DNA of 57,970 bases, taken from IMG/VR virus record IMGVR_UViG_3300045988_094645, one strand, 5' to 3'. Positions 1 through 57,970 of this stretch are shown piece by piece. The notes under the pieces are model-generated. The model ran no database searches and was not told the DNA's origin. It saw nothing but the letters and a program-made list of their open reading frames with translations. How positions within the stretch are numbered: the stretch's first letter is position 1; each line of letters begins with the position of its first letter. The translations under genes were made by a program, and so were the position numbers. This stretch comes from a virus.

Positions 1-164
1 TATTTATACTAATTCCGAGAACCGGGATAGGACTATAAGTTTCTTGGATAGCAAAGAATTTAGCCCTTTTGAGCTGATCAGTGTCAGAGAAGCCAAGGAA
101 CTCACAAATTTTTACAGTAGAGTTCTTATATCCTTTTGCCTCAACTAGCTTACTAATCTCCATG
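1..164 (-). CDS. partial hypothetical protein (N-terminal ~55 aa; possible HTH-like small regulator); ATG at 164 with AGGAAG RBS
   Basis: rc translation MEISKLVEAKGYKNSTVKICEFLGFSDTDQLKRAKFF... runs to the window edge; SD-like aggaag lies 8 nt upstream. Confidence 0.3.
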
Positions 165-221
165 ATTTTACTTCCTTTCTTACTTTCTATATATATTATA
201 TAATATTTTTATAAAAAAATA

Positions 222-250
222 AAGACTCCCTTAAAAGGGAGTCTTTATTT
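222..250. terminator. bidirectional intrinsic terminator AAAGACTCCC-ttaaaa-GGGAGTCTTT flanked by A/T runs
   Basis: perfect 10-bp stem with T-run after it and A-run before it, between convergent minus genes. Confidence 0.6.
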
Positions 251-767
251 ACTCAAGGCTAATGCCATATCCATCTTGGATAAATGACCCTTCTGGAATA
301 TAGATATTATATTCTGTAGACCAAGAGCCAAACAAAACATTTAGGACGGGATTTTTAAAGCGGACAGTGTTTTCTGTTGCATATGGAGCGTCGGAAGTTT
401 CTTGAATGTAAGTTTTATCTGCTTTAATAGACTTTGAAGTGATGCCTTTATCCGTTTGATATAGGAACGAATAGCAAAGTCCATCTTCTGAACTAAAGTT
501 ATCACTTAGTGCGATAATATCATAGGTTGCGATAGTTTCTGCTGAATAGGTTTCGGGGTTTGCACATTCAATGATGAATACGCATACTACGAGTGATAGA
601 AATGTTAGAAATATAGAGCCAAACATGGAAAAGAGTGAGCATACTATATACTCGATAATGCTGTCACAACCTGCGAGCAAAAAGATGAGCAGCATAATAC
701 AGAAAGCAATAGGTAGAATAATAGGTAGCATTACATTAACCTCCTTTATATATAAATATAATACCAT
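249..767 (-). CDS. putative lipoprotein or membrane protein (signal peptide with lipobox LLAGC, second hydrophobic helix); possible superinfection-exclusion-type moron
   Basis: supplied ORF; N-terminal MLPIILPIAFCIMLLIFLLAGCDS fits a lipoprotein signal peptide. Confidence 0.45.
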   Translation of the reverse strand: MVLYLYIKEVNVMLPIILPIAFCIMLLIFLLAGCDSIIEYIVCSLFSMFGSIFLTFLSLVVCVFIIECANPETYSAETIATYDIIALSDNFSSEDGLCYSFLYQTDKGITSKSIKADKTYIQETSDAPYATENTVRFKNPVLNVLFGSWSTEYNIYIPEGSFIQDGYGISLE

Positions 768-904
768 ATAAAATATACAATTTCAGATGCGGGAGGGCAT
801 ACAACGAATCGTCATAATTTCTCACGGATGCGGGAAAATTTTAGGCAAGAAAATTGCCAGTCCGCAGTTGTTATATTGTTTATTTTTTTAGAAAAAAGTT
901 TAAC

Positions 905-950
905 AAATTTTAGGACAAAGCAGAAAAATTATGGTATAATAAAAGTGAAA
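905..950 (+). promoter_or_regulatory. sigma-70-type promoter with extended -10 (TGgTATAAT) driving the RHH gene; divergent region holds GATGCGGGA direct repeats at 793-801 and 830-838
   Basis: ttatggtataat sits ~25 nt upstream of the ATG at 971. Confidence 0.45.
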
Positions 951-970
951 TATAGTAGAGAGGTGATAAT

Positions 971-1114
971 ATGAATTATTCGACTGTTTCTGTTAGATTA
1001 ACAGAGGAAGAAAAAAAGACTTTAGAAGAGTTTGCGAAGGATAGAGATTTAACTATGTCGCAAGTAATTAGAAAAGCAGTAAAAGAATATATAGAAAACC
1101 ATTCGAACGACTAA
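971..1114 (+). CDS. ribbon-helix-helix (CopG/Arc-like) DNA-binding protein, 47 aa
   Basis: MNYSTVSVRLTEEEKKTLEEFAKDRDLTMSQVIRKAVKEYIENHSND; RHH beta-strand SVRLTEEE followed by two helices; RBS gagaggtga. Confidence 0.5.
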   Translation: MNYSTVSVRLTEEEKKTLEEFAKDRDLTMSQVIRKAVKEYIENHSND

Positions 1115-1130
1115 AGGAGACGAAAACAAA

Positions 1131-1349
1131 ATGACTAATAATTATAAGGTTTTTACTTTGAAGTTAGCTAGAAAGCTATGTGAGTTGGGATTTAAGGTTG
1201 TTGGAACAGCACCAAATGCTTAGAAACCTTGGTTAAATGTTTATCTTTTTGAAGATACTTAGGAATTAAGAGAAGCGATTGAGAAATATAAGGGACAAAG
1301 TTCGCTATTGGAGGATGATTGCCATGGCAGACAAAAGAAGAAGTCCTAA
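1131..1349 (+). CDS. small hypothetical protein (~72 aa) with two in-frame TAG codons read as sense
   Basis: MTNNYKVFTLKLARKLCELGFKVVGTAPNA[TAG]KPWLNVYLFEDT[TAG]ELREAIEKYKGQ... continues to TAA; RBS AAGGAGA. Confidence 0.4.
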
Positions 1350-1713
1350 TTAGCGAACAGTAAGTCATATTCATAAAGAGCCTTGTAATACTAATAATAT
1401 ATATGCTAGAATTAATAAGGATGCTTTATTTGCGGCGAGAAGAGAACTTAGTGATGGTGAGTTTTCTTTATGGATATTTTTTGCTAGTTAGTCAGAGAAG
1501 TTGACAGATTATGATTTTGGCCCTACTATTATTGAGAGGGAGTTGGGTATAAAGAAAGCTAAATATACAAATGCAATAGAAGGATTGGTAGAAAAAGGGT
1601 ATTTGATTCCTCTTGAGAAGAAGGGGTATTACGATTTTTACGAAGTTCCTAAAATTATTGACGAGGATAAATATAATTATGTCGCTCCCAACGGAGAAAA
1701 ATTTTCGTTTTAA
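1324..1713 (+). CDS. replication initiator-like / winged-helix DNA-binding protein (~129 aa) with two in-frame TAGs; sits next to the iteron array
   Basis: MADKRRSPN[TAG]RTVSHIHKEPCNTNNIYARINKDALFAARRELSDGEFSLWIFFAS[TAG]SEKLTDYDFGPTIIERELGIKKAKYTNAIEGLVEKGYLIPLEKKGYYDFYEVP... resembles plasmid/phage Rep N-terminal wHTH; the 3' part is the supplied ORF 1501-1713. Confidence 0.45.
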
Positions 1714-1715
1714 TT

Positions 1716-2012
1716 TTCATGTATTTCTGAGAATACCATGAAAATTTCATAGTATTGTGAGAAACCTATGAAATCATGTATTTGTTGGAAAGTTATGAAA
1801 ATTTCATAGTATTCTGACAAATACATGATTTTAATTGAAAGATTTATTTCATGGTATTCCAACAATACTATGACATGGTATTCTGACAATACCATGAAAG
1901 TAAATAAAAATCCATTTCATGGTATTCTGACAATACCATAAATATAACATATATAAGATAACAAAGAAAAGACAACGGCGACTTTTTCATGTATTTGTGA
2001 GAAAGCGATGGA
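1716..2012. repeat. iteron/operator array: ~8 copies of a 25-29 bp imperfect palindrome, consensus TCATGGTATT-CTGAC-AATACCATGA
   Basis: copies at 1716-1742, 1745-1773, 1775-1802, 1802-1828, 1848-1874, 1874-1899 (perfect 10-bp arms), 1915-1942 and 1984-2012. Confidence 0.7.
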
Positions 2013-2026
2013 TAGGGAGGATAACC

Positions 2027-2176
2027 ATGGAAGATTTTCAGAGGTGGGAGGATATTCAAGGAAGTATAGATGGGACGATGGGAGCAAATGATTTAGAAAA
2101 TCGAATTGAAAAGCTGGAAGAAGGTTTTAGAAAAATCGAATCAAAAATTAAAGGGAAAAGTCAAGAAGAAGAGTAA
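2027..2176 (+). CDS. small coiled-coil protein, 49 aa
   Basis: GGGAGG RBS then ATG; MEDFQRWEDIQGSIDGTMGANDLENRIEKLEEGFRKIESKIKGKSQEEE; ends TAA. Confidence 0.35.
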   Translation: MEDFQRWEDIQGSIDGTMGANDLENRIEKLEEGFRKIESKIKGKSQEEE

Positions 2177-2458
2177 TGGGTAGGGTAAGAGAGATTAATA
2201 GAGGTAGAGGAAAAGGGATTATTGAATCTATATGAGGATTCGAGTTAGATTACAAGCGAAGCCATAAGAAAGTGGATAGACTATAGGGAGAATATAAGTG
2301 AAATTGGAGAAAATTAGAAGAATAGTAGAGAAAATTGGAGAAATAGTAGAGTTGGGTGCCGATCGGGTCTAGGTACAACCATCACAACACTCGTCAAAAC
2401 GATCGTAAACCTAGGCTTCCGCGATTCTTCTACTTCTTTCCTCTTGTTTAATAGCAAT

Positions 2459-2492
2459 AAAAAAAGAGAGGTATCTCTACCTCTCTTTTATC
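2459..2492. terminator. intrinsic terminator AGAGAGGTA-tctc-TACCTCTCT with A-run before and T-run after
   Basis: hairpin lies directly 3' of minus gene 2488-2961. Confidence 0.55.
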
Positions 2493-2961
2493 TAAGCCCT
2501 CTCAAGAACTTAGCTACCACATCTTCATCATTGTTGCTCTTGATGGAAACGGAGACCGATTCATTTCGCATCTCCTGAATCGCCTTCTCAATTATCTTAT
2601 CAAGCTCTTCCTCTGTCGCTGCAAGTGCATCATTGATATTATTCATCCCGACAATTCGGGCAGAAATACGAGCAGTCTCAGTGATAGCCTCTGCATATTT
2701 ATTGATAGTATCAGCATCCCACTCAGGGTGAGAAGGAGCATAAATAAGAACTGCAAGCTGTCCGATATGCTCTGCATCAAGATGCTCATCATCAACAGCA
2801 TTTAGAAAGTCGCACTCAATTTCATCCAAAGCTTGCTGACGAGCCTTCCGAACCTGATTCTGCTTATTAAAGACATTTAGAGCATCAGTAAACTCCTTAG
2901 CAATATCGTCGAGAGACGCACCGCCATCAAGAGCACATTTAATCATATTAGTATAATCCAT
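2488..2961 (-). CDS. hypothetical acidic protein (157 aa)
   Basis: supplied ORF; upstream minus promoter TTGCAA-17-TATAAT at ~2975-3003 and RBS AGAGGA. Confidence 0.45.
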   Translation of the reverse strand: MDYTNMIKCALDGGASLDDIAKEFTDALNVFNKQNQVRKARQQALDEIECDFLNAVDDEHLDAEHIGQLAVLIYAPSHPEWDADTINKYAEAITETARISARIVGMNNINDALAATEEELDKIIEKAIQEMRNESVSVSIKSNNDEDVVAKFLRGLR

Positions 2962-3455
2962 GGAATATATTCCTCTTTTCTTTCCTTTTATATTTATATT
3001 ATATAATATTATTTTATAAATTGCAACCGATCGGCCCTAGCTTAAAGATCTTTTATTCTAAAATAACTTCTCTGATTGAGGCATCGACTAGAAAATTCTT
3101 AGCTAGAGAATAAGTCTTTTTAATTGTATCTATAAAAGTATAGAACAGGTGAACATCAAGAAGATTTGCTGAAAATGAGGCAAATTTTGCTAATTTTTAA
3201 GTAATTTTATTAGAAAAATGTGCGTTTTTGCTAGATTTTTAGAGAATTTTCGCTATATTAAGAGAAAAACAAGAGGAAAAACCTGCGGACCGATCGGTTT
3301 ACCTAGCTAAAAGTAGAATTTTCTAGCTATTTTTATTATAAAATCTCGTTATTCCGATCGGCGCCGCAGAAAAATCTCTCGCTGGTATTTGTTTTTCATA
3401 GCAACATCTTTGCTATTGTTAGCTGTATAGGGGATAATGTTAGTCTTATGAACAC

Positions 3456-3490
3456 TTGACAATTTTAAATTTTTTTATTATAAAAAATGG
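3456..3490 (+). promoter_or_regulatory. plus-strand sigma-70-like promoter TTGACA-17-TATAAA in the non-coding region; only a tiny ORF lies downstream, so it may drive an ncRNA
   Basis: cttgacaattttaaatttttttattataaaaaatgg. Confidence 0.3.
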
Positions 3491-3668
3491 ACGAGAAAGC
3501 CGCTATTGCTGGACCGATCGGGATAAGATAGAAAACCGATCGGGTTATAATATAATTTTGGGAGATTCTAGACTAAGTTGCGTTATGGCCAACTTGCTAT
3601 GAAAATTTTGCGCTATGGTCCGATCGGGGAAACTCGGGCCGACACATCCCTGCGCGGCCCGGCGAAGT

Positions 3669-4283
3669 TCAAGGTATTGCTCGTATTAATTCTAAAGTTT
3701 TTTCATACCCATATTTAGAAATTAATCGAGTAGTTTCTCGAGTAATTTCTTCTCGATTCTTTAGCATTAAAAGGGTATTTTGTTCTTCTGTCGCCCATCT
3801 TAGATTCTCTAATCTATTATCTGTTCTGATTCCATTAATATGGTCAACTACCTTAGTTTCAAAATCCTCAATAGGGTTAAAAGTTTGCATAACAAGACGA
3901 TGAATTCTAACTGATTCACCACCGATTAATTCAGTTTTTAAATATCCATCCGAAGTCATAGAACCTTTAACTAGAGTTTTAGAATCCTTTTTTCTTACTC
4001 TTCCAAGATTAGAAACTTCGTGCTTGTTGGAACAGTAAGCGGTTTTCCAAATTTCTCCGGGGAGGGATTCCGCAATTTCAGATTTTCGAGTAGAAAAAGT
4101 AGAAGAATCAATAATCTAAGGAGAAATTTCTTTTACTTCATATATAGCTTTTGCTCCTACTCCTTGTTTTGAAATAAGATAGCCTTTTTTTGCTTGATTT
4201 GATGCAAATTTAGGAAAGTTAGTTGTAACGGTAGATTTAGAAGCATGGAAAAATTCAAGTAGTTCGTCAAGATTAAAAGTCAT
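3669..4283 (-). CDS. HNH homing endonuclease (NUMOD4-like N-terminus plus HNH/AP2-type core), ~204 aa; needs read-through of one in-frame TAG
   Basis: rc translation from ATG at 4283 (RBS GGAGG): ...KEISP[TAG]IIDSSTFSTRKSEIAESLPGEIWKTAYCSNKHEVSNLGRVRKKDSKTLVKGSMTSDGYLKT...HRLV...VDHINGIRTDNRLENLRWATEEQN. The NUMOD4 motif EIWK...VSNLGRVR lies between the TAG and the supplied ORF start with no alternative ATG. Confidence 0.6.
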
Positions 4284-4371
4284 TTTAAATACCTCCTTTG
4301 TTTCTATTATATATTAAAAATTCGGAAATGTCAATTAACCGTTTTAGTCCGAATTTTTCCGATTGAATTAT

Positions 4372-4394
4372 AAAGAGGGCCGAAGCCCTCTTTA
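4372..4394. terminator. bidirectional terminator AAAGAGGGC-cgaa-GCCCTCTTT; a near-identical copy lies at 7066-7092
   Basis: perfect stem flanked by A/T tracts. Confidence 0.55.
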
Positions 4395-4395
4395 A

Positions 4396-4647
4396 TCAAG
4401 TCTTTTCGATAAATCCAATGGTGCTAAAGTTTATATTATTGTAGCCAATGGAGAATTCGTTCTCAGAATTATAAAATGTAATAGCGCCGTATTCTTTCGT
4501 ATAATCGCAAATTGCGTTTACAACAGCATCCCATTTTCGTTTTCTATCTATTTGTTTTCTTGCTTGCATTTCTTTTTCACAAGCGGAAAGAAGATATTGC
4601 AAAGTTTCATCATTCATTTCCGCAATATTAAATCCAGAATTATCCAT
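4396..4647 (-). CDS. hypothetical protein (83 aa)
   Basis: supplied ORF; TGA stop; terminator downstream. Confidence 0.4.
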   Translation of the reverse strand: MDNSGFNIAEMNDETLQYLLSACEKEMQARKQIDRKRKWDAVVNAICDYTKEYGAITFYNSENEFSIGYNNINFSTIGFIEKT

Positions 4648-4664
4648 CTTAAAATCTCCCTTCT

Positions 4665-5113
4665 TTATTTGAAAATCTCGGTTGGAATTTCATTGAAAAC
4701 TTGCTTGAATTGTTCCATAGTAAGCTCTTTTGCCGCTCTCTCAACCCTTTCTTTTGACCAGTCGCAGACCATTTCACAGGAGATAAACTTGATTCTATAT
4801 CCGATAACTCTATAAATTTTAGGCGACCATCTAAATTTCCCGTCCGCCATATTTCCAGTGAAAATTATAAAATCGCCCGTGGCTCGTCTTTCTTCTGATT
4901 GTTTAAGCTGATCTTCTGCTATCTCTAAGGCATATTTTTCTCCGGTTTTAATGGCATCTTCTTCTGTTCTAGTATTGATAAAGAAGGTAGAACGCATAAA
5001 ATCATCTTGAAACGATACTGTAAACCAATAGGGCCTCTTGAAGAAAATTCCTTTTCGCCCCTCACAGTCAAAGGTAATCCGAAAATCAACTCGAAACTTC
5101 TTCAAACTCTCCA
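4665..5113 (-). CDS. hypothetical protein (~149 aa; likely start MESLKKF at 5113 with GGGAGG RBS; the longer supplied ORF runs into the promoter)
   Basis: supplied ORF 4665-5183; minus promoter TTGACA-17-TGgTATTAT at ~5130-5165. Confidence 0.4.
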
Positions 5114-5304
5114 TTTTCTTTACCTCCCTTGTTGAGATAATAATACCATATTTTCGGGAGAATGTCAAGCAGTCATTTTGCACAAAAAATCGAGTGAAAA
5201 TTATCTAAAATGCAAATAGAAGAAAAACTCGGTCCGCGGCGCACGCAAGCGGACCGCCCGCATATTGAGATAAAAAAACCACCCCATTTCTGGGGTGGTT
5301 CTTG

Positions 5305-5675
5305 TTAGCTTAGAATAACCGGGTATGCCTTGCGGATAATGACTGTTACCATGCGCGGGGGCGTGTCACAGAGAAAGCGGTCGTTTCTGATAAAATGTCC
5401 AATTCCCATATTTTGCCATAAAGTCCGGTTCAAGTCCTCATATCGAAGGGTATTATACTTAGATAACCGGATATACCAATCATAGGAAAAAGCACTATCC
5501 ACAGGCATGGTATAGTCTTTTGCCCGTTTATAATTCCTTGTATGCTCGGCGGCCCGTCTTTCGAGGTCGTTTGTTGTGCCAATCTTGAGAATATAGCGTC
5601 CCTTTACGTCTACATAATGCCCGACGTATAGAAACTCCTTTTCCCGTGTCTGTGTGCTAACTATGGAATACCTCT
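5305..5675 (-). CDS. GIY-YIG domain nuclease (putative homing endonuclease); N-terminal boundary uncertain
   Basis: same frame as supplied ORF 5305-5508 reads ...KEFLYVGHYVDVKGRYILKIGTTNDLERRAAEHTRNYKRAKDYTMPVDSAF..., matching the GIY...YIG...R...E motif spacing; no canonical start found upstream. Confidence 0.45.
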
Positions 5676-5680
5676 TTTCT

Positions 5681-5709
5681 GGTAGGGCTGGGGTAGGCCA
5701 GCCCTACCC
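5681..5709 (+). terminator. intrinsic terminator GGTAGGGCTGG-ggtaggc-CCAGCCCTACC followed by a T-run
   Basis: perfect 11-bp stem; ttatttttt follows. Confidence 0.5.
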
Positions 5710-5711
5710 CG

Positions 5712-6029
5712 TTATTTTTTCGGTTTACGCTTTTGTACAAGCGTTAACTCGAAACTATCCCCGCCGATAAAAAACGCAATTTGGCGTTCCTTGTTTGTTA
5801 TGGCAAGGTCAACAATCGAGAATTGACTATTTTTTTCCAAAAAGTCCGCCAGCTCTGCGATTATGCCGCCTTTAGTTGCGTTTGGCTTGCGTTGCCGTGG
5901 TGTAAATTTGTAGGCGGTAGGGGTTTTTCTTGTGCCAGCATGGGCGAATTTCTGCGCGATTTTCGCTTTATCGGGCGATAAATCGTATTGAGTTTTTTCA
6001 CCAGCTTCCACCGCCTTGTCATAGGCCAA
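5712..6029 (-). CDS. hypothetical protein (105 aa), GC-rich
   Basis: supplied ORF. Confidence 0.4.
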   Translation of the reverse strand: MAYDKAVEAGEKTQYDLSPDKAKIAQKFAHAGTRKTPTAYKFTPRQRKPNATKGGIIAELADFLEKNSQFSIVDLAITNKERQIAFFIGGDSFELTLVQKRKPKK

Positions 6030-6166
6030 TAGCTCCGCCTCCTCCTCTGGTGTCAGTTGGAGAGGCTTATATCTCGATAACCTCTCGGCGTCAGTGATAC
6101 GGCTCGATATAGTCTCACCCCCTAAGATAGAGTAGGGCGGGGATTTTCGCCCCGCCCTATACGGGG

Positions 6167-6568
6167 TTACGCCATCTTAAAGAGAGACTTGCCCTTCTTC
6201 TCCTGACAGGTCACACGGCCGTCCAGCTTGAGCATCCGCACAAGGGCGGCGGCCTTCTGAGTGGAGAAAGCGGCCAGAGAGGGCACAGACTTGAAAATGT
6301 CGGTACAGGTCACGCCGTCGGTGTCATCGGGCAGGCCGGCCAGATACTCCATAATCTGCTCCTTCAGGCTCTCGTTCTCCTGCTGGGTCGGGGTCAGCTT
6401 CTTGTCACCGCCGGAGCTATTCTTCTTCCGCAACAGCTCCAGCTCATGGTCAATGACGGTCATGGCAATCTCCATGGTTGTGCCATGCTTCACCTCCTCA
6501 CCAGCCAAGAGGGCCTTAATGTCCTCGAAACGCTGGGCCTTAGTGATACGGATTTTCTTCTCGCTCAT
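6167..6568 (-). CDS. hypothetical protein (133 aa), markedly GC-rich (~58%) compared with its surroundings
   Basis: supplied ORF; RBS AAAGGATG; terminator GGGCGGGGattttcgCCCCGCCC at 6135-6160. Confidence 0.45.
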   Translation of the reverse strand: MSEKKIRITKAQRFEDIKALLAGEEVKHGTTMEIAMTVIDHELELLRKKNSSGGDKKLTPTQQENESLKEQIMEYLAGLPDDTDGVTCTDIFKSVPSLAAFSTQKAAALVRMLKLDGRVTCQEKKGKSLFKMA

Positions 6569-6617
6569 GGTAATACATCCTTTCTGGTTTTTAGGACTGT
6601 CCTTGTCCTTTGATTAT

Positions 6618-6950
6618 ATTGTACCACACTATCGGGAGTTTGTCAAGAGGTTTTTCAAACTTTTTTCAAGAGCTTTTGCCCTTTACTTGTTTGCCCTCTC
6701 TCGTTCCCCTTATAGTGTAACACACTTTGGAGAGTTTGTCAAGCCCTTTTTTATTCACTTTTCAAGGTTCCTTGCCTTGTTTTCTGTACTTATTATAGCA
6801 CACTCACAAGGGCTTGTCAAGAGGTTTTTTGAAAGATTTTTGAAAGTTCGCTGTCGCTGTCTGCCGTTCGTCTCTCTCACTTTCTGTACTTATTGTACCA
6901 CACCACAAAGCGGATTTCAATTGTGAGATCCTCCAAAAGAACGTGATTTT
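6618..6950 (-). promoter_or_regulatory. tandem array of four near-consensus sigma-70 promoters, all facing gene 6167-6568
   Basis: rc modules: TTGACA-17-TACAAT (~6620-6650), TTGACA-17-TACACT (~6715-6745), TTGACA-17-TATAAT (~6795-6830), TTGAAA-17-TACAAT (~6880-6915); the modules share a GTGTGGTACAAT-like -10 context. Confidence 0.5.
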
Positions 6951-7091
6951 GGGATAGGGTTTTTGTGCAAAATGTTGCACAAAACGGAATCAAATTTTTT
7001 GTGCAACATTTACAAGGAAAAAATCGGGTCGCGCCGCCCATGCGCGACCCGCCAAAATATAAAACAAAAAAAGAAGGCCGAAGCCCTCTTT

Positions 7092-7274
7092 TTATCCGAA
7101 AAGGCAGTTATCTAAAAAGTCGAACAGGTGTTCATCCTCGGCGGGGATGGATACCAGTATATCCCCGTTTTCATCGGGTTCATCATGGCTCCATCCCATA
7201 CGCTTGATGATTTCAAGCGCCGTGAAAACGGCATCGGGACAAAGGGAAGAAGTATATACAATTCTTGTTTGCAT
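7092..7274 (-). CDS. small hypothetical protein (~60 aa)
   Basis: MQTRIVYTSSLCPDAVFTALEIIKRMGWSHDEPDENGDILVSIPAEDEHLFDFLDNCLFG; a second ~49-aa ORF (MFQGLKNKAIRF...) lies at ~7278-7427. Confidence 0.3.
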   Translation of the reverse strand: MQTRIVYTSSLCPDAVFTALEIIKRMGWSHDEPDENGDILVSIPAEDEHLFDFLDNCLFG

Positions 7275-7456
7275 ATTTAACCCTCTTTCTTTGAGTAGAA
7301 CTGGTCGGCATAAAACTGCATTTCTTTCTGCGTTACCTTGGAAAGCATGGCCTTGATGGTAAATACATCTGGGCACGTCCGCTCAAGTAGGAAGCGAATA
7401 GCCTTATTCTTTAATCCCTGAAACATTTCTTATTTCTCCTTCTACCGGGCGGGGCA

Positions 7457-8281
7457 TTAAGCCCCGACCCGGATTGTCGGAATCTGCCGCAAACTTGCGG
7501 AAAGCTGACGCTGAAAATCTGTCATGGGCGGAAACTCCCGCTTGTTCTCATACAGGGCCTTTCTCATGGGCTTATGCTGGCGCATACAGTACCACATGAT
7601 TTCCGCCTCAATCAGAACATCTTCCAGTCCCGTGTGGCTTTCCTCAAAATCAGTGTTGCCGGAGATAAACCGCCACACGATTTCCGCAGTCTTGCGGGGA
7701 ACGTCATTAGCCTGCACATACCCGTGTTCCTCACAGAATTTCTTATAGGTGGGCATCTGGCAAATGACATCTTGCGTCATTTTCATAATGTCCCAAATTT
7801 CCACGCTGTCAAATGGGAACCAATACCGGAATTTGGAACAAGTGACCCAACGCTGAGTGACCCGAAGGGCGTTATCATCGAAGCGGGCATTATATGCGGC
7901 GACCTCCTTAATGCCGTACCGCTCGATAGTGTCCAGCATGGCCTGACGGATTTCATAGGTAGTAGCCATCTTGCGACTGCCAGCCCGCAATTCCTCTACA
8001 TACCGGGGGATTTTCCAGTTATAATAGGCCGTCCGCATTAAATCCCGCTCGTCATTGAAAATATCCCGATTTACAAAACTTGCGGTTTCGTAAATATTGC
8101 CTTTGGTGTCTACGACCGCCCAGCCGCAGTCATATACCAAAACATTTGACATATCCATACGGACGCGCTCTGGAGTAATAATTTCCCCATCTTCCCCAAT
8201 TTCAGCGGGGACAGTCTCGGTTAATGTGTTGGCGGTTTCTGTATCAACCACCAGCACATAATGTCGGCGTTTATCAATCAT
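7457..8281 (-). CDS. DnaQ-like DEDDh 3'-5' exonuclease (274 aa)
   Basis: Exo I motif VLVVDTETAN near the N-terminus and H-x4-D (HTGLEDV) near the C-terminus; perfect TTGACA-17-TATAAT promoter at ~8310-8345; TAA stop inside a terminator hairpin. Confidence 0.55.
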   Translation of the reverse strand: MIDKRRHYVLVVDTETANTLTETVPAEIGEDGEIITPERVRMDMSNVLVYDCGWAVVDTKGNIYETASFVNRDIFNDERDLMRTAYYNWKIPRYVEELRAGSRKMATTYEIRQAMLDTIERYGIKEVAAYNARFDDNALRVTQRWVTCSKFRYWFPFDSVEIWDIMKMTQDVICQMPTYKKFCEEHGYVQANDVPRKTAEIVWRFISGNTDFEESHTGLEDVLIEAEIMWYCMRQHKPMRKALYENKREFPPMTDFQRQLSASLRQIPTIRVGA

Positions 8282-8454
8282 AATCTATCAAGTCCTTTCT
8301 TCTCTTGGTGGTATCATTATAGCACATTTAAGGCTTGGTGTCAAGAGGGATTTTATATTTTTTTTCTCCGTTGAAAAAGGCGTCGCGATAACCTCTCTCA
8401 CAAAAGGGACTCTTTACCCTACTCTGGAGAACTTTTTCCTTTCCTCCTGACATG

Positions 8455-8580
8455 ATAATAATACCATAGTTTCAGGATAATTGCAAGATGGCATTTTGCA
8501 CAAGATTTCTGCTTGAAAATTGTGCAACATTACAACAGAAAAAAATTCGGCCCGCGGCGCTCAAGCGCGGGCCGCTGATT
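8455..8580. repeat. ~125-bp intergenic module (GC hairpin terminator, TTGCACAA/TTGTGCAA inverted motif, TTGCAA-17-TGgTATTAT promoter), ~90% identical to 9905-10030
   Basis: direct comparison of the two segments; related partial copies at 5135-5265, 6955-7060, 11455-11585 and 13036-13070. Confidence 0.6.
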
Positions 8581-8620
8581 TTCTTTATATAAAAAATTCT
8601 CCCATTTAGGGAGGATTTTT

Positions 8621-57970: not shown

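What the first reader, a model, noticed from the sequence alone, without database searches (positions are those of the whole stretch)
971..2176. Plasmid-like replication module: RHH protein, small protein, winged-helix Rep-like initiator and an eight-copy palindromic iteron array
Gene order and motifs resemble iteron-plasmid or phage-plasmid replicons. A CopG-like RHH gene and a Rep-like gene sit directly upstream of ~8 copies of TCATGGTATT-N5-AATACCATGA (1716-2012), one with perfect 10-bp arms. No integrase is visible in the window. With the CCGATCGG array nearby, the element could replicate episomally.
Basis: partly seen in the sequence, partly recalled or inferred. Interest (0 to 1): 0.55.

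Follow-up and report, generated by a model that had tools for sequence, protein, structure and literature searches.

The report
Recoded phage's likely replication origin
A small operon in a large gut phage that reads TAG as glutamine encodes a winged-helix DNA-binding protein sitting next to eight copies of its probable binding site and an A+T-rich tract, which most likely form the phage's replication origin and belong to a three-gene cassette, not described before, that is shared among Clostridia phages.

Summary
The eight-copy palindromic array (1715-2013) and the gene order are real and far beyond chance. They are intact only because this roughly 115-120 kb phage reads TAG as glutamine. No repeat copy has perfect 10-nt arms; the best has 9.

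The 129-aa protein is a single winged helix. Its uncharacterised family of 687 representatives links, through profiles, to the N-terminal origin-binding domains of phage initiators (O-like, DnaD-like). It does not match plasmid Rep_3 or RepA_N. In relatives, lineage-specific palindromic repeats spaced about 24 bp apart, plus an A+T-rich stretch, lie inside the gene, as in lambda O/ori-lambda and SPP1 gene 38/oriL. An invariant 10-mer, AAATATWACA, follows the repeats in six of ten lineages.

The repeats occur nowhere else in the 58 kb. They are not at the operon's promoter, they precede no conserved gene, and their variation does not preserve base-pairing.

Best reading (about 0.55): an origin-binding protein plus its origin, with the RHH protein as probable autoregulator and DUF5659 as an unknown partner. 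The plasmid-like or episomal reading is not supported but is not excluded. The cassette RHH, DUF5659, DNA binder and repeats recurs in other phages with a swappable binder. This is a new variant of a known kind.

The parts
912..940 (+). Promoter-like site AGGACA-17-TATAAT with an upstream TG. Probable promoter of the operon.
   Evidence: Best consensus match in 700-3700. The -35 region TTTTAGGACAAA and the extended -10 are invariant in five relatives.
971..1114 (+). RHH (ribbon-helix-helix) gene, 47 aa. Probable autoregulator of the operon (inferred).
   Evidence: Pfam DUF6290 2.2e-11 and RHH_1 1e-8. PHROG Arc/CopG-like repressors. Conserved as the first gene of the cassette in distant phages.
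1131..1349 (+). DUF5659 gene, 72 aa, with TAG sense codons at 1221 and 1260. It overlaps the start of the next gene by 26 nt. Function unknown.
   Evidence: Pfam DUF5659 1.1e-6, above the cutoff. In-frame TAGs. The TAG at codon 31 aligns with a nearly invariant Gln. Model is beta-alpha-beta-beta-alpha at pLDDT 77, with no fold neighbour in the PDB.
1324..1713 (+). 129-aa winged-helix protein with TAG sense codons at 1351 and 1489. Proposed origin-binding protein. It has a conserved N-terminal arm, one winged helix, a short linker and a conserved C-terminal G-x-K-F-S-F tail.
1715..2013 (.). Array of eight 29-nt palindromic sites (iterons): 1715-1743, 1745-1773, 1772-1800, 1802-1830, 1847-1875, 1871-1899, 1915-1943 and 1985-2013.
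   Evidence: Conserved, with 8-9 copies, in L009 and L002.
1930..1969 (.). A+T-rich, easily melted tract that starts with the family-wide 10-mer AAATATAACA (1940-1949). Candidate DNA-unwinding element.
   Evidence: 99th percentile for low duplex stability among 40-bp windows. Nearly invariant among relatives. The 10-mer is the only + strand copy in the window and lies in the module of 6 of 10 lineages, P about 3e-11.
2027..2176 (+). Small coiled-coil ORF of 49 aa with a strong ribosome-binding site. Not a conserved part of the module.
   Evidence: Replaced by other ORFs in L009 and L002, and partly similar in L007.
2462..2489 (.). Hairpin followed by a T run. The only terminator-like site, and the probable end of the transcription unit.
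2359..3627 (.). Seven CCGATCGG motifs in the adjacent gene-poor stretch. A neighbouring, unexplained set of cis-elements whose membership in the module is not shown.

Best explanation
This is the replication-origin module of a large tailed phage that reads TAG as glutamine.

One promoter (912-940) drives an RHH gene, a DUF5659 gene and a 129-aa winged-helix gene. Transcription continues through a 300-bp array of eight palindromic sites and an A+T-rich tract.

Proposed mechanism:
1. Dimers of the winged-helix protein bind the palindromic sites cooperatively.
2. The resulting nucleoprotein complex strains the adjacent A+T-rich tract, which starts at AAATATAACA, and helps it melt.
3. The protein's conserved C-terminal aromatic tail (GEKFSF) recruits a partner that brings in a helicase. 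The partner could be DUF5659 or a host or phage loader.
4. The RHH protein probably represses the operon promoter through the GGACA-type repeats around the -35 region.

Shown: the genes, TAG read as Gln, the sites and their uniqueness, the winged-helix fold, the family's profile links to phage initiators, the embedded-repeat layout in relatives, the conserved 10-mer, and conservation of the cassette.

Inferred: which protein binds which site, origin firing, helicase recruitment, and the roles of the RHH and DUF5659 proteins.
For: 1. The sites are real, unique to this locus and conserved.
2. The protein is a winged helix. Its family has 687 representatives. Members match HTH_36 (58 of 150), PHROG 'replication initiation protein' phrog_270 (94) and phrog_428 (49), 'DnaD-like helicase loader' phrog_186 (68) and 'replication initiation O-like' phrog_678 (47).
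3. In L016, L018/L041, L043 and L044/L045, five or six lineage-specific palindromic sites spaced about 24 bp apart lie inside the ORF just after the winged helix. 43 of 150 family members show the matching 8-residue peptide repeats, followed by an N/T/I-rich stretch that needs A+T-rich DNA. This is the layout annotated for lambda, with four iterons inside gene O, and described for SPP1, with oriL inside gene 38 next to an A+T-rich unwinding element (PMC6316719).
4. AAATATWACA follows the repeats on the coding strand in 6 of 10 independent lineages, in coding and non-coding DNA alike. The background rate is 1e-5 per base, giving P of about 3e-11.
5. The half-site GGTAWT/AWTACC is shared between the window and L016/L018. 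The association between repeats and a DNA binder holds with or without an RHH gene (L015, L019/L020) and when the binder family is swapped. The third-gene product, not the RHH protein, is therefore the likely binder.
6. The sites are not placed like operators. None lies at the operon promoter, the downstream ORF is not conserved, and in relatives the sites sit inside coding sequence.
7. Variation among the 25 copies breaks arm pairing in 74 of 89 varied pairs and is compensatory in only 6. The copies therefore conserve sequence, not structure.
8. In the roughly 93 kb of this phage lineage that I hold, this is the only initiator-like protein. No window protein has a Walker A motif.
Against: - The protein's own matches to initiator profiles are weak: HTH_36 at 0.004, phrog_270 at 0.04, phrog_186 at 0.084. 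The link is therefore transitive.
- hhalign against lambda O aligns the equivalent domains but is not significant (E=0.16).
- Foldseek returns only generic winged-helix hits, regulators included.
- At 129 aa the protein has no recognisable helicase-recruiting domain, and no loader or helicase gene lies next to it.
- There are no DnaA boxes nearby.
- The A+T-rich tract is not the least stable spot in the window.
- In two other contexts the family co-exists with a canonical initiator: Rep_3 in L016 and a DnaD-like initiator in the 22-kb phages. Its role there could be a second origin or something else.
- About 28 kb of the genome was not examined.
- There is no experimental evidence.
Confidence: 0.55

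Rival explanations
1. Plasmid-type maintenance replicon. The cassette would be a self-contained low-copy replicon that keeps the phage genome as an episomal prophage, separate from a lytic replication system encoded elsewhere. The RHH protein would act as a CopG-like copy-number repressor.
For: - An RHH gene sits upstream of an initiator-like gene.
- The cassette is portable and recurs in unrelated phages.
- It co-exists with a canonical initiator in the 22-kb phages and with Rep_3 in L016. This is what a second, maintenance replicon would look like.
- Resolvase genes lie near family members in several MAG loci.
- No integrase was seen in the window.
Against: - No Rep_3 or RepA_N similarity.
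- One winged helix and palindromic sites, rather than two winged helices and direct repeats.
- No match in PLSDB plasmids.
- No partition NTPase or toxin-antitoxin pair next to the cassette in any context.
- The nearest phages by terminase are large Firmicutes siphoviruses.
- The lifestyle of this phage is unknown.
Confidence: 0.15
2. Transcriptional control region. The winged-helix protein would be a repressor or activator, and the eight palindromes would be operators that set the timing of downstream or read-through transcription.
For: - Palindromic sites suit dimeric regulators.
- Foldseek hits include Zur, CodY and MarR.
- The last site (1985-2013) lies just upstream of the ribosome-binding site of the small ORF, and site 7 overlaps a weak promoter-like match.
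Against: - No site lies at the operon's own promoter or anywhere else in the 58 kb.
- The downstream ORF is not conserved.
- In relatives the sites lie inside the protein's own coding sequence.
- Eight to ten sites over 300 bp, plus a conserved A+T-rich element, is unusual for an operator.
- The family's profile links are to initiators.
Confidence: 0.12
3. Centromere-like segregation site. The winged-helix protein (and/or the RHH protein) would coat the repeat array to position or segregate phage DNA, either without a dedicated NTPase (as proposed for pSK1 Par and R388 StbA, cited from my own knowledge) or with a host NTPase.
For: - Small winged-helix or RHH proteins binding arrays of 7-12 repeats next to their genes are typical of centromere-binding proteins.
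- TubR appears among the weak fold hits.
- The cassette co-exists with canonical initiators in L016 and the 22-kb phages.
Against: - No ParA, ParM or TubZ-type NTPase lies next to the cassette in any of six or more contexts.
- The conserved A+T-rich 10-mer and the embedded-in-gene layout are features of origins.
- The PHROG links are to initiators.
Confidence: 0.08
4. Packaging recognition site. The protein would be a small-terminase-like pac-site binder whose recognition repeats lie in or beside its own gene.
For: - In pac phages the pac site often lies within the small terminase gene (my own knowledge).
- The protein has an N-terminal DNA-binding domain and a C-terminal docking tail.
- The DUF6291/HTH_7 alternative shows a weak PHROG hit to a small terminase.
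Against: - The gene lies 17 kb from the large terminase, in an early-type operon.
- The model shows no oligomerisation domain.
- The 22-kb phages have a separate small-terminase-like gene next to the large terminase.
Confidence: 0.03
5. The palindromes act as RNA hairpins in the operon transcript (for stability or processing), or the locus is a decayed gene with no function.
For: - The array lies inside the transcription unit.
- Under the standard code the genes look broken.
Against: - 74 of 89 varied arm pairs break pairing and only 6 are compensatory.
- There is no Rfam match.
- TAG aligns with Gln in 143 of 147 distant homologs.
- The genes are conserved at full length in relatives.
Confidence: 0.02

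Closest known systems
Phage lambda O protein and ori-lambda
   Same: - An N-terminal winged-helix origin binder.
- Four or more sites with dyad symmetry, spaced 20-24 bp, followed by an A+T-rich tract.
- In relatives of this family the sites lie inside the gene, right after the DNA-binding domain, as in O.
- The origin lies within a transcribed unit.
   Different: - Homology to O itself is not significant (hhalign E=0.16).
- Here the sites lie just after the stop codon.
- The protein is 129 aa and has no O-type C-terminal domain.
- No P-like loader gene follows.
- There are eight 29-nt sites rather than four 18-nt ones.
Bacillus phage SPP1 gp38 (replisome organizer) with oriL/oriR
   Same: - A Firmicutes phage origin binder whose repeats lie within its own gene next to an A+T-rich unwinding element (PMC6316719).
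- Family members match the PHROG 'DnaD-like helicase loader' and 'replication initiation protein' families.
   Different: - SPP1 repeats are direct, and gp38 is followed by loader gp39 and helicase gp40.
- No loader or helicase accompanies this module.
- The sites here are palindromic.
Iteron-plasmid initiators (Rep_3 family, e.g. pPS10 RepA)
   Same: - Winged-helix initiators that bind arrays of repeats beside their gene.
- A genuine Rep_3 gene sits near the RHH and winged-helix gene pair in L016.
   Different: - No Rep_3 or RepA_N match.
- One winged helix, not two.
- Palindromic rather than direct repeats.
- No DnaA box.
- No match in PLSDB.
pMV158 copG-repB operon (RHH copy-number control); comparison from my own knowledge
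   Same: A small RHH gene is the first gene of an operon that also encodes the replication initiator, which suggests autoregulation.
   Different: RepB is an HUH rolling-circle nuclease, and no such protein is present here. The RHH operator in this module is not identified.
Centromere-binding proteins with repeat arrays (TubR/tubC, ParR/parC, pSK1 Par); comparison from my own knowledge
   Same: Small winged-helix or RHH proteins beside arrays of 7-12 repeats.
   Different: No partner NTPase is present. The A+T-rich conserved element and the embedded-in-gene layout are not features of centromeres.

Membership tests
Phage O-like / DnaD-like / HTH_36 replication initiators | N-terminal winged-helix domain homologous to the family | tested here: inconclusive
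   The protein itself gives only weak matches: HTH_36 E=0.004 (17.3 bits against a cutoff of 25), phrog_270 0.04, phrog_186 0.084. Family members match more strongly: HTH_36 in 58 of 150 (best 8e-11), phrog_270 in 94, phrog_186 in 68, phrog_678 in 47. hhalign against lambda O gives E=0.16.
Phage O-like / DnaD-like / HTH_36 replication initiators | Four or more repeated binding sites within or beside the gene | tested here: met
   Eight sites lie 2-300 nt after the stop codon. In L016, L018, L043 and L045 the sites are embedded in the gene.
Phage O-like / DnaD-like / HTH_36 replication initiators | A+T-rich unwinding region next to the repeats | tested here: met
   The tract at 1930-1969 is in the 99th percentile for low stability. 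AAATATWACA is conserved across lineages. Relatives carry an N/T-rich peptide stretch at the same place.
Phage O-like / DnaD-like / HTH_36 replication initiators | C-terminal domain or adjacent gene that recruits or loads a helicase | tested here: not met
   The protein is 129 aa with one domain and a short tail. No window protein has a Walker A motif. No loader or helicase neighbour occurs in any context.
Phage O-like / DnaD-like / HTH_36 replication initiators | Origin activity and specific binding shown by experiment | not testable with these tools
   Needs EMSA or footprinting, and origin mapping.
Iteron-plasmid Rep (Rep_3 / RepA_N) | Match to Rep_3 (WH1 plus WH2) or RepA_N profiles | tested here: not met
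   No such hit at E up to 1, and none among 150 family members. As a positive control, the L016 neighbour scores Rep3_N at 1.5e-28.
Iteron-plasmid Rep (Rep_3 / RepA_N) | Tandem direct repeats of 17-22 bp bound by monomers | tested here: not met
   The sites are 29-nt palindromes.
Partition systems (types I-III) | ParA, ParM or TubZ NTPase gene in the operon | tested here: not met
   None in the window or beside the cassette in L041-L048.
RHH (CopG/Arc/MetJ superfamily) | Profile match to ribbon-helix-helix families | tested here: met
   DUF6290 2.2e-11, RHH_1 1e-8, RHH_9 7.6e-6.
Phages with TAG read as Gln (genetic code 15) | In-frame TAG codons at positions where homologs have Gln, and coding density restored by read-through | tested here: met
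   ORF coverage rises from 41% to 92%. TAG at codon 10 aligns with Gln in 143 of 147 homologs. Codon 31 of the DUF5659 gene aligns with a nearly invariant Gln.
Phages with TAG read as Gln (genetic code 15) | Phage-encoded suppressor tRNA with anticodon CUA | tested here: inconclusive
   None in the window. None among about 29 tRNAs in relatives. About 28 kb was not examined.

The most novel reading that the evidence does not exclude
The cassette RHH, DUF5659, sequence-specific DNA binder and cognate repeat array would be a previously undescribed, portable replicon module of Clostridia phages.
- Its binder-and-repeat pair can be swapped. The winged-helix family occurs with several different iteron sequences, and a DUF6291/HTH_7 protein can take its place.
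- The binders carry a shared C-terminal aromatic tail, and the winged-helix lineages carry the invariant AAATATWACA element. Both would plug into one conserved partner.
- The module would work as a second, independently controlled origin. That could mean plasmid-like carriage of the phage genome, or origin-specific competition between co-infecting phages.
- DUF5659 would be the adaptor to the host helicase-loading machinery.
Probability: 0.2. Interest if true: 0.7.

Novelty: new variant of a known kind. Interest (0 to 1): 0.5.

Why it matters
- Replication origins of uncultured, stop-codon-recoded gut phages are essentially unmapped. This locus gives a concrete, testable origin and origin binder for a lineage of roughly 115-120 kb Clostridia phages.
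- Standard-code annotation breaks the key genes. It would report only a 70-aa fragment of the binder, so modules like this one are missed systematically.
- The comparison assigns a likely role to a large unnamed winged-helix family (687 representative clusters, all labelled 'hypothetical').
- It places DUF5659 and DUF6290 in a conserved functional neighbourhood.
- It identifies an invariant DNA 10-mer that could mark origins in related elements.
- If the cassette proves to be a portable replicon, it could serve as a part for building vectors for gut Clostridia.

Tried and rejected
- DNA search of 800-2500 against GenBank phages: no match.
- tblastn of the 129-aa protein, and of a consensus-like relative, against phages and plasmids: no match.
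- Rfam scan of the whole window: nothing.
- Sequence search of the family profile against the PDB: only generic winged-helix fragments, E of 0.015 or higher.
- Foldseek of the winged-helix model: generic hits, E of 0.08 or higher, which do not discriminate.
- Foldseek of the DUF5659 model: no meaningful neighbour, best E 0.37.
- hhalign against lambda O: not significant.
- DnaA boxes: none within 700-3700, and no enrichment in the window.
- GC skew follows the direction of transcription and says nothing about an origin.
- Terminal redundancy: none. The window is not a complete genome.
- Literature: no paper mentions DUF5659, and the only mentions of DUF6290 are incidental.
- Walking about 35 kb beyond the window in relatives found tRNAs, homing endonucleases, UDG, dUTPase, RuvC, a small resolvase, an AAA ATPase and tail-fibre-like genes. 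It found no polymerase, helicase, primase, ParA or suppressor tRNA.
- My by-eye call of a G39P-like loader in the 22-kb phages was not confirmed by Pfam or PHROGs, and I dropped it.
- The search for related loci with the 150-sequence alignment failed because no stretch was conserved enough.
Full report
THE OBSERVATION

The region holds four + strand ORFs and a repeat array, as described. However, translating 1131-1349 and 1324-1713 under the bacterial code gives two in-frame TAG stops in each.

This is not decay. Across the window, ORFs of 100 aa or more cover 41% of the DNA under code 11 and 92% when TAG is read through, and the longest ORF grows from 466 to 2,905 aa. Public gene callers already hold full-length versions of the 129-aa protein with Gln at those positions. 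In an alignment of 150 family members, the TAG at codon 10 falls on a column that is Gln in 143 of 147 distant homologs. The TAG at codon 31 of the DUF5659 gene falls on a nearly invariant Gln. The element therefore reads TAG as Gln, as described for other gut phages (PMC9523058, PMC10607447).

The array consists of eight 29-nt palindromic sites between 1715 and 2013. Their consensus is TTTCATGGTATTCTGACAATACCATGAAA, with invariant CAT-N4-TT-N5-AA-N4-ATG. A matrix built from the sites scores them at 21-37 bits. The next best position anywhere in the 58 kb scores 8 bits, and the best score in 50 shuffles was 19 bits. The claim of perfect 10-nt arms is not correct: the best arm is a perfect 9 nt.

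WHAT THE ELEMENT IS

The window is about half of a tailed-phage genome.
- IMG/VR contigs of 96-121 kb carry the same module at 80-99% identity and are collinear with the window.
- The large terminase is closest to those of large Firmicutes siphoviruses: Enterococcus VRE9_4/H1/EF1 at 51%, Geobacillus E3, Phass-1 at 44%, and SPbeta-like phages.
- Distant relatives of the module's proteins occur in Clostridia, Blautia and Acutalibacteraceae MAGs.
- Relatives carry about 29 tRNA genes 10-27 kb to the left of the module, none with anticodon CUA among those seen.

THE PROTEINS

- Gene 1 (971-1114) is a ribbon-helix-helix protein: DUF6290 2e-11, RHH_1 1e-8.
- Gene 2 (1131-1349) is a DUF5659 protein (1e-6, above the cutoff). 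Its model is a small beta-alpha-beta-beta-alpha unit with no structural neighbour in the PDB. No paper mentions the family. Its ORF overlaps the start of gene 3 by 26 nt, and that overlap is conserved in relatives.
- Gene 3 (1324-1713) is modelled with confidence (pLDDT 89). It has a conserved, non-helical N-terminal arm (residues 1-30), one winged helix (helices 32-41, 44-54, 67-74 and 78-91, wing 94-105), a short linker and a C-terminal tail.

The gene 3 protein's own profile matches are weak: HTH_36 at E=0.004, phrog_270 'replication initiation protein' at 0.04, DnaD-like phrog_186 at 0.084. An exhaustive profile search finds 687 representative relatives. Of 150 that I aligned, 58 match HTH_36, 94 match phrog_270, 68 match phrog_186, 49 match phrog_428 and 47 match the O-like phrog_678. 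All of these matches run through the winged-helix domain. None matches Rep_3 or RepA_N. Every member that a public source names is 'hypothetical protein'.

Structure search returns only generic winged-helix hits, regulators included. hhalign against lambda O pairs the equivalent domains without significance (E=0.16). Membership in the initiator superfamily is therefore likely but transitive.

COMPARATIVE ANATOMY

This is the strongest evidence.

1. In relatives with 32-41% identical proteins, lineage-specific palindromic repeats lie at the same place.
   - L016 has GTTAATACC-AAA-GGTAATAAC at 24-bp spacing.
   - L018/L041 and L043 have GTTAATAC-AAAAG-GTAATAAC.
   - L022 has ATTTGG..CCAAAT.
   - L044/L045 have TTCCGG..CCGGAA.
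   In the long forms these repeats lie inside the ORF, directly after the winged helix.
2. The repeats leave a protein footprint. 43 of 150 members carry 8-residue peptide repeats such as VITKCNN x4 and DVSKRYN x4. An N/T/I-rich stretch follows, which can only be encoded by A+T-rich DNA.
3. That layout (DNA-binding domain, then iterons, then an A+T-rich tract, all inside the initiator gene) is what the lambda record annotates for gene O: four iterons at codons of about 117-145, spaced 20-24 bp. It is also what is described for SPP1 gene 38/oriL (PMC6316719).
4. In the window's lineage the same elements lie just after the stop codon.
5. The 10-mer AAATATWACA follows the last iteron of the main cluster in the window (1940), L009, L002, L016 and L018, and lies within about 100 nt of the gene's end in L014, L015 and L017. 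It is always on the coding strand, in coding and non-coding DNA alike. It is the only + strand copy in the 58-kb window. Against a background of 1e-5 per base, finding it in the module of 6 of 10 independent lineages has P of about 3e-11.
6. The stretch 1871-1965 (sites 6 and 7, their spacer and this tract) is nearly invariant among relatives whose genes are about 80% identical. The tract is in the 99th percentile for easy melting.
7. The half-site GGTAWT/AWTACC is shared between the window's sites and those of L016 and L018. This points to the winged-helix protein as the binder.

WHY NOT OPERATORS, HAIRPINS OR A CENTROMERE

- No site of this type lies at the operon's promoter or anywhere else in the window.
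- The ORF after the array is not conserved.
- In relatives the sites are inside coding sequence.
- Among 25 copies from three genomes, 74 of 89 varied arm pairs break pairing and only 6 are compensatory. Selection therefore acts on half-site sequence, not on a hairpin.
- No NTPase lies next to the module in any context. This argues against a classical partition locus, although an NTPase-less system cannot be excluded.

THE CASSETTE

Searches anchored on DUF5659 show that the order RHH, DUF5659, DNA binder, repeats is conserved well beyond this phage.
- It occurs in phages of about 22 kb (L041/L042), where the winged-helix protein is 34% identical.
- It occurs in L044-L046, with a weakly related winged-helix protein that carries embedded TTCCGG..CCGGAA sites and a WSFVF tail.
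- It occurs in L047/L048, which share synteny with the large phage. There the third gene is a non-homologous DUF6291/HTH_7 protein followed by its own short repeats, and L047's protein also ends in EFRF.

31 of 150 winged-helix family members end in F-x-[FWYL] after a variable linker. This suggests a docking peptide for a shared partner.

In four relatives the promoter is preceded by three or four direct repeats of TGTCCAAAAWTTTCTAAT. All five sequences share the -35 region TTTTAGGACAAA. This is a plausible operator for the RHH protein, but the assignment is inferred.

CAVEATS

- The 22-kb phages also encode a clear canonical initiator (phrog_4707 at 3e-24). L016 encodes a genuine Rep_3 protein. 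In those elements the cassette's binder is a second initiator-like protein, so its role could be a second origin, a maintenance replicon or something else.
- In the large phage it is the only initiator-like protein in the roughly 93 kb that I hold.
- No polymerase, helicase, primase or loader was seen.
- About 28 kb remains unexamined.
- There are no DnaA boxes near the array.

VERDICT

The 'Rep-like initiator plus iterons' reading is supported by comparative evidence. It is of the phage type (lambda O, SPP1 gp38) rather than the plasmid Rep_3 type. The plasmid-like or episomal reading is untested.

I put the reading of an origin plus its origin-binding protein at about 0.55. The rivals are a plasmid-type maintenance replicon (0.15), an operator array (0.12), an NTPase-less centromere (0.08), a pac site (0.03) and RNA hairpins or gene decay (0.02).

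It is a new variant of a known kind, for these reasons:
- the binder has only a single domain;
- the iterons lie outside the gene;
- the RHH and DUF5659 genes are conserved partners;
- the binder-and-repeat pair is swappable;
- the 10-mer AAATATWACA is invariant across lineages.

Noticed in passing
whole window, densest in 16208-54513 (+ strand): TAG is a sense codon (Gln) throughout. For example, there are 98 TAG codons in a 2,841-aa ORF (32750-41275) and 25 in a 478-aa ORF (30435-31871). Many minus-strand early genes have none. ARAGORN finds no tRNA gene in the window.
   Followed up: yes
window 55656-57969: A complete-looking diversity-generating retroelement on the minus strand. It has a reverse transcriptase (55656-56873, RVT_1 1.8e-16) and a 164-aa gene that looks like Avd by eye but has no Pfam hit (57315-57809). 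The template repeat is 57182-57246 and the variable repeat is 57905-57969, at the very edge of the window. 14 of 15 mismatches fall at template adenines. The target gene is cut off by the end of the window. In relatives it is a 542-aa protein that I did not annotate.
   Followed up: partly
window 2359, 3027, 3290, 3354, 3514, 3536, 3620: - Seven copies of the 8-bp palindrome CCGATCGG, usually followed within a few bases by CTAG, all lie in a 1.3-kb gene-poor stretch. There are none elsewhere in the 58 kb.
- Their number and order are conserved in relatives at about 80% identity, while the flanks diverge.
- Clusters also follow the cassette in L044, L045, L047 and L048 whatever the third gene is. 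They are absent from the 22-kb phages.
- The binder and the function are unknown.
   Followed up: partly
window 3643-5224: This block carries an HNH endonuclease (HNH_3 plus NUMOD4, 3669-4283) and two small genes. It is absent from the 99%-identical relative L006, so it looks like a mobile homing-endonuclease island. Relatives also carry GIY-YIG endonucleases among their tRNA genes.
   Followed up: partly
window about 5200-10300: A G+C-rich stretch (up to 49%, against 36% overall) with poor or ambiguous ORFs on both strands. It contains a roughly 106-nt repeat at 8454-8560 and 9911-10015. No Rfam family matches. I did not work out what is encoded here.
   Followed up: no
window 13339-15800 (minus strand): Auxiliary genes that are unusual for a phage: a PTH2-type peptidyl-tRNA hydrolase (13339-13668), a microbial-type poly(ADP-ribose) glycohydrolase (13653-14417) and a FolD-like methylene-tetrahydrofolate dehydrogenase/cyclohydrolase containing 7 TAG codons (14976-15800).
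   Followed up: no
L032 12091-21025 and L037 10247-15707 (relatives, 10-27 kb to the left of the module): An array of about 29 tRNA genes, including tRNA-Gln with anticodons UUG and CUG. No tRNA with anticodon CUA was found among them, so the source of TAG decoding in this lineage remains open. About 28 kb of the genome was not examined.
   Followed up: partly
window 781-870; L009 9455-9560; L002 630-720: Upstream of the operon promoter, relatives have three or four direct repeats of TGTCCAAAAWTTTCTAAT. The window instead has GATGCGGGA twice plus TCCGCAG. TGCGG/CCGCA motifs also flank several of the CCGATCGG sites. This may be a second set of regulator sites.
   Followed up: no
L016, L018/L041, L043 and many contigs listed: Long-form members of the winged-helix family sit on contigs of a very uniform 21-25 kb. 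Where I looked, these encode a full set of head, tail, lysis and terminase genes. This suggests a group of very small Clostridia phages or satellites with two initiator-like genes.
   Followed up: partly

Follow-up and report, generated by a model that had tools for sequence, protein, structure and literature searches.

An invariant palindromic octamer clustered in a putative control region of large, often TAG-recoding gut phages

Results

Phage, genetic code, and gene context

The stretch of DNA analyzed here, 57,970 nucleotides in length and hereafter called the window, is part of a phage of roughly 114-148 kb that reads TAG as a sense codon. When TAG was translated as sense, the plus strand between 16.2 and 54.5 kb closed into long open reading frames (ORFs), the longest of which encodes 2,899 aa and contains 103 in-frame TAG codons. 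Reading TGA or TAA as sense gave nothing comparable in the window. This recoding had been overlooked in the initial annotation of the sequence. The late, structural block encodes a portal and virion proteins and is headed by a sigma-factor-like gene. The early block, encoded on the minus strand, extends from ~16.2 kb to 2.5 kb and holds many consensus promoters of the form TTGACA-17-TATAAT. In relatives, a tRNA array is found ~9-10 kb beyond the window start.

The 114-kb IMG/VR contig 3300045988_093451 matches the window at 99.4% identity and is without window positions 3643-5224 (an HNH homing endonuclease, NUMOD4 and HNH_3, together with two small ORFs). Contigs of 148-149 kb carrying the same locus sit in MAG bins called Eubacterium sp. 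and Oscillospiraceae (Clostridia). The nearest cultured relatives are the large Enterococcus siphoviruses EF1, H1, and VRE9, at 37% identity in one protein. The TAG-recoding gut phage phAss-1, with predicted Clostridia hosts (PMC10607447), is more distant from the window than the EF1-type phages are. A DNA search of a phage database with positions 2000-5000 returned zero matches. Phages of this kind are common in human and animal gut metagenomes, with protein clusters numbering in the hundreds and numerous contigs of 140-149 kb.

Organization of the locus

A cluster of small plus-strand genes, including a ribbon-helix-helix (RHH) gene at 971-1114, a weak HTH_36 match at 1279-1713, and a 59-aa ORF, ends at position 2176. 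Two non-coding stretches follow, 2177-2487 and 2962-3668, and between them a minus-strand early gene (2488-2961) encodes an acidic, predicted all-helical protein of 157 aa, hereafter p157. The initial annotation had described 2340-3660 as largely non-coding. That description is right for the two stretches and wrong for the real 157-aa gene inside the span, which had been missed. Under code 11 the ORFs in 2962-3668 reach 46-48 aa only, in agreement with the earlier statement that 2965-3665 is free of ORFs of 60 aa or more, and with TAG read as sense one longer frame alone appears, which would lengthen the 157-aa ORF upstream and is unsupported.

The palindromic octamer CCGATCGG occurs in this region in seven exact copies, hereafter boxes 1 to 7. 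At 2290-2350, units of 8-11 nt (GAATAGTA, GAGAAAATTG, and the like) form a hypervariable tandem array; its copy number and unit vary in nearly every strain, and many assemblies break there. Box 1 (2359-2366) lies inside an ultra-conserved block on the plus strand, block A (2341-2426), which also contains CTAGG at 2369-2373, a CA-rich stretch, CGATCG at 2400-2405, and CCTAG at 2410-2414. A bidirectional intrinsic terminator at 2462-2489, a position at which relatives carry another hairpin sequence, separates the plus-strand small genes and block A from the minus-strand p157 gene. This gene, placed between box 1 and box 2, has a minus-strand promoter at 2998-3026 (TTGCAA, 17 nt, TATAAT), and box 2 (3027-3034) abuts its -35 hexamer.

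Beyond box 2, a promoter-like sequence on the plus strand, P1 (3187-3216; TTGCTA, 18 nt, TAGAAA), was recognized by eye; it is conserved in the alignment and has no downstream ORF. Box 3 (3290-3297) and box 4 (3354-3361) belong to the 5' and 3' arms, respectively, of a long inverted repeat or hairpin (3283-3369, plus strand), in which the flanks CTGCGG and CCGCAG are arranged as CTGCGG-A-box and box-CG-CCGCAG. The plus-strand promoter P3 (3456-3484), with TTGACA at 3456-3461, a 17-nt spacer, and TATAAA at 3479-3484, corresponds to the promoter previously noted at 3456-3490; it has no credible downstream ORF and is kept in both the window-type and the L003-type clades. Box 5 (3514-3521), the least conserved of the seven, and box 6 (3536-3543) follow.

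The distal part of the region is block C (3575-3661, plus strand), which hardly varies across all the window-type and L003-type strains. It is made up of TTGC(G)(Y)TATG repeats, box 7 (3620-3627), and, 7 nt downstream of this box, a G+C hairpin (CGGGCCG...CGGCCCG, 3635-3661) that forms the distal boundary of the conserved region. The repeated motifs listed in the initial annotation do exist, as AATTTTGC-type and TTGC(N)TATG repeats, but these short patterns are not individually above chance. A small protein encoded across block C (...KLRYGQVAMKILRYGPIGE...) was considered and rejected: all three substitutions observed in the block would be non-synonymous in this frame and there is no properly spaced Shine-Dalgarno sequence, and the block was therefore judged non-coding. 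Four different downstream junctions follow the G+C hairpin in relatives, where an intrinsic terminator lies 20-45 nt after it in four unrelated sequence versions. The window has a strain-specific HNH homing endonuclease insertion (3666-4390, minus strand; ORF 3669-4283 with one in-frame TAG) in the place of that terminator, and this cassette abuts the conserved module without being part of it.

Number and clustering of the octamer

All seven copies of CCGATCGG are confined to 2359-3627, i.e., to 1.27 kb. Dinucleotide-preserving shuffles gave an expectation of 0.20 copies per window, with a maximum of 2. No further copy was present in the 9.7 kb upstream of the window (sequence taken from the near-identical IMG/VR contig), and outside the cluster the octamer is absent across ~68 kb of window and upstream sequence, or about 59% of one genome. 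With one mismatch allowed, just two more sites appeared (13934 and 23794), as many as chance would give. The hexamer CGATCG behaves in the same way: all eight occurrences in the window fall within 2360-3626, the eighth being the one at 2400, and the rest of the window has none, so that against a window-wide expectation of ~4.5 some 4.4 are "missing" outside the cluster. Together, the excess of seven over 0.20 copies and the clustering of CGATCG confirm the earlier report of seven clustered palindromes far above chance, in exact count and in position, and the motif count against expectation that had been proposed as a check shows that the motif is not equally frequent elsewhere. The CCGATCGG cluster is real and biologically meaningful. 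The distances between boxes display no helical phasing, with boxes 3 and 4 placed 51-80 bp apart and boxes 5 and 6 either 22 or 37 bp apart.

The CGATCG/GATC core inside every box, and the lack of CGATCG in the rest of the window, would suit a target of restriction-modification or methylation, in which the boxes serve as methyltransferase or nuclease sites of an epigenetic switch. We regard this as extremely improbable. No methyltransferase or restriction gene was recognized in the early region, and the single nearby HNH gene is the strain-specific insertion described above. A target of this kind also leaves unexplained the fixed order of the boxes, their coupling to a promoter, and the conservation of 8 bp rather than 6 bp.

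Conservation of the boxes across lineages

Every relative examined carries 4-7 copies of CCGATCGG at the same relative positions, and the boxes persist where neighboring genes are 25-50% identical and the flanking non-coding sequence is unalignable. In five other IMG/VR contigs (~77-80% nucleotide identity) the count is exactly seven and the order of the boxes is unchanged. Among ~30 distinct ENA/Logan assembly sequences there are six or seven, the usual exception being box 5, which reads CTGATCGG in most strains of the window clade, is deleted in L050, and is missing in the L061-65 clade. Clades at 74-79% identity in the neighboring exonuclease-like protein have four to six boxes; constant in these are box 1, box 2, the pair 3/4, and box 7 beside the hairpin. 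Boxes 5 and 6 are dispensable, both being missing in L061, L063, and L065, and single boxes are thus lost or degraded while others stay. In a lineage with 48% identity in the neighboring protein, six boxes lie within 680 bp, together with a G+C hairpin of other sequence. The octamer is also invariant in two MAG contigs.

A metagenome scan with the pattern box-spacer-TATAATATATA yielded at least 120 loci. Among the matches listed, 45 had at least three boxes and a G+C content below 50%, with control regions of 33-49% G+C. A p157 homologue was present behind the promoter in all five such loci inspected, with the N-terminal motif ..ILARLQ.GESADAIAQE..DALN... The gene is always linked to the boxes and is itself fast-evolving, with 25-37% identity between clades and in-frame deletions between strains. 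Block A is 93-95% identical between clades in which the flanks are ~78-80% identical or unalignable. Since the octamer is constant while its flanks and p157 diverge, it is far more constrained than its surroundings; a dyad-symmetric site kept among diverging flanks is the pattern expected of an operator.

More distant relatives have other 8-bp palindromes, repeated in comparable arrangements, which adds to the case for a role on DNA. In L069/L070, TGCCGGCA occurs 7-9 times next to promoters; the distance from this motif, and from GCACGTGC of L072, to a downstream TTGACA box is 30-45 nt. The non-coding blocks of phage EF1 contain palindromes that resemble operators. At the syntenic place in L072, CTGTACAG is repeated six times within 300 bp amid many TCTGTAT half-sites, a classic-looking iteron field. 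The boxes of the window could be iterons for an initiator, a partition protein, or a small terminase, i.e., they could mark a replication origin, a centromere, or a packaging site where A+T-rich DNA and local promoters give unwinding or transcriptional activation. In favor are the clustering of repeated dyads in an A+T-rich, non-coding setting and the promoters, hypervariable tandem repeat, and G+C hairpin that accompany them; the indifference of the boxes to strand is also in keeping with a function exerted on DNA. We nevertheless consider this interpretation quite unlikely. No initiator, helicase loader, ParA/ParB, or terminase gene was recognized beside the locus, and the terminase-like and portal genes are 14-17 kb away. 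A search for initiator or ParA/ParB-type families among 26 neighboring proteins found none, which is weak evidence since many of these proteins are without annotation. The GC skew turns at ~16 kb, coinciding with the flip in gene orientation and not with the boxes. A packaging site would also not be expected to show the tight coupling of box and promoter described below.

The initial annotation had listed a pac or cos site and a partition centromere among its candidates. The former drew no support from the relatives, whose long contigs start at various, unrelated positions. Contig ends do pile up near 2210-2320, which might have suggested a genome terminus there; these ends are explained as breaks in the hypervariable tandem repeat. 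As for the centromere, par genes were not seen in the 68 kb.

Coupling of box 2 to the p157 promoter

One box is always found just upstream of the p157 promoter, either 0-7 nt or 18-27 nt from the -35 hexamer. The distance of box 2 is 0-1 nt in the window-type, L003-type, L044, L046, L050, and L061-65 lineages, and 20-22 nt, via unrelated spacers, in L059, L073, and L077. Measured from the box end to the -10 hexamer, the distance was 24-30 or 41-50 nt, and never 31-40 nt, in ~28 distinct metagenome sequences among the matches listed. The two modes, at 24 and 45, are 21 nt apart, which is about two helical turns, and this puts the center of box 2 at about -40 or about -61. The more distant spacing class covers a broad range: 41-50 amounts to a full turn of the helix, so the phasing describes a mode and not a rule.

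This fixed position relative to a promoter holds for box 2 and not for the other boxes. After the ascertained pair had been removed from each locus, the remaining boxes were weakly enriched near promoters: approximately 10% of them lay within 40 nt of a promoter, compared with 6% of random positions. The proposal that every box is promoter-proximal was consequently rejected.

Internal promoters and RNA structure

The internal promoters differ in orientation between lineages. Strong ones point toward p157 in many lineages (L085, L104, L109, and L084-type), but in the window-type and L003-type lineages they face the other way, so that the predicted transcripts do not come from one and the same strand in all members. 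The internal promoters have thus switched strand between lineages while the boxes stayed. The opposite orientations argue against a role in a strand-specific RNA. A perfect palindrome on duplex DNA is indifferent to such a flip, which fits a role at the DNA level; a strand-specific RNA is not indifferent to it.

It is nevertheless conceivable that the boxes act in transcripts, as stems or kissing contacts. The octamer is self-complementary, and therefore any two copies can form an 8-bp helix. The stems would be box 3 with box 4, box 5 with box 6, and box 1 with the CGAUCG at 2400, formed in small non-coding RNAs from P1 and P3 and in a transcript ending at the 2462-2489 terminator. A non-coding RNA had been raised as a possibility in the initial annotation, and part of the evidence supports it: P3 is followed by ~170 nt and then, in relatives, by the intrinsic terminators past the G+C hairpin, without an ORF between.

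The pairing itself was examined by comparison between lineages. Boxes 3 and 4 together with their flanks make up an interrupted helix of 14 bp. In the window clade its two outer pairs read C-G/U-A and in the L003 clade U-A/C-G, and several strains of either clade have U.G; the flanks occur in the versions CUGCGG/CCGCAG, UCGCGG/CCGCGA, and, with G.U intermediates, UUGCGG. Both the paired fraction of this stem and its score for covariation were higher than in any of 500 shuffles and any slid control, on the basis of few independent changes. In block A, one position of the CUAGG/CCUAG pairing is G-C, A-U, or C-G in three lineages, and double changes in the window and in L073 preserve pairing in the inner stem of the G+C hairpin. 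Covariation is thus present at 2-3 pairs in each of three helices. The loop lengths between paired boxes vary freely, as pairing modules would allow. In L077, a consensus promoter is immediately followed by a stem of 8-12 bp with a box exposed in its loop. Similar box-in-loop hairpins in L059, L065, and L073 were rejected, as their folding energies were no better than those of shuffles. GGCTAGCC is another palindrome that would keep the pairing of boxes 3 and 4 if placed at both.

On the opposing side, the folding z-score of the box 3/4 hairpin is -3.1 on the plus strand and -4.7 on the minus strand, so the fold is better on the minus strand, and five other candidate hairpins gave z near 0. 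Box 2 lies upstream of a -35 hexamer and outside any evident transcript. Pairing also leaves unexplained why all copies share one identical sequence while stems elsewhere covary. Given these points and the reversal of the source promoters between lineages, we consider pairing modules an unlikely role of the boxes.

The region resembles no known RNA family. Rfam gave zero matches at the gathering threshold over the whole window, including ribozymes, 6S RNA, and riboswitches, and at E<=10 on 1800-4500 it gave weak, chance-level matches, none of them over the boxes. A tRNA or suppressor tRNA in the gap was rejected, since ARAGORN found none in the window with default settings and noise only with relaxed settings. 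An HDV-like fold was rejected for the pseudoknot of block A, which, as judged by eye, has a 4-nt UAAA joiner without the catalytic C and has no P3/P4 helices.

Candidate binding proteins

Among the candidates examined, the RHH protein (971-1114) and p157, no binder for the boxes was found. The RHH gene is not co-conserved with the boxes, which L061 and L065 retain without it. The AlphaFold model of p157 (pLDDT 72) is all-helical, with one helix of 40 residues, and acidic; it contains no DNA-binding fold, and a comparison with the PDB gave no match with E<0.4. Winged-helix-like candidates are encoded at 6167-6568 (133 aa) and by a paralogue upstream of the window, and an AbrB/MraZ-like protein encoded at 10280-10720 is another possible candidate.

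Discussion

The boxes are exact, clustered, and far above chance, and their number and order are kept across diverged lineages in which the flanks are not. They recur in many related gut phages, and for this reason they are most likely docking sites for a DNA-binding protein. Of the functions proposed in the initial annotation, binding sites for a protein are the best supported, by an exact 8-mer kept among diverging flanks, by the tie between a box and the p157 promoter, and by internal promoters that have flipped around the boxes. We therefore favor, with a confidence that falls a little short of even, an interpretation in which the boxes are operator-like sites, read on DNA by a dimeric factor with sequence specificity, and the control region around them, with its several promoters, also gives rise to non-coding transcripts.

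In the operator interpretation, CCGATCGG would be the cis-acting recognition site of a sequence-specific, probably dimeric factor encoded by the phage or by its host. The boxes would organize a control region of ~0.7-1.3 kb at the distal end of the early gene block, comprising the p157 promoter, two or more sigma-70-type promoters that serve non-coding transcripts only, and the terminal G+C hairpin. Binding of a protein to the boxes would set promoter activity. At ~-40 or ~-61, the position of box 2, binding may result in activation or repression, and at the other boxes it may act as a roadblock or through looping. The non-coding transcripts and the local hairpins would belong to the same device as the operators. 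Several observations do not sit easily with this scheme. No binder was found among the candidates examined, the boxes other than box 2 are not at classical operator positions, the distances between boxes are without helical phasing, the far spacings of box 2 cover a whole turn, and a covariation of the box 3/4 flanks like that of a base-paired stem is not predicted by a pure operator model.

Several known systems share part of this architecture. Class I and class II activator sites, such as those of CRP and FNR, are centered near -61.5 and -41.5. Like them, box 2 is a short dyad next to the -35 hexamer, or about two helical turns further away, at a sigma-70-type promoter. Unlike the 22-bp CRP site, however, the box has 8 bp and no spacer, the p157 promoter is close to consensus as it stands, a CRP/FNR-type protein was not found, and the far spacing class of box 2 is broad. 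The Met boxes of MetJ, an example of ribbon-helix-helix operators, consist of an 8-bp palindrome, AGACGTCT, in arrays. The unit is thus an 8-bp perfect palindrome with several copies per control region, as here, and an RHH gene (971-1114) lies 1.2 kb from the boxes. Met boxes are strictly tandem, whereas the boxes here are 22-670 bp apart, and the absence of the RHH gene from lineages that keep the boxes is a further difference from MetJ.

The pac site of phage P1 has seven GATC-containing hexamers in 162 bp inside pacA, and ori-lambda, an origin of the iteron or dyad-repeat type, is located inside gene O. Both resemble the present locus in having several short, symmetric, GATC-containing motifs in one stretch near promoters. 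The cluster described here differs in its extent of 1.3 kb, in the lack of a recognized initiator or terminase gene beside it, and in the lack of evidence of termini. The cyanobacterial HIP1 element (GCGATCGC) is, like CCGATCGG, an 8-bp palindrome with a CGATCG core; HIP1 is found genome-wide in thousands of copies, whereas CCGATCGG is restricted to a single locus and its outer bases differ. The EF1-type phages have, like the window, A+T-rich non-coding blocks among early genes with palindromes and G+C hairpins. Their motifs (TAAGCGCTTA, AATAACAnnTGTTATT, and TGTGAAn4TTCACA) differ from CCGATCGG, and no functional study of these control blocks was found in the literature searched.

Repeated palindromic operators in a phage control region are of a known kind. 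This particular box, with its breadth and invariance, appears to be undescribed in the literature and databases searched: no description of the octamer in this sense was found in the literature, where the matches were primers and an unrelated methylation table.

These phages form an uncultured group with an alternative genetic code that is common in the gut. An invariant, searchable box tied to one early gene provides a handle for finding a regulator of early infection, a marker for recognizing members of the group, and a defined target for pulldown or reporter experiments. As different lineages transcribe the region in opposite directions, the locus is also a clean natural test of DNA operators versus RNA pairing elements. 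More speculatively, and at a strength that we rate as rather doubtful, the CCGATCGG locus may be an undescribed and widespread regulatory switch of large, siphovirus-like phages that infect Clostridia, many of them TAG-recoding. A conserved factor, possibly encoded by the host, would read its palindrome on DNA, in the resulting non-coding RNA the palindrome would serve as a self-pairing module, and the switch would couple a rapidly evolving early, possibly anti-defense, gene to the state of the host.

Sequence elements around the boxes

Immediately before and into block A, the conserved stretch that carries box 1, lies a hypervariable tandem array (2290-2350) of purine-rich 8-11-nt units (GAATAGTA, GAAATAGTA, and GAGAAAATTG) that are rich in TAG triplets. 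Both the unit and the length of this array varied across almost all assemblies, and the array explains why many contigs end there. We also observed a perfect 13-nt complement, TTTCCTCTTGTTT/AAACAAGAGGAAA, at positions 2437-2449 and 3267-3279. The first copy is located between block A and the terminator (2462-2489), and the second, which resembles a Shine-Dalgarno sequence, is closely upstream of box 3 (3290-3297). The L003 clade of related loci harbors a similar complement, but there it lies on the opposite side of the terminator from that in the window.

A second palindrome, CATATG, follows many of the CCGATCGG boxes by 5-6 nt in G+C-richer lineages (metagenome loci L085, L103, L104, L109, and L128). 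In the window, TTGC(N)TATG repeats occupy the corresponding places. Distant relatives carry repeated 8-bp palindromes of their own. In L072, the copies of one such palindrome are arranged like an iteron field within the syntenic gap (14000-14340). Two others, TGCCGGCA in L069 and L070 and GCACGTGC in L072, are found between terminators and the A+T-rich DNA that precedes early TTGACA promoters.

An HNH insertion next to the G+C hairpin

The segment 3643-5224 is a presence/absence polymorphism, as a near-identical IMG/VR contig was found without it. It contains an HNH homing endonuclease gene (3669-4283) with one in-frame TAG. This gene is a recent insertion directly beyond the conserved G+C hairpin (3635-3661), because more distant relatives contain the 172-aa and 83-aa ORFs and are missing the endonuclease. 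The hairpin of the window carries a replaced loop, which may be a product of co-conversion.

Early genes

The early genes include three on the minus strand: a PTH2-type peptidyl-tRNA hydrolase (13339-13668), a microbial-type poly(ADP-ribose) glycohydrolase (PARG; 13653-14417), and a FolD-like dehydrogenase/cyclohydrolase (14976-15806). A one-mismatch box site, CCGTTCGG (13934), is located inside the PARG-like gene. Several relatives have an exact extra CCGATCGG at this place, matched by locus position with the site itself unaligned. The acidic 157-aa early gene (2488-2961, minus strand) and its homologues P0111, P0115, P0227, and P0232 displayed several in-frame internal deletions between strains, each of 3-20 codons, a pattern that is unusual for a folded protein.

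A retroelement, tRNA genes, and TAG recoding

The end of the window holds a diversity-generating retroelement (55656-56873 and 57315-57809, both on the minus strand; 57182-57237 and 57905-57960). Its reverse transcriptase contains YMDD and GxxxSQ-type motifs and matched the PHROG reverse transcriptase (E=6e-83). A 164-aa ORF upstream is placed like an accessory (Avd-like) gene and had no PHROG match. The template and variable repeats are 80% identical, all 11 mismatches fall at template T (A on the coding minus strand), and the variable repeat extends past the window end.

No tRNA genes were found in the window itself. Relatives L005-L007 carry an array of at least seven (Ile, three Leu, Asn, Asp, and Ala; locus 18.9-20.5 kb), positioned approximately 9-10 kb beyond the window start; no suppressor tRNA was seen in the portion that was read.

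TAG is read as sense in the window at 16181-54513 (plus strand) and in several minus-strand genes. The late-gene ORFs close only under this reading, as exemplified by a 2,899-aa ORF (32576-41275) with 103 in-frame TAG codons. The first gene of the late block, a sigma-factor-like gene (16181-17266), contains nine, so that late transcription itself would need suppression.

Follow-up and report, generated by a model that had tools for sequence, protein, structure and literature searches.

The minus strand of a 57,970-nucleotide phage sequence (IMG/VR record IMGVR_UViG_3300045988_094645; the whole stretch analysed is termed the window) carries four stacked promoter sequences in front of one small gene at 6167-6568. 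The array is very probably an immediate-early cassette of stacked promoters in a lytic, TAG-recoded gut phage, read by the host RNA polymerase. Its anatomy, statistical significance, conservation, gene linkage and associated codon bias are established from sequence; promoter activity, early timing, an additive or kinetic benefit and stabilisation of the mRNA are inferred. It had been suggested from the sequence alone, prior to any database search, that such stacking could give very high expression. The conservation of the elements, the link to one gene family and the codon bias support this suggestion, with the firing of the promoters remaining a prediction.

This sequence-only reading had described four near-consensus promoters, and all four are present on the minus strand where it had placed them. 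The most distal, P4 (element 6892-6920), consists of a -35 TTGAAA at 6920-6915 and a -10 TACAAT at 6897-6892, the latter preceded by TGTGG. It is followed by P3 (6792-6846), with TTGACA at 6820-6815, TATAAT at 6797-6792 and TGTGC before the -10, and by P2 (6714-6766), with TTGACA at 6742-6737, TACACT at 6719-6714 and TGTGT. The proximal promoter, P1 (6618-6677), contains TTGACA at 6646-6641 and TACAAT at 6623-6618, with TGTGG. In this order the sites match the TTGACA/TATAAT hexamers at 10, 12, 10 and 11 of 12 positions, P3 being a full consensus (TTGACA, 17 nt, TATAAT). The 17-bp spacer claimed earlier is found in 4/4 sites, and the shared GTGTGGTACAAT-like context is confirmed as a TGTGn ahead of each -10. 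All four therefore carry an extended -10 of the Gram-positive TRTG type, an element that is reportedly located at -16. By their hexamers, spacer and extended -10, the four sites are predicted promoters of the sigma-70/sigmaA type. The weaker matches to the consensus are P2 (TACACT) and P4 (TTGAAA, without A-tracts).

The upstream side of the -35 is abutted in P1, P2 and P3 by two A-tracts approximately 11 bp apart. The two tracts of P3 are phased 11 bp apart (CTTTCAAAAATCTTTCAAAAAACCTC) and were recovered by Tandem Repeats Finder as a period-11 repeat at 6826-6846. The corresponding region of P2 reads CCTTGAAAAGTGAATAAAAAAGGGC, while P1 has phased A-tracts (CTTGAAAAAAGTTTGAAAAACCTC) and a period-12 repeat at 6638-6677 in the output of the same program. 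P4, the weakest promoter of the array, has no A-tract UP-like region. The spacing of about 85 bp given earlier does not hold, as the start-to-start distances are 100, 78 and 96 bp (mean 91). The four co-directional promoters span 303 bp and lead into one transcription unit. All lie on the strand of gene 6167-6568 and feed it, as had been proposed. No minus-strand terminator-like sites were found inside the array (6569-6960), nor were any ATG-initiated ORFs found between the promoters. Separate small ORFs or small RNAs between the promoters were rejected on these same two grounds.

The array gene (6167-6568, minus strand) encodes a protein of 133 aa that combines a helical hairpin at its N-terminus with a winged helix at its C-terminus. 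The description of the gene as GC-rich was correct, with 56% GC and a third-position GC content (GC3) of 0.78 against 36% GC in the window. Among the 32 ORFs tabulated no GC3 is higher, and the values that follow are 0.60, 0.57 and 0.56. The last of these belongs to the gene behind a second tandem promoter pair at 13004/12906, and the late genes range from 0.23 to 0.33. Homologues of the array gene have a GC3 of 0.49-0.81. That a strong codon bias is seen in the one gene preceded by more promoters than any other supports very high expression independently, although indirectly. Elevated GC3 may have causes besides expression level.

At E <=0.001 the array gene has at least 200 homologues, most of them on metagenome contigs, many of which are phage-sized. 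A long antisense ORF at 6261-6926 had been dismissed as almost certainly spurious. This judgement was sound, as the frame shrinks to 51-149 aa in relatives and the sense gene opposite is the one with these homologues. None of the at least 200 homologues listed has a Pfam domain on record, and searches of Pfam, PHROG and NCBIfam assigned neither the array gene nor its neighbour to a family. An AlphaFold2 model of the 133-aa protein has a mean pLDDT of 89. Foldseek aligned this model to the winged helices of Z-alpha, ArsR, Fur/PerR, MarR and TubR proteins with a best E of 3.7e-3, and none of its matches to winged-helix proteins reached E <=0.001. Across PDB and BFVD, the search returned nothing more specific than a winged-helix fold of generic type and phage proteins that are themselves uncharacterised. 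The weak matches to the model suggest that the product is a winged-helix protein of DNA-binding type.

The ATG of the array gene (6568-6566) is preceded by a Shine-Dalgarno (SD) sequence, AGAAAGGA, at 6585-6578. Most relatives keep the string AAAACCAGAAAGGA at the SD and start, as far out as 42% protein identity. A GC-rich hairpin without a T-tail lies between the first and second genes at 6133-6159, and its pairing is retained in relatives despite a different stem sequence. This is no clear terminator, and a role in 3′ stabilisation or in weak attenuation is conceivable. The second gene of the unit occupies 5712-6110 on the minus strand. Its homology reaches upstream of the first canonical start, TTG 6029, and the likely start is an ATA at 6110-6108 following the SD sequence GGGGGTGA.

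The leaders downstream of the -10s are 70% purine. The P4 leader (6846-6891, minus strand) is purine-rich and contains an SD-like run, CAGAAAGTGAGAGAGAC, without a start codon. Further SD-like runs lacking a start codon are CAGAAAGTGAGAGAG downstream of P4 and AAGGGGAACGAGAGAGGG downstream of P2. A segment at 6869-6846, GAACGGCAGACAGCGACAGCGAAC, is near-invariant. It is identical in the five nearest relatives, shows single substitutions in others (a C/T substitution in L004, L006 and L007 of alignment A2) and is still recognisable at 55-60% protein identity. A pure promoter model does not account for this segment or for the TTGTGCAA sites at the upstream edge of the array.

Two of the leaders have a hairpin close to their predicted 5′ end. 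In the P3 leader, it is located at 6763-6779 (CAAGG-caaggaa-CCTTG), with a stem that is retained and a loop that is variable in relatives. In the P1 leader, which measures 49 nt to the ATG at 6568, the hairpin is at 6593-6609 with a stem of AGGAC/GUCCU and an invariant 7-nt loop, AAGGACA. The stem of the latter occurs as AGGAC/GUCCU, AGAC/GUCU, AGUC/GACU and GAGG/CCUC across relatives. Four pairs have changed on both sides and 0/500 shuffles reach the observed covariation score, in a small sample of sequences chosen by eye. This is supportive, not conclusive, of a covarying structured element. An Rfam search of 4500-13500 at permissive thresholds gave two chance-level matches elsewhere and none in the leaders. 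The sequence marks of a 5′ stabiliser, namely an SD-like purine run or a stem-loop in roughly the first 30 nt of the transcript without a start codon, are found here. By analogy with known stabilisers, the purine runs and the 5′ hairpin probably shield the mRNA from 5′ decay.

At the other side of the array, two intrinsic-terminator-like hairpins with T-runs (7093-7068 and 7051-7025, minus strand) end the upstream unit. The terminator stem shows compensatory changes in relatives (alignment columns 1-35). As the two terminators close the upstream unit, the array opens a new one. Between the terminators and P4, at the upstream edge of the array, three TTGTGCAA/TTGCACAA motifs of 8-10 nt are arranged as nested palindromes at 6960-7011. 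The arms are 15 nt long, perfectly complementary and separated by 12 nt, and an inner palindrome of 10 nt is present. The cluster looks like an operator and is regarded as a putative one. In relatives, one TTGTGCAA copy adjoins the -35 of the distal promoter. Clusters of TTGTGCAA occur at a minimum of four other places of the early region, and an unrelated gut microvirus likewise has the motif ahead of a promoter that resembles these. The latter occurrence hints at a host protein as the binder, DnaA being one candidate. A replication origin was considered for this region and rejected, as the GC skew merely tracks gene orientation and the TTGTGCAA clusters are multiple.

All four modules are kept in seven close relatives (80-87% protein identity), with an intergenic alignment that is 94% identical. 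The differences among these relatives are largely in the promoter spacers and the surroundings of P4. Identity to close relatives is 87-92% for the array, 82-88% for the gene and 66-78% for the third codon positions of the gene. The array thus diverges more slowly than third codon positions, which indicates that it is under purifying selection as non-coding DNA. A comparison of the copy number of the module in related phages, proposed in the sequence-only reading, gave 1-5 promoters before this gene family in 41 non-identical relatives. Four promoters are found at 22 of these loci, three at 11, five at two, two at three and a single one at three. P1 is present in 41/41, and the minimum promoter spacing in relatives is 77 bp. 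The earlier proposal of a duplicated regulatory cassette was right, given this variation in copy number and the non-consensus bases common to the modules; P1 and P2 share 77% identity over 57 nt.

The orthologue of P2 has a TATAAT -10 in relatives L012 and L016, and these two, together with L018, each contain four or five promoters scoring 11-12/12. The orthologues of P4 have -35s of TTGCAA, TTGAAA, TTGACT or TTGATT and -10s of TAAAAT or TACAAT, the -35 being invariably the weakest of the array. The consensus of 45 modules from 12 relatives is aAAAAAnctC-TTGACAAaC-n5-aaa-n-TgTGn-TAtAAT-A, with a spacer of 17 nt in 45/45. The conserved positions in these modules are the promoter elements, while most spacer positions vary freely. 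By sequence comparison, the conserved positions correspond to exactly those that sigmaA holoenzyme would contact.

The association of array and gene extends beyond close relatives. Homologues at 30-40% protein identity have at least three consensus promoters immediately upstream. A census of IMG/VR for three TTGACA-17-TAYAAT promoters with gaps of 48-78 nt returned 96 stretches, of which 80 were fetched and eight encode a homologue of the array gene (30-56% identity). The array is upstream of the gene in these eight and immediately adjoins it in most. Stacked consensus promoters are a recurrent though rare phage device, tied in this clade to one gene. No cultured phage with a similar array was found by blastn of one unrelated triple array against GenBank phages. 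The promoter spacings in the clade give a hint of helical phasing, with classes approximately 10.5-11 bp apart. Their periodicity (Rayleigh R=0.66 at 10.5-10.75 bp) is nominally significant, the values being phylogenetically dependent. No spacing gaps of the ~10.5-11-bp class were seen in the unrelated phage arrays.

Assemblers can be misled by repeats, and a collapsed or expanded tandem repeat had been named as a caveat. This caveat is refuted by four independent assemblies from other samples, made with different assemblers, which carry the same four promoters and, in the 532 bp ahead of the gene, match the window at 99.4-100% identity. Repeat collapse is no concern because the modules are only 60-77% identical to one another. 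For the likelihood of a chance cluster, a strict promoter was defined by at least 10/12 hexamer matches, a 17-nt spacer and the TG. The window contains 11 such sites on the minus strand and three on the plus strand, against a total of 0.65 in dinucleotide shuffles. Ten lie within 5-13.5 kb, all on the minus strand and each before small ORFs. A cluster of more than one strict promoter arose in 0/200 shuffles of the whole window and in 0/500 shuffles of the 5-13.5 kb region, and two strict sites within 330 bp were seen in no shuffle. A chance origin of the four-promoter cluster is excluded, and the probability left to artefact or chance together is negligible. It is highly improbable, too, that the upstream copies are neutral leftovers of duplication, decaying behind a proximal promoter that alone matters. 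Such decay would suit modules that are paralogous (as in P1 and P2) and variable in number among relatives, as well as the departure of P2 and P4 from consensus in the window. Set against this, the upstream copies preserve their hexamers perfectly or nearly so, along with the spacer length and the TG, down to 55-60% protein identity, and several relatives have four or five promoters of 11-12/12. The divergence of the array is slower than that of third codon positions, and the variation is concentrated in the spacers, as selection for promoter function predicts.

Two further explanations assign the array a binding role. As a sink for RNA polymerase and sigmaA, the array and about ten other early consensus promoters would titrate the holoenzyme and shut off the host, expression of the gene being secondary. 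A near-perfect consensus with UP-like regions and an extended -10 should bind holoenzyme very tightly, there are eleven sites on one strand in ~12 kb and the copy number of the array reaches five. A sink, however, has no need for co-orientation, a terminator-free path or conserved leaders, and its sites per genome would be few in comparison with the host promoters before the phage replicates. The array is also bound to one gene family down to 30% identity and the gene has a strong codon bias, both of which suggest that expression is selected. A sink is considered very unlikely. The other explanation, decidedly improbable, is that the repeats form an iteron, centromere or operator array to which the downstream winged-helix protein binds, as in parC/ParR and tubC/TubR, or part of an origin. 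The predicted fold of the product, with weak structural matches that include TubR and the pNOB8 centromere-binding protein, is consistent with this, as are the 11-12-bp repeat units in the A-tracts, the invariant non-promoter segment and the TTGTGCAA motifs. The modules nevertheless share the sigmaA consensus and A-tracts and little else, and also occur singly before many early genes and in microviruses. No partition NTPase or replication initiator was found among the neighbours with Pfam, PHROG and NCBIfam, and the TTGTGCAA clusters elsewhere in the early region do not provide a unique origin mark.

As a stacked immediate-early promoter cassette, the array would operate as follows. The sigmaA polymerase of the host would bind each module at its phased A-tracts, TTGACAA, 17-nt spacer, TRTG and TAYAAT, which precede a purine-rich leader; the A-tracts resemble a UP element or curved DNA. 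A polymerase footprint of ~75 bp would fit the 77-bp minimum spacing, such that all sites could be occupied simultaneously. Transcripts from the four promoters would all run into the winged-helix gene and the next gene. Several capture sites on a single infecting genome would bring the first transcript sooner and increase the rate of initiation, and the leader elements would prolong the life of the mRNA. The weaker distal promoter beside the TTGTGCAA sites is the probable regulated member of the array. The output of tandem promoters is not simply additive, and polymerases reading through can occlude downstream promoters. With occlusion possible, fourfold expression does not follow from four promoters. 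A more elaborate version, which is unlikely, is that the array is a phased multi-polymerase loading platform which hijacks the sigmaA holoenzyme of the host, with a host factor on TTGTGCAA acting as the gate. The spacing classes ~10.5-11 bp apart would then fix the rotational relation of neighbouring polymerases, and the TTGTGCAA sites would be common to unrelated microviruses of the same host.

Read as an immediate-early cassette, the array by analogy works like the A1-A3 promoters of T7/T3 and A2b/A2c of phi29, and is a new example of a known device, of which the host-takeover promoters of SPO1 are a further case. The tandem early promoters A1, A2 and A3 are said to have been set out in the T7 genome paper. 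As in the array, the A1-A3 promoters of T7/T3 are strong, co-directional and read by the host polymerase, are ~100-125 bp apart with no terminator between and feed the first early genes. The first early gene product of T7 is Ocr, a small protein and DNA mimic which is needed immediately. In contrast, the first gene here encodes a predicted winged-helix protein and no DNA mimic. There are also four promoters here (five at most in relatives), with the Gram-positive TRTG extended -10 and A-tract upstream regions. A location at the first-entering end of the genome and a part in DNA internalisation, as in the T7 comparison, are not claimed for the present array.

In phi29, the two early promoters A2b and A2c are co-directional, sigmaA-dependent and ~100 bp apart. 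Early transcription of phi29 is switched off through regulator sites around the promoters, with control by p4, p6 and the host Spo0A. The two systems (for context on phi29, see PMC2731898) are alike in having co-directional early promoters of sigmaA type, in a Firmicute phage in the case of phi29, with putative regulator sites nearby in the array. They differ in promoter number, two there and four here, and the candidate control site here is TTGTGCAA. The SPO1 host-takeover module (Stewart et al. 1998, in PMC6873191) is described as small early genes in short operons, with promoters read by sigmaA and ribosome-binding sites of the kind found in highly expressed genes. The 4-16 kb region of the window is similarly built of promoter-gene-terminator cassettes. 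There is no protein homology to SPO1, and here four to five promoters are stacked before one gene of an uncultured, TAG-recoded gut phage.

Stabilisers at the 5′ end of mRNA have been described in Bacillus, among them the SP82 polypurine sequence and the STAB-SD of cryIIIA (Hue et al. 1995; Agaisse & Lereclus 1996; PMC7509114). According to the same source, 5′ stem-loops are established as mRNA stabilisers in Bacillus and SP82 early RNA is included among the 5′ stabilisers (PMC7509114). The leaders of the array resemble these in their SD-like purine runs near the 5′ end without a start codon and in the 5′-proximal hairpin. Unlike in those systems, stabilisation is here a prediction from sequence, and the hairpin with the AAGGACA loop has no Rfam match.

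The only GenBank phage DNA similar to the window is a promoter-sized stretch of phAss-1. This human-gut phage of the ‘Caudoviricetes code 15 clade’ has TAG-to-Gln late genes and predicted Clostridia hosts (PMC10607447); promoters are not mentioned in that paper. In phAss-1, a distant code-15 phage, three to four look-alike tandem promoters precede another small gene, ~3.3 kb from the right end of a genome linearised with PhageTerm, and point inward. The DNA similarity to the window is confined to the promoter modules. For the small gene that follows the array of phAss-1, no homology is claimed (BLASTP E=0.09 and 0.5; hhalign 5% probability over the first 36 residues).

What is distinct in the present array is the copy number of four to five, the Gram-positive features, the conserved pairing with a winged-helix gene and the occurrence in uncultured TAG-recoded gut phages. 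No new principle of gene regulation is revealed by it. The array marks a gene that is apparently needed first and most, and which is thereby a candidate anti-defence or host-takeover factor. It also supplies a set of natural modules, predicted to be very strong promoters with their leaders, for use in gut Clostridia, for which genetic tools are lacking. With the one to five copies that occur naturally among relatives, the additivity of tandem promoters could be studied.

When TAG is read as sense, long ORFs run continuously along the plus strand between 16 and 54 kb, and one of them measures 2,904 codons. Of the eight tabulated late ORFs, six contain 11-103 in-frame TAGs, and the tabulated minus-strand ORFs (249-15596, array unit included) contain none. 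By this distribution, the phage is predicted to be TAG-to-Gln recoded. The lack of in-frame TAG in the array unit fits expression before recoding sets in. The host-type promoters and the small genes without assigned function are further, indirect signs of the early class. The 4-16 kb region contains short genes, each with its own strong predicted promoter and often a terminator, an arrangement suggestive of an early or host-takeover region.

The phage probably infects Clostridia, judging from the promoter type, the host prediction for phAss-1 and contigs binned with metagenome-assembled genomes (MAGs). Bins of Oscillospiraceae and Eubacterium MAGs include two phage-sized contigs that carry the array gene, and a scan of bacterial genomes for the host returned solely whole phage contigs binned into MAGs. 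Unrelated gut microviruses share the promoter module, which suggests that the module reflects the promoter optimum of the host. Judging by the exact protein of the array gene, which is indexed in 527 blocks of a public sequence collection, this phage is a very common one in metagenomes of the human gut. In phages of the type represented by the window, the array locus is found at varying positions within contigs of ~150 kb.

The TTGTGCAA/TTGCACAA motif is repeated across the early region of leftward minus-strand genes, where it lies upstream of early promoters. It is arranged as inverted pairs with a constant 23-nt offset and elsewhere as single copies; groups are located at 6960-7011, 8496-8527, 9951-9982 and 11599-11630, and single copies at 5178-5186, 11498-11506 and 13034-13042. 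Gokushovirus WZ-2015a, a 5.7-kb gut microvirus unrelated to the phage, has the same motif pair (L153, 150-171) upstream of a promoter that resembles these, which suggests a site for a host factor. The relaxed DnaA-box pattern TTWTNCACA is matched by TTTTGCACA.

Two near-identical minus-strand cassettes, at 8458-8527 and 9913-9982, each combine a putative operator with a promoter. Both are built as TGTTGCACAA-N15-TTGTGCAAAATG followed by TTGCAA, a 17-nt spacer and TATTAT with a TG extension. This TTGCAA class is also that of the distal promoter of the four-promoter array in its relatives. A further tandem of two promoters is present on the minus strand at 12878-13004. Their -35 elements begin at 13004 and 12906, a spacing of 98 bp, and the pair is accompanied by the TTGTGCAA copy at 13034-13042. 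The gene behind this pair (12826-12449, minus strand) encodes 125 aa and has a GC3 of 0.56.

Within the array, the segment GAACGGCAGACAGCGACAGCGAAC between promoters (6846-6869, minus strand) is unchanged in each of the five nearest relatives and carries single substitutions in others. At only 55-60% protein identity it is still discernible as AACGGCnnnnAGCGACAG (arrays L012, L014, L016, L017, L020, L037 and L041). The distances between promoters in the related arrays (L002-L056) fall into classes of 77-80, 88-92, 94-102, 109-114 and 120-122 bp, and their periodicity is maximal at 10.5-10.75 bp, with data points that are not independent. The classes may have arisen as A-tract units of 11 bp were gained or lost, or they may reflect helical phasing.

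Stacking of promoters is also found in other viruses. At least three perfect TTGACA-17-TAYAAT promoters occur in tandem in 96 viral stretches of IMG/VR, most of which lack the TG extension and are unrelated to the array clade. A common class among these stacks has spacings of ~87 and ~100 bp on contigs of ~41% GC; no match to this class was found among GenBank phages.

The source phage of the window is TAG-recoded and uses code 15, in which TAG is assigned to Gln. Translated with the standard code, the plus-strand block breaks up into short ORFs. When TAG is read through, continuous genes are obtained, including a gene of 2,904 codons in which 103 TAGs are in frame. In-frame TAG is absent from the tabulated minus-strand ORFs (249-15596). 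Where the leftward block meets the TAG-recoded rightward one (16126-16190), divergent promoters are placed back to back: TTGACC, 17 nt and TATAAT on the minus strand (-35 start 16154), and TTGACA, 17 nt and TATTAT on the plus strand (-35 start 16162). The observation of TAG recoding refers to 16166-54513 on the plus strand and 54558-57809 on the minus strand.

The GC content of the early region (5000-13000) is 44%, compared with 35% in the late block. GC3 of the minus-strand genes spans 0.12 to 0.78, the maximum being that of the four-promoter gene. This may indicate immediate-early genes that are codon-adapted to a host of higher GC content, at a stage when neither phage tRNAs nor suppressor tRNAs are yet at work.

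The gene following the array gene (5712-6110, minus strand) probably has a non-canonical start codon, ATA at 6110-6108. A strong SD, GGGGGTGA, lies 4-5 nt ahead of this ATA, and the first canonical start, TTG 6029, comes only after the codons for the conserved peptide ISSRITDAER. The SD-plus-ATA arrangement recurs in several relatives; one other, L018, has ATG instead. Between the two genes is a GC-rich hairpin without a T-tail (6133-6159, minus strand). A hairpin is kept at this position in relatives, with quite different stem sequences, and it could stabilise the mRNA at its 3' end or act as a weak attenuator.

The upstream neighbour of the array, ORF 7457-8281 (minus strand), is conserved in all relatives; it gives a strong match to phrog_20187 and a weak one to an exonuclease-subunit PHROG. 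Two paralogous copies of the winged-helix gene, 3.7 kb apart, are carried by CAAGHA010000180.1 (L156/L157), a 20.7-kb contig binned with a Bacteroidales MAG; their products share 39-41% identity with that of the array gene. Another minus-strand ORF, 13653-14417, has a match to TIGR02452, a family that is uncharacterised (E=1e-54).
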